In this document: positions 1-64,000 of the stretch, in pieces
How the letters are laid out: every line of letters begins with the position of its first letter
Numbering within the stretch: position 1 is the first letter of the stretch
DNA from: Anaeromyxobacteraceae bacterium
GTDB taxonomy: Bacteria > Myxococcota > Myxococcia > Myxococcales > Anaeromyxobacteraceae
Length of the DNA stretch: 64,000 nt
NCBI GenBank assembly: GCA_047602405.1
Contig: JASGHJ010000002.1
Span: forward strand, 2,432,001 to 2,496,000
Direction: 5' to 3'
Made by a program: the position numbers and the translations under genes
The notes under the pieces: model-generated
The model's input: the letters and a program-made list of their open reading frames with translations, nothing else
What the model was told of the DNA's origin: nothing
The model's database searches: none

Positions 1-2
1 GC

Positions 3-179
3 GGGGACATCGTGTACGGCCAGGTCGGGGCGCGGGTGACGCTCGGCTCCTTCTCCCTGGGCGCGAGCGTGAAGCGGGCGCTCGCGAAGGCGCTCAACGA
101 GGCCGCGGAGCAGCAAGGCTCCGAGGGGCTCGAGACGCTGCGCGCCTCGCTCACCCTCGCGTGGGCGACGCGCCTCTAG
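3..179 (+). CDS. 3' end of a gene running in from the left edge; probable outer-membrane beta-barrel / metal transporter
   Basis: Open frame GDIVYGQVGARVTLGSFSLGASVKRALAKALNEAAEQQGSEGLETLRASLTLAWATRL* ending TAG at 177-179, 6 nt before cbiM; alternating hydrophobic beta-strand pattern. Confidence 0.55.
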   Translation, partial: GDIVYGQVGARVTLGSFSLGASVKRALAKALNEAAEQQGSEGLETLRASLTLAWATRL

Positions 180-185
180 GTCACC

Positions 186-828
186 ATGCACGTCCCGGAC
201 GGCTTCCTCTCGCCCCAGGTCACGCTCCCCGCGTTCGCGGCCTCGGCGCCGCTGTGGGCCTGGGCCGCGCGGCGCCACCTCGGGCGCAGCGCGGCGGACT
301 CGCTCCCCGTCGTGGGCGCGCTCACGGCGCTCGCGCTCGTGGTGCAGACGATCATCGATCCCGGTGCCGGGCGGGACCTCGACCCACCTCGTGGGCGTGA
401 TGCTGCTCGCGCTCCTGTACGACCCGCTCCTCGCGTTCCTGTGCGAGTCGCTGGTGCTCCTCGTGCAGGCGCTCCTCACCGGCGCCGGCGGGGTCACCGT
501 CATCGGCGTGAACGCCCTCGCGATGGGGCTCCTGGGGCCCTTCGCGGGATGGCTCGTGTGGAAGGCGCTGCGGCGGGTCTCGGAGAAGGTCGCGCTCTTC
601 GTCGCGGGGTGGCTCTCGATGCAGGTCTCGACCGCGGCGGTCGCGGGGGCCCTCGTCCTGCAGCACCGGCTCGATCCCACGTACTTTCCCACTCGCCCGG
701 AGGTGGTGCTCGCGGGCATGATGGTGCCCAGCCTCGCGGTGACCGGCGTCGTCGAGGGGCTCTACACCCTGTTCGCCTTCTCGCTGCTCGCGCGCGCGAA
801 GGTCCCCGGCACCGGGAGGTCACCGTGA
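186..828 (+). CDS. cbiM: Energy-coupling-factor Ni/Co permease S component (CbiM/NikM family); one apparent +1 frameshift at ~356
   Basis: N-terminal MHVPDGFL signature continues in another frame as (I)PVPGGTSTHLVG...IGVNALAMG; removing one base at 354-360 restores a single ORF. Confidence 0.85.
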
Positions 829-1244
829 TCGAGCGCATCGGCGTGTCGCTGGAGGGCGAGCTGCTCCAGCAGTTCGACCGGCTCATCGAGCAGAAGGGCT
901 ACCAGAACCGCTCGGAGGCCATCCGCGACCTCATCCGCGACGCCCTCGTGCAGCGGCAGTGGTCGGAGTCGGACGGCAAGGAGGAGCGGGTCGCGGTCGC
1001 GACGCTCGTCTACGACCACGACTCGCAGAGCCTCGCGCAGAAGCTCGCGCACATCCAGCACGAGAACCACAAGGCGGTCGTGTCGGCGCTGCACGTCCAC
1101 ATGGACGAGCACAACTGCCTCGAGGTGCTCGTCCTGCGCGGGCGAGGCCGCGACATCGTGCGGATGGGCGAGGGGCTCGTCGCGACGAAGGGCGTGAAGT
1201 ACGGCCGGCTCGTGCCGGCGACGACCGGGCAGGACCTCCGGTAG
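825..1244 (+). CDS. nikR: Nickel-responsive transcriptional regulator NikR
   Basis: RIGVSL...FDRLI...GYQNRSEAIRDLIRD ribbon-helix-helix; YDH...QH...LHVHMDEHNCLEV Ni-binding domain; GTGA overlap with cbiM stop. Confidence 0.95.
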   Translation: MIERIGVSLEGELLQQFDRLIEQKGYQNRSEAIRDLIRDALVQRQWSESDGKEERVAVATLVYDHDSQSLAQKLAHIQHENHKAVVSALHVHMDEHNCLEVLVLRGRGRDIVRMGEGLVATKGVKYGRLVPATTGQDLR

Positions 1245-1298
1245 GGCTCGGGTCGAGGGGGGGGCGCTCGACCGGCGGCACCCGGCAGATCCGGCGCC

Positions 1299-1349
1299 CG
1301 CCCCTCGTCTCCGACGCCGCTTCGCGGCGTCTACGCTCGGGGCGAACGG
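1299..1349. repeat. REP-like palindromic element, copy 1 (GTAG-tagged on the minus strand)
   Basis: cgcccc-tcgtctcc-GACGCCGC ttc GCGGCGTC-tacgctc-ggggcg-aacgg; same length and flanks as the copy at 48127-48177; lies between convergent genes. Confidence 0.8.
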
Positions 1350-1554
1350 TGACTGGAGCCTGAGGCTCGGGGCCTCACGCTAGGGCGAACGGTGACTGGA
1401 GCCTGAGGCTCGGGGCCTCACGCTAGGGCGAACGGTGACTGGAGCCTGAGGCTCGGGGCCGCACACTAGGGCGAACGGTGACTGGAGCCTGAGGCTCGGG
1501 GCCTCACGCTAGGGCGAACGGTGACTGGAACCTGAGGCTCGGGGCCTCACCCTA
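1340..1554. repeat. Tandem array of 5 x 43 bp
   Basis: Unit gggcgaacggtgactggagcctgaggctcggggcctcacgcta starts at 1340, 1383, 1426, 1469, 1512 with few substitutions; each has a TGAGGC-tcggg-GCCTCA hairpin; no spacers. Confidence 0.97.
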
Positions 1555-2230
1555 GGGCGCCCGCTTTTCCCGCGCGGGCAGCTCCTTCGGCTCGCCCTCC
1601 GGAGACCTCGGGCGCGCCGGCGGCTGGTGCTCGGCCATCCACTGCGCGCGCGCCACGAGCATCGCGTCGACCTTCGTGGACTGGACCGGGGTGAGCACCG
1701 GGCGGATCGCCTCGACGGAGGCGCGGTCGAGCTTCTCGAGGTCGGCCATGAGCTGCCGGGTCTTGTCCTCGGAGCCGGACGCCGCGCCCGCGCCGGGTGG
1801 AGGTCCGCCGTCGCCGCGGGGGCCGCCCAATCCGCCGCCCGGCGCCCCCATCCCGCCTCCCATGTCCCCGCCCGGCGGTCCGCCGCCCTCGCCGCCGGCG
1901 CCGATCCCCACGCCCATCCCGCCCGCGTTCGCCTGCATCCCGAACCGCGGGCCCGCGCCGCCGCGTCCCCCGCCCCGCTGGAGCTCGCCGAGGCGGTCCC
2001 GGGTCCGCTGCTCGAGCTCGCTCGCCTTGAGCTCGATCGTCATGAATCTGATCCCCGGTGAGCCCGAGCGCCTCGCGGTTCCGGAGCAGGAGCTTCAGCG
2101 TGGACTCGGGGAGCATGAGCCGCTCGCCCTCCGGCGGGCGGCCCTGCGCCCGGGCGTGAGGGGCGGCGCCCAGGAGCGGCGCGGCGAGCAGGAGGAGGAG
2201 GAGGAGGAGGACCCTGGGTCGAAGGGGCAT
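1552..2230 (-). CDS. Secreted Gly/Pro-rich helical protein, Spy/CpxP-like; apparent frameshift at ~2046
   Basis: Signal peptide MPLRPRVLLLLLLLLAAPLLGAAPHARA, LLRNREALGLTGDQI then continues in ORF 1552..2043 (…VLTPVQSTKV, LTxxQ-like motifs). Confidence 0.6.
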
Positions 2231-2342
2231 GGCGCGGATTGTAAGCCCGCCGCGCCCCGGGGCCCGCGTGACGGAATGTGCGCGCGGCCCGCCGTTCCGT
2301 TGGACGCCGCTCGGACCGGCGGGGCATCCTCCTGGGCCAGGG

Positions 2343-3575
2343 ATGCTCCCCACCCCCTCCGACCCGCGGGCCTGGAACCGCGCCCGCCTCGGCGTCGGCC
2401 TCGCGGGGTTCTCCTCGTTCCTGGGCGTCTACGCGACCCAGCCGCTCCTCCCCACGCTCGAGCGCACCTTCGGCGTGAGCGAGGCGACCGCCGCCTTGAC
2501 GGTCTCCGGCTCCACCATCGCCATCGCGATCGCCTCGCCCTTCGCAGGCCTCGTCGCGGCCCGCGCCGACCACCGGCGGGTCATCGCGATGGCCGCGCTC
2601 CTCCTCTCCGTCCCGATGCTGCTCGCGGCCACCGCGACGAGCATCCCGGTGCTCGTGATGTGGCGCGCGGCGCACGGGCTCGTGGTCCCGTTCACGTACG
2701 CCGTGGCGGTGGCCTACATCTCGGAGGAGTGGCCGACCGAGGGGGTCGGGCGCGCGATGTCGTCGCTCCTCACCGGCAACATCCTCGGCGGCGCCTCCGG
2801 CCGGATCATCGGCGGCACCGCCGCGTCGCTCGGCGGCTGGCGCGCCGCGTTCGTGGCGCTCGGGCTCACGACGCTCGCCGGGGCCCTCGCCGCCTCCCGC
2901 GCGCTCGCCGCGCCCGAGGGTGCCCACCGGCGCGCGAGCACCCCACCGGCGCACGGCGGCGGCCTCGTCGGGAGCCTCGGGCTGCTCGTCCGGCACCCGC
3001 GCCTCGCCGCCACCTGCGCGGTCGGCTTCAACGTCCTCTTCACGCAGGTCGCGACCTTCACCTACGTCACGTTCCACCTCGCCGGCTCGCCCCACCACCT
3101 CGGGCCCCGCGCGCTCGGGTGGCTCTTCCTCGTCTACCTCGTCGGCGCGGCGGCGACGCCGGTCGCAGGCCGCCTCGTGGACCGGGTCGGCTCGCGTCGG
3201 GTCCTCTGGACCGCGCTCGCGACCGTCGTCGCGGGCTGCGCCATCACCCTCGCGCCCTCGGTGGCCATGGTCGCGGCCGGCCTCACCGCGATCTGCACCG
3301 GGGTCTTCGTGAGCCAGGTCGCGTCCACCACGTTCCTGCGCGCCGTGGCGCCGGCCGGCACCCGGGGCGCGGCGTCCGGCCTCTACGTGTCCTCCTACTA
3401 CGTGGGCGGCGCCGCGGGCGCCGTCGTGCCGGCGCTCGCCTGGGAGCGCGGGGGCTGGCCCGCCACCGTCGCGGTCGTCGCCGGGGTCCAGCTCCTCACG
3501 CTCGCGATCGCCTGGCGGGCCTGGCGGTCGCCGCCGGCCGCGCCGCCCGGCCCGACCGTGCTCGAGCCGGGGTAG
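2343..3575 (+). CDS. MFS transporter (YnfM-like)
   Basis: About 12 TM segments; YATQPLLP, AYISEEW, GRLVDRVGSRR, GAASGLYVSSYYVGG motifs. Confidence 0.9.
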   Translation: MLPTPSDPRAWNRARLGVGLAGFSSFLGVYATQPLLPTLERTFGVSEATAALTVSGSTIAIAIASPFAGLVAARADHRRVIAMAALLLSVPMLLAATATSIPVLVMWRAAHGLVVPFTYAVAVAYISEEWPTEGVGRAMSSLLTGNILGGASGRIIGGTAASLGGWRAAFVALGLTTLAGALAASRALAAPEGAHRRASTPPAHGGGLVGSLGLLVRHPRLAATCAVGFNVLFTQVATFTYVTFHLAGSPHHLGPRALGWLFLVYLVGAAATPVAGRLVDRVGSRRVLWTALATVVAGCAITLAPSVAMVAAGLTAICTGVFVSQVASTTFLRAVAPAGTRGAASGLYVSSYYVGGAAGAVVPALAWERGGWPATVAVVAGVQLLTLAIAWRAWRSPPAAPPGPTVLEPG

Positions 3576-3669
3576 GCGCCCGGCCCGTTCCAGCCGGGGA
3601 ACGGTCTCTTCCCGGAGGTGGCGTTGTGGCCGCCGGGCCGCGGCCTTACATCCCCCGCCGGAGGTCGTG

Positions 3670-4521
3670 ATGACGGAGCGCCAGGTGAAGGACGTGATCG
3701 TGCCGATGGCGGCGAGCGACGGCGCCGGCGTGCGCCTGAAGCGCAGCATCGCGACGCCCTACCTCGACCACCTCGACCCGTTCTTCCTCTTCGACCACTT
3801 CGGGTCCGACAACGCAGACGACTACGTCGCCGGCTTCCCCATGCACCCGCACCGCGGCATCGAGACCATCACGTACATGCTCGACGGCAGCGTCTCGCAT
3901 CGTGACAGCCTCGGCAACGAGGGCACCATCGGCGCGGGCGACGTGCAGTGGATGACCGCGGGCAGCGGCATCATGCACGAGGAGATGCCGCACGCCGGCC
4001 CGAAGCGGCTCGACGGCTTCCGAATCTGGGTGAACCTGCCGCGGAAGCTCAAGATGACCGCGCCGCGCTACCAGGACGTCCCCGGCGCGAGCATCCCGGA
4101 GGTCGCGACCGCCGCCGGCGCGAAGGTGCGGGTGGTGGCCGGGAAGGTCGAGGGCGTGGAGGGCGCGGTGAAGGACATCTTCGCCGGCCCGACGTACCTC
4201 GACGTGAAGCTCCCCGCGGGCGGCACCTTCGAGCAGCCGGTCCCGCGCGGCCACACCGGGCTCCTCTACGTCTACGGCGGCGAGGTGGACGTGGCCGGGA
4301 AGGCCGTCGCCGCGACGCGCCTCGCCATCCTCTCCGACGGCGACGTCCTGCGCGCCCGGGCCCCGGGCGCGCCGGCGCGGTTCCTGCTCCTCTCCGCCCA
4401 GCCGCTCGAGGAGCCGGCGGTGCGGTACGGGCCGTTCGTCATGAACACCGAGGACGAGATCCGCCAGGCCATCCGGGAGCTCCGGAACGGCACGTTCGTG
4501 AAGACCACCGCGGCGCGGTAG
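3670..4521 (+). CDS. Pirin family protein
   Basis: DPFFLFDHF, GFPMHPHRGIETITY, VQWMTAGSGIMHEEMP, YGPFVMNT; GGAGG RBS upstream. Confidence 0.95.
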   Translation: MTERQVKDVIVPMAASDGAGVRLKRSIATPYLDHLDPFFLFDHFGSDNADDYVAGFPMHPHRGIETITYMLDGSVSHRDSLGNEGTIGAGDVQWMTAGSGIMHEEMPHAGPKRLDGFRIWVNLPRKLKMTAPRYQDVPGASIPEVATAAGAKVRVVAGKVEGVEGAVKDIFAGPTYLDVKLPAGGTFEQPVPRGHTGLLYVYGGEVDVAGKAVAATRLAILSDGDVLRARAPGAPARFLLLSAQPLEEPAVRYGPFVMNTEDEIRQAIRELRNGTFVKTTAAR

Positions 4522-4533
4522 GCTCCGGGGCTC

Positions 4534-6450
4534 ATGGCCCTCCACCGTCGCGAGTTCCTCTCCCTCTCCGCCCTCGGCGCGCTCGGGCTCTCCGCCTCCG
4601 ACGCGCTCGCCCTCGCCGAGGTGGCCGGCCCGGCGCCCCGGCTCGAGCCCTTCCCGCTGTCCCGGGTCCGGCTCCTCGACGGCCCGCTGCGCGACGCCGC
4701 GGCCGTGAACCGCCGGCACCTCCTCGCGCTCGACCCGGACCGGCTCCTCCACACCTTCCGGCTCACCGCGGGGTTGCCGTCGTCGGCCGCGCCGCTCGGC
4801 GGCTGGGAGTCGCCCGACAACGAGCTCCGCGGCCACTTCACCGGCCACCTCCTGTCGGCCTGCGCGCAGGCGGGCGCCCACGACGGGGACGCCGCGCTCC
4901 GCGCCCGCGGCGTCGTGCTCGTCGAGGGCCTCGCCGCGTGCCAGGCCCGGCTCGGCACGGGCTACCTCTCGGCGTTCCCGGAGGAGCTCTTCGACCGCCT
5001 GCGAGCGGGGAAGCCCGCGTGGGCGCCGTTCTACACGCTGCACAAGCTCATGGCCGGGCTCCTCGACAGCTGGCAGCTCTCCGGGAGCGACACGGCCAGG
5101 AAGGTGCTGCACGGGATGGTCGAGTGGACCGCCCGCTGGGTGCAGCCGCTCGGCGAGGACGCCATGGCGCGCGTGCTCGAGCGCGAGTACGGCGGGATGA
5201 ACGAGACCCTCTACGCGTACGCCGCCCTCACCGGCCAGGCGCGCTGGCGCGAGCTCGCGCACCGCTTCGACCGCGAACGGATCCTCGGCCCGCTCGCCGC
5301 CGGGAAGGACGAGCTCCAGAGGCTGCACGTCAACACGACGATCCCTCAGGTGATCGGCGCCGCCCGCGGCGCGGAGGTGACCGGCGACGCCCGGCTCGGC
5401 CGCGCGGCGCGGTACCTCTGGGCCACCGTCACCGAGCGGCGCTGTTACTGCACGGGGGGCACCAGCAACGAGGAGTCCTGGAACCGGCCGCCCGGCGAGC
5501 TCGCGCAGGAGCTCTCCGGCTACACGCAGGAGTGCTGCGTCACCTACAACCTCAGGAAGCTCGGCCGGCACCTGCTCGCCTGGACCGGCGACGCGCGGAT
5601 CGCCGACCACCACGAGCGCACGCTCTGGAACGGCATCCTCGGCGTGCAGCACCCCGCCGACGGCGCGAAGCTCTACTACGTGCCGCTCGCGCCGGGCTTC
5701 TGGAAGCTTTTCGGGACCCCGCTCCACGACTTCTGGTGCTGCAGCGGGAGCATGGCCGAGGCGTTCGCGACGCTCGGCGAGGGCGTGTACTGGAAGGACG
5801 ATCGCGGCCTCTACGTGAGCCAGTACGTCGCGTCCACGCTCGACTGGACCGAGCAGGGCCTGCGGCTCGAGCAGCGGACCCGCTTCCCCGCCGAGGACAC
5901 CGTCCGCTTCACCGTCCACGCCGCCCGCCCCGTGCGCACGACGATCCGCTTCCGCGTCCCCGGCTGGTGCCGCGGCGGCGCGGCCACGCTGAACGGCCGC
6001 GCGCTCGAGGCGTTCGCCGAGCCCGGCAGCTGGTTCGCGCTCTCGCGCGAGTGGCGCGACGGGGACCGCCTCGAGCTCAGGCTCCCCATGCGCCTCGCCG
6101 CCGCGCCGATGCCGGACGACCCGGACCTCGTCGCCGCCACCCACGGCCCCGTGGTGCTCGCGGCCCGCCTCGGCGCTGAGGGGCTCACCGACGCCACCCG
6201 TCGCGCGCCGCCCACGAAGCCCCGGACGGTGCCGGAGTACCCGCTCCCCGCGGTGCCCGCACCGGACGTGGTCGCGGCCTCGACCGATCCCTCGACCTGG
6301 CTCGAGCCCGTGCCGGGGAAGCCCCTCGAGTTCCAGACCCGCGGCCAGGCGCGGCCGCTGCGCCTCTCGCCGCTCATGGACGTCTTCGACGAGCGGTACG
6401 CGGTGTATCTGAGGGTGAGGCCGGAGGCCGGGAAGGCCGGGCAGCCGTGA
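4534..6450 (+). CDS. Tat-exported glycoside hydrolase, GH127/GH146 beta-L-arabinofuranosidase-like
   Basis: RREFL Tat motif; LGGWE, LRGHFTGHLLSA, WAPFYTLHK, EYGGMNE, HVNTTIP, ECCVTYN, FWCCSGS. Confidence 0.9.
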   Translation: MALHRREFLSLSALGALGLSASDALALAEVAGPAPRLEPFPLSRVRLLDGPLRDAAAVNRRHLLALDPDRLLHTFRLTAGLPSSAAPLGGWESPDNELRGHFTGHLLSACAQAGAHDGDAALRARGVVLVEGLAACQARLGTGYLSAFPEELFDRLRAGKPAWAPFYTLHKLMAGLLDSWQLSGSDTARKVLHGMVEWTARWVQPLGEDAMARVLEREYGGMNETLYAYAALTGQARWRELAHRFDRERILGPLAAGKDELQRLHVNTTIPQVIGAARGAEVTGDARLGRAARYLWATVTERRCYCTGGTSNEESWNRPPGELAQELSGYTQECCVTYNLRKLGRHLLAWTGDARIADHHERTLWNGILGVQHPADGAKLYYVPLAPGFWKLFGTPLHDFWCCSGSMAEAFATLGEGVYWKDDRGLYVSQYVASTLDWTEQGLRLEQRTRFPAEDTVRFTVHAARPVRTTIRFRVPGWCRGGAATLNGRALEAFAEPGSWFALSREWRDGDRLELRLPMRLAAAPMPDDPDLVAATHGPVVLAARLGAEGLTDATRRAPPTKPRTVPEYPLPAVPAPDVVAASTDPSTWLEPVPGKPLEFQTRGQARPLRLSPLMDVFDERYAVYLRVRPEAGKAGQP

Positions 6451-6908
6451 GCCGGCGAGCGGGCCTCCTCCTGCTGGTCCTGGCCGCGGCCGCCTGCAAG
6501 GGGCAGCCGACGGAGCGAGAGCAGGCCGAGGCCGTCATCCGGGACCTCCAGCGGTCGCACGTCGACGCCAACGTCCCGACGGAGGCAGACTTCGACCGGC
6601 TGCTTCGCCGCGATCTCACGGGCTACTTCACCAGGCTCCGGAATGCTCCGGTCGAGGCCAGCTACGAACTCCTGCGCGAAAGCCCGACGCAGTCCGGGAT
6701 CGCCTTCCCGAAGTACTACCTCTGGATACGCCTGGGGCCTGGAGGCCAGCCGAAGGACCGCGGCGCGGTGCGCGTGGCGGCCATCCAGGGCGAGCGGTTC
6801 GAGGTGACGGACTTCCTCTCCGAGGAGGACATCCGGCAGGGCGCCCGGATCGAGCAGGTGTTCCCGGAGCCCGTCTGCGAGCGGATCCGCGGGTTGATGG
6901 GCCGGTAG
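6447..6908 (+). CDS. Hypothetical lipoprotein
   Basis: Lipobox LAAAAC; GTGA overlap with upstream stop; coding-like composition. Confidence 0.7.
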   Translation: MSRRAGLLLLVLAAAACKGQPTEREQAEAVIRDLQRSHVDANVPTEADFDRLLRRDLTGYFTRLRNAPVEASYELLRESPTQSGIAFPKYYLWIRLGPGGQPKDRGAVRVAAIQGERFEVTDFLSEEDIRQGARIEQVFPEPVCERIRGLMGR

Positions 6909-6934
6909 GGCGCTCGCGGGACCGGGCAGCCGCC

Positions 6935-7678
6935 CATCTTGAATTCGGCAGAGATCGTCAGGGAGGCGGATCAGCCGCCGCCGACCGGCGTCTCGTCCAC
7001 CTCCAGGAGCCCGTGCCTCCTCCAGCCGGTCGAGAGCAGCCATGACTGCGCCGGCGCGACGAACCGATCGCCGCCGGGCTCGGGATCGACGTGGCGCCAG
7101 CCGTCGAACCAGCGGCCCGAGGAGCGCGGATCGATCCAGGTCGGGTCGACGATGCGGTCCGCCTGCTTCGGCGTGTGGCGGCGGGCGTTCTGGAGGACGT
7201 AGACGAGGGCGTTGCGCACCTCGCGCGGGGTCTTGAGGAGCCTCACGTGGTGGCGGTCGCGGAACACCGCGCCGCTGCGCCCGAGTGCAGCGTTGAGGCC
7301 GCGGGCGATGCGCACGGAGAGGCCCTGGATGGTGCGGGAGAGCGCCTCGGGGGAAGTCGCCTCCACGACCAGGTGCAGGTGGTTGGAGATCACGACGAAG
7401 TGCACGACGCGCGCGCCGCTGCGCTCCCGAAGGCCCTCGAGCGCCCGCACGACGACTGCGAAGGGCTCCGGGCCGCGCAGGCTCGGGAGGCCGTCGACCG
7501 TCCGCAGCGTCACGTGCGCGGGGAAGTTCCTGGTTATTCGGGGCCGCCGGACGTGCGAGACGCGCTCCGGGTTGCGCGGGCGGCCCGCGCCCGGGCGGCG
7601 CCCTCCGTGCGAGCGGAAGGGGAGGTCGCGCTGCGCGCGCTGTGCGGGTCGCCGTGGCATCTTGAATTCGGCAGAGAT
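6935..7678 (-). mobile_element. Putative Y1/HUH transposase element bounded by identical 21-bp direct repeats
   Basis: catcttgaattcggcagagat at 6935-6955 and 7658-7678 bracket the transposase gene. Confidence 0.65.
6971..7660 (-). CDS. Y1_Tnp (IS200/RAYT-like) HUH tyrosine transposase
   Basis: HVTLR strand, HUH motif SNHLHLVVE, VFRDRHH, catalytic Tyr in YVLQN; N-terminal GGRRPGAGRP motif; ATG at 7660. Confidence 0.88.
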   Translation of the reverse strand: MPRRPAQRAQRDLPFRSHGGRRPGAGRPRNPERVSHVRRPRITRNFPAHVTLRTVDGLPSLRGPEPFAVVVRALEGLRERSGARVVHFVVISNHLHLVVEATSPEALSRTIQGLSVRIARGLNAALGRSGAVFRDRHHVRLLKTPREVRNALVYVLQNARRHTPKQADRIVDPTWIDPRSSGRWFDGWRHVDPEPGGDRFVAPAQSWLLSTGWRRHGLLEVDETPVGGG

Positions 7679-7802
7679 GATCGGATGGGCCTCCGACACT
7701 CGCCGATCCGGCACCGCCCGCCTCCCTGCGCTCTTTGCCGACCCCGGCAACATGCTCTACAACCGCCCGAGGCCAGCTGGAGCGGAGGAGCGCGAAAGGA
7801 CC

Positions 7803-8228
7803 ATGACGAGCGAAGAGGCGACGAACAGGAACAAGCAGGCGGTGGTGCGCTTCAACAAGGAGGTCATCGAGGGCGGCAGCGAGGCCGTCTTTCGCGAGCT
7901 CATGGCGCCGGACTTCGTGAACCGCACCGCCGCGCCCGGGAGCCCCGCCGGCGCGGAGGGCATGCTCTTCACCTTCAACCAGGTCCTCCGCCCCGCGCTC
8001 CCCGACCTCACCGTGGAGATCCACGATCAGGTCGCCGAGGGGGACAAGGTGACGACGCGCAAGACGCTCCGCGGGACGCACCGCGGGACGCTCCTCGGCG
8101 TGGCCGCCACGAACAGGCCGATCGCGATCGAGGTGATCGACATCGTCCGGCTGCGCGACGGTCGCTACGTCGAGCACTGGGGCATCAACACCCTGCAGGG
8201 CGTGCTCGCCCAGCTGCGCGCCGGCTAG
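7803..8228 (+). CDS. SnoaL-like ester cyclase
   Basis: NKQAVVRF, PDLTVEIHDQVAEGDKV, GTHRG, IDIVRLRDGRYVEHW. Confidence 0.9.
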   Translation: MTSEEATNRNKQAVVRFNKEVIEGGSEAVFRELMAPDFVNRTAAPGSPAGAEGMLFTFNQVLRPALPDLTVEIHDQVAEGDKVTTRKTLRGTHRGTLLGVAATNRPIAIEVIDIVRLRDGRYVEHWGINTLQGVLAQLRAG

Positions 8229-8400
8229 GCACGCCCCCCCCCGCCGGGTCGGGTGACCTCGTCGGCTTCGTGCATCGCCCCCCCGGGTCCGCGCGGCCCG
8301 GCGGCGCGGGCTCCGACCGCGGGTCCCGATCTCCGGCTCGGGTGGGGGTCGATGTTCCCTGGCGCGGGGCTCGGGGGTCGAACCGGCAGGAGGTCCGATC

Positions 8401-8793
8401 ATGTCGGCCAAGCTGGTCTCGTCCCTCGCCCTCACCGTCACCCTCGCCGCGTGTGGAGGCAGCTCCTCGGAAAGCGGGGCGCCGGGCGGGTGCACGCCGG
8501 GCACCTCGGCGAGCATCGCCATCTCCGCGAGCGGCGTCTCGCCCAAGGCGGTCTGCGTGAAGCCGGGCGGGACCGTGACGTTCACGAACAACGACACCGC
8601 GGCGCACGACATCGAGTCCGGCGCCACCTGCACGGCCCTCAACCTCGGCGCCATCGCCGCGGCGGGGACCGCCACCGCCACCTTCCCGACCGCGCAGACC
8701 TGCACCTTCCACGACCAGGGGGATCCGTCGAACACGGCGTTCCAGGGCACCGTGGCCGTGTCGAGCGGCCAGGTCACCGGCCCCGGGTACTGA
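8401..8793 (+). CDS. Cupredoxin-like lipoprotein
   Basis: Lipobox LAAC; PKAVCVKPGGTVTFTNNDTAAHDI ... TFHD; AGGAGG RBS. Confidence 0.7.
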   Translation: MSAKLVSSLALTVTLAACGGSSSESGAPGGCTPGTSASIAISASGVSPKAVCVKPGGTVTFTNNDTAAHDIESGATCTALNLGAIAAAGTATATFPTAQTCTFHDQGDPSNTAFQGTVAVSSGQVTGPGY

Positions 8794-8797
8794 CCGC

Positions 8798-9922
8798 ATG
8801 CCCCGCCACCGCCTCGCGGCGCTCGCCGCAGCCCTCGCCGCGTCCGCCTGCTCGTCGGACACCGCCTCCCTGACCCCGCTCGCCTGGGAGAAGGTGCCGG
8901 GGTCGGGGGCCGCGGGCGCCCTCGTCGACCTCGGCGCGGCCGGCGCCTTCGACGAGCGCGGGGTGTTCACCGTGAGCACGCTCGTGCACGACGGCGAGGT
9001 CTTGCTCTACTACGGCGGCGCCGACGCGACCGGCGACGCGGCGTGCCCGGGCATCAACGACGCTCGCTGGCGCCCCGGCCTCGCCCGGTCCGTCGACGGC
9101 GTGCACTTCACGCGGGTGGCCGGCGACGGCCCGGGCGGCGCGCTCCTCGACGTGGGCGCCGCGGGCAGCTTCGACTCGTTCCTCGCCTACCGCCCGTTCG
9201 TGCTCGAGGACGGCGGGACCTTCCGCATGTGGTTCAACGGCTCGACGAAGCCGTTCAACTGCCCCACCGGCACGCTCGCGAACGACCGGCGCGTGGGGTA
9301 CGCGGAGTCGACCGACGGCGTGCACTGGACCAAGCGGTACGACGGCGACGGCCCGGGCGGCAGCGTCCTCCCGCTCGGCGCGCAGGGCGAGTTCGACGCG
9401 CAGCAGGTCGGGTACGTCTGGGTGATGAAGGACGGCGCCGGGTACCGGATGTACTACTCGGCGAACGACGTCCTCAACTACTGGCGGGTCGGGCTGGCGG
9501 TGTCGACCGACGCGCGCCACTGGACGAAGGTGCGCGGCAAGGGGGCCACCGGCGCGGTGCTCGACCTCGGTGGCGACGGCGAGTTCGACGCCGCCTGCGC
9601 CTACCAGCCCACCGTGGTGAAGGAGCGGGCCGACCTCTGGCGCATGTGGTACCGCGCCTGCGCCCAGCCCGGACCGGCCGGCGGGCCGAGCCGCGGCGAG
9701 ATTGGCTACGCCGAGTCGAACGACGGCGTCACCTGGGTGAAGCTCCCCCAGCCCACCACCGCGAGCGGCGCCGCGCTGACGATGGGCGGGACGGGCGCCT
9801 TCGACTCGGTCGGGCTCACGACACCCTCCGCGTTCCTCCAGGGCGACACCTGGAACCTGTACTACGCGGGCTTCGACGCGACCGGGCGGTTCCTGCCCGG
9901 GCTGGCGAGGGCGCCGCGGTGA
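8798..9922 (+). CDS. Five-bladed beta-propeller glycosidase-like lipoprotein (GH32/43/130 clan-like)
   Basis: Lipobox ASAC; repeated G.FD...P.V....G..RMWY....GYAES.DG..W.K blades. Confidence 0.75.
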   Translation: MPRHRLAALAAALAASACSSDTASLTPLAWEKVPGSGAAGALVDLGAAGAFDERGVFTVSTLVHDGEVLLYYGGADATGDAACPGINDARWRPGLARSVDGVHFTRVAGDGPGGALLDVGAAGSFDSFLAYRPFVLEDGGTFRMWFNGSTKPFNCPTGTLANDRRVGYAESTDGVHWTKRYDGDGPGGSVLPLGAQGEFDAQQVGYVWVMKDGAGYRMYYSANDVLNYWRVGLAVSTDARHWTKVRGKGATGAVLDLGGDGEFDAACAYQPTVVKERADLWRMWYRACAQPGPAGGPSRGEIGYAESNDGVTWVKLPQPTTASGAALTMGGTGAFDSVGLTTPSAFLQGDTWNLYYAGFDATGRFLPGLARAPR

Positions 9923-10677
9923 GGCTCCTGGCCGCGCTCGCCGCGACGCTCGCGCTCGCCGGTCCCGCGCGGGCGCAGACGATGCTCGACCAGGAGCAGC
10001 GGCTCATCGACATCCACTCCCTCCTCCTCGATCTCCCGGCCGTGCAGGCCCCGGGCGCGCTCGCGGCGGGCGAGCTCTCCGCCTCCGTGGAGCTCGTCAC
10101 CATCCCCACCATCGACGGGACGACCGGCTCGAAGCGGCAGATCACCGCGTCCGACCGGACCCCGGTGTTCCCCCGCCCCCGGCTGGCCCTCGGCCTCCCC
10201 CTCGGGGACCGGCTGCGCGCCTTCCTGGGCGGCGCGTACATCCCGCCGGTCCGCATCAACGAGGTCTCGACGCACGACCTGTCGGCGGAGGCAGGCGTCG
10301 CGCTCTCGGCCGGCTGGCTGCGGGCCGGGCTGCGGCTGCACGGGATCCTGGCGCGCTCGTCGTCCCCGGTGACCGACCCCGCGACGCGGGATGTCCTCAC
10401 CACGAGGATGGGCGGCGCGGAGGTCTCGATCGGCGCGAGCCTCGCCGCCGGCCCCGTACTCCGCGTGGAGCCCTACGCCTCGGCCGGGGTCGTCTCGCTG
10501 CGCGGGCGGTTCCGCGTGACGAGCGACGGGAACGTCCTCACGAGCCGCCACACCGGCCCGGCGCTGGCCGCCGGCGCCCGCCTGCTCGTGCGAGGCCGCC
10601 TCGAGCTCGCGGGCGAGGTGAACGCCTATCCCGGCCGGCTCGTGCACCCCGCCCTGCGCGCCGGCTGGGTCTTCTGA
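9919..10677 (+). CDS. Hypothetical secreted / outer-membrane beta-barrel protein
   Basis: GTG at 9919 overlaps upstream TGA; signal peptide ...PARA|Q; C-terminal LRAGWVF beta-signal. Confidence 0.7.
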   Translation: MRLLAALAATLALAGPARAQTMLDQEQRLIDIHSLLLDLPAVQAPGALAAGELSASVELVTIPTIDGTTGSKRQITASDRTPVFPRPRLALGLPLGDRLRAFLGGAYIPPVRINEVSTHDLSAEAGVALSAGWLRAGLRLHGILARSSSPVTDPATRDVLTTRMGGAEVSIGASLAAGPVLRVEPYASAGVVSLRGRFRVTSDGNVLTSRHTGPALAAGARLLVRGRLELAGEVNAYPGRLVHPALRAGWVF

Positions 10678-10689
10678 CGCGGGCCCCCC

Positions 10690-11307
10690 ATGACCGGCCT
10701 CCTCCCCGCCCTGCTCCTCCTCGCCGCCCAGGCGAACCCGGTGACGCTGCACGCCGGCCCCGGCGACGGGCGCCTCGTGATCCACGCCTTCAAGAAGGGG
10801 CTCTTCTCGGCGTTCGCGCACGACCACGCGTTCGAGGCCGGAGCGTTCTCCGTGCGCGCCGTCCTCCCCGACGGCGATCCGGTGCGCGCCGAGGTCGAGG
10901 TCGTCGTGGACGCGCGGACGCTCGAGGACCACGCGGAGGGGCTCTCGGCGGCCAACCGCCGGAAGGTCTCGGCGCAGGCGCGCGGTCCGGAGCACCTCGA
11001 CGCGGAGCGCTTCCCCGAGGTGCGCTGGACCTGCGAGGGGCTGGCGCTCGACCCGCCGGGCCCGGAGGGCGTGCGCGCGGGCCGCGCCCGCGGCGTGCTG
11101 GACCTGCATGGCGTGCGGCGGCCGGTGGTCCTCGAGGTCGAGCTCGAGCCCGAGGGCGGACGCTGGCGCGTCCGGGCGCACGGCAAGTTCCGCCAGAGCG
11201 AGTTCGGCGTGCACCCCTTCTCCGGGATGGGCGGCGCCCTGGCGGTGAAGGACGAGGTGGAGCTCGAGGTGTCGCTCACCCTCGGCGCCGCGGCCGCCGC
11301 CCCCTGA
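10690..11307 (+). CDS. YceI family lipid/polyisoprenoid-binding protein
   Basis: AHDH, LDAERFPEV, GVLDLHGVRRPV, FRQSEFGVHP, VKDEVEL. Confidence 0.85.
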   Translation: MTGLLPALLLLAAQANPVTLHAGPGDGRLVIHAFKKGLFSAFAHDHAFEAGAFSVRAVLPDGDPVRAEVEVVVDARTLEDHAEGLSAANRRKVSAQARGPEHLDAERFPEVRWTCEGLALDPPGPEGVRAGRARGVLDLHGVRRPVVLEVELEPEGGRWRVRAHGKFRQSEFGVHPFSGMGGALAVKDEVELEVSLTLGAAAAAP

Positions 11308-11399
11308 GCCCGCCGCGCCTGCGGGCGGACCGGAGCCGGCTCGCCCGCTGCGACCACGACCGCGGTTGCGCAGGTTGATCGGTCTCGAGGGAGGGGACC

Positions 11400-11870
11400 A
11401 TGCGCAAGAAGCGGTCGGGTGGGAGCTGGACGGCGTTTCTCCTGGGCGCGGGCATCGGGGCGCTCGCGATGGCGCTCCTCGACCCGCGGAGCGGGAGGGC
11501 GCGGCGGGCGCGGCTGTCCGAGAAGACGGGCGCCCTCGGCCGGCAGGCCGCGAAGGAGGCCCGGCACCGGACCCAGGACGCCGCCCAGCGCGCGCAGGGC
11601 CGCCGGCACGAGCTCGAGCACCGGGACGAGGAGGTCACCGACGCGCTCCTCGTCGAGCGGGTCCGGGCCCAGCTCGGCAAGCGCACCCACCACGCGCGGG
11701 CGATCGAGGTCCGCGCCGGGCACGGCCGGGTCGTCCTCTCCGGCCCCGTCCTCCGCGCCGACCTCGACGGGGTCGTCGAGATCGTCGGCAAGATCCGGGG
11801 CGTGAAGGGGATCGACAACCGGCTCGACGTTCACGACCAGCCGGGGGACGAGCCGCGGCTGCAGGGGTAG
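11400..11870 (+). CDS. YtxH-like membrane anchor + BON domain protein
   Basis: GAGIGALAMALLDPRSGRARR; DALLVERVRAQL...GRVVLSG...IRGVKGIDNRL. Confidence 0.85.
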   Translation: MRKKRSGGSWTAFLLGAGIGALAMALLDPRSGRARRARLSEKTGALGRQAAKEARHRTQDAAQRAQGRRHELEHRDEEVTDALLVERVRAQLGKRTHHARAIEVRAGHGRVVLSGPVLRADLDGVVEIVGKIRGVKGIDNRLDVHDQPGDEPRLQG

Positions 11871-11892
11871 CCGTCCCTCGACCGGCGCCGGC

Positions 11893-12366
11893 TCACGGCG
11901 AACGGGCCGGACGGGACCGGGCGCCGAGCACCGCGCCGAAGACGAGGTGCGAGCCCAGCATGGCCGAGGGCCGGCCGGCGCGGTCCCGGTGCGGCGGGGC
12001 GAGGAGCCCGAGCGCCGGGATCCAGCCCGCATAGCTCGCCGCCCAGACGAGCCCGCCGTACGCGCAGCCGAGCGCGACCGCCGCAGGGAGCGCGCGCGGG
12101 GTCCGCCCCGCCGCCTCGAACAGCGCGCCCGCGGCGGCGCCGAAGCCGAGGTGTGCGAGGAGCGAGAGCGCGTTCACGGCCGCCTCCGGCGTGTGGCGCC
12201 GGAGACCCGCCGCGCCGAGCGCGCGCTCGACGAGGTGCCTGGGTGGCGGCTTCCCCAGGAGCCCCGCCCGCCGCGCGCCCCACATCGCGGCGCTCATCAC
12301 CCCCGTCGCGACGACCCCGTCCCAGGCGCCCGCGAGCGCCCTCCGCACCCGCCCGTTCTCTCGCAT
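11893..12366 (-). CDS. Hypothetical membrane protein
   Basis: ATGVMSA, AHLGFGAAAG, YAGWIPALG, SHLVFG; 4 hydrophobic segments. Confidence 0.7.
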   Translation of the reverse strand: MRENGRVRRALAGAWDGVVATGVMSAAMWGARRAGLLGKPPPRHLVERALGAAGLRRHTPEAAVNALSLLAHLGFGAAAGALFEAAGRTPRALPAAVALGCAYGGLVWAASYAGWIPALGLLAPPHRDRAGRPSAMLGSHLVFGAVLGARSRPARSP

Positions 12367-12476
12367 CTCGAAGCCCCCTGCGGACGATGCGCCCCGGGTC
12401 CGCGCGCCGCCACCGCGACGACGGGCGCGGGTGACGCCCTTCCCCCGGGCGGCCCATACCCGGTAGGGTACGCCGC

Positions 12477-14984
12477 GTGCCGGGCCCCTCCTCCACCTCC
12501 AGCCGCCCCGTCGAGCTGCTCGCCCCCGCGGGCGGGCTCGAGGCCGGCCTCGCCGCGCTCCAGTACGGGGCCGACGCGGTCTACCTCGGCCTGAAGCGCT
12601 ACTCGGCGCGCGCCGACGCCCAGAACTTCACGCTCGACGAGCTCGACCGGTTCCTCGGGCACGCGCGGACGCTCGCGCCCCGGCGCCGGGCCTTCGTCGC
12701 CGTGAACACGCTCGTCCTCGACGGCGAGCTCGAGGGGCTCGTCGACACGCTGGGCGACCTCGCCGACCTCGGCGTCGACGCGATCATCGTGCAGGACCTC
12801 GGGGTCGCCCGGCTCGCCCGGCGGTACTTCCCCGAGCTCGAGCTCCACGCGAGCACGCAGCTCGCCGCGCACTCGCGCGCCGGCGTCGAGACGCTCCGCG
12901 ACCTCGGCTTCGCGCGCGTCACGCTCGCCCGGGAGATGACGCTCGACGAGATCCGGGACGCGGCCTCGGTCCCCGGCTGCGAGGTCGAGACGTTCCTCCA
13001 CGGCGCGCTCTGCTACGCGTACAGCGGGCTGTGCCTCTTCTCCTCCCACGTCGTGGGGCGGAGCGGCAACCGCGGCTCCTGCGCCTACCCGTGCCGCGAC
13101 CGCTGGGAGGTCACCTCCCTCGACGGCGCGCCGTTGCCGGCGGGGATGGAGAGCGGCTTCGCCTTCTCGATGAAGGACCTCGCCCTGCCCGACCACGTCG
13201 AGAAGCTGCGCGACGCCGGCGTGGCCTGCCTCAAGATCGAGGGGCGCAAGAAGGCCCCCACCTACGTCGCCGCGACGGTGGACTTCTACCGGCGCGTGCT
13301 CGACGGGACGATGCCGCCCGGGGAGCGCCCCGCCCGCGAGGCCGACCTCCAGGCCACCTTCGCGCGGCCGTGGACGACGCTCTACCTCGACTCGCACCAG
13401 GCCAAGGACGTCGCCGACCGCGACGTCGTCGGCCACCGCGGCGCCCCGCTCGGGAAGCTCGAGGCGGTGGTGCGCGCGCCCGACGGCGCGGCGGTGCGCT
13501 TCCGCACGGCGCACCCCCTCCAGCGCCACGACGGCCTGCAGGTCGAGGTGCCCGGCCTCGACCGGCCCTTCGGCTTCGGCGTGCAGACGCTGCGGGTGGT
13601 GAACCGCGGCAAGGCGGCGGACGCGTTCGAGGCGCCCGCCGGCGCGCTCGTCGAGGTGCCGCTGCCGGAGGAGGGGTACCCCACCCTGCCCATCGGCGCG
13701 CAGGTCTCGCTCTCCTCGTCGCAGGCGGTGAAGCTCCGCTACCGCGTGGAGGCGCCCAACCTCGGCGCGCAGCGCATCCGCCGCCCGATGCGGGTCGAGG
13801 CAGCCGTCTCCGCCGGCGGGCTGGAGCTCGCGGCGACGGCCGAGCTCGCCCCGGGCCGGACCGTGCACGCCGCCGTCGAGGTGCCCGGCCCGCTCGAGCC
13901 CGCCCGCGACGCCGCGAAGATGGCGGCGAGCGCCCGGGCCTCCTTCGAGAAGCTCGGCGACACGCGCTTCAGGCTCGAGGCCCTCGACTGGCGTGACCCG
14001 GCCGGTCTCTTCGTGCCCGTCTCGCGGCTCAACGAGGCCCGCCGCGCGCTCGCCGACGCGCTGTCCGCCGCGATCACCACGGACGTGAAGGCCCGGGCCG
14101 CCGCCGCCCTGGCCGGGCTCACCGCACCGCCGGCGCCCGCCCAGGAGGGGCCGTTCCGGCTCACGCTCAAGGTCGACCGCCTCGAGACGCTGGACGCCTT
14201 CGAGCCCGCGGACCTCGAGGCGGCCGAGGACGTGGTGGTGGACCTGGGCCCCCTGCCGCTGCGCGGCCTCGCGGAGCGGCTCGAGGCGCTCGCCGCGAAG
14301 GCGGGCCGCGAGCGCCTGCGGCTCGGGCTGCCGCTCATCGTGCGGGGCTGGGAGGAGAAGGCGCTCCGGGCGCGCATCGACGCGCTCCGGGCCGCGGGGT
14401 TCCGGCGCTGGGAGCTCACCGGCGCCGCGTCCTGGGCGCTCCTGGGCATCCGGCCCGGGGAGCCCACCGACCTCGACCTCACCTCCGACTGGAGCCTCCA
14501 CGTCGTGAACCGCGCCGCGGCCGGGACGCTCGCGGAGCTCGGGGTCGGCCGGGTGACGCTGTCGACCGAGGACGACCGCGGGAACCTCTCCGCGCTCCTC
14601 GGCCGGCTCGGCGACCGGGCCGCGGTGGTCGTGTACGAGGACTCGCCGCTCTTCATCTCGGAGTCCTGCCCTTACGCGAACCTCGCGGGCGGCTGCCCGG
14701 GCCCGGCGAGCTGCACCTTCGAGGAGATGGAGCTCACCTCCTCGCACGGCGGGAAGGCGACCGTGGTGAACGAGCGGTGCCGCTCCTTCACGCTCAACGA
14801 CGCCCCCTACAACCTGTCGCCCAGGCTCTCCGCCCTGCGCGAGGCCGGCGCCCGCCACCTGCGCGTCCACCTCGTCCACAGAAAGTACCCGCCCGCGCGC
14901 GCGGTCGAGGTCTGGCGCGCGCTCGTGCGCGGCGAGGTCGTGACCCCGGGGCACACCGGGACGTTCGACCGCGAGGGCTGGTAG
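12477..14984 (+). CDS. Peptidase U32 family protein with DUF3656 (RlhA-like RNA hydroxylation protein)
   Basis: ELLAPAG, GADAVYLG, LHASTQ, HGALCYAYSGLC, GRSGNRGSCAYPCR, LKIEGRKK; C-terminal KLGDTRF. Confidence 0.9.
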   Translation: MPGPSSTSSRPVELLAPAGGLEAGLAALQYGADAVYLGLKRYSARADAQNFTLDELDRFLGHARTLAPRRRAFVAVNTLVLDGELEGLVDTLGDLADLGVDAIIVQDLGVARLARRYFPELELHASTQLAAHSRAGVETLRDLGFARVTLAREMTLDEIRDAASVPGCEVETFLHGALCYAYSGLCLFSSHVVGRSGNRGSCAYPCRDRWEVTSLDGAPLPAGMESGFAFSMKDLALPDHVEKLRDAGVACLKIEGRKKAPTYVAATVDFYRRVLDGTMPPGERPAREADLQATFARPWTTLYLDSHQAKDVADRDVVGHRGAPLGKLEAVVRAPDGAAVRFRTAHPLQRHDGLQVEVPGLDRPFGFGVQTLRVVNRGKAADAFEAPAGALVEVPLPEEGYPTLPIGAQVSLSSSQAVKLRYRVEAPNLGAQRIRRPMRVEAAVSAGGLELAATAELAPGRTVHAAVEVPGPLEPARDAAKMAASARASFEKLGDTRFRLEALDWRDPAGLFVPVSRLNEARRALADALSAAITTDVKARAAAALAGLTAPPAPAQEGPFRLTLKVDRLETLDAFEPADLEAAEDVVVDLGPLPLRGLAERLEALAAKAGRERLRLGLPLIVRGWEEKALRARIDALRAAGFRRWELTGAASWALLGIRPGEPTDLDLTSDWSLHVVNRAAAGTLAELGVGRVTLSTEDDRGNLSALLGRLGDRAAVVVYEDSPLFISESCPYANLAGGCPGPASCTFEEMELTSSHGGKATVVNERCRSFTLNDAPYNLSPRLSALREAGARHLRVHLVHRKYPPARAVEVWRALVRGEVVTPGHTGTFDREGW

Positions 14985-14990
14985 GCGGCC

Positions 14991-15716
14991 TCAGGGACCG
15001 GAGCGGAACCGGGGCTCCCAGCCCAGGTCGCGGGCCGCCTTCTCGATGGCCACGTCCCCGTCCGGCTCCGCCACGTTGTAGACGCCGGGCGAACCACGAT
15101 CGATCGCGAGCAGCGCCGCCCTCGCCGCGGCCTCCACGTGCAGGGGCATCCGGTGCGGGGCGTCGAAGCCGGTCCCCGGCCCGTAGAGCCGGCCGTACCG
15201 CAGGACGATCCCCTGGAGCGGCGCCCCGAGCACCTGCCGCTCGAGGCTCAGCACGCCCTCCACCGTGCGGCCCATGGCCGGGTCCGAGGCGGGGAGGAGG
15301 GGCGCGTCCTCGCGCCAGGGCCGCGGGCCCGCCGCGTAGACGAAGGCGAGGCTCTGGGCGACGAGCCGGCGCGCGCCCGCGGCCACCGCCGCGGCGACGA
15401 GGTTCCGGGTCCCCTCCTCGCGCAGCCGCGCGTTCCGTTCGAGCGCGCCGCCCATCCGCGCCGGGTCGAGCGCGGGCGGCAGATCCGTGAGCTGGTGGAA
15501 GACCACCTCGGGCCGCGCCTCCGAGACGGCCCGCGAGAGCGCCGGTGCGTCGAAGACGTCGAGGACGACCGGCTCGATGCCGAGCGCACGCAGCGCCGCG
15601 ACCTTCGCGGGCACGCGCGTGGTGCCCACCACCCGGAAGCCGGCCGCGACGAGCTGGAGCGACAGGGGGCGGCCGACGGCGCCCGAGGCGCCCGCGAGGA
15701 ACACGGTCCGGAGCAT
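14991..15716 (-). CDS. NAD-dependent epimerase/dehydratase
   Basis: VFLAGASGAVG Rossmann motif; HQLTDLP; LRYGRLYGPGT. Confidence 0.9.
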   Translation of the reverse strand: MLRTVFLAGASGAVGRPLSLQLVAAGFRVVGTTRVPAKVAALRALGIEPVVLDVFDAPALSRAVSEARPEVVFHQLTDLPPALDPARMGGALERNARLREEGTRNLVAAAVAAGARRLVAQSLAFVYAAGPRPWREDAPLLPASDPAMGRTVEGVLSLERQVLGAPLQGIVLRYGRLYGPGTGFDAPHRMPLHVEAAARAALLAIDRGSPGVYNVAEPDGDVAIEKAARDLGWEPRFRSGP

Positions 15717-15829
15717 GCGGCATCCTCACCTCTCGGGGCCCGCTCCGCCGCGGCCCGCACGGGGCGCGCAGGCGGCAGGCAGGCGCACGGAGGGCCGCTC
15801 GTCCGCCCGGCCGCTCGCCCGGGAGCCGG

Positions 15830-15973
15830 TCAGCGGTTCAAGAGGTTCAGCACGAGCGACTTGCGGCCGCCCGAGAGCTGGCGCTCCTGCTCCCGCCGGC
15901 GCGCCCGGGCGCGCGCGCCGAGGACCACGGCGAGGAGGATGAGCGGGGCGGCGATGGCGGCGGGGACCCACAT
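15830..15973 (-). CDS. Small single-TM protein (47 aa), paralog of 43149..43298
   Basis: MWVPAAIAAPLILLAVVLGARARARRREQERQLSGGRKSLVLNLLNR; TM + basic tail; motif shared with second copy. Confidence 0.7.
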   Translation of the reverse strand: MWVPAAIAAPLILLAVVLGARARARRREQERQLSGGRKSLVLNLLNR

Positions 15974-16011
15974 GCCCGGGAGAACATCCGCGCGCGCGCG
16001 GACCTTCCCGG

Positions 16012-16995
16012 TCAGCGGTTCACGTCGACCACGAGCCGCCCGCGCACGCTCCCGCCGAGGAGCTGCGCCGCGGCCGGGATGGCCTCGGCGAGGCCGATCT
16101 CCCGGGTCATCCGCTCGAGGTGCGCGGGGGCGAGATCGGCGGCGAGCCGCCGCCAGGCCACCTCGCGCTGGGCCCGCGGCACGAGGACGCTGTTCACGCC
16201 GTAGAGCGTGACGCCGCGGAGGATGAAGGGCGCCACCGTGGACGGGAAGTCCATGCCCTGCGCGAGCCCGCAGGCGGCCACCGCGCCGTTCGCGCGCGTC
16301 GTCGCGCAGGCGTTCGCGAGCGTGTGGCTGCCGACCGAGTCGACGACGCCGGCCCAGCGCTCCTTGCCGAGCGGCTTCCCCGGCGCCGAGAGCTCGGCGC
16401 GGTCGATGATCGCGGCGGCCCCGAGCGCCTTCAGGTAGTCCGCCTCCGCCACGCGGCCCGTGGAGGCCACCACCCGGTATCCGAGCTTCGCGAGCACGCT
16501 CACCGCGACCGAGCCCACCCCGCCCGCGGCTCCGGTCACGAGGACCTCGCCGTCGCCGGGCGCGAGGCCGTGGCGCTCGAGGGCGAGCACGCAGAGCATG
16601 GCGGTGAAGCCGGCCGTGCCGACCGCCGCCGCCTGGCGCGTGGTGAGCGAGGCCGGGACCCGGACCAGCCAGCCGCCCTTCACCCGCGCCTTCTGCGCGA
16701 GCCCGCCCCAGTGCGACTCGCCCACGCCCCAGCCGTTCAGGACGACCCGGTCGCCCGGCTTCCAGTCCGGGTCGCCGCTCGTCTCCACGACCCCGGAGAG
16801 ATCGATGCCCGGGACCATCGGCCACGCGCGCACGATCGGCGAGCGGCCGGTGATGGCGAGGGCGTCCTTGTAGTTGAGCGTCGAGTACTCGACCTTCACG
16901 ACCACGTCGCCCGCGGGCAGCTGCGCCTCGTCGAGCGACGTGATCGCGGCGTGGGTCTCGTTCCCGGACTTCGTGAGGAGGATTCCCTGGGTCAT
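16012..16995 (-). CDS. acuI: MDR-family oxidoreductase (AcuI/YhdH, acryloyl-CoA reductase-like)
   Basis: [45 protein letters not shown]. Confidence 0.9.
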
Positions 16996-17015
16996 GGCCC
17001 GGGGATTCTACTCCC

Positions 17016-17288
17016 CTACTCCTCGTGCGGCTCGAACCAGAACTTCTTGTGCGTCAGCTCCGGCGCTTCCTTCGTGATCTCGTTCGAGTCGTTCTTCATC
17101 GCCTTCAGCACCGTGTGCATGTACTCGGTGCGGAGGTGGTCCTGCAGGAAGATGAGGGCCTCCTTCTCGTCCGCCCACCCGTGCTCGCGCGGGTAGTGCG
17201 CCATGAGGAACTCGCGCAGATCCACCACCTTGAGCTTGCGCTTCTCGATGGTGGTCCACTCCTTGGTCATTCCGAGGACGATCTTCAT
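17016..17288 (-). CDS. Hypothetical protein (90 aa)
   Basis: AGGAG RBS upstream, natural amino-acid composition, strong GC3 bias. Confidence 0.75.
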   Translation of the reverse strand: MKIVLGMTKEWTTIEKRKLKVVDLREFLMAHYPREHGWADEKEALIFLQDHLRTEYMHTVLKAMKNDSNEITKEAPELTHKKFWFEPHEE

Positions 17289-17444
17289 GCCTTGCTCCTA
17301 CCCCTGAACGCGCCGGACTTCCAGCGCAGAGGTGACCCGGGGGCGACCCCGCGCCCGGGGCGCGGGGCGCGATCCCCTGGAGGAGGCAAGAGCCGAGCTT
17401 CACTGGCGTTTGTCGCGGGAGGCGGGCCGGTATTCGCGCCCGCC

Positions 17445-18323
17445 TCAGTCGCGGACCGGCCAGACGCCGTGCGCCTCGTTCCACGACACGTCCGAGTAGA
17501 GGCCCGACGGGAGCTCGATGATCCCGTAGATGCCGGTGCAGGTCGAGAACGTCGTCCAGTACGCGATCGGCCGCAGGTTCAGGAAGGCGGCCTCCGCCGC
17601 GCCGCCGGCCGCCGCGAGGTCCGCGGCGAGCAGGCGCAGGGCCCCGTCGTCGGGGATCTGCCAGTCGCCCGGGGCGGAGCCGTCGGAGAGCCCGCAGGCC
17701 CCCGCGCCGAGCGAGCCGGTCCACTGGAGCGCCGCGAGGTAGGGCAGGACGCCCGCGGCGCGCTCGACGCCCCCCAGCGTCTCCAGGCAGCGCGCGTCCC
17801 GGAGCCACCGCCGGGTGGCCACCGAGTCGGACACGGTCACGGTGCCGTCGCCGTTGTCGGTGATGGTGACGTCCTCGACCGGGGCGACGGGCGCGCACGC
17901 GCCGGAGGAGAGCACGTAACCCGCGTCGCACGCGTACGCGCACGACAGGGTGCAGCCGGCCTCGCAATCGCAGCCGTGCACGAGCACGTAGGGTGCGTCG
18001 CTCGCCGGGGACTGATCGGACGCGGCGCAGGGCGTGGCGTGCTCGGGGACCGCGCCGGTGCACACGCCGGCGGGCTGGCAGGTGCCACCCGACAGCGCGA
18101 AGCCGTCCGCGCAGGCGTAGGCGCAGGCGCCCGCGCCTGCACACGAGGTGACCAGGCTGCGAGGGGTGTCCGCCTCGAGGGCCCCCGTGCCGGGGCACGC
18201 GACGGCGTCCGCCGGCGCGGAGCCCGTGCACTCCGGCGACCGGAGGACCGGACGGTCGTGGCCGCCGCAGCCCCACGCGGCGAGCGTGGCGAGCACGACC
18301 AGGAGGCGAGCCGGGCGGACCAT
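17445..18323 (-). CDS. Cys-rich repeat lipoprotein with C-terminal DUF1566 (Lcl-like) domain
   Basis: Lipobox AWGC; two CTG..P..A..C...C.YAC..G..LS.G.C repeats; DNGDGTVT, GDWQIP, YWT, VWPVR. Confidence 0.75.
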   Translation of the reverse strand: MVRPARLLVVLATLAAWGCGGHDRPVLRSPECTGSAPADAVACPGTGALEADTPRSLVTSCAGAGACAYACADGFALSGGTCQPAGVCTGAVPEHATPCAASDQSPASDAPYVLVHGCDCEAGCTLSCAYACDAGYVLSSGACAPVAPVEDVTITDNGDGTVTVSDSVATRRWLRDARCLETLGGVERAAGVLPYLAALQWTGSLGAGACGLSDGSAPGDWQIPDDGALRLLAADLAAAGGAAEAAFLNLRPIAYWTTFSTCTGIYGIIELPSGLYSDVSWNEAHGVWPVRD

Positions 18324-18387
18324 GGCGGTCGCCCGCAGCATACGAGCCGGCCTGGCCGCCCGGCTGCGGTCGAAGGCCGCGCCCCGT

Positions 18388-19272
18388 TCAGCCGCCCAGC
18401 CCCTCGGCGGCCGTCCGCAGCCAGGCCTGCACGGCGGCGACCCGGGCGTTGCCCCTCAGGTCCTCGTGGTAGGCGAGCCAGACCTCGCGCGAGGGCAGCT
18501 CGAGCGAGGGCAGCACCGGGACGAGCCGCGGCTCGCGCCGCGCGATGAAGGTCCCGAGCATCGCGATGCCCGCGCCCTCGAGGCAGGCGAGGACCTGGGC
18601 CGTCGTGGTCGTGGAGCGCACCGCCCACCGTGGCGAGGGGACGAGCTGCCGGAGGCGCCGGAGCTGCGGCACGCCGTCCAGCGAGGCGTCGAAGCCCACG
18701 TGGTCGTGGTCCGCGAGGTCGCGCGCCTCCCGGGGCGCGCCACGCCGCTCCAGGTACTCGCGGCTCGCGAAGAGGCCGTGCCGGAGGGTCCCGAGGCGCC
18801 GCGCGACGAGGGAACCACCCCGGGGCCGGAAGAGCCGCACCGCGACGTCGGCCTCGCGGCGCGCGAGGTCGAGCGCGAGCGCGTCCGGCCGGAGCTCCAG
18901 CGTGAGGCCGGGGTGCGCCCGCCGCAGCTCGCCCAGGGCCGGGAGGAGCAGGTGGTGCAGGAGACCGTCGCTCGCGGTGAGCCGGACCGAGCCCGAGACG
19001 CGGGCGTCCGCCCCGCCGACCTCGCGCTCGACCGCGAGCGCCTCCTCCTCCACCCTCGCCGCCCGGACGAGGAGCGCCGCGCCCTCGCGGGTCGGGAGGA
19101 GCCCCGCGGGGGTGCGATTGAAGAGCCGCGCGCCCAGCGCCGCCTCGAGGGCCGAGAGGCGCCGGCCCACGGTGGAGGTGTCGACGCCGAGGACGCGCGC
19201 GGCGCCGCCGTGGCTGCCGCGCCGCTGCACCGCGAGCGCCACGCGGAGGTCGTCCCAGGCGAAGGAGGGCAT
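18388..19272 (-). CDS. LysR family transcriptional regulator
   Basis: WDDLRVALAV..GS..GAARVLGVDTSTVGRRLSALE HTH; LARREADVAVR. Confidence 0.95.
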   Translation of the reverse strand: MPSFAWDDLRVALAVQRRGSHGGAARVLGVDTSTVGRRLSALEAALGARLFNRTPAGLLPTREGAALLVRAARVEEEALAVEREVGGADARVSGSVRLTASDGLLHHLLLPALGELRRAHPGLTLELRPDALALDLARREADVAVRLFRPRGGSLVARRLGTLRHGLFASREYLERRGAPREARDLADHDHVGFDASLDGVPQLRRLRQLVPSPRWAVRSTTTTAQVLACLEGAGIAMLGTFIARREPRLVPVLPSLELPSREVWLAYHEDLRGNARVAAVQAWLRTAAEGLGG

Positions 19273-19361
19273 GCCTTGCATTCTTGCACGTTGCGCTTGC
19301 GCTCGCAGGCAGTTCTGCAAGCCGGGCCCGGCCGGCATCCTCCGGTTCCATGGAGGACGTC

Positions 19362-20159
19362 ATGACCCCGAACCCCGTCTCGACCCTGGCCGTCACCCTC
19401 ACCCTCGTCGGCGGACCGACCGCGCTGCTGGACCTCGGCGGCGTCCGCTTCCTGACCGACCCCACCCTCTCGCCGCCCGCCCCGTACCCGGCCGCGCCGG
19501 GCCGGTTCCTGCAGAAGCTCGAGGGGCCTGCGCTCGCCGCAGCCGACCTGGGCCGCGTCGACGCCGTGCTCCTCTCCCACGACCAGCACGCCGACAACCT
19601 CGACCCGGAGGGCCGCGCCCTCGTGGCCCGTGCGCCGATCACCTTCACGACGCCGCTCGCCGCCGGCCGGCTCGAGGGGCGCCTCCTGGGCCTCGAGCCC
19701 TGGGCGTCCGCGACCTTCCGGGCGGAGGGCCGCACCTTCCGGATCACCGCGGTGCCGGCGCGGCACGGGCCGGACGGCACGGAGCACCTCACGGGCCCGG
19801 TGACCGGGTTCGTCCTCGCCTCCGAGGGCCTGCCCACCGTCTACGTGAGCGGCGACAACGCCTCCGTGGCGGTCGTCCAGGAGGTGGCGGCCCGCTTCCG
19901 CGTGGACGTGGCCGTGCTCTTCGCGGGCGCCGCGAGATCCCCGCGCCTGCTGGGCGACGCGCTCCTCACCCTCGACGCGGCGCGCGCCGTCGAGGCCGCC
20001 CGTGCCCTGCCCGGCGCCGTGATCGTGCCGGTCCACTTCCGGGGCTGGGGCCACTTCACCGACGGGCCCGGGGCGCTCCGGGTCGCGTTCGACGCGGCCG
20101 GGCTCGGCGCGCGGCTCGTGCTGCTCGAGCCCGGGGCGTCCGTCGGGCTGCCGCGGTGA
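19362..20159 (+). CDS. MBL-fold metallo-hydrolase
   Basis: GGPTALL, FLTDP, LSHDQHADNLD, VPARHG, YVSGDN, VPVHF; divergent from LysR. Confidence 0.9.
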   Translation: MTPNPVSTLAVTLTLVGGPTALLDLGGVRFLTDPTLSPPAPYPAAPGRFLQKLEGPALAAADLGRVDAVLLSHDQHADNLDPEGRALVARAPITFTTPLAAGRLEGRLLGLEPWASATFRAEGRTFRITAVPARHGPDGTEHLTGPVTGFVLASEGLPTVYVSGDNASVAVVQEVAARFRVDVAVLFAGAARSPRLLGDALLTLDAARAVEAARALPGAVIVPVHFRGWGHFTDGPGALRVAFDAAGLGARLVLLEPGASVGLPR

Positions 20160-20178
20160 ACGGAGCCGCGGCGCGGGC

Positions 20179-20532
20179 TCACCCCCCGCGCCGCGGATCC
20201 GCGAGGTCCAGGAGCGCGGCGATGCGCTGGTGGCGCTCGAGCGGGTGGCGCAGCGGGAGCGACCGGTCCACCCGGTAGACGTTGCTGCGCGCGTCGTCGC
20301 TCGCCCGCGTGTGCGAGAGGTACCCGGCCTCCTCGAGCTCCCGGAGGATGCGCTGGACGCCGCGGGGGGTGATGCCCACCTGGGCGGCGATGTCCTGGAT
20401 CCGGGCCGACGGGTTCGCCGCGACGCAGATGAGCACGTGGGCGTGGTTGCTGAGGAACGTCCAGCGCCGCGCGCCGGCCGGCCCCGTTGGGGCGGACGGC
20501 CGCTGGCGCTGGCGCGAGGCGGGCCGGCTCAT
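20179..20532 (-). CDS. Small winged-HTH transcriptional regulator (WTFLSNHAHVL type)
   Basis: WTFLSNHAHVL...RIQDIAAQVGITPRGVQRILRELEEAGYL...NVY...PLRHPLE. Confidence 0.9.
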   Translation of the reverse strand: MSRPASRQRQRPSAPTGPAGARRWTFLSNHAHVLICVAANPSARIQDIAAQVGITPRGVQRILRELEEAGYLSHTRASDDARSNVYRVDRSLPLRHPLERHQRIAALLDLADPRRGG

Positions 20533-20546
20533 TTATACGAACTCCA

Positions 20547-20622
20547 GTTCACGCATCTTGGTTCGCGTACTCGACTTCCTGCAGTGCCTTTCCTGCACTG
20601 CCGTTCACGCACCCGACTTCAC
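20547..20622. promoter_or_regulatory. Array of imperfect 14-bp direct repeats in the regulator/sbtA divergent promoter; putative operator
   Basis: gttcacgcatcttg / gttcgcgtactcga / cttcctgcagtgcc / tttcctgcactgcc / gttcacgcacccga / cttcac at 20547, 20561, 20575, 20589, 20603, 20617. Confidence 0.6.
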
Positions 20623-20650
20623 CTTCGAGCCTACCAGAGAGGACGACCGG

Positions 20651-21733
20651 ATGGGCGGAACCGAGCTCCTGCGCGCCAACCTGCTCTCCCCCCTCGTGCT
20701 CGCCTTCGCCCTCGGGGCGGTCGCGCGCGCGGTGCGCAGCGAGCTCCGCATCCCGAAGGAGCTCTACCAGGCCCTCTCCATCTACCTGCTCCTCGCGCTC
20801 GGCCTGAAGGGCGGCGTCGAGCTCGCCCACGCCGGGCTCTCCGGCATCTGGCGTCCCGCCCTCGCCACCCTCCTCCTCGGATGCATCACGCCGCTCACCG
20901 CCTACCTGGCGCTGCGCCGGCTCGGGCGGTTCTCGACCGACGACGCCGCCGGGATCGCCGCCCACTACGGCTCGGTCTCGGCGGTGACCTTCCTCGCCGC
21001 CCAGCAGTTCGTGACCGCGGTGGGCGCGCCCGCGGAGCCCTACATGGCGACGCTCCTCGCGCTCCTCGAGAGCCCGGGCATCCACATCGCCCTCGCGATC
21101 GGCGTCGTCGCGCGCCTGCGCCGGGCGCAGGAGGGCCAGGCCGCGGCGGAGCAGGAGGCGGCCGTCCCGCTCCGCGCGGCGGTCGGCGGGCCCGGCGGGT
21201 TCGTCACGGCGGTCGGCCCCATGGGCAATCCCGCGCCGGTGCACGACCGGCCCGCGACCCTCGGCTCGACGCTCCACGAGGTGCTCACCGGCCGCACGAT
21301 GGTGCTCCTCGCCGGCGGGCTCGTCGTGGGCTTCCTGATGGGCGAGCGCGGCTGGACGCAGGTCCAGCCCTTCTTCGAGTCGGGCTTCAAGGGCGCCCTC
21401 GTCGTCTTCCTCCTCGAGATGGGCATGGTCGCCGCCTCCCGCGCCGGCGACCTCCGCCGGGTGGGCCCGTTCCTCCTCGTCTTCGGGATGGTCACCCCGC
21501 TCGTCCACGGCGCCCTGGGCGTGTGGCTCGCGCACCTCGCCGGCCTGTCCCCGGGCGGCGCGACCGTGCTCGGCGCGATGGCCGCGAGCGCCTCGTACAT
21601 CGCGGCGCCCCCCGCCGTCCGCGCCCAGCTGCCCGAGGCGAACCCGACCTACTCGCTCACCCTCGCGCTCGCCATCACCTTCCCGTTCAACGTCCTCGTC
21701 GGCATCCCGTTCTTCTACTGGCTGGCCAGCTGA
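20651..21733 (+). CDS. sbtA: Sodium-dependent bicarbonate transporter family permease (SbtA/DUF897)
   Basis: LSIYLLLALGLKGG, AAHYGSVSAVTF, LESPGI, FLLEMG, ASASYIAAPPA, LAITFPFN. Confidence 0.93.
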   Translation: MGGTELLRANLLSPLVLAFALGAVARAVRSELRIPKELYQALSIYLLLALGLKGGVELAHAGLSGIWRPALATLLLGCITPLTAYLALRRLGRFSTDDAAGIAAHYGSVSAVTFLAAQQFVTAVGAPAEPYMATLLALLESPGIHIALAIGVVARLRRAQEGQAAAEQEAAVPLRAAVGGPGGFVTAVGPMGNPAPVHDRPATLGSTLHEVLTGRTMVLLAGGLVVGFLMGERGWTQVQPFFESGFKGALVVFLLEMGMVAASRAGDLRRVGPFLLVFGMVTPLVHGALGVWLAHLAGLSPGGATVLGAMAASASYIAAPPAVRAQLPEANPTYSLTLALAITFPFNVLVGIPFFYWLAS

Positions 21734-21745
21734 AAGGAGCCGCGC

Positions 21746-22239
<494 letters not shown>

Positions 22240-22243
<4 letters not shown>

Positions 22244-23406
22244 GCCCGGTCCTGCCCGGCGCGACGATCGGCTTCCTGGGCGGCGGCCAGCTCGCGCGGA
22301 TGAGCGCCATGGCCGCCCGCGCGATGGGTTACGGCGTCGCGGTGCTGGACCCCGACCCGGGCTGCGCCGCGGCCCCGCTCGCCGACCTCGTGATCGCCGC
22401 GGCGCTCGACGACGCCGCGGCCGCCGCCCGGCTCGCGGCCCGGAGCGCCGTCGTGACGTTCGACATCGAGCGCGTCGATCCGGCCGCGGCGAGGGCCGCC
22501 GCCGCCCACGCGCCCGTCCGCCCCTCGCCCGCCGTGCTCGAGCTCCTCCAGGACCGGGCGCGGCAGAAGCTCTGGCTCCAGGAGGTGGGCTTCCCGGTCG
22601 GCCCATGGCTCCCGGTCGCCGACGCGGCGTCCGCCCGCGCGGCGGTGGTGGCGCTCGGCCCGTGCCGCCTGAAGCGCCGCCGGGACGGGTACGACGGTCG
22701 GGGTCAGGCGCCGGCGCCCACGCCCGCGCTCGCGGCGGAGGCCCACGCGGCCCTCGGCGGGGCGCCGTGCGTGGCGGAGGCGGAGCTCGCGCTCGAGGCC
22801 GAGCTCTCGGTGCTCGTGGCGCGCTCGGCGGGTGGCGCGCTCGCCGTCCACCCGGCGGCGCGGAACTGGCACGAGGACGGGGTCCTCGTGCAGTCGGTGC
22901 TGCCGGCGCCGCTCCCGGAGCCGATCCTCGCCGAGGCGCGCCAGCTCGCGCTCGGCGTCGCGGCCGAGCTCGCGCTCGAGGGCGTCCTCGCGGTCGAGCT
23001 CTTCCTCGATCGGCGCCACGGCCTGCTCGTGAACGAGCTCGCGCCGCGGCCGCACAACACCTTCCACGCCGCCGGGGCGGCGTGCGGGGTCGGCCAGTTC
23101 GAGCAGCACGTGCGGGCGATCTGCGGCCTGCCGCTCGGCGATCCCACGCCCCACGCGACGGCGGCGCTCCTCAACCTGCTGGGCGAGGACGCGGCGGTGG
23201 CGCACGAGGCGCTCGCGGTGCCCGGCGTGACGCTGCACCTGTACGGCAAGGCGCCCCGCCCGCGCCGCAAGGTCGGCCACCTGTGCGCGGCCGCCCCGAC
23301 CGCCGAGGAGGCCCTCGAGCGGATCGCCCGCGCGCGGGCGATCCTCGGCTCGGCGAGGCGGCGAGGAGGGAGCGGCACGCCCGCCCGGTCGGACCTTCGT
23401 GTGTGA
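22240..23406 (+). CDS. purK: N5-carboxyaminoimidazole ribonucleotide synthase (ATP-grasp)
   Basis: TIGFLGGGQLARM, GYDGRGQ, NELAPRPHN, QFEQHVRA, HLYGKAPRPRRKVGH; GTGA overlap with purE. Confidence 0.95.
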
Positions 23407-23464
23407 GAAATGGACGTGCCTCGGCCCCGGTTGACCCACCAGTCCCCCTCCCGAGGTCCATCCG

Positions 23465-24285
23465 ATGCGCCGGAACCGAGTCCCCGCTCTCGTCGCCGCC
23501 TCCTCGCCTCCCCCGCCCTGGCCGGGCCCGCGTCGAACGGCACCGACCTCAACGGCACCGATCTCAACGGCGTCGAGCTCAACTCGGGCGTGCTCGCCGG
23601 CTCGCACCTCGACCTGCACCTCGAGGGCAGCGCGCTCGTGGGCGTCCGCGCGAACGGCACGACGGCCACGGGCGACCAGCTCGTGGACATGAAGCTCGCC
23701 GGCTCGACGGTCGGCGGCGAGCCGGTGAACGTGCGCATCGACGGCTACACGCGGTCGGGGGACGTCTCCCGCTACCTCGTCAGCTTCCGGAGCGACCGCA
23801 CGACCGGCCCCTGGCAGCCGGTCTGCCCGGGCGGCGCGTACGCGATCGCGCTCGAGGGGTCCTGGAACGCGGACGGGTCGAAGACCCGCGATCCTTCGGT
23901 CGTCACGTTCGCGTGCCCCGGCGGCGCGCTCGTGAAGTGCGTCGACCTCGGCTACGCCCCCTGGCGCTCGACGGCGGGCGGCACCTCGCTCGACGCCACG
24001 CACCAGGCCTGCACCCGCGCGATCCGCGCCGACTACTGCGGCAACGGGAGCCCCTACACGCAGAACGGCAACACCATCGACATCTACGACGCGCTCGGCG
24101 TCCAGGCCGACACCGAGGAGTGGCTGCCCGAGGCGGAGTGGGACGAGGCCGGCGCGTCCTGCATGAGCGGCGCCGCGACCCGCGCGCAGGTGCCCGTGAC
24201 CTGCCAGGCCGAGAAGCTGGATCTCGCCTGCGGTCAGCCCGGCCGCGAGGGCCCCGGCCGGCTCGTCGTCACCGAGCTGCCGTGA
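23465..24285 (+). CDS. Secreted ADYC-domain protein with N-terminal NGxxL pentapeptide repeats; apparent -1 frameshift at ~23500
   Basis: Adding one C gives signal peptide MRRNRVPALVAALLASPALA; NGTDLNGTDLNGVELN; KCVDLGYAPW, HQACTRAIRADYCG. Confidence 0.8.
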
Positions 24286-27200
24286 CGTCCGCGCAGACCC
24301 GGAAGCCGACCGTGAGGTCGCGCAGCGTCGGCTCGACCACCTCGCGGTTCTCGGCCCGGGCGCTGCTCGTCGAGAAGTAGTAGGAGCCGCCGCGCGCCAC
24401 CGGGGAGGGCCCCGCGCGCGCGGCGGTCAGCTCCCACACGTTCCCCGCGAGGTCGAGCACGCCGAACGGGCTCGCGCCCGAGGGGTGGGAGCCGACCTCG
24501 TCCGGGCCGAAGGCGCTCGGGACCTTCGCGTAGGTGAGGTCGAAGTCGGCGTCCTCCGGACCGAGCGCGGCGCCCGCCGGGTAGGCCCGCCCGTCCGCGC
24601 CGCGCGCCGCGCGCTCCCACTCGTCCTCCCGGCACGGGCGCGCGCCGGGCACGCGGCCCGTCCCGGACAGCCACCGGGTGTACGCGAGCGCGTCCTCCCA
24701 GCTCACGCCGGACACCGGGAAGCGCCGCCAGTCCTGCACGGCCCTGCGCGCGCGCCCCAGGTAACGGATGGTCTCGCCCTCCCCGGCGGCGTAGCGGCGC
24801 TCGGTGGGCTGGAGCTCGATGCGGTAGCGCCCGCGGGCGTCGAGCGACAGCCGGAGCCCGCCGTGGAAGCCCTTCGCCGCGACGCCGGGGGTCCGCCGCG
24901 CGCGCTCGGCGGGCGGGAGCGCCCGCAGGAACTCGAGCCAGGCGGCGTACGTCACCTCCGTCCTCGCGACGAGGTAGGCGCCGGTCCGGACCGGGTGCAC
25001 CGGCACGGTCTTGAAGAACTCCCGGCGCAGCGCCTCGTCGGCGCCGCTGCCGAACAGGAACTCGCCCGCGGGCACGTAGACGAAGCCCTCGGGGGTGGAG
25101 CCGGACGGCGGCAGCTCGAGCTCCACCCGCCGCCAGTCGCCCCGGGCGACCTTCACGGGCGCGCGCACCCGCTCGCGGCCCGGCGCGGAGAGCTCGAGCA
25201 CGTAGGAGCCCGGGAGCAGCACGAGCGGCTCCGCGGGCACCGCGCGCTCCTCGCCGCCGGGGAGCTCCCGCCACCGCGGTCCGCCGTCGTCGATCCGGAG
25301 GATCCGCACGCTCGCGCCCGGGACGCCGGGGCGCAGCTCGACGGAGCCGGGCCGTTCGTACCGCGCCCGCGCGCGGCCGCCCTCGTCGTGGAGCGCGAGC
25401 CGGCGCAGCGCCTCGTCGCGCACCTCGGGCCTGCCGTCGGCGTCGGCGCGCTCCGCCCGGCGCTCGAGCACGTCCGCGAGCAGCGACCGGGCCCGCCCGC
25501 CGGGGTCGAGCATCACCGCCGCCTCGAGCTCCTGCAGCGCGGCGCCCTCGAGGCGATCCCGGCCCGCGCGCCGGGCCCGCGCCTCCGCCCAGCGCGCCTC
25601 GCCGAGGACCGTGTCCCCGGCATCGAAGGCCTGGAACGCCGCGCGCGCGAGGTCCCGCTCCGCGTCGCCCTCGCGCTCCACCGCGGCGAGGTCCCGCTCG
25701 GCGCGCGCGAGCGCCTCCTCGAGCTTGTGCCGCTCCAGGGTGCGGTCCCGCAGGACGGCGCCGGCCCAGGTCGCGATCACGACGAGGGGCACCCCGAGGG
25801 CGGCCCCCCACCGCTCCCGCCGCCTTCGCCCGGCGTCGTCGCGGGACGCGGCCAGGAAGCTCCGCGCGGGCTCCCGCACCGCGGCGAGCTCGATCCCGTC
25901 CAGCTCGCCGAGCTGCCGGCCGCCCCAGAGCGCGTCGCGGGGCCGCCCGAGCCGATCCCACTCCCGCGCCGCGGCCGTGAGGCGCTGCTCCAGCGCCCGC
26001 TGCTCCGCGGAGTCCACGAGCCAGCCCGCCAGCGTCGCCCAGCCGTGGAGGAGCGCCTCGTGGGCGAGCTCGAAGACCGGCTGGCCCTCCCCTTCGCTCG
26101 CGAGCACGAGCCGCCCACGCACGAGGGCGTCGAGCGCCTCGCGATCGGCGGGCTCCTGCACGAGCTCCGGGTCCGTGCGCCGCGCCCGCGTGCCCTCCAG
26201 GGTGACGAGCCGGGTGAGCACGCGCCGGGCGCCGAGCCGGGCCTCCGCCGACAGGCGCGCGAGGACCCCGTCCCCGTGCCGCGCGAGCGCACCCTCGACC
26301 CCGCCGATCCGCTCGAGGGCGCGGAAGGTCAGCGTCGAGGCGCCGGCGTCGCGCGCCTCCCACAGCTCCGCGAGGGCGAACTGCAGGAGCGGCAGGCTGC
26401 CCCCGGCGGACGCCGCCGCGTCCACGAGGTGCTCGACGAGCACCTCGGACTCGAAGGTCACGCCGCGCGCGTGCGCGGGCCCCACCACGGCGTCGCGGAG
26501 CCCCTCCCGCGAGAGCGGCGCGAGGAGGAAGAGGTCGAGCTGGAGGTCGGCCCCGAGCCCGGGCAGCCCCGCGAGGCGGGTGAGGAAGTCGCTCCGCGCG
26601 GTCACGAGGACCCGGTCGCCGGCGCCGGAGGCCGCGAGCGCCGCCAGCACCTCCGCGAAGCGCTCCGCCTCCTCGCGCGCCGCGAGCGTGAGGAGCTCCT
26701 CCGCCTGGTCCACGTGGACGAGCAGGCCCGCGCGGGCGCCGAGCGCGAGCCGGAGGTGGCGCGCGGTGTCCGACGGCGTCCAGTCGGCCTCGAGCGACAG
26801 CGGCGCGGCCCCCTCGCCGAGGGCCTCCGCCAGCGCCTGGCGGAGCGCCAGGATGGGCCGGCCGCCCGGGACGAGCCGCGCGACGGACCACACCCGCCCC
26901 GGATCGATCGCGCCCTCGAGCACCTCCGGGACGACGCCCGCCGCGCAGAGCGAGGACTTCCCGACCCCCGAGTCGCCGGCGACCACGACGACCGGGCTCG
27001 AGCGCAGCCGCTCGAGCACCCCGAGGGTCTCGCGCGCCCTGCCGAAGAAGACCGCGCGGTGCTCGGGACCGAACGCGCGCAGCCCGCGGTACGGCGACGT
27101 CGCGGAGGAGCCCGCGGCGTGCGGGCGCGCGAAGCCGAGCTCGAGCGCCTCCCGGAACTCCTCGACCGAGGCGAAGCGGTCGACCGGGTCGAGCTGGAGC

Positions 27201-27970
27201 GCGCGGTCCACCGCGTCCGCGAAGGCCGTCGGCACGCCGGCCACCACGGTCGCGAGCGGGACCGGGGCCCGGCCGAGGCGGGCCGCCGGCAGCTCCGCGG
27301 CCGGAAGCTCCCCGTGCGGTGGGTACCCCGCGCAGAGCTCGTAGGCGACGGCCGCGAGCGCGTAGAGATCGGTGCGCCGGGTGGCGGGCTCACCCCGCCA
27401 GATCTCCGGGGCCGCGTAGAGCGGCGTGCCCACCACGCCCCGTCCGCCCTCGGGCGCGCCCGGCCCCCGGTCGAGCCGGGCGAGGCCGAAGTCGACGAGC
27501 TTCACCTCTCCGGTGTCGGCGAGGACGACGTTCGACGGGCTGACGTCGCGGTGGAGGACGCCGCGCCGGTGCGCGGCCGCGAGGCCGCGGGCCACGCCGA
27601 GGACGATCTCGGCGGCCTCCTGCCAGGGGATCGGCGGCGCGCGTTCGTCGATGGGCCGCCCGCGCACGAACTCGGAGACGAGGTACGGCACGCGCCCGAG
27701 CTGCCCGACGCGGTAGAGGATCGCGACGTTCGGGTGCTGGATGCGCGCTGCTGCCCGGGCCTCGGCGAGGAAACGCTCGAGCACGCCCGCCCTGAGCTCC
27801 CGGAGCAGGAACTTGATGGCGACCGGGCGGTCGAGCAGCGTGTCGTGCGCCAGGAAGACCCGCCCGCCCGCGCCGCGGCCGAGCGGCCGGAGCACCTGGT
27901 ACTCCTCGAACGCGGCCGGCGGCTCCCACGCTGCCCGCCCGAGCTCGGGCCCGGGCTCACCCAACGCCAT
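24269..27970 (-). CDS. Ser/Thr protein kinase - STAND (nSTAND1-like) NTPase - TM - FGE/sulfatase-modifying (SUMF1) domain protein
   Basis: LGRGAGGRV, VAIK, HRDVSPSN, DFG; PYRGLRAF...FFGR, Walker A GDSGVGKSS, VDQAEE, LPLLQFAL, HEALL; TEVT, WERAARG, DLAGNVWE, GFRVC. Confidence 0.92.
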   Translation of the reverse strand: MALGEPGPELGRAAWEPPAAFEEYQVLRPLGRGAGGRVFLAHDTLLDRPVAIKFLLRELRAGVLERFLAEARAAARIQHPNVAILYRVGQLGRVPYLVSEFVRGRPIDERAPPIPWQEAAEIVLGVARGLAAAHRRGVLHRDVSPSNVVLADTGEVKLVDFGLARLDRGPGAPEGGRGVVGTPLYAAPEIWRGEPATRRTDLYALAAVAYELCAGYPPHGELPAAELPAARLGRAPVPLATVVAGVPTAFADAVDRALQLDPVDRFASVEEFREALELGFARPHAAGSSATSPYRGLRAFGPEHRAVFFGRARETLGVLERLRSSPVVVVAGDSGVGKSSLCAAGVVPEVLEGAIDPGRVWSVARLVPGGRPILALRQALAEALGEGAAPLSLEADWTPSDTARHLRLALGARAGLLVHVDQAEELLTLAAREEAERFAEVLAALAASGAGDRVLVTARSDFLTRLAGLPGLGADLQLDLFLLAPLSREGLRDAVVGPAHARGVTFESEVLVEHLVDAAASAGGSLPLLQFALAELWEARDAGASTLTFRALERIGGVEGALARHGDGVLARLSAEARLGARRVLTRLVTLEGTRARRTDPELVQEPADREALDALVRGRLVLASEGEGQPVFELAHEALLHGWATLAGWLVDSAEQRALEQRLTAAAREWDRLGRPRDALWGGRQLGELDGIELAAVREPARSFLAASRDDAGRRRRERWGAALGVPLVVIATWAGAVLRDRTLERHKLEEALARAERDLAAVEREGDAERDLARAAFQAFDAGDTVLGEARWAEARARRAGRDRLEGAALQELEAAVMLDPGGRARSLLADVLERRAERADADGRPEVRDEALRRLALHDEGGRARARYERPGSVELRPGVPGASVRILRIDDGGPRWRELPGGEERAVPAEPLVLLPGSYVLELSAPGRERVRAPVKVARGDWRRVELELPPSGSTPEGFVYVPAGEFLFGSGADEALRREFFKTVPVHPVRTGAYLVARTEVTYAAWLEFLRALPPAERARRTPGVAAKGFHGGLRLSLDARGRYRIELQPTERRYAAGEGETIRYLGRARRAVQDWRRFPVSGVSWEDALAYTRWLSGTGRVPGARPCREDEWERAARGADGRAYPAGAALGPEDADFDLTYAKVPSAFGPDEVGSHPSGASPFGVLDLAGNVWELTAARAGPSPVARGGSYYFSTSSARAENREVVEPTLRDLTVGFRVCADVTAAR

Positions 27971-28001
27971 CCCTCACCCATGGAGATGCCCGACCGCCGG
28001 A

Positions 28002-29552
28002 TCAATCGTCGGTGAGCCGGCGCGGCAGGGCGACCTCGAAGGTGGTGCCCTCGCTCCGCGACGAGCGCACGCCGAGCGTGCCGCCGTGCGCCTTCACGAT
28101 CTCCTGCACGATGTGGAGCCCCAGCCCGAGCCCGCCCGAGCCCGCCGGGCCGGCGCCGCCCGAGGGGCCGCGCCAGAAGGGCTCGAAGAGCCGGCCCATC
28201 GTCTCCGGGGAGATGGGGTTGCCGACGTTGTGCACGGCGAGGAGGACCTCGTCCGGCCGGCCCTCGACGCGCACGGTGACGGGCCCGTGCGGATCACCGT
28301 GCGCGAGCGCGTTGCCGGCGAGGTTCGTCACCGCCCGCGCGAGCCGGTCACCGTCCCAGCGGCCGCACGTGTCGCCCCGGAGCTCCAGCCGGAGCACGCG
28401 CGCCGGGTGGGTGGCCTGGAGGGCGGCGACCGCGTCCCGGGAGATGGCGCCCAGGTCGACCTCGGACGGCACCACGGCCAGCCGCTGCCCCTGGCGCAGC
28501 CGCGAGTAGTCGAGCAGGTCGTGGACCATCCGGTTCATCCGCTCCGTCTGCCGCACCAGCCGGTCGAGCACCCCCTGCTCCGGCGGCCGCGCGCCGCGGG
28601 CCTGGAGGAGCCGCGCGCTCATGAGCACGCTCGAGAGCGGGGTCCTCAGGTCGTGGCCGACCGTGGCGAGGAGCTGCTCGCGGAAGCTCGCCTCCTTCTC
28701 CAGCTGCTCCTCCATGCGGATGCGGAGCGTCTCGTCGCGGGTCATCAGGATGGCGCCGGCGGGTGCGCCGTTCGGGTAGCGCAGCGGCACCGCCGAGCCG
28801 GAGAGCCAGCGGACGCCCTCCCGCTCGGAGGGGACGCTCCACCGCTCGCCCTTCACGCGCTCGCCGTGCGCGGCGCGGTAGAGGAGCGACTGCTCCACCG
28901 GGATCCGGCCGTCGCCGCTCGCCGGGAGCCAGCGGCTCCAGGCCTCGTCGACCCCGCCCTGCCGCCGCGCCTCCTCGTTGAGCACCCGCGGCGCCCCGTT
29001 CTCGTCCACGACGACGATGCCCTCCCCGCTCTGGCGGAAGATCGCCTCGAGCATCTCGCCGCTGCGCGCGAGCTCGAGCTGCGCGAGGGCCTGGCGGGCC
29101 ATGAGCCGCAGGACCTCGAGCTCGTCCGGGGAGGGGTCCCGGGCCTCGAAGCCCAGCACCGAGAGCACGCCCACCGCGCCGGCCCGCTCGACGCGCATCG
29201 GGGCGCCCGCGTAGAAGCGCACGCCCGGCGGGCCGGCCACGATGGGCGAGCGCGCGAAGCGGACGTCCGCCCGGGCGTCCCTCACGACGAAGACGTCCTC
29301 GCAGCGGAGCGCGTGGGCGCAGAAGCTCTGCTCGGCGGGCACCTCCGAGCGCAGCTCGACGCCGACGGTGACCGGGTACCGGAGGAACTCTCCCTCGAGG
29401 AAGCCCACGAGCGCGATGGGGACGCCGAGGTCGCTCGCCGCGTGCCGCGCCAGCTCGCGGATGGCGCCGAGCACGTGGTCGTCGGCGCGCGAGAAGGTGC
29501 GGACGAGCGCCTCCTCGGGCGCGCGTTCGAGCAGCTTGGCAGGAGCGTTCAA
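28002..29552 (-). CDS. GAF-PAS sensor histidine kinase (start uncertain)
   Basis: SFCAHA...DARADVRF...RFYAGAP GAF; HDLRTPL H-box; NLAGNA, FEPF, GLGLGL. Confidence 0.9.
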   Translation of the reverse strand: MNAPAKLLERAPEEALVRTFSRADDHVLGAIRELARHAASDLGVPIALVGFLEGEFLRYPVTVGVELRSEVPAEQSFCAHALRCEDVFVVRDARADVRFARSPIVAGPPGVRFYAGAPMRVERAGAVGVLSVLGFEARDPSPDELEVLRLMARQALAQLELARSGEMLEAIFRQSGEGIVVVDENGAPRVLNEEARRQGGVDEAWSRWLPASGDGRIPVEQSLLYRAAHGERVKGERWSVPSEREGVRWLSGSAVPLRYPNGAPAGAILMTRDETLRIRMEEQLEKEASFREQLLATVGHDLRTPLSSVLMSARLLQARGARPPEQGVLDRLVRQTERMNRMVHDLLDYSRLRQGQRLAVVPSEVDLGAISRDAVAALQATHPARVLRLELRGDTCGRWDGDRLARAVTNLAGNALAHGDPHGPVTVRVEGRPDEVLLAVHNVGNPISPETMGRLFEPFWRGPSGGAGPAGSGGLGLGLHIVQEIVKAHGGTLGVRSSRSEGTTFEVALPRRLTDD

Positions 29553-29650
29553 GGGGGCCTCCGGATGGTGATGAAGGTGAACCGGCGGCGGTGTGGGGCT
29601 TGTTCCCGGAGCCCCGTTAACCCCGGCGGCGGCTCGCGCGATGAGCGGGC

Positions 29651-30599
29651 ATGCGTCCCTCATGCTCGGCGGCATGCCTGGCGGCGGCCCTCCTCGCCTG
29701 CCGGGGCGGAGCCCGCCCGGATCCGGAGTTCCGGCCGGACGTCCGCTCGCCGGCGTTCGCCCGCGGGGCGGGCCCGCGCGTGGCCATCGACGCGGGTCAC
29801 CGGAACCGCCACACGCTCGAGGGCCGGTACGGCCCCCTCGGTGCGCTCCTCGCCGCGGACGGCTGGCGGGTGGAGCCGCTCCCGGGGCCCCTCACGCCCG
29901 CCGCCCTCGAGGGGGTGCGCGTGCTCGTGGTCGCCGGCGCGGCGGGGGAGGACGCGCTGCACCCCGCCTTCACCGAGGAGGAGGCCGCGATCCTCGAGGG
30001 CTTCGTGCGGGGCGGCGGCGGGCTCCTGCTCGTCGCCGACCACGTCCCCTTCGCCGAGGCGGTCCGCCCCCTCGCGCGGCGGTTCGGCGTCGAGCTCCTC
30101 GGGGGCGAGGTCCGGGATCCCGACCACCGCGAGCCGGGCACCCGCGATCCCTCCCAGCTGCTTCTTCACGCGCGAGGACGGCACCGTGGGCCACCACCCA
30201 ATCCTGGAAGGCCGCACGCCGGACGAGCGGGTGGACCGGGTGGTGACGTTCACGGGCTCCGCGCTCGCCGCGCCCCCGCCGGCGGCCCCGCTCCTCGTGC
30301 TGTCCCCGACGGCCGCGGACATGGTCGTCCAGCGGATCGTGGTCGAGCACGGCTGGCTCGACGACCGGACCCGCATCACGCTCCACGGGCCGGTGCCCAC
30401 GCGAGGCAACGCGCAGGCGGCCGCCGTCGAGGCCGGGCGCGGCCGGGTGGTCGTCTTCGGCGAGGCGGCGGTGCTCACGGCCCAGGTGGAGCGCGCCTCG
30501 GGCCGCTTCGGCCTCGACTGGCCCGGGGCCCACAACCGCCGGCTCGCGCTGAACGTCGTACGATGGCTCGGCGGCGTCTTGCCGGAGGACGGGAGATGA
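29651..30599 (+). CDS. DUF4350 / class-I GATase-like lipoprotein; apparent frameshift at ~30162
   Basis: Lipobox LLAC; VAIDAGHRNRHT, GGGLLLVADHVPF then FTREDG...TFTGS...GRGRVVVFGEAAVLTAQ in the next frame. Confidence 0.75.
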
Positions 30600-31063
30600 C
30601 GGGACCCTGGCTCGAGGAGACGGCGCTCGTCGTCGGCGTGCTCGCGCTCGCCGGCGCGATCCTCGCGCTCGCGTACCGGCTCGCCCGGCTGCGGCTCGAG
30701 CTCCGCCAGGAGCGCGAGCGCACCCTGCGCGAGCTCCTCGGGCGCATGGAGCCGCCGGAGCGGGCGGTCGCGTTCCTCGCCTCGCCGGAGGGGAGGGCCC
30801 TGCTCGGCGAGCCTCGCCCCGGCGACCGGGAGCGGCTCGCGGTGCGCGTCTTCCTCGGCGCGGGGGCGGTCCTCGGGTCGCTCGGGCTCGCGCTCGTCGC
30901 CGTGGCGGGCCTCGTCCTGCCCGGCGCCGGCCCCGAGGCCGACCGCACCACCACGCTCGCCTGGGGCGTGGTCCTGCTCGGGGTCGCGGCCGGCGCGGGC
31001 CTGCTGGCCGCCGTGGTGCGCGCCGGCCGGCGCGACGAGGGCGCGCGGCGCGGCGATGGCTGA
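30596..31063 (+). CDS. Hypothetical membrane protein (3 TM)
   Basis: ATGA overlap with upstream stop; AFLASPEGRALL motif; overlaps sigma gene start. Confidence 0.7.
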   Translation: MTGPWLEETALVVGVLALAGAILALAYRLARLRLELRQERERTLRELLGRMEPPERAVAFLASPEGRALLGEPRPGDRERLAVRVFLGAGAVLGSLGLALVAVAGLVLPGAGPEADRTTTLAWGVVLLGVAAGAGLLAAVVRAGRRDEGARRGDG

Positions 31064-31535
31064 GCGGGATGGCTTCGAGCGCTTCCACGCCGCGGTGCGA
31101 CCGCGCCTGTGGGCCTGGCTGCGCCGGGTCGCGGGAGACGGCGCGCTCGCGGACGAGGTCGCGCAGGAGGCCTTCGTGAGGTTCCTCGACCGGGACGGGC
31201 TCGCGCTCCCGGAGGCCGAGCGGCGGCCGTACCTGTACGGGATCGCCTGGCGGGTGCTGGCCGATCTGCGGCGCCACGCGCGCAGGCACTCGCCCCTCGC
31301 GGAGGCGCCGGCGGAGACCACCGCGCCCGCCTCGCCCGAGGCCGCCCGCGCCGTCGAGGTGCTCGCCGCGCTCCCGGAGCGGCAGCGCGCGCTCCTCTGG
31401 CTCGCGCACGTCGAGGGGCTGAGCCACAAGGAGATCGCCGCCGCGCTGGGGCTCTCCCCCGGGAGCGTCCGCGTGCTCCTGCACCGGGCGCGGGCCCGGG
31501 CCGCGGCGCTCCTCGGAGGGGAGGACCCACCGTGA
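31056..31535 (+). CDS. ECF RNA polymerase sigma factor
   Basis: ADEVAQEAF region 2; LPERQRALLWLAHVEGLSHKEIAAALG...VRVLLHRAR region 4. Confidence 0.92.
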   Translation: MAERDGFERFHAAVRPRLWAWLRRVAGDGALADEVAQEAFVRFLDRDGLALPEAERRPYLYGIAWRVLADLRRHARRHSPLAEAPAETTAPASPEAARAVEVLAALPERQRALLWLAHVEGLSHKEIAAALGLSPGSVRVLLHRARARAAALLGGEDPP

Positions 31536-31879
31536 CCGACGACCGCCTCGCGCGCGCCCTGCGCGCGCTCGCCGACGAGACCGTCGCGGCCGCCCCACCC
31601 GCCCCGCCGGCCGCCTGGCTCGCGCTCGCCGCGCGCCGCCGCGCCGAGCGCCGCGCGCGCGCCCGCGTGGACCGGGCCCTGCGGGCGGGCGGCCTCGGGG
31701 CCGGCCTCGCCCTCCTCGCGGGCCTCCTGCTCCACCCGCTCCCGTGGGCGCTCGCGGCGCCGGTGGCCCTCGCCGCGGCCGCCGCGGTCGCGCGGGCCTT
31801 CGCGCCCGGGCCCGCCCCCTGGCCCGACGATCTCTCGGGCATCACCTCGTCCGCGGCAGCTCCGCGTGGAACCGGCTGA
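31532..31879 (+). CDS. Putative anti-sigma membrane protein
   Basis: GTGA overlap with sigma stop; DDRLARALRAL then two hydrophobic segments. Confidence 0.55.
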   Translation: MTDDRLARALRALADETVAAAPPAPPAAWLALAARRRAERRARARVDRALRAGGLGAGLALLAGLLLHPLPWALAAPVALAAAAAVARAFAPGPAPWPDDLSGITSSAAAPRGTG

Positions 31880-33065
31880 GCTCCTTCTGCACGGTCCACG
31901 CGCCGCCCTGCTTCACCATGTAGACGAGCGTCTGCGAGAAGCCGCCGTCCGAGCGCGCCTTCTCGGAGAAGAGGACCGCGAGGTCGCCCTTCGCGATGCC
32001 GCCCGCGAGCTTCACCGCGGCCTTCTCCTCCTGCTCCCGCCGCGCGGTGGCGTAGAAGCCCTCCACCTGAGCCTCGGTCAGCGTGAGCTTCTCGACCGGG
32101 CGGCCCGCCTCCTCGTACGCCATCGCGAGGAGCTTCTCGACCGCCGCGCGCTTCGGGAGCGTCGCGAACATCCGGTCCAGCTCCGCCTTGCGCTTCCGCT
32201 CCCACGCCTCGAACGCCGCCCCGGGGGCGCCGCCGCCCTTCGGGAGCACGTCGACGCCCTCCGCCTTGCCCGGGAACCCGGGGATCGGACGTGCGCGTGG
32301 CGAGGGGACCGCTCCGGTCTCGAGCACGACGCGGAAGCCGGAGCGCTCGCCGACCGCCCGCGGGTCGATCCACATCCGGCTCGTCGCGAGGCCGTTGCCC
32401 CGCGCCACGCGGCTGGGCTCCCTGTCCACGAGGACCGACCAGCTGTAGGCGGGTCCGACGGGGTTCTCCCTCGGGCTCACCCAGTAGAAGACCTCGCCGT
32501 ACCAGTCCGACACGTACTCGTCGGCGTTCCCGCTCATGTCGTACAGGCCGAGCGCGTTCGGCTGCTTCCCGCCGACGGGGTGGAGCCCGCTCGCGTCCTC
32601 GCGGGTCCAGCCCACCGCCCCGGGGTCGTCACCGCCGCAGTACCGCTCCCGCCTGCCGCCGCTCCGGCACGCGTACTCCCACTCGGCCTCGGTCGGGAGC
32701 CGGTAGCGCCGGTGCGTGAGGCCCGAGAGCTTGCGGACGAACGCCTGCGCGAGCTCCCAGCTCACGGCGTCCACCGGGCACCTCGGGCCGGCGCAGGCGC
32801 CGCCGGACGTCGTCACCTGCCGGGCGTCCTTGCCCATGACCTGCTCGAACTGCTCGAGCGTGACCTCGTACTTCCCGAGGGCGAAGTCGCCGACGCAGAC
32901 CTCGTGGGCGGGCCGGGCGTCGAAGGCGCCGCCCTCGTCGCCCATCGTGAAGCAGCCCCCCTTCACCGGGACGACCTCGAGGTCTGGAGGGACGGGAGGC
33001 GGTGCGGCGAGGCCGCCGAACGGCGCGAGCGCGACGGAGGCGACGAGGAGCGAAGCCCGGGACAT
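31842..33065 (-). CDS. Secreted FGE/SUMF1-domain protein with C-terminal extension
   Basis: GGCFTMG, GKYEVT, PVDAVSW, YRLPTEAEWEYACR, PNALGLYDMSGN, GFRVV. Confidence 0.9.
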   Translation of the reverse strand: MSRASLLVASVALAPFGGLAAPPPVPPDLEVVPVKGGCFTMGDEGGAFDARPAHEVCVGDFALGKYEVTLEQFEQVMGKDARQVTTSGGACAGPRCPVDAVSWELAQAFVRKLSGLTHRRYRLPTEAEWEYACRSGGRRERYCGGDDPGAVGWTREDASGLHPVGGKQPNALGLYDMSGNADEYVSDWYGEVFYWVSPRENPVGPAYSWSVLVDREPSRVARGNGLATSRMWIDPRAVGERSGFRVVLETGAVPSPRARPIPGFPGKAEGVDVLPKGGGAPGAAFEAWERKRKAELDRMFATLPKRAAVEKLLAMAYEEAGRPVEKLTLTEAQVEGFYATARREQEEKAAVKLAGGIAKGDLAVLFSEKARSDGGFSQTLVYMVKQGGAWTVQKELSRFHAELPRTR

Positions 33066-33144
33066 GGAGGCCCCCTCTCAGGGTGAAGGCCGATCCAGGC
33101 CCCTCCCGCCACGGAGCGTCAACGCGTCGGAAGGTCGCACCCGC

Positions 33145-36100
33145 TCAAGGCTGGAACCGCGCGCGCACCTCGACCCAGTCGAGCACCACCTCCGCCATCG
33201 CCGCCGACTGGCCGTTCGGCCGCTTCGGGACGACCGCCACGACGAGCGAGGCCCCGGAGCCGAAGGAGAGCTGCTGGAGGACGACCGGATCGGTGATCGC
33301 GAAGGTCCTCGGCGTCGGCGACGCCGGCGGATCGGCGGCGCTCCCCAGCACCGCCCACCCGGCGGGCGTCCAGCCCCACACCTCGTAGCCGTCCACCGCC
33401 GTGCGCCCCTCGTAGCCGCGCCCGCCGGCGGACACCGCGACCTCGAGCGCCGAGGGCCCGGCGAGCGCGCTGAAGGCGACGGGGACCTCGTAGAGGAAGG
33501 CGGGCCGGGCCGCCGCGCCGTCGTCGTAGGTCCAGTGGCCGGAGGTGCTGTAGCCGTTGCCGAAGAACGCGGTGAGCTGCTTCGTCGTGCGGTCGTACCC
33601 GATGCCCTGGAACCAGTCCTCCTCGGGCTGGTCGCCGAGCGGGAGCCGGAACGTCCAGGCCTTGCCGGCGGGGTCCCACTCGCCGAGCTGCCAGTACGGC
33701 GCCCCCGAGAAGACCACCGCCACGTCGCGGCTCTCGTCGAAGGTCACGCTGTGACGGAAGCGGGAGGACGGGTTCTGGTCCTTGTCGTCCTGCGAGGTGA
33801 ACGTGCCCGCGGTCCCGTCCCAGGCCCACGTGTCGCTCGCGTAGCCGAGCCCGTACTCGTAGCCGCCGACGACGAGCGTCTGCTTGCGCACGGGGTCGTA
33901 GACGAGCCGGTGGTCGCGCCGGCCGATGGGCGGGCCGGTGGCCGCCGAGCGCAGCGTCCAGGCGCCGGTCGCCGGGCTCCACTCGCGCAGGTCGCGGTAG
34001 GTGCACTCGCACCCGCTCGTGCAGCCCGCCGGGACGGTCGGGCTCCCGTCCGCGCAGGAGGAGACGTTGTACTTCCAGCCGCCGTAGGCCACGAGCACGT
34101 TGCGCTGCGTGTCGAACGCGACCGCCGCGGCGTCGCGCGGCCAGGGCACCGCGCCCGTGCCCGTGCCGCGGTTCACCCAGGCGGAGCCCGCGACGTCGTA
34201 CTCCCAGATCTGCCCGGACTGCGTGAGGTGGACGATGCGGTCGCGGTTCGGATCGTAGGTCGAGTCGCCGTTGCACTTCGCGCAGCCCTGCGGGCTCGTC
34301 GGCGGGAAGCCCGCGCCGGTGCCGGCCGCCTCGAGCAGGCTCCAGTTCATGAGCTCGAGGTCGAGCCGCCAGACGTCGTTGTAGAGCCCGTTCGTCTGCA
34401 TGCCGCCGTACATGAGGACGCCGCCGCGCACGGCGTCGGTGAACATGCCCTCCGGCTCGCGGTAGACCGGGGTCGTGGCCGCGCGCGCGATCGGCTTCCA
34501 GCGGCCGGCCGCCGAGTCCAGCATCCACTTGTCGGTCGCGCCGCCGCCGGAGTAGCCCCCGAGCACGAGCAGCCGGCTCCGCGTCCAGTCGTACGCGACC
34601 GAGTGCATGAAGCGCGCGCCCGGCGGGTTCGCGAGCGTCCGGAGCGACCACGCGCCGTTCGCGTACTCCCAGAGCTCGTTCACGTACGCGTAGGACGTCC
34701 CGGTCGTGTTGGCGTAGCCGCCGAACATGGCGGCGCGCCCGCGGAGCCGGTCGTAGGCCATGGCGGCCTGGTAGCGCGCCGTCGGTGCCCCCGCGGCGCC
34801 GCCCGCGACCTTCAGCGTCCACTGCGCGGCCGCCGGGTCGTACTCCCAGGTGTCCCCGAAGGCGCAGATCCCGCCGGCCGCGACCGAGCCCGCCGGGCAG
34901 GGCTTCCCGCCGTCGTAGGCGTAGCCGCCGAACAGGACGAGCACCCCGCGCGCGTCGTCGAAGGTCATCACGTGCTGCTGGCGCGGCGCGGGCCACGCGC
35001 CCGCCTTCGGCACCTGGGTCCACGTCCCGTCGCCCGAGTCCCACTCCCAGAGGTCGTCGTGATCGCCGTAGTAGTAGCCGCCGAACATCAGCACCTTGCC
35101 CCGACGGCTGTCGAAGACCGCGACGCTGCCGTCGCGGGTGTCGGGCGCGGGCGGCCCGGCCGCGGGCGTGCGCTTCAGCCAGCGCCCCTCGAGGAGGTCC
35201 CACTCCCAGGTCTCCGGGTCGTAGCCGCCGCCCACGCGCCCGCCGAACAGCAGCGCGCGCGCGTGCTTCGTGTCCACCGCGAGCACCGCGCCCTGCTCCG
35301 AGCCGGGGCGGAGGCCGCCGGTGCCGAGCGCGGTCCACTGGTTGTCCGCGCCGTCGTGTGCCCAGAGCTGCTTCTTGTCCCCGTCGTAGACGAGGGTCCG
35401 GCCGAGCACCCCGTCGAAGGTGGACGGCCACAGGGGCTTCACGGCGAGGTCGGTGGGGGAGATGTCGAGCCGCCTCCACTTCCCCTGCCCCGGCTGCGAC
35501 GCCTTCGCGCCGCCGGCCGCGAGCACCGCCGAGAGCTCCGCGGCGGCGGGCTCCACGGTCCGCGAGTAGTCCTGCGCGTAGACCGCGCGGACGCTCTCGC
35601 TCCGCCAGAGCGTCGTCGGGTTCTCGAAGGTGCTGCCCGCGACCTTGCCGCCCAGCCCCGCGATCCACTCCACCCGCGGCACGGCCCGGCGCGCCGACTC
35701 GTTCCCGGCCGCGTCCACCACCGAGAGCCACATCCGCGGGGAGTCGTTGCCGAGGTTCTCGACCGTCCAGCCGCCGGCCCCCGGCTGCAGCGTCCCGAGG
35801 AGGAGGCCGCCGGCCTGGCGGGAGTGGACCCGGACCTGCACGATGGCCTCGCCGGCGGCGGCGAACGTCGAGGCGGGGAGCGGGACCGTCGTGGGATCGG
35901 CGCCCGCCGCGAGGCTCGCGAGCGTGAGGAACTGCCCCGGCGCGCCGCCCGTCTGCTGCGCGCCCCACGGCACCCGGAGCTGCTTCAGCGTGGCGAGCTG
36001 CATCGAGCCGTCGGCGTCGGGCGGGGTGCGGTCCACCACGAGCGCGACGCCCGGGAGCGTGACCTCGCCGCCCGGGTTGGCGGCGAGATCGACGAGCGAC

Positions 36101-36870
36101 ACGACGATCGGGCACGTCCCGTCGGCGGCCTGGACCGACGGATCGAGGGCGAGGCCGTAGGTGAAGAAGGTGGGGGCGGTCTGGCCGGGCTCGCGCACGA
36201 GCGGGACGTCGCCCCCCGCGCAGCGCGCCACCACCGAGGGCGCCTGCGCGAGCGCCTCGGTCGTGGAGAAGAAGACCGCGTACTCGCCGCCGTCGCGGAC
36301 GGCGTCCACGCGCGGGAGGAGGTTGGCGGCGTCCGGCGTCAGCTGCTCGCCGGGGGCGACGGCGGCCGGCGGCGCGTGATCGATCGTCACCGACGCGAGC
36401 GAGACGCCGGTCGCGGGGTTGCCGGTGGCGTCGACGAGGTCGACGATGATGGGCCAGTTGCCGGACGGCGCGGCGGCCTCGCTCTCGGGCGTGTAACCGA
36501 AGGTGTAGGTGAGCCCGCTCTGCGCGGTCAGGGCGAGCGCCGGCGGCGGGTCGGCCGGAGCGCTCACGCGCACCCTCGGCGCCACCGCGAGCGCCTCCGA
36601 GACCGTGAACGTCACCTCGACGGGCTGGTGGGGCCCGCAGCGCTCGTGCGCGAGGACCACCGAGCCCGCGACCACCGCCGGCGGCACCTCGTCGGCGCCC
36701 GAGGGCAGGCAGCGCCCGAGGCTCGCGCGGCAGGCCCAGCCCTGCGGACAGTCGGCGTCGCTCGCGCAGCTGAGCTGGGCGCCCCGAGGCGGGGCGACGT
36801 CGACCTTGCAGGCGGCGAGCGCGAGCACGGCCACGGCGGCGAGCGCGCGGCCCGGGTGGAGATCCGGCAT
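33145..36870 (-). CDS. Large lipoprotein with Cys-rich motif, Ig-like domains and Kelch beta-propeller repeats
   Basis: Lipobox LAAC; CASDADCPQGWAC; D.AGN Ig-like motifs; repeated LFGG...DTWEWD Kelch blades. Confidence 0.85.
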   Translation of the reverse strand: MPDLHPGRALAAVAVLALAACKVDVAPPRGAQLSCASDADCPQGWACRASLGRCLPSGADEVPPAVVAGSVVLAHERCGPHQPVEVTFTVSEALAVAPRVRVSAPADPPPALALTAQSGLTYTFGYTPESEAAAPSGNWPIIVDLVDATGNPATGVSLASVTIDHAPPAAVAPGEQLTPDAANLLPRVDAVRDGGEYAVFFSTTEALAQAPSVVARCAGGDVPLVREPGQTAPTFFTYGLALDPSVQAADGTCPIVVSLVDLAANPGGEVTLPGVALVVDRTPPDADGSMQLATLKQLRVPWGAQQTGGAPGQFLTLASLAAGADPTTVPLPASTFAAAGEAIVQVRVHSRQAGGLLLGTLQPGAGGWTVENLGNDSPRMWLSVVDAAGNESARRAVPRVEWIAGLGGKVAGSTFENPTTLWRSESVRAVYAQDYSRTVEPAAAELSAVLAAGGAKASQPGQGKWRRLDISPTDLAVKPLWPSTFDGVLGRTLVYDGDKKQLWAHDGADNQWTALGTGGLRPGSEQGAVLAVDTKHARALLFGGRVGGGYDPETWEWDLLEGRWLKRTPAAGPPAPDTRDGSVAVFDSRRGKVLMFGGYYYGDHDDLWEWDSGDGTWTQVPKAGAWPAPRQQHVMTFDDARGVLVLFGGYAYDGGKPCPAGSVAAGGICAFGDTWEYDPAAAQWTLKVAGGAAGAPTARYQAAMAYDRLRGRAAMFGGYANTTGTSYAYVNELWEYANGAWSLRTLANPPGARFMHSVAYDWTRSRLLVLGGYSGGGATDKWMLDSAAGRWKPIARAATTPVYREPEGMFTDAVRGGVLMYGGMQTNGLYNDVWRLDLELMNWSLLEAAGTGAGFPPTSPQGCAKCNGDSTYDPNRDRIVHLTQSGQIWEYDVAGSAWVNRGTGTGAVPWPRDAAAVAFDTQRNVLVAYGGWKYNVSSCADGSPTVPAGCTSGCECTYRDLREWSPATGAWTLRSAATGPPIGRRDHRLVYDPVRKQTLVVGGYEYGLGYASDTWAWDGTAGTFTSQDDKDQNPSSRFRHSVTFDESRDVAVVFSGAPYWQLGEWDPAGKAWTFRLPLGDQPEEDWFQGIGYDRTTKQLTAFFGNGYSTSGHWTYDDGAAARPAFLYEVPVAFSALAGPSALEVAVSAGGRGYEGRTAVDGYEVWGWTPAGWAVLGSAADPPASPTPRTFAITDPVVLQQLSFGSGASLVVAVVPKRPNGQSAAMAEVVLDWVEVRARFQP

Positions 36871-36952
36871 CACGGAAGTATGACGCGGGACCGCGAAGTG
36901 CTTCGCCGCGAGCCCCGAGTGGGGCCCATTCAGTCCGGAAGCGGACGGAGGT

Positions 36953-37519
36953 TCAGCCGCCGCCCGCGGTCCGCCACGCCTCCGCGGTGACGGTGAAGAC
37001 GTGGAGCCGTCGCATCCGTCCGTGGAGCGCCTCGGGCTCGGTGGCGTGGAGCGTGAATCCGAGCCGCCGCGGCACCGCGATGCTCGTCGCGTTCTCGACG
37101 TCGACCTTCATCTCGACCCGCTGCAGCCCCGGCAGCCCGAAGGCCGCGTCGACCGCGGCGCGCGCGGCCTCGGTCGCGAAGCCCTTCCCCGTCGCGGAGT
37201 GCCGCAGCCAGTAGCCGGCCTCGATCGCGCCCGGCCCGACGCGCGGGTGCAGGCTCACGCCCCCGAGGTGCTCGCCGGTCGCGGCGTCGAGGATGGCCCA
37301 GCGGAAGGCCCTGCCGGCCTCCCAGTCGGCGACCGAGCCGGCGAGGTACTCGCGCACCTGCTCGAGCGCCATGGGGTGGTCGAAGGACCACGGGACCCAC
37401 GGCCGGACGTGGTCGAGGCTGGAGTCGATCGCGGCCTTCAGGTCCCCGGCGTCGGCGGGCTCGAGCCGGCGGAGGCGCAGGCGCGGGGTCGCGAGCGAGC
37501 GCGGGGGAGCGGCGGGCAC
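36953..37519 (-). CDS. GNAT N-acetyltransferase, RimJ/RimL family
   Basis: TPRLRLR, EAGYWL...GKGFATEA, NATSIAVPRRLGF. Confidence 0.9.
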   Translation of the reverse strand: MPAAPPRSLATPRLRLRRLEPADAGDLKAAIDSSLDHVRPWVPWSFDHPMALEQVREYLAGSVADWEAGRAFRWAILDAATGEHLGGVSLHPRVGPGAIEAGYWLRHSATGKGFATEAARAAVDAAFGLPGLQRVEMKVDVENATSIAVPRRLGFTLHATEPEALHGRMRRLHVFTVTAEAWRTAGGG

Positions 37520-37548
37520 GCGCCGAGGATAGCGCGCGGGCGGCGCTG

Positions 37549-38508
37549 GTGAAGGCGGGCCTCATCTGGTACGACCGCTGCCCCGTGGTCATCCTCGCCT
37601 ACGCCGTCTGCGCGATCGTCTGGGGCACCACCTGGTACGCGATCCGCGTCTGCATCGGACCGGGCGGCTACCCGACCTTCCTCTCCGCGGCGGTGCGCTT
37701 CACGATCGCGGCGCTGATCCTCGGCGTCGCGCTCGCGCTCGGCTTCGGGAAGCCTCGCCCCGACCGGCGGGCCGTCGCCTGGATCGGGCTCGCCGGCCTC
37801 CTGAACGGCCTCGGCTACGCGCTCGTCTACCGCGCCGAGGAGGAGATCGCCGGCGGCGTCGCGGCGGTCCTCTACGGCACGATGCCCCTCATGACCGCGG
37901 CCCTCGGCGCCTGGAGCGGCACCGAGCGCCTGCGCGCGAGCACGGTCGGCGGCGCGCTCGCGGGCCTCGCCGGCATCGCGGTCATCTTCTGGGACCGGAT
38001 GGCGGTGTCGAGCGAGCAGGCCGCGGGCGTCGTGCTGGTGCTCCTCTCGGTCGTGTGCTGCGCGGCGTACACGGTCGTCCTGAAGCGGCACACCGCGCGC
38101 TCGGACCCGTTCGCGAACACCGCGGTCTTCTTCCCGGTGACCGCGGCGGTGCTCTGGGCGATCGCGGGCGCCGTCGAGCGGCAGCCGCCGCCGAGCCCGC
38201 TCCCCCTCGAGCCCACCGCCGCGCTCCTGTACCTGGCGGTGATGGGGTCGGTCGTGACCTTCGGCGCCTACTTCTACCTGATGCGGCACGTGCGGCTCTC
38301 GACCGTCGCGACGCTCGTGCTGGTCGAGCCCGTGCTGGCGCTCCTCCTGGACGCGTTCCTCGAGCACCGCGCCGCGACGCAGCCGCTCACCTACCTCGGC
38401 GCGGCGATCACGCTCTCCGGCGTGCTCGTGACAATCTTCTTCGGGGAGCGCGAGGCGGCCGCGGAGCCGGCGCCCCGGCAGGGGCCCACGAGCCGTGCGG
38501 CGGGTTGA
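37549..38508 (+). CDS. EamA/DMT transporter
   Basis: IVWGTTWYAIR, LYLAVMGSVVTF, 10 TM. Confidence 0.9.
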   Translation: MKAGLIWYDRCPVVILAYAVCAIVWGTTWYAIRVCIGPGGYPTFLSAAVRFTIAALILGVALALGFGKPRPDRRAVAWIGLAGLLNGLGYALVYRAEEEIAGGVAAVLYGTMPLMTAALGAWSGTERLRASTVGGALAGLAGIAVIFWDRMAVSSEQAAGVVLVLLSVVCCAAYTVVLKRHTARSDPFANTAVFFPVTAAVLWAIAGAVERQPPPSPLPLEPTAALLYLAVMGSVVTFGAYFYLMRHVRLSTVATLVLVEPVLALLLDAFLEHRAATQPLTYLGAAITLSGVLVTIFFGEREAAAEPAPRQGPTSRAAG

Positions 38509-38568
38509 AATGCCCGCCCCGCTCCCGCGTAGGGCCCCTCACCGCCATCCCGGCGAGGAGGTCCGCCC

Positions 38569-39558
38569 ATGCCCACCCTCCCCTCCCGCGCCGCGCCCGC
38601 CGCGCTCGCGCTCGCCGTCGCCCTGACCGGCCTCGCGCCGGCCCCCGCGGGCGCCCACGACCGGGAGCAGCGCCGCGCCGAGCGCGCGCACGCCCGGCTC
38701 GACGCGCTCCTCAAGGACCCGCCGCAGGGCCCGGACCGCTTCTACTCGGTCGGCAAGGAGCTCCTCTCCTCGGGCGACTACGGCGACGCCGCGGTCGCGT
38801 TCGAGGAGGCGGCGAAGCGCAGCCAGAAGCCGGGGAACTCGCACTACAACCGCGCCTGCGCGCTCGCGCTCGGCGGGTGGACCGACGCGGCGTTCGCCTC
38901 GCTGCGCGCCGCGCTCGACGCGGGCTACGACGACCCCGATCACATGGCCGAGGACGAGGACCTCGAGCGGCTGCACGGCGATCCGCGCTTCGCGGCCCTG
39001 CTCGCCGACGCGGAGCTGCTCGAGATGCCGCCCGTGAACCCGGGCCACCACGGCGGCGGGTGGTTCGGCTCATGGGGCCGCGGTCACGACCGCGGCGCCG
39101 TGCGGGAGTCCCGCGAGGCGGCCGAGCGCCTCCGCGCCTACCTCGCGCGCCACCCCGGATCCGGCCGGGCGGCCTACGGCCTCGGCATCGCCCAGCTCAA
39201 CCTCCGCGAGTACGAGGCCTCCGCGCGCGCCTTCGAGGCCGCGCTCTCGCTCGGCTACCGGCCCGCGGCGACGCTCTACAACCTCGCCTGCGTCGAGGCC
39301 CGCCGGGGGCGGCCCGAGCCCGCCCTGGCGTACCTCGACCGCGCGATCGAGGCCGGGTTCCACGAGCCCTGGCAGCTCAGGACCGACGACGACCTCGACG
39401 CCCTCCGGGGCGACGCACGCTTCCGCGCGGCCGTCGCGAAGGCGAAGGCGCTCGCGAAGGCCGACGATCACGGCCGGCACGGCGGCCTGAACTGGACGTG
39501 GGGTTCGGGCTTCACGTGGGACGACGACGAGGACGACGAGGACGTCGAGGAGGACTGA
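38569..39558 (+). CDS. Secreted TPR-repeat protein
   Basis: Signal peptide; duplicated YN(R/L)AC...A..AG(Y/F)...D.DL..L.GD.RF modules; acidic tail. Confidence 0.8.
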   Translation: MPTLPSRAAPAALALAVALTGLAPAPAGAHDREQRRAERAHARLDALLKDPPQGPDRFYSVGKELLSSGDYGDAAVAFEEAAKRSQKPGNSHYNRACALALGGWTDAAFASLRAALDAGYDDPDHMAEDEDLERLHGDPRFAALLADAELLEMPPVNPGHHGGGWFGSWGRGHDRGAVRESREAAERLRAYLARHPGSGRAAYGLGIAQLNLREYEASARAFEAALSLGYRPAATLYNLACVEARRGRPEPALAYLDRAIEAGFHEPWQLRTDDDLDALRGDARFRAAVAKAKALAKADDHGRHGGLNWTWGSGFTWDDDEDDEDVEED

Positions 39559-39588
39559 CGGGCCGCCGCGGCCGCCTATACTCCGGTC

Positions 39589-40666
39589 GTGCCCCGCCTC
39601 GCGCCCGACGACCTCGACCGCTACCGCGCCGCCTGCACCCGCTTCCTCGGCGGCCATGGCCTGCGCTCGGCGGGCGCGCAGCTCGCCGCCCTCCCCGCCG
39701 AAACCGCGACCGATACCTACGGCGCGGGGGGCGTCGTGGCCGCGCTCGAGGCGGAGGTCGCGCGCCTGCTCGGGAAGCCCGCCGCGGTCTTCATGCCGAG
39801 CGGCACGATGGCGCAGCAGAATCGCGCTCCGCGTCCACTGCGACCGCCGCGGCTCCCGCGCCGTGGCCTGGCACCCGACCTGCCACCTCGAGCTCCACGA
39901 GGAGCGGGGCTTCGAGCGGCTCCACGCGCTCGAGGCCGTGAAGGTCGGCGATCCCCGCAAGCTCTTCACGCTCGCGGACCTGCGGCGCGTGGAGGCGCCG
40001 CTCGCCGCGGTGCTCTTCGAGCTCCCGCAGCGCGAGCTCGGCGGCGTCCTGCCGGCCTGGAGGGACCTCCGCGCCCAGGTCGCGTACGTGCGCCGGCGTG
40101 GGGCGGCCGTCCACCTCGACGGCGCGCGGCTCTGGGAGTCGACGCCGTTCTACCGGCGGACCCCGGCGGAGGTCGCCGCCCTCTTCGACACGGTCTACGT
40201 GTCCTTCTACAAGGGCCTCGGCGCGGTGGCGGGCGCGTGCCTCGCGGGCCCGAGGGACCTGATGGTGGAGGCGCGCGCCTGGCGGAAGCGCCACGGCGGC
40301 ACGCTGTACGGGATGTGGCCCTACGCGGCGCTCGCGCTCGAGGGCCTGCGGCTCCGGCTGCCGCGGATGCCCGCGTACCGCGCGCACGCGCGGGCGATCG
40401 CGAGGGCGCTGCGGGCGGTGCCGGGCGTCACGGTGCTGCCCGACCCGCCGCACACGAACATGATGCGGATGCTCCTCCCGGTGACCGAGCGGCGCCTGCG
40501 AAGGAACGCGTGCCGGCTCGCGCGCGAGCGAGGCGTGTACACGCTGCGCTGGAGCGGGCCCGGGGCCACGCGCGCCACGCGGCTGGTGGAGCTGAGCGTG
40601 GGGGACGCGACGCTCGGGTTCGAGCCCGGGGAGGTGGCGGAGCTCGTGCGGGAGCTCGTGAGGTAG
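39589..40666 (+). CDS. Low-specificity L-threonine aldolase family PLP enzyme; apparent frameshift at ~39820
   Basis: FMPSGTMAQQ|IALR, ELPQRELGG, HLDGARLWE, YVSFYKGLG. Confidence 0.88.
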
Positions 40667-40685
40667 GCCTTGCCCGGGCCGGCCC

Positions 40686-41855
40686 TCACGCCGCCCGGGC
40701 GAGGTGCGGGAGCGCCCGGGCCACCATCGCGTCGGACGCCGTGAGGCTGATCCGGAAGTACCCCGGCGCCTTCATGAGGGCCCCCGGCATGACGAAGACG
40801 CCCCGCTCGGCGAGCGCCTCCCACTGCCGCACGGGGTCGCCCGCCCACCGGCCCCACAGGTAGAAGGTGCCCTCGGGCGGCAGGACGGAGTGTCCGGCCC
40901 GCGTCAGCGCCTCCATCAGCGCGTCGCGCCGGCGCGCGAGCGCGGCCACGTCGATCGACAGGCGCTCGAGGTGCGGCACGGCGTACTGCATGATCGCGTT
41001 CGGGAAGGACCAGCCGAGCGCCATCTGCGTCGCGAGCACGGCGCCGCGCAGCGCCTCGCGGTCCGCCTCGGGCATGAGCGGCGAGATGGCGAGGTAGCCG
41101 AGCCGCTGCCCCGGCGCGAGCAGCACCTTGCCGTAGCTGTACGTCACCACCGTCCAGGGATAGACGGCCGCGGGGCTCGTGAACGCACGGCCGTCGAAGC
41201 GGATCCGCCGGTACGGCTCGTCGGACAGGAGGAAGACGCGGTGGCCCACCCGGCGCGAAGCCCGCTCGAGGACCTCCGCGAGCGCCGCGAGCTCGCCCCG
41301 CCCGTAGATCCGGCCGGTCGGGTTGTGCGGCGTGTTCACGATGACGAGGCGGGTCCTCGGGCCGATCGCGCCGTCGATGGCCTCGAGATCGAGGTCGAAG
41401 CGCGGGGGCCGGAGCGCGACCGCCCGCGGCACCGCGTCCGCGGCGAGGAGCATGGGCTCGTAGCAGAACCAGCCGGGCTCGCCGAACACGGCCTCGTCTC
41501 CGGCGTCGAGCAGGAGGCGCAGGGCGACCGAGATGGCGCCGAATCCCCCGGCGGTGAGCGCGAGATCGGGCGGCTCGAGCGGCAGGTCCAGCTCCCGGCC
41601 GACCGCCTCGGCCAGGAACTTCTGCGGGACCTCCTCGCTCGTCTTGTAGGCGAACCAGTGCTCGTCGAGGGGGCGCGCCGCCTCCCGGAGCGCCGTGACG
41701 AGCCCGTCGAGCGGCATCTCGTGTGGGTTGCCGAACGTGAAGTCGGCGATCTCGGGATCTCCCCGCCGCTCGCCGTAGCGCGAGTCGAAGAGGAAGCGCT
41801 TGACGTCCTCGAAGCCCCGATCCGCCGCCGCCGCCCTGCGCGAGACGATCGCCAT
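40686..41855 (-). CDS. Class I/II PLP aminotransferase
   Basis: VNTPHNPTG, SDEPY, SYGKVLLAPGQRLGY, PEGTFY. Confidence 0.92.
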   Translation of the reverse strand: MAIVSRRAAAADRGFEDVKRFLFDSRYGERRGDPEIADFTFGNPHEMPLDGLVTALREAARPLDEHWFAYKTSEEVPQKFLAEAVGRELDLPLEPPDLALTAGGFGAISVALRLLLDAGDEAVFGEPGWFCYEPMLLAADAVPRAVALRPPRFDLDLEAIDGAIGPRTRLVIVNTPHNPTGRIYGRGELAALAEVLERASRRVGHRVFLLSDEPYRRIRFDGRAFTSPAAVYPWTVVTYSYGKVLLAPGQRLGYLAISPLMPEADREALRGAVLATQMALGWSFPNAIMQYAVPHLERLSIDVAALARRRDALMEALTRAGHSVLPPEGTFYLWGRWAGDPVRQWEALAERGVFVMPGALMKAPGYFRISLTASDAMVARALPHLARAA

Positions 41856-41866
41856 GGCTGCCCCCG

Positions 41867-42913
41867 TCAGGCCGTCGGCGCCGCGCCCGCCACGGACCGC
41901 GCGATGGCCTGCTCCTCCTCGGTCATCTCCGCCGGCACGTCCGCGAAGAGCGGCGTGGAGAGGTAGCGCTCCCCGGTGTCCGGCAGCATGCAGAGGACGT
42001 TGGCGCCCGGCGCGGACTGGCGCGCGACCTCGAGCGCGCCGGCGAAGGTGCCGCCCGAGGTGATGCCGACGAAGAGCCCCTCCCGCACGGCGAGCTCCTT
42101 CGCGCAGCGGAGCGCGTCCGGCCCCGGGATGGCGAGGACGCGATCGATGAGCTTCAGCTCGACCGCGTCGCCCGTCAGCTTGGGGATGAAGTCCGGCGTC
42201 CACCCCTGCATCGGGTGCGGCTTGAAGCTCGGGTGCGGCGCGGACGGGGTGCCGTCGGGCCGGCGCGCCTGGGCCGCGCCGCTGCCGAGGAGCGGCGCGT
42301 CGGCGGGCTCGCAGACGACGATCTTCGTCTCGGGCCGCTCCTTGCGGAGGACCCGGCCCACGCCCTTGAGCGTCCCGCCGGTCCCGTAGCCCGTCACCCA
42401 GGCGTCGAGGCGGATCCCGGCGAAGTCCGCCAGGATCTCCTGCGCCGTGGTGCGCGAGTGGTAGTCCGCGTTCGCCTCGTTCTCGAACTGCCGCGGCATG
42501 AACCAGCCGTTCGCGGCCGCGAGCGCCTCCATCTTCCGGATCATCCCGACCGCCCGCTCCGCCGCCGGGGTGAGCACGACCTTGGCCCCCAGGAACCGCA
42601 TCAGCCGGCGCCGCTCGACGCTGAAGGACTCGGCCATGACGATGACGAGGGGGTAGCCCTTGGCCGCGCAGACCATGGCGAGGCCGATGCCGGTGTTGCC
42701 GCTCGTCGCCTCGATGACGGTCTGGCCCGGCTTCAGCGCGCCCGAGCGCTCCGCGGCCTCGATGACGGCGAGCGCCAGGCGGTCCTTCACCGAGCCGAGC
42801 GGGTTGAAGGACTCGACCTTGACGAAGAGGTTCACGCCGGGTGGAGCGAGGCGGTTGATCCTGACCACGGGCGTCTTGCCGATCGTCTCGAGGATGCTCG
42901 CGTGACGTGCCAT
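41867..42913 (-). CDS. cysK: Cysteine synthase
   Basis: KVESFNPLGSVKDR, EATSGNTGIGLA, GTGGT, LPDTGERYLST. Confidence 0.93.
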   Translation of the reverse strand: MARHASILETIGKTPVVRINRLAPPGVNLFVKVESFNPLGSVKDRLALAVIEAAERSGALKPGQTVIEATSGNTGIGLAMVCAAKGYPLVIVMAESFSVERRRLMRFLGAKVVLTPAAERAVGMIRKMEALAAANGWFMPRQFENEANADYHSRTTAQEILADFAGIRLDAWVTGYGTGGTLKGVGRVLRKERPETKIVVCEPADAPLLGSGAAQARRPDGTPSAPHPSFKPHPMQGWTPDFIPKLTGDAVELKLIDRVLAIPGPDALRCAKELAVREGLFVGITSGGTFAGALEVARQSAPGANVLCMLPDTGERYLSTPLFADVPAEMTEEEQAIARSVAGAAPTA

Positions 42914-43148
42914 GCCGCACCTCCTGGGCCGCGGCGAGGTCGCCGCGTGGGGCGGCTTCTGTAACGGACGCGGGCCGGGCGGCCAGTCCCCGTGCGGCGT
43001 CAGGTGGGGGGCACCCAACGGCGGCCCCGGCCGCGCCTTTCGGGTCGCCGCCGGGGTCGCGTTCCTCGCCGCGGGGCGCCGCTTCGAGGGCACGCGATCG
43101 GGCGGGCGGTCCTCGGGTGGAGCGTCCTCCCGCTTCCGGCCGGAGGGC

Positions 43149-43298
43149 TCACCCGCCGAACAGGTTCCGCACGAGCGCCTTGCGGCCGCCGGTGAGCTTC
43201 ATGCGCTCGTAGCGGCGGCGCTCGAGCACGTTCCAGGTCGCGACGCCGAGGGCGACCGTGGCGGCGAGTGCGGCGGGGATGGCGAGCTCGATGGGCAT
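43149..43298 (-). CDS. Small single-TM protein (49 aa), paralog of 15830..15973
   Basis: MPIELAIPAALAATVALGVATWNVLERRRYERMKLTGGRKALVRNLFGG; below ORF-track cut-off; GC3-biased codons. Confidence 0.7.
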   Translation of the reverse strand: MPIELAIPAALAATVALGVATWNVLERRRYERMKLTGGRKALVRNLFGG

Positions 43299-43311
43299 CG
43301 GTAGAAACGGC

Positions 43312-43341
43312 GACGCCCTCGGACGTGAGCCCGAGGGCGTC
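43312..43341 (-). terminator. Stem-loop just 3' of tRNA-Met; probable intrinsic terminator
   Basis: gacgccctcgg-acgtgagc-ccgagggcgtc, 11-bp stem followed by gccgtttcta on the minus strand (weak U tract). Confidence 0.65.
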
Positions 43342-43345
43342 TGGT

Positions 43346-43422
<77 letters not shown>

Positions 43423-43572
43423 ATAAAGGTGGCCTCGGGAAGCGCCGAAGCGGAGCGCGGTTCTACTGGTAACCCCCGGGGTGGTCAAGGGGAAAAGCAG
43501 CGGGCTCCCGGCGCAGGCGAGCGCGCCGGTTCTGGGCTACAACATCGTATTCCGACACGAGGTTCCGACGAC

Positions 43573-43866
43573 ATGAAGACCCTCCTCGCAGCCGCCCTGC
43601 TCGTCCTCCCCCTCGCCGCCCTCGCGGGCGACGACAAGCCCGCGGCCCCCGAGAAGCCGGCCCCGGCGGCGCCGGCGAAGCCGGCCGAGGGCGCGTCGGC
43701 GCCCGTGAAGCCGGCGGGCGCGAAGGACGCCCGGGCGAAGCCCGCAGAGGCGAAGCAGGCGAAGCCCGCGGAGGCGAAGCAGACCGCCGACAAGAAGCCC
43801 GCGCCACCGCCGGCCAGGAAGGACGAGAAGCCCTGCGAGCCGGTGAAGCCTTGCTCGATCGACTAA
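43573..43866 (+). CDS. Small secreted Ala/Pro/Lys-rich protein with C-terminal CEPVKPC
   Basis: Signal peptide MKTLLAAALLVLPLAALA; KPAEAKQ repeats; stop codon formed at the IS junction. Confidence 0.75.
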   Translation: MKTLLAAALLVLPLAALAGDDKPAAPEKPAPAAPAKPAEGASAPVKPAGAKDARAKPAEAKQAKPAEAKQTADKKPAPPPARKDEKPCEPVKPCSID

Positions 43867-44933
43867 ACGACCAATCGCGATCCGGAAACACCGGCCGCGA
43901 GCTTGAGTGAAGGGTTGAGCTTCTTCCGCTGGTTGTAGGCGCGCAGGAAGGCGATGACTTGGACCATCAGTTCCTCGATCGTCTTGCAGCGGTGATTGCG
44001 CGTCACGTTGGCGTGCAGGTCGAGCCACACGCGCTCAATGCGGTTGTCGTCGGGGCAGTACGGGGGCAGGAAGTGCAGCACGACGCGGTCGCCGAACTGG
44101 GCGAGGAAGCGCTTCGTCTTCTTGCTCGAGTGGATGATGTAGTTGTCGAGGATGAGGTGGATGCGCCGCGCGGCGCGGTACTCGCCAAGGAGCTTCCACA
44201 CGAGCTTGTGGAAGAGCTCGCTCGCCTTGGTCGGCGCCTCCACCCAGGTCATCCTGCGGGTCGTGGCGTTGAGCGCACCGGCGACGAACCGCTTCCTGTT
44301 CTGGCCGGGCGTGAGCACGTAGCGCCGGAGCCCTCTCGGCATCCAGTCGCGACCGATCTTCGGGTTGAGATGGACGTCCATCTCGTCCTCGTAGAAGACC
44401 GGCTCCTCCGGCGTGGCGTTCTTGGCGACGCGACGCAACCTCGCCAGCACGCGCTTCCTGCGACCTGTTTCCCAGGGGCAGGCGACCGTCGGCTTCGGCA
44501 TCCTGAGCCGCGCCCCGATCGCGGAGAGCGCCCGGCCCATCGTGCACGGAGCCACTCGCGGGAGCTGGCGCCGCTCCAACTCGCAGCCGAGCAGCTCGCG
44601 GGTCCAGGTCGTGCGCTGCCAGCCGAACTCGGTCGGGACCGAGTGCAGAACCCGCTCGAGCTCTTCCTTGAACCGGAGGTCCACCTTGCGGACGCCGTTG
44701 AAGGCGCGCTGGTCGAGCAGGCCCTCCTCCCCAGCGTCGGCGAACCGCTGCGCCGCCTTCACCACGGTGGACGGGACGCAGGCGAGGTCGCGGGCGACCT
44801 GCTGTCGAGAGAGTCCTTGTCCGAGCTTGGCGATCATGAGGAAGCGGAGGGCGGTGTGCGGGTCCTTGGTCTTCTTGGCGCGGCGGATCAGTCTGCGTCG
44901 CACGGCACGATCGAGCCGCGGTATGTTGTGCAC
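43863..44933 (-). CDS. IS630 DDE transposase
   Basis: HTH N-terminus, WTRELL, FYEDEMD, LILDNYIIH, LPPYCPDDNRIERVW. Confidence 0.95.
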   Translation of the reverse strand: MHNIPRLDRAVRRRLIRRAKKTKDPHTALRFLMIAKLGQGLSRQQVARDLACVPSTVVKAAQRFADAGEEGLLDQRAFNGVRKVDLRFKEELERVLHSVPTEFGWQRTTWTRELLGCELERRQLPRVAPCTMGRALSAIGARLRMPKPTVACPWETGRRKRVLARLRRVAKNATPEEPVFYEDEMDVHLNPKIGRDWMPRGLRRYVLTPGQNRKRFVAGALNATTRRMTWVEAPTKASELFHKLVWKLLGEYRAARRIHLILDNYIIHSSKKTKRFLAQFGDRVVLHFLPPYCPDDNRIERVWLDLHANVTRNHRCKTIEELMVQVIAFLRAYNQRKKLNPSLKLAAGVSGSRLVV

Positions 44934-45061
44934 GGGAAGGTCTCCTCCGAGTTCGCTGCTGGTCTCGCAACCGCAACGATCGATGGGTTGACCTTCCCTT
45001 TCAACTTTCTCCCTGCGGTCCGCGGCCTTGCCGCTGATCGCGAATCACGAACGGTCGTTTA
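43864..45061 (-). mobile_element. IS630-family insertion sequence (coordinates include the TA duplication)
   Basis: Imperfect terminal IRs TAAACGACCAATCGCGATCCG / TAAACGACCGTTCGTGATTCG (17/21); empty site CTAG; visibly lower GC. Confidence 0.93.
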
Positions 45062-45082
45062 GCCCGGAGCCGCCGCCCGAAC

Positions 45083-46237
45083 ATGCCCCGCCGCGACACC
45101 GCCGCCCCGCCCAGCCCGCCCACCCCGCCCTCTCCCCGCCGCCTGTTCGCGGCGGCGCTCGCGCTGTCGCTCGGCGGCCTCGTCGTCGCCGGCATGCTCG
45201 TGCGCGTGCACGTCAACGCACACGCGGGCCTCACGAGCTTCTGCGACCTCGGCGAGCACTTCAGCTGCGACACCGTGGCGCTGTCGCCCTACTCCATCGT
45301 GCTCGGGCTGCCGATCGCGGTGTGGGGCGTCATCGGCTACCTCGCGTTCACCGCGCTCTCGGTGATGGGGCTCCTCTCGAGGAAGCCGCACCCGACCTGG
45401 CCGGCCGGGCTCCTCTTCCTCCTCTCCGCCGTGTCGCTCGCGGGCGCGCTCGTGCTCGCCTACGTCTCCGAGTTCGTCATCCGGAGCTTCTGCATCATGT
45501 GCGCGGCCTCCTGGACCCTCACCCTCGCGCTGCTCGTCGTCTCGGTGCTCGCGTGCCGCGGCGCCGGCCTCGCGGGCGCCGTCGCGAGCGACCTCGGCGT
45601 GCTCCGCGCGCGGCCGGCCTTCGCGGTCGGCGGCGTGGTGGCGCTGCTCGCGCTCGCGGGCGTCGCCCGCGCCGCCTATCCCCGCTACTGGGAGAAGCCG
45701 CCGAGGCCGGCCACCGCCGTCCGCCCCGCGCTGACGCCGGTCGTCGCCCCGGGGCAGAGGCCGCCCGCGCCCGGGGCGGAGACCGTCGTCGTCGAGTACA
45801 GCGACTTCGAGTGCCCGTTCTGCGCCGTCGCGCACGAGCAGATGAAGGGCGTCATGGCGCTGAAGCCCGGCCTGCGGGTCGTGCAGCGGCACTTCCCGCT
45901 CTCGTCGGAGTGCAACCCGGCGCTCAACCGCGTGATGCACGAGAAGGCCTGCGAGTACGCGCGGGCCGCCATCTGCGCCGAGTCGATGGGCAAGGGCGAC
46001 GAGATGGAGGACGCGCTCTTCGGGCTGCAGAAGCAGAAGGAGCCGCTCGAGGCGGTCGTGAAGCGGCTCGGGCTCGACCCGGCGCGGTTCGACGCGTGCC
46101 TCGCCTCGCCGCAGACGAAGGACCGGCTCGCGAGCGACGTCGCGGAGGGGCAGCGCGTCGGGATCCGGGCCACGCCGACCTTCTTCTTCAACGGGAAGGC
46201 GTACCCGGGGAAGATCCCGGACGAGCTGCTGCAGTAG
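45083..46237 (+). CDS. VKOR - DsbA/thioredoxin fusion
   Basis: SFCD....SCDTV..SPYS and FCIMC VKOR motifs; EYSDFECPFC, RHFPL, GIRATPTF DsbA motifs. Confidence 0.93.
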   Translation: MPRRDTAAPPSPPTPPSPRRLFAAALALSLGGLVVAGMLVRVHVNAHAGLTSFCDLGEHFSCDTVALSPYSIVLGLPIAVWGVIGYLAFTALSVMGLLSRKPHPTWPAGLLFLLSAVSLAGALVLAYVSEFVIRSFCIMCAASWTLTLALLVVSVLACRGAGLAGAVASDLGVLRARPAFAVGGVVALLALAGVARAAYPRYWEKPPRPATAVRPALTPVVAPGQRPPAPGAETVVVEYSDFECPFCAVAHEQMKGVMALKPGLRVVQRHFPLSSECNPALNRVMHEKACEYARAAICAESMGKGDEMEDALFGLQKQKEPLEAVVKRLGLDPARFDACLASPQTKDRLASDVAEGQRVGIRATPTFFFNGKAYPGKIPDELLQ

Positions 46238-46243
46238 GCGCAG

Positions 46244-47582
46244 GTGACCGTCACCGCCGTCGTCCTCCTGCCGTTCCCGGCGCTCCTCGCCTGGCTGGCC
46301 TGGCGGCTGGTGCGCGGGCTCGAGCCCCACGAGCGGGCGGTGGTGCTCGCGGGCGCGGCGCTCGCGGCGGCCTCGGCGCTCCTCTCCCCGTCGCTCCCGC
46401 AGAACGACGCCTGGACGCACTACCTCCACCTGCGCGAGGGGCTCCTCGATCCGTCGGAGCTCCTCGAATCCCTGGGACCGGCCGGGCTTCACGCTCCTGT
46501 ACGCCTCGGCCTCCACCTTCGGCATCCACGCGGCGCGGCTCGTCTCGGTCGTGCTCGCCGCGATCGCGGCGGCCGGGACCCTCCGCGCGGCGCGCGGGCT
46601 CGGGCTGCCGCACGCGTGGCTCGCGGCGCCGTTCCTGCTCGTGCAGCACGACGTCTTCGGACAGGCGGGCTCCACGATGACCGAGCTGCCGTTCGCGGCG
46701 GCGTTCGCGGTGGCGGTCGTGGGCGTCGTCGAGCGGCGGCCGTGGGTGGCCGCGGCGGCGCTCTTCTGGTGCGGGCTCACGCGGCCGGAGGGGCCCGTGT
46801 ACGCCGCGCTCGGGGCGGCGTGGCTCCTGGTCGCGGAGCGGCGGCTCCTCCCGGCCGCGGTGGCGGTGCTCGGGTTCCCGCTGCACGCGGGCGTGGGCGC
46901 GGCGCTGCACGGGGACCTCCTCTGGATCGTGCACGCCAACCCGTACCGCGGCATGCTCGGCCACCGCTTCGAGGTCTCGCAGCTGTGGGAGAGCTGGTTC
47001 TTCGAGGCGATGCGGCTCGGGCAGCCGCCGGCGCTCCGGGCGCTCGAGGTCGCGGGCATGGTGGCGGGCCTCCGTGAGCTCGTCCGGACCCGGACCTCCC
47101 GCGTCGCCTTCCTGATCGTCCCGGTCGTCGCCGCCTACCTCCTCCTCACCTTCCTGCGCATCGGGCTCAACGACGCCTGGCGCGAGAGCCGGTACCTCGT
47201 CGCCATCGCGCCCGCGCTCGCGCTCCTCGCGCTCGCCGGGCTCGACGCGCTGCTCGCGGTCGCGCCCCGCCCCGTCTCGGCGGCGTTCCTGTACGTCGCG
47301 GGCTGGTCGGCGGTCTGGGAGATCGCGTGGCACTGGCGGCCGCTCGGGGCGGCGGCGCCGCCGGACGTGGCGCCGCTCGCCTACGCCGTCGCGATCGCGG
47401 GGGCGCTCGCCGGGCTCCTCACACCGCGGGTCCCTGTCCGGGCCGCCCTCGGGCTGCTCATGGCCCTGCCGGTCGCGCTCGCCCCGCCGGGTGCCTGGGC
47501 GAAGCACCGGCCGGGGCAGGTGCCCGACCACTTCGACCCGGGCGGCGCGGCGCCGCTCACCTCGCCGGCGCTCGGGCGCTGA
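46244..47582 (+). CDS. Multi-pass membrane protein, GT-C glycosyltransferase-like; apparent frameshift at ~46468
   Basis: NDAWTHY...L(D)PWDRPGFTLLY after correction; MTELPF, LTRPEG, RYLVAIAP. Confidence 0.7.
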
Positions 47583-47595
47583 TACACTGTCCGGC

Positions 47596-48120
47596 ATGGC
47601 CGACCTCGTCCTCACCCTCATCGGACCCGACCGCCCGGGCATCGTGGAGTCCGTCGCCGGCCCCGTCGCCGCGCACGGCGGCAGCTGGCTCGAGAGCCGG
47701 ATGGCCCAGCTCGCCGGGCAGTTCGCGGGCATCCTGCGCGTCGAGGTCCCGGACGCGCGGGTGAGCGAGCTCATCCAGGCCCTGCGCGCGCTCGAGGCGA
47801 AGGGCCTGCGGCTCGTGGTGGAGTCGACGCCGCGGGCGCCCGAGCCGCGCGAGCGGCGGCCGCTCGAGCTCGACCTCGTCGGCCTCGACCGGCCCGGCAT
47901 CGTGCGGGAGATCGCCCGCGCCCTCGCCGATCACGGCGTGAACATCGAGGAGCTCGTCACCGACCGGGTCGACGCGCCGATGTCGGGCGAGAAGCTTTTC
48001 CGCACCCGCGCGCACCTCACGGTGCCGAAGGGCGCCGACGCGGCGAAGCTGCAGGCCACGCTCGAGAAGGTCGCGGCGGACCTGTCGGTCGAGCTGACGC
48101 TGGCGGAGCCGGGGAAGTAG
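47596..48120 (+). CDS. Glycine cleavage system regulator GcvR-like (2x ACT)
   Basis: LIGPDRPGIV...WLESRM..LAGQFAG; VGLDRPGIV...VNIEEL. Confidence 0.88.
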   Translation: MADLVLTLIGPDRPGIVESVAGPVAAHGGSWLESRMAQLAGQFAGILRVEVPDARVSELIQALRALEAKGLRLVVESTPRAPEPRERRPLELDLVGLDRPGIVREIARALADHGVNIEELVTDRVDAPMSGEKLFRTRAHLTVPKGADAAKLQATLEKVAADLSVELTLAEPGK

Positions 48121-48126
48121 CCGGGG

Positions 48127-48177
48127 CGTCCCTCGTCTTCGGCCCGCCGATGGCGGGCCTACGCTCGGGACGAACGG
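48127..48177. repeat. REP-like palindromic element, copy 2
   Basis: cgtccc-tcgtcttc-GGCCCGCC gat GGCGGGCC-tacgctc-gggacg-aacgg; between convergent genes. Confidence 0.8.
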
Positions 48178-48178
48178 G

Positions 48179-49022
48179 CTATCTGGACATGAGCGACTTC
48201 AGGGCCGCCGGCAGCGCGAGCACGGCCGCGAGGGCGACCATGGTGGCGCCGGTCGGCAGCTCGAGCAGCCACGAGAGCACGTAGCCGCCCGCGGCGGAGG
48301 CGACCCCGAGGCCGGCGGCGGCCAGGAACGCGGTCCGGAACCGCAGCCCGAGCCCCAGCGCGGCGGTCGCGGGCAGCGTCAGGAACGCGAAGACCGGCAG
48401 CGCCCCCACCGACCGCGCCGTGGGCGGGATGGCGAGGCCGATGGTCAGGAACAGCACCGCGTCCCACCGGCGCACGTTCACGCCGACCGCCTGCGCGCTC
48501 TCGCCGTCGAACGACGCGAACGCGATCTCCTTCGCGAAGAGGCACGTGCAGGGCGAGGCACACCCCGGCGACCACGAGCGTGAAGACGAGGTCGCTCACC
48601 GGCACCGCGACCGCGTTGCCGAAGAGGATGCCGCCGAGATCGTGGGCGGCGTGCACGAGCTGGGAGATGCCGAGCACCACGAGGGCGGAGGCGACCACCC
48701 AGGCCGTGCCGACGGCCGCCTCGGCGGGCAGCCGGCGCGGGCGGAAGGCCCCCAGCACGAGCGCGCCCACGACGGCGAACACGAGCGCCACCACGAGCTG
48801 CTCGGTCGGGTGCTCGGTCTCGACGTGGAACCGCTCCTCGAGGAGCAGCGTCGCGACCAGGCCGAGCGTCGAGAGCTGGGTGAGCGCCGCCGACACGAAG
48901 ACCGTCCGGCGGAGCACGACGTAGACGCCGAGCGCCCCGAGGAGCGCGCCCGCCGCGATCGACGCCGCGAGCGGCACCTGCCACAGCTCGCGCGCCGCGA
49001 GGAAGTCCTGGAGGCCGTTCAC
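48179..49022 (-). CDS. Zn/Mn ABC transporter permease (ZnuB-like); apparent frameshift at ~48541
   Basis: LGVYVVLRRTVFVSAAL, ILFGN, (LFAKEIAFASFD), VGALPVFAFLTLPA, LPTGATMV. Confidence 0.88.
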
Positions 49023-49780
49023 GGGCGGGCCTCCGAGACCGGGTAGACGAACCGCTTGCCGTCCACCTCGCGCACCGCGACCGGGCGCCCGTAGAGCGCC
49101 CCGAGCGCCTCGGGGACGAGCATCTCGGCCGTCGCGCCGACGCGGAAGAGCGGCTTGTCCTTGTCCACGAAGGCGAGCCGCGCGGGCGCGGAGGCCACGG
49201 TGTCGAGCCGGTGCGAGACCATCACGATCGCGAGGCCCCCGCCCCCGTGGAGGTCCTTCAGGAAGTCGGTGAGGGCGAGCTCGGCGGCGGGGTCCATGCC
49301 GCTCGTGGGCTCGTCGAGCACGAGGAGCTCCGGCTCGGCCGCCAGCGCCCGCGCGATGAGCGTGCGCTGGCGCTGGCCGCCGGAGAGCTCGCCGAACTGC
49401 TTTTCGGCGACGTGCGAGAGCCCCACCCGCTCGAGCGCGTGGGCCGCGGCCGCCCGGTCCGCCGCGCCGAGCCGCCGGAGCGGCCCCGCGAGCGCGGTCC
49501 GCCCCTGGAGCACCACCTCGGCCGCGGTGAACGGCCAGGCGGTGTCGACGTGCTCGCGCTGCGGGACGTAGCCGACCCGCACCGGCCGCGGCCGGTCGAG
49601 CCGGCCATGGACGAGGGGGATGGCCCCGATGAGCGTGCGGACGAGGGTGGTCTTGCCGCCGCCGTTCGGGCCGACGACCGCGAGGAAGTCGCCCTCCGGG
49701 ATGGCGAGGTCGATCCCATCGAGGAGCGGGCGCCGGCCGTGGCCGATGGCCGCGCCGGCGAGCGAGACGAGGTGGCTCAC
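49019..49780 (-). CDS. Zn/Mn ABC transporter ATP-binding protein (ZnuC-like)
   Basis: GPNGGGKTT, GYVPQ, LSGGQRQR, LDEPT, SH. Confidence 0.93.
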   Translation of the reverse strand: MSHLVSLAGAAIGHGRRPLLDGIDLAIPEGDFLAVVGPNGGGKTTLVRTLIGAIPLVHGRLDRPRPVRVGYVPQREHVDTAWPFTAAEVVLQGRTALAGPLRRLGAADRAAAAHALERVGLSHVAEKQFGELSGGQRQRTLIARALAAEPELLVLDEPTSGMDPAAELALTDFLKDLHGGGGLAIVMVSHRLDTVASAPARLAFVDKDKPLFRVGATAEMLVPEALGALYGRPVAVREVDGKRFVYPVSEARP

Positions 49781-50682
49781 TTCAGCGCCTCCGCCACCCG
49801 CTTCACGATTGCGTCCAGGAAGGCCTCGTAGGTCTTCACGCCCGCCTCGCCCCCGACCTCGCCCGGGATCGCGACGACCTTCGCGCCGGAGTGGCTCGCG
49901 ACGACGTCGGCCGACTTCCGGTCGTAGAAGTTCTCGACCACGATGGCCTTCACGCCCTGGCGCTTCGCGATCTCGACGAGCTCGGCGAGGTGCCCGGGCG
50001 GCGGCGGCACGCCGGGCCTGGGCTCCAGCTCGCCGGCCGACACGAGCCCGGACCAGTCGAGGAAGTACGTGAAGGTCCGGTGCTGGGTGAAGATCGGCCT
50101 CCCCTTCACCGGCGCGAGCTCCGCCTTCCAGCGCGCGAGCGCCTGGTCCATGCGGCCGGAGAAGGCCTTCGCGCGCTCCTGGTAGGCCTGGGCCTTCCCC
50201 GGGTCGAGCTCGGCGAGCCTCGCGGCGATGGCGCTCGCGACCTGCGCGGCCCGGCGCGGGTCGGTGAGGAAGTGCGGGTTGCCGGCGGGGTGGAGGTCGC
50301 CCCGGCTGCGGTCGACGGGGCCGCTCGGCTGGTCGAGCACGCTCACGGCCGAGGCGGCGGTGAGCCGGCGCTTCCCGCCCGGGAGGATGTCGGCGTTGCG
50401 CGACTGCACGACGAGCGGCGGCAGCCAGCCGATCTCGAGGTCGAGGCCGACGTCGACGAGGAGGTCGGCGTTGCGCAGCTTCACGGTGAGGATGGGGTTC
50501 GCGTCGACGAAGTGCGGGTCCTGGATGCCCTTCGCGAGCGACTCGACCTTCGCGTCGGGGCCGGCGACCTCGGTCGCGAGCGCGGCGAGGGTCTCGGTGG
50601 TGGTGACGACCTTCGGGGCCGCCGCGGTGGCGAGCGGCAGCGCGAGCAGGGCGGCGAGGACGGCGAGCTTCCTGGGGTGCAT
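49777..50682 (-). CDS. Zn/Mn ABC transporter substrate-binding protein (ZnuA/TroA-like)
   Basis: QDPHFV, GLDLEIGWL, GDLHPAGNPHF, QHRTFTY, EPRPGVPP. Confidence 0.93.
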   Translation of the reverse strand: MHPRKLAVLAALLALPLATAAAPKVVTTTETLAALATEVAGPDAKVESLAKGIQDPHFVDANPILTVKLRNADLLVDVGLDLEIGWLPPLVVQSRNADILPGGKRRLTAASAVSVLDQPSGPVDRSRGDLHPAGNPHFLTDPRRAAQVASAIAARLAELDPGKAQAYQERAKAFSGRMDQALARWKAELAPVKGRPIFTQHRTFTYFLDWSGLVSAGELEPRPGVPPPPGHLAELVEIAKRQGVKAIVVENFYDRKSADVVASHSGAKVVAIPGEVGGEAGVKTYEAFLDAIVKRVAEALK

Positions 50683-50693
50683 GGCGTTGGCTC

Positions 50694-51731
50694 CTAGAAC
50701 GGGTGCGCGCCGTGCGCGCCGATGCCGAACTCGAGGTTGAGGAGGGCGGTGAGGGCGTGCGCGCCGCCCGGCAGGGCGTCGCGCGAGACCTCGAGGCGGA
50801 TCCGCTCGAACTCCGACGGCAGCCAGGCGAGCAGGCCGACCACGCGCTCGGCGTCGCCGCCCTCGGCCGGGGCGCGCTCGTACCGCGCGCCCGCGCCGTG
50901 GTACGGCCCGAACCGGTAGAAGGCCTGCGCCCACCAGCCCTGCTCGAAGGACTCCGACACCGCCGGGACGTTCACGAACCGCCGGGCGTAGAGCTCCGCC
51001 GAAACGGTCAGGTAGGAGCGCGAGTCGGGCGGGCGGACCTTGAGGAACAGATCGGCCCCCGCGAGGTCGCGGAACTGGCCGGGCGCCTCGTCGCGGCGCG
51101 CGGCCGAGAGGCCGAGCCCGAGCGTGGCGCCGTCGCCCACCTCGAAGAACTGGGCGAGCCGGGCGGTGCCGGTGAGGCGCGCGGCGTCGGCGGCGGTCGG
51201 GGCGGTGCTCTGGGCGGCGAGGTGCAGCTCCGCGAACCAGGGCGTCGGCACGAGCCAGGAGACGTCCACGCCGGCGCCCGACAGCGACTCCTCGGCGAGG
51301 AGGCCCACCGCGAGCGGCCCCTCGAGGAACTCCTGCACGTGCGGGTGGGTCTGGTTGAGGCGCCCGAAGGGCGTCTTGAACTTGCCGGCCTTGAGCTGCA
51401 GGCCGGCCGGGAGCGCGAGCGAGGTGACGTAGGCCTCCTCGACGGAGACCTCCCCGGACGAGAACGAGATGAACGCGTCGGCGCGGAGGTAGGGATTGAC
51501 CACGGCCTGCAGGCCGAGCTCGAGCTCCTCGAACCTGAACTCGGGCTTCTTCGTCCGGTCGTCCCAGGCGAGCGACACGTTGCCGATGGCGGAGATGTCC
51601 GGGAGCATCAGCACCCGGGCGAAGGGGTTGCCGCCCTGCGCGGGCGGGGTGGAGGAGGGATCCTGGGCGAGGACGCTGCCGGCTTGTGCGGCGAGCAGGG
51701 CCACGAGGGCCCCGCGGAGGAACGGGTGCAT
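50694..51731 (-). CDS. Zinc-regulated outer-membrane receptor/porin
   Basis: PDISAIG, ELELGLQAVV(N)PY, EEAY, FGRLNQTHPH, PSEF, C-terminal GAHGAHPF. Confidence 0.85.
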   Translation of the reverse strand: MHPFLRGALVALLAAQAGSVLAQDPSSTPPAQGGNPFARVLMLPDISAIGNVSLAWDDRTKKPEFRFEELELGLQAVVNPYLRADAFISFSSGEVSVEEAYVTSLALPAGLQLKAGKFKTPFGRLNQTHPHVQEFLEGPLAVGLLAEESLSGAGVDVSWLVPTPWFAELHLAAQSTAPTAADAARLTGTARLAQFFEVGDGATLGLGLSAARRDEAPGQFRDLAGADLFLKVRPPDSRSYLTVSAELYARRFVNVPAVSESFEQGWWAQAFYRFGPYHGAGARYERAPAEGGDAERVVGLLAWLPSEFERIRLEVSRDALPGGAHALTALLNLEFGIGAHGAHPF

Positions 51732-51790
51732 GGAGGTCTCCGGGCGCGCGCGGGCGCCGCGAACGTGGTCGGGATGGACGGAGGGCCCGA

Positions 51791-52048
51791 CTACGCCGGC
51801 GGAGACTGGCCCGGGATCGCGCCCAGGGGCGCGCCGGTCACGGGAGGGAGCCCGGGCGCCCGCGCGGCCTCGCCGGCCGGGACGTCGACGGGCTCGAGAT
51901 CCACGACCTCGGTCCCGACGGCGTCGGCGGCGCGGACGACGCACGCGGCGCACCGCTCCTCGGCGTGCGGCCGCCCGGCGTCCACGTGCGGCGTGAGCCC
52001 CGCGGCGAGGACGGTGACGGCGACGACGGCGGCGAGGAGGTGCTTCAC
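51791..52048 (-). CDS. Small leader-type protein (85 aa), DUF2946-like: TM, His, CxxC, Pro-rich C-terminus
   Basis: VKHLLAAVVAVTVLAAGLTPHVDAGRPHAEERCAAC...AIPGQSPPA*; 59 nt upstream of the receptor gene. Confidence 0.7.
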   Translation of the reverse strand: MKHLLAAVVAVTVLAAGLTPHVDAGRPHAEERCAACVVRAADAVGTEVVDLEPVDVPAGEAARAPGLPPVTGAPLGAIPGQSPPA

Positions 52049-52082
52049 CGGACGGATACTTGGTCGCGACCTCGACGCGCTG

Positions 52083-53265
52083 TCAAGGTGATGTGGGTCC
52101 CACGACCCCGGCGGAGCGCAGCGCGGCGATTCTCGTCGTCGCCGAGGCCGGCCTCGGAGAGGACGTCCCGCGAGTGCTCGCCGACCCGCGGTGCGGGCCG
52201 GCGAGGGGCCTGCGCCCCGGCGAGCCGGACGGGGCTCGCGACGCCCGGGAGCGCCCGCCCCTCCCACGGGGTCTCGATCTCGAGGAACGCCCCGCGGGCC
52301 GCGAGGTGGGGATCCCTCAGGACCTCGTCGCCCTCGCGCACCGGCGCGACGCAGGCGTCGTGCTCGGCCGCGAACGCCTCCCACTCCGCGTGCGTGCGCG
52401 CGAGGAAGATCGCCTCGAGCTCCGCGCGGGGCCCGCGGCCGTCCTCCTCGAACTGCCGCCCGGCGAGCTCCGGGCGCCCCACCGCCGCGCAGAACGCGGC
52501 GAAGAACTTCGGCTCGAGCGCGCCGAGCGCGACGTGCCGGCCGTCCCGGGTGCGGTACACGCCGTAGCAGGCCGTCCCGCCGGAGAGCAGCTCTCGCCCG
52601 CGCGCGAGCGGCGTGCCCCGCGCCTGCGCCATCGCGAGCGGGAGCGTCATCAGCGCGAGCGCGCCCTCGAGCATGGAGACGTCCACGTGGGTCCCCTGCC
52701 CGCTCCGCTCCCGCCCGAGGAGCGCCGCGAGGATGCCCGCGACCGCCGGCCACGAGCCGCCCGCGATGTCCGCGACCTGCACGCCCGGCGCGGCCGGCCG
52801 GTCCGGCGGCCCGCCGAGGCCGAGCACGCCCGAGAGCGCCACGTAGTCGAGGTCGTGCCCGGCGCGGGCGGCGTAGGGGCCGTCCTGCCCGTAGCCGGTG
52901 ATCGACGAGAGCACGAGGCGGGGGTTCTCGCGGTGGAGCACCTCCCAGCCGAGCCCCATGCGCGCGAGCACGCCGGGCCGGAACGACTCCACCACCACGT
53001 CGGCCCGGCGCGCGAGCCTGAGGAAGGTCGCGACGCCCTCCGGTCGGCGCAGGTCGAGCCCGAGCGAGCGCTTGTTGCGGTTGAGGGCGTGGAAGGCGCC
53101 GGACTGCTCGCCCGCGAGGGGTGGCACGTGGCGGAGCAGGTCGCCCAGGCCCGGGTCCTCGACCTTCACGACGTCGGCCCCGAGGTCGGCGAGCAGGAGC
53201 GTCGCGTACGGCCCGGGCAGGAGCCGCGAGAGGTCGAGGACGCGGACGCCGTCGAGGGGGAGCAT
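52083..53265 (-). CDS. CaiB/BaiF class III CoA-transferase; apparent frameshift near the 3' end (~52130)
   Basis: VRVLDLSRLLPGP, NRNKRS, ESFRPGV, AGHDLDY, GEHS; corrected end DDEIAALRSAGVVGPTSP*. Confidence 0.92.
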
Positions 53266-53282
53266 GGCCGCCCCCGTGCGCG

Positions 53283-53612
53283 CTACAGGATCGACACGAG
53301 CTTCAGCGCGAGCCCCATGTCGCCCTGGATCTTGAGCTTGCCGGACATGAACGCCATCTGCGGGTTCATCTTGCCGTTCACGATCGACAGGAAGTCGGCG
53401 TCGGTCGCCGTCACCGTGCACCTCGCGCCGGGTGCGCTGCCGGTGACGACCTTCCCGCCGGGGGCGGTGCAGTCGACCGCCCAGGAGCCGCCGCCGGGGC
53501 CGGTGATGACGAACTGGTAGATGGCGTTGATCTTCGCCGCGACGTCCGGCTTCGCCTGGAGCTTCGCAGGGATGTGGACGTCGAAGACTTCGCTCACGCT
53601 CGCGACGGGCAT
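53283..53612 (-). CDS. SCP2 sterol-binding domain protein
   Basis: YQFVITG, NPQMAFMSGKLKIQGDMGLALKL. Confidence 0.93.
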   Translation of the reverse strand: MPVASVSEVFDVHIPAKLQAKPDVAAKINAIYQFVITGPGGGSWAVDCTAPGGKVVTGSAPGARCTVTATDADFLSIVNGKMNPQMAFMSGKLKIQGDMGLALKLVSIL

Positions 53613-53653
53613 GGTCCACCCCCGGCCTGACCGGCAAATCGGGATGGAACCTA

Positions 53654-54034
53654 CTACGTCCGCGGCCGCGCCGCGAGGTCGCCGACCGTGCCGAGGAGCG
53701 CCTCGGGGTCGACCGGCTTCACGAGCACGGCGTCGACCTCGTGCCCCCGCGCCCGCGCGATGTCGTCGCGGTCCGCCCAGCCGGTCACCACCACCACCGG
53801 CACGCTCGGCGCGATGGCCTTCGCCGCGCGGGCCACCTCGAGGCCGCCCATGCCCGGCATGCCGACGTCGGTGAGGACCACCGCCACGGCCTGCTCCGAG
53901 AGCACCTTGAGGCCCTCCTGCCCCGTGGCGGCGGACACGACCTCCCAGCCGGAGGTCTCGAGGACCTCGGCCATGAGCTCGCGGTTGTCGTCGTCGTCCT
54001 CGACCAGCAGGATGCGCAGGGGTGCGGGGGCCAT
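53654..54034 (-). CDS. Single-domain response regulator
   Basis: ILLVEDD, TDVGMPGMGG, VTGW, KPVD. Confidence 0.92.
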   Translation of the reverse strand: MAPAPLRILLVEDDDDNRELMAEVLETSGWEVVSAATGQEGLKVLSEQAVAVVLTDVGMPGMGGLEVARAAKAIAPSVPVVVVTGWADRDDIARARGHEVDAVLVKPVDPEALLGTVGDLAARPRT

Positions 54035-54135
54035 GTTGAGCCCATGAGTTGAGCACGGCGCCCGGCCCGCGGCGGCGTCTCGCTCGGGGCCCGCCCCTTC
54101 GTCGCACCCGCGCGCGGAGGCCGGTCGTCGCCCCG

Positions 54136-55968
54136 CTACGCCTCGCCGCCCTTCCCGTCCGCGTAGAAGGCGTCGAGCACGGCCCTGTACTGCTGCGTGA
54201 CGAGCTTTCGCTTCACCTTGAGCGTCGGGGTGAGCTCCCCGCCCTCGACCGTGAAGTCCTTGGGGATGATCGCGAACTTCTTGATGGTCGAGTAGCTCGC
54301 CTGCTTGGCGTTGAGCGCGTCGACCGACCGCTGGATGCGTGCGATCACGCGGGGGTCCTGGTGGAGCGCCGCGCCGGGCGGGACGCCGTTCTCGGCGGCC
54401 CACTTCTTCGCGTTCTCCTCGTTGAGGGTGACGAGCGCCGAGAGGAACTTGCGCTTGTCGCCGTGGACCATGACCTGCGAGACGAGGTTGTCGGTCTTGA
54501 GGTCGTTCTCGAGGTTCTGGGGCGCGACGTTCTTGCCGCCCGCGGTGACGATGATGTCCTTCTTGCGATCGGTGATCTTGAGGCGGCCCTGCGCGTCGAG
54601 CTGGCCGATGTCCCCCGTGTAGAACCAGCCGCCCTTGATCGCCTCGGCGGTCGCCTCGGGGCTCCGGTAGTACTCCTTCATCACGCCCGGCCCCCTGATG
54701 AGGATCTCGCCGTCCTCGGCGATCTTCACCTCGGTGCCCGGGATGGCCGGGCCGACCGTGCCGATCTTCACCTGGCCCGGGCGGTTCACGAAGCTCGCCG
54801 CGGAGGTCTCGGTGAGCCCGTAGCCCTCGAGGATCACGAAGCCCAGCTGCTCGAAGAAGTAGGCGATCTTGGTCGAGAGCGGCGCGCCGCCCGAGACGAA
54901 GAGGCGCATGCGCCCCCCGAAGCGCTCGGCGAGCGCCGCCTTCAGCTTCGGGAAGATGAGCTTCCGCGCGATGACCATCTTCAGCCCGGTGTACTCCTTC
55001 CCGGCGTCGCGGGCGTTCGCGTACGCCTCGAAGCCCTCCATCGCGAGCTGGAAGAGCTTGCCCTTCAGGCCCGGGGTGGCGAGGCCCTTCGAGACCACGG
55101 TGTTGAACGCCTTCTCGAAGATGCGGGGCACCGCCGGCATGATTGTCGGCCGCACCTCCGAGGCGTTGTCCATGATCTTCTCGAGCGACTCGACGAACGC
55201 GCCCTCGGCGCCGGTCCGGAACCAGACCGCCTGGATCACCTTCGCGAACGAGTGCGCGAAGGGCAGGAACTGGAGGAGCACGTCGTCGGGCCGGACGATT
55301 TGCATCCCGGCCACCGCGTCGGCCTCGTAGACCCAGTTGGCGTGCGTGAGCACGACGCCCTTCGGGTTGCCGGTCGTGCCCGAGGTGTAGATGAAGCTCG
55401 CGGGCGCGTCGGCGCCGACCGCGGCGGTCCGCGCCTCGTGGGCCTGGGGGTTCGCCTTCCTCCACTCGACGCCGGCCTTCTCGAGATTGGCGAGGGAGCG
55501 CTCGAACGCGTCGGCCGGGCGGCCCTCCGCGCGGATGAGGCCCTTGAGGCTCGGGCACTCGCCCTTGATCTCGCGGATCTTCGCGACCTGGGCGGCGGTG
55601 TCGCAGAAGATCCAGCTCGCCCCGGAGTCCTGCAGGATGTACTGGACCTCGTGCGGCTTGTTGGACTGGTAGATCGTGACGGTGATCGCCGCCGCGCCGA
55701 GCACGCCGAGGTCGGCGAGCACCCACTCGAGCTGCGTCTCGCCGATGACCGCCACACGGTCGCCCGGCTTCACGCCCAGCGAGGCGAGGCCGTCGGCGAC
55801 GTCGCGCGCGCGCCGCGCCATCTCGGCCCAGGACACGGTCGCCCACCTGCCGTCCCGCTTGTGGTGGACGGCGGTGGCCTGCCCGCGCGCCCGCGCGGTC
55901 GCCTCGAACATCCGGACGATGTTGGCGCCTCCGGCTGCCCCCGCGCTCATCTCGGCCTCGGCCCTCAT
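54136..55968 (-). CDS. Long-chain fatty acid-CoA ligase
   Basis: YTSGTTGNPKG, EGYGLTE, TGDIG, DRKKDII, LTPTLKVKR. Confidence 0.95.
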   Translation of the reverse strand: MRAEAEMSAGAAGGANIVRMFEATARARGQATAVHHKRDGRWATVSWAEMARRARDVADGLASLGVKPGDRVAVIGETQLEWVLADLGVLGAAAITVTIYQSNKPHEVQYILQDSGASWIFCDTAAQVAKIREIKGECPSLKGLIRAEGRPADAFERSLANLEKAGVEWRKANPQAHEARTAAVGADAPASFIYTSGTTGNPKGVVLTHANWVYEADAVAGMQIVRPDDVLLQFLPFAHSFAKVIQAVWFRTGAEGAFVESLEKIMDNASEVRPTIMPAVPRIFEKAFNTVVSKGLATPGLKGKLFQLAMEGFEAYANARDAGKEYTGLKMVIARKLIFPKLKAALAERFGGRMRLFVSGGAPLSTKIAYFFEQLGFVILEGYGLTETSAASFVNRPGQVKIGTVGPAIPGTEVKIAEDGEILIRGPGVMKEYYRSPEATAEAIKGGWFYTGDIGQLDAQGRLKITDRKKDIIVTAGGKNVAPQNLENDLKTDNLVSQVMVHGDKRKFLSALVTLNEENAKKWAAENGVPPGAALHQDPRVIARIQRSVDALNAKQASYSTIKKFAIIPKDFTVEGGELTPTLKVKRKLVTQQYRAVLDAFYADGKGGEA

Positions 55969-55973
55969 GGTCG

Positions 55974-56750
55974 TCACCTCTTCTCCGTTCGCGCGAGCTT
56001 CTGCCGCGCCATCGCCTGGAACCTTCGCTCCTCGGGCGCGTCGTAGCGGCCGGGCTCCCCGGCCGCCGCGCGCTCGAGCTCGGCCCGCGCCTTCGCGGGC
56101 TCGTCTTCCTTCTCGTAGAGGTCGGCGAGGTACACCCTCGCCCGCACGTTGTCCGGGTTGAGCTTCAGGGCCGCCTGGAGCGCCCGCTCGGACTTCTTCC
56201 CGTCGTACTTCGGCCACGGCAGCTTGAACCAGAAGCGGCCCCACGCCGTCGGGATCGCGCCGCCGGAGTAGCCGGGGTCGATCTTCTCCGCGTGGGAGAG
56301 CCGGTCCTTGAACTTGCCCTCGATGCCCTGCGAGAGCGCCTTCAGGATCCCGATGCCGAGCGAGTACTGCCCCATGTCCACGGCGGCGAAGTGCCAGCCC
56401 TCGACGCGCGACGGATCGAGCGCGATGGCCTTCTCGGCGTGCTCCCAGCCGATCTTGCCGAGCTTCGACTTCTCGTCGTCGGAGATCGCCGGATCGTCCG
56501 AGAGCCACGAGTAGAGCCGGGCGAGGCGCCACTCGAGCTCGTAGTCGGCCGGGCCCTCCTGCTCCGCGGCGGCGAGGCCGGCCTTCAGCTTCTCGAGCTC
56601 GCCGGGCTCGTCGCGTCGGTCGTACGCGCGGTCAACCTCGGCGAAGCGGACGTCGGCGGGGGCGGCGGCCGGGGCGGCCTCCCGGGCGGGGGCCTCCTCG
56701 GCGAGGTTCACGGTCGCCCAGAGGGCGAGCACTGCCAGAGGAGTGGGCAT
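55974..56750 (-). CDS. Secreted TPR-like protein
   Basis: Signal-like N-terminus; WRLARL, AEKAIALDP, GRFWFKLPWP, ALKLNPDN. Confidence 0.8.
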   Translation of the reverse strand: MPTPLAVLALWATVNLAEEAPAREAAPAAAPADVRFAEVDRAYDRRDEPGELEKLKAGLAAAEQEGPADYELEWRLARLYSWLSDDPAISDDEKSKLGKIGWEHAEKAIALDPSRVEGWHFAAVDMGQYSLGIGILKALSQGIEGKFKDRLSHAEKIDPGYSGGAIPTAWGRFWFKLPWPKYDGKKSERALQAALKLNPDNVRARVYLADLYEKEDEPAKARAELERAAAGEPGRYDAPEERRFQAMARQKLARTEKR

Positions 56751-56926
56751 CCGAAGCTTGCTTTATGCAGCTTTTTCGTCCCGTGGGCAGGCTCCGTTCG
56801 GAGCGTCCGTTCACCGTGCGTGATCTGGTGTCCTGGCGCCGCAGGCCCGACAGGGTCTCATGCGCTGCGTCATGCCTGCGAAGCGCAGCGGAGCAGATCC
56901 GGGGAGGCCCGTCCGTCCCTCGAAAC

Positions 56927-58159
56927 TCAGCCCGCGCAGACGATCCGGACGTCGACCTGATCGCTCGAGCCGAGGACGCACGCGTTCTGGAAGGACAGCG
57001 TGGCGGGCGCGTCCGCGGTGGGCGGGGCGTAGACGGCCCCGGCCGAGGCCGCGTCGGCCGAGCCCTTCGCGGCGACCGGGCAGCCGACCACCGCGCCGCT
57101 CGCCTTCCGGAGCGAGACCGCGAGCATCCGGGGGTCCGGGAGCGCGCCCTGGAGCGGTACCGTCTGCGGCACGAGCAGGTCGGCGATCGACATCAACGAG
57201 TCGTGGAAGGTCGCCCGGCAGATGCTGTCCTTGAAGGCGTTCGTGCCGAGCGCGGTCACGAGCGCGTCGAGGCGGGCGGGCGCGTCGAACGAGGTGGAGC
57301 AGCGCGGCGTGGCCGCGCCGGAGGTCATGTTGAACCCGGCGATCACCGCGAGGACCGGGTCGCGCGCCTCGCCCTCGATCGGCCCGGTGAGGAACGCCAC
57401 GAAGTCGTCGATGGAGTCCATCTGGCCGGCCTGGAACTTCCGGGCGGGGTCGTGGCACGCATCCTGCCCGGCGGAGGCGCTCGTCGGGAGGTGGTGGCTC
57501 GAGTCGGAGCAGTCGTCCTCGTCGGTGAGGATGACGACCGCGAGCCTCGCCCCCGGCCGGAGGAACCCGGCGTTCGTGCCGTCCGCGATGCGCTCGGAGA
57601 GCGCGAGCCGGGCGGCGCGCAGCGGCTCCTCCTTGCCGGTCCCGTTCGTGCCGAGGAGCACGTTCGCCTCGAAGTCGGGGATGAGGGTGGCCGTGCCGCT
57701 GTCGAGGATCCGCGGCCCGAGCCAGGCGCCCGCGGAGTACCACAGCTTGTTCGGCACCACCGCCCCGCTCGCCCGCTCGATCGCGACGAGCGCGCCCTGC
57801 GGGTACGGCGCGCAGCCGGCGCAGGCGTTCGGCCCCGACCCGTAGGTCGCGGAGGTCGCGGGGTCGAAGTTCTCGACCGAGGTCGTGGTCACCCCCACCC
57901 GGAAGTCGTTCTTCACCGGCGACCGCGCGAGCGCGGTCACGAAGTCGCCGAGGTTGTCGTGGAGGTTCTGCTGCTCCTCGAGCATCGAGCCCGACTCGTC
58001 GATGACGAACAGGATGTCCGTCGCCGCGCTGCCGATGCTGATCCGCGCCTCGCACCTCGTGACCGCCTCGGGCGGCACGGTGTCGCAGCCGCAGCCCGGC
58101 AGGAGCGTGACGAGGCAGCTCCAGAGACCCACGGCGAGGGTGGCGGTCGGGCGGCGCAT
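56927..58159 (-). CDS. vWA-domain lipoprotein (CglB-like)
   Basis: Lipobox-like PGCGC; MIDAS DILFVIDESGSM; FLRPGARLAVVILTDEDDCS. Confidence 0.8.
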   Translation of the reverse strand: MRRPTATLAVGLWSCLVTLLPGCGCDTVPPEAVTRCEARISIGSAATDILFVIDESGSMLEEQQNLHDNLGDFVTALARSPVKNDFRVGVTTTSVENFDPATSATYGSGPNACAGCAPYPQGALVAIERASGAVVPNKLWYSAGAWLGPRILDSGTATLIPDFEANVLLGTNGTGKEEPLRAARLALSERIADGTNAGFLRPGARLAVVILTDEDDCSDSSHHLPTSASAGQDACHDPARKFQAGQMDSIDDFVAFLTGPIEGEARDPVLAVIAGFNMTSGAATPRCSTSFDAPARLDALVTALGTNAFKDSICRATFHDSLMSIADLLVPQTVPLQGALPDPRMLAVSLRKASGAVVGCPVAAKGSADAASAGAVYAPPTADAPATLSFQNACVLGSSDQVDVRIVCAG

Positions 58160-58162
58160 GGG

Positions 58163-60049
58163 TCAGGGCTTGCAGCCGCTCGCGGCGTCACCGCCGTTGC
58201 AGCACGGGTCGGTCGAGCCCGCCGCGCAGCAGATGCAGGTGCCGGCGGTGGCCGGGACCTGCGCCGCGGGGACGCCCGCGGCCACGCAGGCCCAGTCGCT
58301 GGCCTGGCCGCCGAGCGCCGAGGCGCAGGACGCCTTCGACTGACAGCCGTCGGCGGGGAGCCGGCCGATGTAGTCGGCCGAGTAGGTCTCGCCGGGGTTC
58401 GCGCGGCAGTTGCCGGTCTCGTTGTTGATGAAGACGTAGCGTGAGACCCCGGTGGCGTCGCCGCCGTCGCGGGTCGCCGTGAACCACCAGTCCCAGCCGC
58501 CCGCCTTCGCGGCGGCGGCGGTGGTGCCGGCGGGCGCCGGCCCCTTGCAGATCTTCCGGGTCTGGCCGTCCGTCGCGGCGATGCGGAGCAGCGTCACGAC
58601 GCTCTCGGCAGGCGTCGTGGGCAGCACGAGCCCCGCCGGCGGCCGGACGATGTTCGCGATCTCGTCGAGCACGAGGCTGAAGTTGCCGTCGCAGATGGAG
58701 CCGGTGAAGACGTCGGCCCCCTGCCCGCGCAGCGCCTGGGCCGTCTCGTAGAAGCGGAAGCCCGCGGCCTGGCCGCCGCAGGTGGCGGTGCACGCGTTCT
58801 GCGGGCACGCGCCGCAGCAGACGCCCGGGGTGCAGGCGCCGGTGCCCGCGCGGCCGCACTGGTCCTGCGCCATCGAGACGACGAACGCGGCGCCGATGGG
58901 CCGGCCGAGCCCCATGAAGTAGTTCACGAAGTCGCCGGTCGGATACTGGCGGCGGCTCCCGGCCGGCTTGAGCGCGTCGGCCACGCAGGCGTCCGCGCCG
59001 GGGTTCCCTCCGTCCCACACCACGCCCGCCGTCGCGTCCACCGGCGACGAGCAGTCGTCCTCGTCGCCCACGAAGACCAGCACGAGCTTCGAGCCCGGCC
59101 GCGGCCACTCCGCGTTCGCGCTCGCGACGAGGGTCGTGGGGTTCCAGGCGTGCGCGCCGGAGAGGTCGTAGGTGTCCTTCTGCTGGCCCGCGAGCGCCTT
59201 CTCGACGGCCATCTTCCCGGCGAGCAGGCCCGTCTCCTCGCCCGACCCGCAGATCCCGACCTTCGCGCTGTTCTTGAAGAAGTCGATGAGCTGCGCCGAG
59301 GTGAAGCCCTGGCGGTTCTTGCCGGTGCCGCCCTGGTAGAGCGACTTGTCGAAGTGCAGCACCCGGGGCTGGCCGTCGAGGCTCACGAAGTCGCCCTGCG
59401 GGTAGCGCGTGCCGCCGACCGCGACGCCCCGCGTCCCGGCGGTGCAGGCGGCGGTATCGTAGTGCGTGAGCATCCGGCCGCAGGTGGCGCCCGCGGTGAC
59501 GCAGGGCTCGGAGCCCTTCTCGGCGGTGCCGCTCGCGTCGCAGCAGTACTTCTCGCCGAGCAGGTTCGTGCAGTCGGTCCGGCAGGTGAAGCCGGTGCCG
59601 CAGGCCTCGCCCTTCGCGCAGGACTTGCCCGCCTCCACGGGGCTGCCGCTCGAGTCGCAGCACACGAGGCTGCCCGGGTGGCCGCTGCAGTCCGACCGGC
59701 AGGTCGCGCCGAGGCCGCTGCCGTTGTTGAACATCACGGACGTGGTGGTGACTGCGAGGTGGTAGTCGAACGGCTGGAGCCCGCTCGACACGAGCGACTG
59801 GTTGTAGGCGTCGAGGTTCGTGACGAAGCTCGAGAACGCGGCCGAGAGCGCGGCCTGCTCGCCCTCCATCGAGCCCGAGTCGTCGATGACGAAGAGGACG
59901 TCGGCCGAGGAGACGTCGGACAGCTTCACCCGCTCGGTGGCGGGCTGGATGAGGCACTTGCCGACCGGGTTGAAGTTGTAGTCCTGGCACCCGGCGGCGC
60001 CGAGGGCGAGGCCGACCGACAGGAACGCGCCGAGCGCGGGTCTACGCAT
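58163..60049 (-). CDS. Cys-rich vWA-domain lipoprotein (CglB-like)
   Basis: [37 protein letters not shown]; many Cys. Confidence 0.82.
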
Positions 60050-60148
60050 CGAGAACCTCCCTACGGAAGCACGATGATAGCCCCGATCCCGGGGGCGGCA
60101 AACCTGCGGGAGGGGGCCCGAACAGCGGGCCCCGAGTGGCGCTCCCAC

Positions 60149-61705
60149 CTACTCCCACTCGATCGTGGCCGGCGGCTTCGACGAGACGTCGTAGACGACC
60201 CGGTTGATGCCCCGCACCTCGTTGGTGACCCGCGACGAGATCCGTCCGAGCAGGTCGTACGGGAGCCGGGCCCAGTCGCCGGTCATCCCGTCCGTGGACT
60301 CCACCGCGCGCAGCACGCAGGTGCTCTCGTAGGTGCGCTCGTCGCCCATCACGCCGACCGAGCGCACCGGGAGGAGCACCGCGAAGGCCTGCCAGAGCTT
60401 CTCGTAGAGCCCGGCCTTCTTGATCTCCTCCTGCACGATCACGTCGGCCCTGCGGACGAGGTCGAGCCGCTCCTTCGTGACCTCGCCGAGCACGCGGATG
60501 GCGAGCCCGGGGCCCGGGAAGGGTTGCCGCTGCACGATGTGCTGGGGCAGGCCGAGCTCGACGCCGAGGCGGCGGACCTCGTCCTTGAAGAGCTCGCGCA
60601 GCGGCTCCACGAGGGCGAGCTTCATCACCTCCGGCAGGCCGCCCACGTTGTGGTGGCTCTTGATGGTGGCGGAGGGGCCGCGGAACGACACCGACTCGAT
60701 GACGTCGGGGTAGAGCGTGCCCTGCACGAGGAACTGGGCGCGCTCGCCGTGGGCGGCGAGCTGCTCCACCTGCTCCTCGAAGACCGCGATGAACTCGCGG
60801 CCGATGATCTTGCGCTTCGCCTCCGGGTCGGTGACCCCGGCGAGCCGCTCGAGGAAGCGGTTCGAGGCGTCGACGGTGACGAGCGGGAGGTGGAACATCC
60901 CGCCGAACACCTCCTCCACCTGCTGGCGCTCGCCGTGCCGGAGCACGCCGTTGTCGACGAAGATGCAGCGGAGCCGGTTGCCGATGGCGCGGTGGACGAG
61001 GAGCGCCGCCACCGCGGAGTCCACGCCGCCCGAGAGGGCGCAGATGACGTGGCCGTCCTTCACCTGGGCCCGGATCTGCTCGACCGCCACGTCGACGTAG
61101 GCCCGCATCGACCAGGAGCCGGAGCAGCCGCAGATCTTCTTCGCGAAGTTCGCGAGGAGGTCCTTGCCGCGCGGCGTGTGGGCGACCTCGGGGTGGAACT
61201 GCACGGCGTAGATCCGCCGCGCGCGGTTCACCATGGCGGCGAACGGCGCCGAGGGGGTCGAGGCGATGGCCTCGAAGCCGGGCGGGATCGCCTCGACGCG
61301 GTCGCCGTGGCTCATCCAGACGTCGAGGCGGGCCGGCAGGCCGTCGAAGAGGCTCGTTGCCGGGCTTCGCCTCGATGGTGGCCGGGCCGTACTCGCGGTG
61401 GGCCGCCTTGTCGACGCGCCCGCCGAGCTCCTGCGAGAGGAGCTGGTGCCCGTAGCAGATGCCGAGCACCGGCACGCCGAGCTCGAGCGCGACCGCGTCG
61501 AAGCGCGGGCTCCCCTCCTGCCACGCCGAGTACGGCGAGCCGGAGAGCACGACGCCCTTCGGGGCGAAGGCGCGGATGGCCTCGCCCTTCATGGTGCACG
61601 GGTGGATCTCGCAGTAGACGCCGAGCTCGCGCAACCGCCGGGCGATGAGCTGCGTGTACTGCGACCCGAAGTCGAGGATGAGGATCTTCTCTGCGTGGAT
61701 GTCCA

Positions 61706-61706
<1 letters not shown>
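60149..61706 (-). CDS. guaA: GMP synthase (glutamine-hydrolysing); apparent frameshift at ~61351
   Basis: [23 protein letters not shown], (VW)[35 protein letters not shown]. Confidence 0.96.
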
Positions 61707-63304
<1,598 letters not shown>

Positions 63305-63385
63305 TCACCGCGCCCTGGTGATCGGCGGTGTCCCGTCGGCCGGTCCCTTGCTGGCCTCCTCGCTTCGCACGGATAATCCGCCCGA

Positions 63386-64000
63386 GTGGCGCCCCCCCAC
63401 GACACCTCGCCGCGAGAGCCACGCCGCCCCATCGGACTCGCGGTCCGGCTCACCTACGGGACCGTCGACGAGTTCGCGGAGCGGTTCGCGGTCAACCTCT
63501 CGCGCGGCGGCGTCTTCATCCGCTCCTCCGATCCGAAGCCGCCCGGCACGCACCTGAAGTTCGAGCTGCGGCTCTCCACCGGCGAGGCGGCAATCCGCGG
63601 CGAGGGCGTCGTGCGCTGGGCGCAGCCCGCCGACCCGCACGCGCGCCCGCCGAAGGCCCCGGGCATGGGCGTGCAGTTCACCTCCCTCGACGAGCCCTCG
63701 CGCGCGCTCGTCGAGCGGATGGTGGCGCTCAAGGAGCAGCGCGGGCTGGCGCCCGGCGTCGCCGCGCCCGCCCCGGTCGCCGAGCGGCCCCTCGCCACCC
63801 CGCCCCCCACCCGCGCGCGCGAGCCCATCCTCACGCCGGCGCCGCTGCCGGCGCAGGCCGACCTCTCGGCCCCGCACCGGGTCGAGCAGCTCCAGGCCGG
63901 ACCGGCCCGGGTCGAGCTCGGGCTGCCGGCGAAGCCCGGCCCGCAGGGGAAGCCCTCCGCGTTCGTGATCGGCATCGACCTCGGCACGAGCAACTCGTGC
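63386..64000 (+). CDS. TIGR02266 PilZ-domain / Hsp70 (DnaK-like) fusion, truncated by window end
   Basis: Translated by hand (absent from ORF track): PREPRRPI...[17 protein letters not shown]...GVVRW...PGMGVQF, Pro-rich linker, then [12 protein letters not shown]. Confidence 0.88.

Follow-up and report, generated by a model that had tools for sequence, protein, structure and literature searches.

Why does a gene for a single-tyrosine nuclease carry the same short sequence on both of its sides, with one copy running into its own start codon? In the window, by which we mean the whole stretch of 64,000 nucleotides that was analyzed and to which unprefixed coordinates refer, a gene on the minus strand (6971–7660, ATG at 7660) encodes a 229-residue HUH/Y1 nuclease of TnpA-Y1 class-2-like type. 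Its frame is open upstream to 7753, but the homologues start near the Met at 7660. Identical 21-mers lie on the same strand at 7678–7658, ending on the transposase ATG, and at 6955–6935, beginning 15 nt past the TGA, with a spacing of 723 nt, just as the original prediction described, and they are indeed AT-rich for this genome (43% G+C versus 74%). Each contains a 15-nt core, at 7675–7661 in the 5′ copy (7658–7678) and at 6952–6938 in the 3′ copy (6935–6955), the latter lying between the transposase stop and a convergent lipoprotein-like gene. With up to two mismatches allowed, the core has two matches in the window versus 0.04 expected, a number reached in none of 100 shuffles, and a chance origin of the two is excluded. 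The sequence before the ATG has no Shine-Dalgarno-like purine run, no tnpB follows the transposase, and GT[AG]G hairpins are absent from the flanks of the gene, in line with the first description; Rfam gave no matches over 6300–8400. What did not hold up is the bulged hairpin that had been read into the 21-mer: copy 1, taken with the C before it, reaches no more than −1.7 kcal/mol (z −0.85), and folding of the bare 21-mer and of copy 2 gave no predicted structure. Hence the repeat and the HUH/Y1 gene are real, but the hairpin and the 0.74-kb IS200-like element built upon it are unsupported, and one point had been missed, namely that the 15-nt core is a dispersed genome repeat and is not private to the window's gene.

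The protein scores 16.8 bits against Pfam Y1_Tnp, under the 23-bit cut-off, and 40 bits against NF047646, for which the cut-off is 80; NF047646 matches all 110 aligned family members (best E 2.9e-15). In that alignment, which comprises 110 of 120 listed homologues with fragments and over-long entries left out, four residues are invariant in 110 of 110: His94 and His96 of the HuH motif His94-Leu-His96 (7373–7381, minus strand), the predicted catalytic Tyr154 (7199–7201, minus strand) in the sequence YVLQN, and Asn158. An N-terminal GGxRxGAGR stretch is nearly invariant. The AlphaFold model (pLDDT 87.9) has E. coli TnpA-REP, 4ER8, as its best structural match (Z 14.1, rmsd 2.6, 153 residues aligned), with IS608 TnpA below it at Z 9.9 and ISDra2 TnpA also matched, and sequence and model together display the HuH motif, the single tyrosine, and the IS200-like fold of the TnpA-Y1 superfamily. 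In a tree of 81 cores, with reference labels taken from NCBIfam scores and not from published subclass members and with E. coli RayT on a long branch, the 34 family rows cluster together (100/100), distinct from the other Y1 rows and separate from the 13 IS200 rows (100/99), and a quick tree puts the family on a long stem on the non-IS200 side. The predicted RAYT-like character of the enzyme is thus borne out by the match to TnpA-REP and by a place on the class-2 side of the tree; in the comparison with the RAYT and TnpA clades that had been proposed as a check, the family lies outside the IS200 clade and forms a clade of its own that lacks the RAYT signature. Specifically, the class-2 signature given in PMC6006769, Y---NP, occurs in 0 of 110 family members, in which the motif reads YVLxN. 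A Pfam scan of the query found no C-terminal HTH, and the tail of the model has just two short helices.

As far as its sequences allow a judgment, the family is apparently a large, separate, and unclassified HUH/Y1 clade. It comprises 2,645 representatives of 50% identity clusters (E up to 1e-30) and is present in 34 of 301 genomes of the phylum, with named records from Myxococcota, Planctomycetota, and others, the nearest being from Anaeromyxobacter, in keeping with a host of 74% G+C, and with further members in metagenomes. Its genes are multicopy, with up to 20 matches in one genome (G038). A search of genome contigs with the single protein gave no match and one with a 20-row alignment recovered homologues, while the ESM Atlas matches were solely automatically named Y1_Tnp clusters. 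No full-length match was found in 72,556 plasmids and no relative in viral contigs searched with the family alignment; the latter contain one 19-nt match to the motif pattern, with a downstream frame that does not encode a family member. Besides its family genes, the genome of the window (G000) has seven TnpA-Y1 genes that belong to other clades (L282, L284–L289), four of which were included in the tree and group apart from the family.

The repeat belongs to this transposase well beyond the locus. Of 212 loci with a score of at least 150, 195 remained at 90% deduplication and 177 had enough flank, and by a 4-fold cross-validated matrix 110 of these 177 have the motif in the 260 nt upstream of the gene, the orientation over the same loci being sense in 98 and antisense in 14. 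Matrix matches number 147 in 48 kb of upstream regions versus 19 in 979 kb of control, a conservation upstream of the gene that is inflated by the overlap of the left motif columns with the −10 box. Where both flanks are available (n = 155), the motif is upstream in 97 loci, which supports the claimed link of repeat and transposase, downstream in 13, and on both sides in nine, six of them bracketed directly and three inversely; 58 loci have no scored upstream motif, and 25 have additional copies 260–1500 nt upstream. Direct bracketing recurs around the gene of G019, and inverted flanking is seen in the third paralogue of the present genome and in L019 and L249. The overlap of repeat and start codon, first noticed at the window, proves to be a family trait: in 49 genes the start codon follows the motif end at once or overlaps it. 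Over 146 windows the motif shows no folding (mean z +0.16, 4% below −2), GT[AG]G hairpins are not enriched near family genes (8 in 107 kb versus 18 in 171 kb far from them), and a zinc-ribbon pattern for tnpB found none after the family gene in 100 loci. The motif is therefore a non-palindromic, non-hairpin tag of about 15–20 nt at the 5′ end of most genes of the clade. Of the two copies in the window, the 5′ one is the family-conserved copy, which we infer to overlap the −10 box and the transcription start. In one metagenome-assembled genome, tandem units of about 200 nt lie upstream of four family genes (L129, L132, L133, and L172).

What lies beneath the 5′ copy appears to be a promoter. 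The candidate, TGTCGG-N10-GATCAT (7677–7698, minus strand), has a −10 box whose first base is off consensus, and it is the only match to a loose promoter pattern in the window (7698–7677), where 0.88 would be expected by chance. By the usual spacing, transcription would start near 7669, inside the motif, and leave a leader of about 9 nt without a Shine-Dalgarno sequence. The pattern resembles the PafBC consensus tGTCgg(N10)tA(N3)T, as given in PMC8635444. The same bipartite arrangement precedes some of the family genes and also, in this genome, ssb, a UvrD helicase, and a RadA-like gene, but the PafBC-type promoters proper were described in mycobacteria, and the window copy is an imperfect one. 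The strict form TGTCRG-N10-TANNNT has 17 matches in the genome (e.g. C1:20445, C2:1842806, and C2:159020), compared with 0–2 for control patterns at spacings of 8, 9, 11, and 12 and three for the reversed pattern, and the genes behind it include ssb (two copies), the UvrD helicase, a RadA-like ATPase, an HNH protein, and TnpB-like genes, which suggests a LexA-independent damage regulon of the PafBC-like promoter class. Part of the pattern may instead, we presume, be a LexA half-site. Upstream of the family genes, the strict pattern is found in 13 of 177 (none in controls) and the loose one in 46 of 177 (12–13 in controls). Autoregulation of the transposase through the start-codon overlap, as originally suggested, seems plausible from this layout. 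Two observations on the genes behind these promoters are added here. The five TnpB-like genes, of about 640 residues each, lie at C1:600318, C1:1538075, C1:645844, C2:800038, and C2:2703433, the one scanned having a Cas12f1-like TNB domain, and no IS200 tnpA matched in this genome at E 1e-20; the two ssb copies (C1:5299–5778 and C1:20535–21014) are inverted and share their upstream sequence and first 70 residues, which reflects either a duplication or an assembly feature.

The core, TCTGCCGAATTCAAG, has 11 exact copies in the genome and 13 with one mismatch, and the 10-mer CGAATTCAAG occurs solely inside the 11 exact cores. Paralogue 2 (75% identical) has the core directly before its ATG and two further copies in direct orientation, one 950 nt upstream and the other 899 nt downstream. 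The third paralogue (46% identical) has a second motif variant in inverted arrangement, which has 13 genomic copies including a six-unit array. Solo copies of the core keep 15 of 15 bases with no remnant of a gene or promoter on inspection, and most motif copies are strain-specific and not at core-gene promoters. The exact core is found in two of 61 genomes, both of which also carry the close gene, and genome G001 carries a variant of its own, next to its gene and at other sites, so that motif variants track lineages. The scattering is patchy. Several gene-carrying genomes keep copies beside the gene only, one degenerate pattern counted 0, 2, 0, and 0 copies in the gene-carrying G007, G015, G031, and G036, and the same pattern gives 5–11 loose matches in some genomes without a detected gene. 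Around variant 2, which has a short 3′ arm GTTAC-N5-GTGAAC, we noted that the array (G000:C2:3676100–3677100) consists of six 157-bp tandem units, each a CGTC-like repeat plus the variant, and that at the third paralogue (L062; G000:C2:1324900–1326100) the inverted copies enclose a DUF2019-like ORF (below cut-off) that is missing from the same site in the sister genome G010. The CGTC-like hairpin repeat has 383 pattern matches genome-wide and lies 9–79 nt downstream on the same strand at five of 14 motif-1 copies and three of eight motif-2 sites; it is found at 8 of 195 family loci only, and we did not adopt the enzyme as its mover.

Whether the tag or its gene moves can be judged against G010, which is about 92% identical and syntenic and is the sole genome close enough for comparison among 37 of the genus searched. 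At the window locus a strain-specific segment (6422–8289), with three genes and the two motif copies between them, is replaced there: a three-gene 1.87-kb stretch has given way to an unrelated 1.27 kb, whose ORF we take from its translation to be EAL/HDOD-like. Besides the transposase gene, the segment holds a divergent SnoaL-like gene (7803–8228, plus strand, 141 residues) and the convergent lipoprotein-like ORF (6447–6908, plus strand, 153 residues, without a Pfam match); both are missing at the syntenic site and each is possible cargo. The conserved flank on one side is a GH127 beta-L-arabinofuranosidase-like gene (4534–6450). G010 thus offers no clean 723-bp empty site of the kind that a precise insertion would leave. 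A gene fixed in all relatives is not what was found either, since the window gene is absent from the G010 site, but two paralogues do occupy orthologous loci in G010 and the genome of the window, with nucleotide identities of 87% and 77%. Dispersed paralogues in other genomes, 78–96% identical in nucleotides, have promoter, motif, and gene in common as far as roughly the stop codon, the homology of the closest pair (96%) beginning about 4 nt before the motif, while the recent pairs compared have no common 3′ end sequence; this indicates that the gene spreads, slowly, with one conserved side. Identical dispersed copies are absent in the sets compared, where the sole 100% pair is a 1.7-kb tandem duplication.

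The motif sites turn over in a REP-like manner. Of 20 sites compared with G010 (14 of 14 motif-1 and six of 13 motif-2 copies), 13 are absent and seven retained, and 19 are inside, or no more than about 40 nt away from, DNA unshared with G010, often a single foreign ORF, against a background of 26 events of at least 150 bp in 154 kb (about one per 6–9 kb), a count that includes some motif sites and artefacts. The inserts vary between gene-free stretches of 130–190 nt and a single ORF accompanied by the motif. At retained sites the 5′-side DNA is usually swapped; at the paralogue-2 locus the segment between two direct motif copies holds different ORFs in the two genomes, and three other retained sites have a complete ORF immediately 5′ of the motif in one of the genomes only. 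The junctions reveal no fixed cut site. The breakpoints lie mostly at coding boundaries, at variable distance from the motif, and may therefore mark selection and not cut sites, and in six of 11 cases an unrelated repeat likewise falls at a variable site. By eye, a small similar-looking membrane-protein ORF recurs at different motif-linked sites of the two genomes (L063:3611–3931 and L081 near 10800–11100).

From these data we lean, without great confidence, toward a REPtron-like (RAYT-like) system in which the enzyme has an unfolded, sequence-read single-stranded DNA substrate laid over its own promoter. The tag is likely the single-stranded substrate of the enzyme and the counterpart of the REP. 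Specifically, we propose that the protein would read the motif by sequence on single-stranded DNA and that His94/His96 and Tyr154 would nick near it and rejoin the end elsewhere, much as E. coli TnpA-REP acts at REPs, where PMC8266576 reports cleavage and strand transfer. In the literature considered, the Y1 enzymes tested use hairpins, and recognition by sequence only has no tested precedent there. Nicking and strand transfer near the tag would scatter the tag and would occasionally move the gene or neighboring DNA. One tag would suffice, so that the moved unit would be fixed on its 5′ side and ragged on its 3′ side, and the downstream copy in the window would be a further scattered tag and not a right end. 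A motif copy that covers the −10 box, the transcription start, and the ATG could let the protein damp its own expression, which in some family members may be tied to DNA damage through the PafBC-like promoter. The upstream placement of the motif, the pairing of its variants with lineages, its turnover and lack of a fold, the structural match to TnpA-REP, and the dispersed paralogues with one shared side speak for this reading; the loci without a scored upstream motif, the patchy scattering, the junctions at no constant offset, and the hairpins used by known TnpA-Y1 enzymes speak against it.

One alternative is an operator-only reading: the protein would bind the motif, perhaps as double-stranded DNA through the N-terminal GGxRxGAGR stretch, and repress its own promoter, with the solo copies as relics left by lost copies of the gene and with some other sequence as the nuclease substrate. 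The conserved copy over the −10 box, start site, and ATG, the occurrence of the upstream motif in either orientation, the near invariance of the N-terminal motif, and the genomes in which the motif lies beside the gene only are all consistent with this; however, the solo copies keep every base of the core yet carry no gene or promoter remnant, 130–190 nt inserts contain the motif without the gene, the second variant forms a six-unit tandem array, and 25 of 155 loci have extra copies farther upstream, so that we consider it unlikely, if worth weighing. That the motif is instead where an unrelated host factor binds and, by coincidence, controls these genes is the least probable of the readings, as it fits the non-palindromic, sequence-conserved, promoter-overlapping nature of the motif but not the way in which the motif follows the protein family across phyla, the pairing of variants with paralogue lineages within one genome, or the strain-specific copies away from core-gene promoters.

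Two other readings remain to be weighed. The enzyme might stay put and, much as an integron would but with an HUH nuclease, insert or exchange single foreign genes at joints formed by the motif copies. The 19 of 20 sites at or near unshared DNA, set against roughly one event per 6–9 kb, the different ORFs between the motif copies of paralogue 2, and the whole ORFs 5′ of the motif at three other retained sites point this way, but there is no fixed junction, the cargo orientation is mixed, no common cargo was shown between sites, tolerant intergenic hot spots can explain much, as the unrelated repeat at six of 11 variable sites illustrates, and the case comes from one genome pair; we regard it as rather improbable. 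The same doubt applies to a wider form, a damage-inducible clade with unfolded-tag joints that captures and shuffles single genes and in which the enzyme gene is itself one cassette. The autonomous minimal element of about 0.74 kb, with direct repeats as IS200-like subterminal hairpin ends, is largely refuted already, and we hold it to be very unlikely. Direct bracketing at the window, at the G019 gene, and in six of 155 loci overall, the absence of the gene from the syntenic G010 site, and the multicopy family speak for it; against these stand the lack of a hairpin, which leaves IS200-like ends unsupported, the lack of a clean empty site, a shared 3′ end, and identical dispersed copies in the sets compared, the rarity of direct bracketing, the paralogues at orthologous loci, the position outside the IS200 clade, and the plasmids searched in vain.

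The REPtron-like reading favored here bears on an older question. In the literature covered, the role of Y1 subclasses without REPs is described as unknown, and the present clade supplies a short, precisely placed, unfolded candidate substrate with which the question of cleavage by REP-less Y1 enzymes becomes testable. If the tag did anchor gene capture, myxobacteria and planctomycetes would have a further, new way to acquire genes, and the system would offer a compact tool for sequence-specific single-strand ligation. The literature considered (including 10.1101/2020.03.09.984088 and, for PMC3733652, its text) gives no account of the clade or motif, and the supplement text of PMC6006769 has no match for myxobacterial terms.

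Among known systems, the IS200/IS605 elements (IS608 and ISDra2) share the fold family and, at the window locus, the same-strand repeats on both sides, but subterminal hairpins, tnpB (0 of 100), and Y---Q are missing from the family, which also lies outside the IS200 clade and has neither near-identical dispersed copies (46% and 75% in G000, 78–96% elsewhere) nor a precise empty site in G010. Integrons combine a fixed enzyme gene with variable single-gene segments, and IS91/ISCR elements, which capture genes one-endedly, have a single conserved end. Both features are echoed here, in an enzyme gene adjoining variable single-gene segments and in one conserved end, but the enzyme class differs and the motif has no attC-like fold and no defined junction, the single ORFs beside motifs without a constant junction being seen in one genome pair. 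Closer are the TIRtrons (TIRYT, subclass 2.1), in which, according to PMC3733652 and PMC6006769, a Y1 gene has a non-REP repeat that can overlap its 5′ end and forms small dispersed families; a conserved SS after the core and the inverted flanking of some members are further likenesses. Some TIRs described in PMC3733652 are unrelated to GGGGWSAS and overlap 5′ ends, which gives the general idea a precedent. The family differs from the TIRtrons described there in having no GGGGWSAS consensus, no HTH match in the query (Bac_DnaA_C, HTH_23, HTH_28), and two-sided flanking only as an exception (nine of 155, three inverted; direct at the window), and it forms a clade apart from the other Y1 genes sampled, although, the TIRYTs being compared by their description in the text, it might overlap with an unnamed TIRYT subgroup. 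The REPtrons, TnpA-REP/RAYT with REP or REPIN (PMC6006769, PMC8266576, bioRxiv 10.1101/119735), remain the nearest model for the proposed mechanism. The flanking GT[AG]G palindromes of GTAG-REPtrons (subclasses 2.2, 2.4, 2.5, 2.7, and 2.8) are absent at the window locus and not enriched near the family genes, and the repeat of the family is no palindrome and lacks a GT[AG]G foot; it does not form inverted doublets, is of low copy number (about 14 and 13 in G000), and overlaps promoter and start codon, while the proteins lack Y---NP, the query falls under the NF047646 cut-off, and the N- and C-terminal motifs are the family's own. Nevertheless, the family shares with the REPtrons a HuH and tyrosine core, 4ER8 as its best structural match, the class-2 side of the tree, a low-copy gene at orthologous loci, and a short cognate repeat that lies beside the gene and, in a patchy manner, is dispersed between genes.
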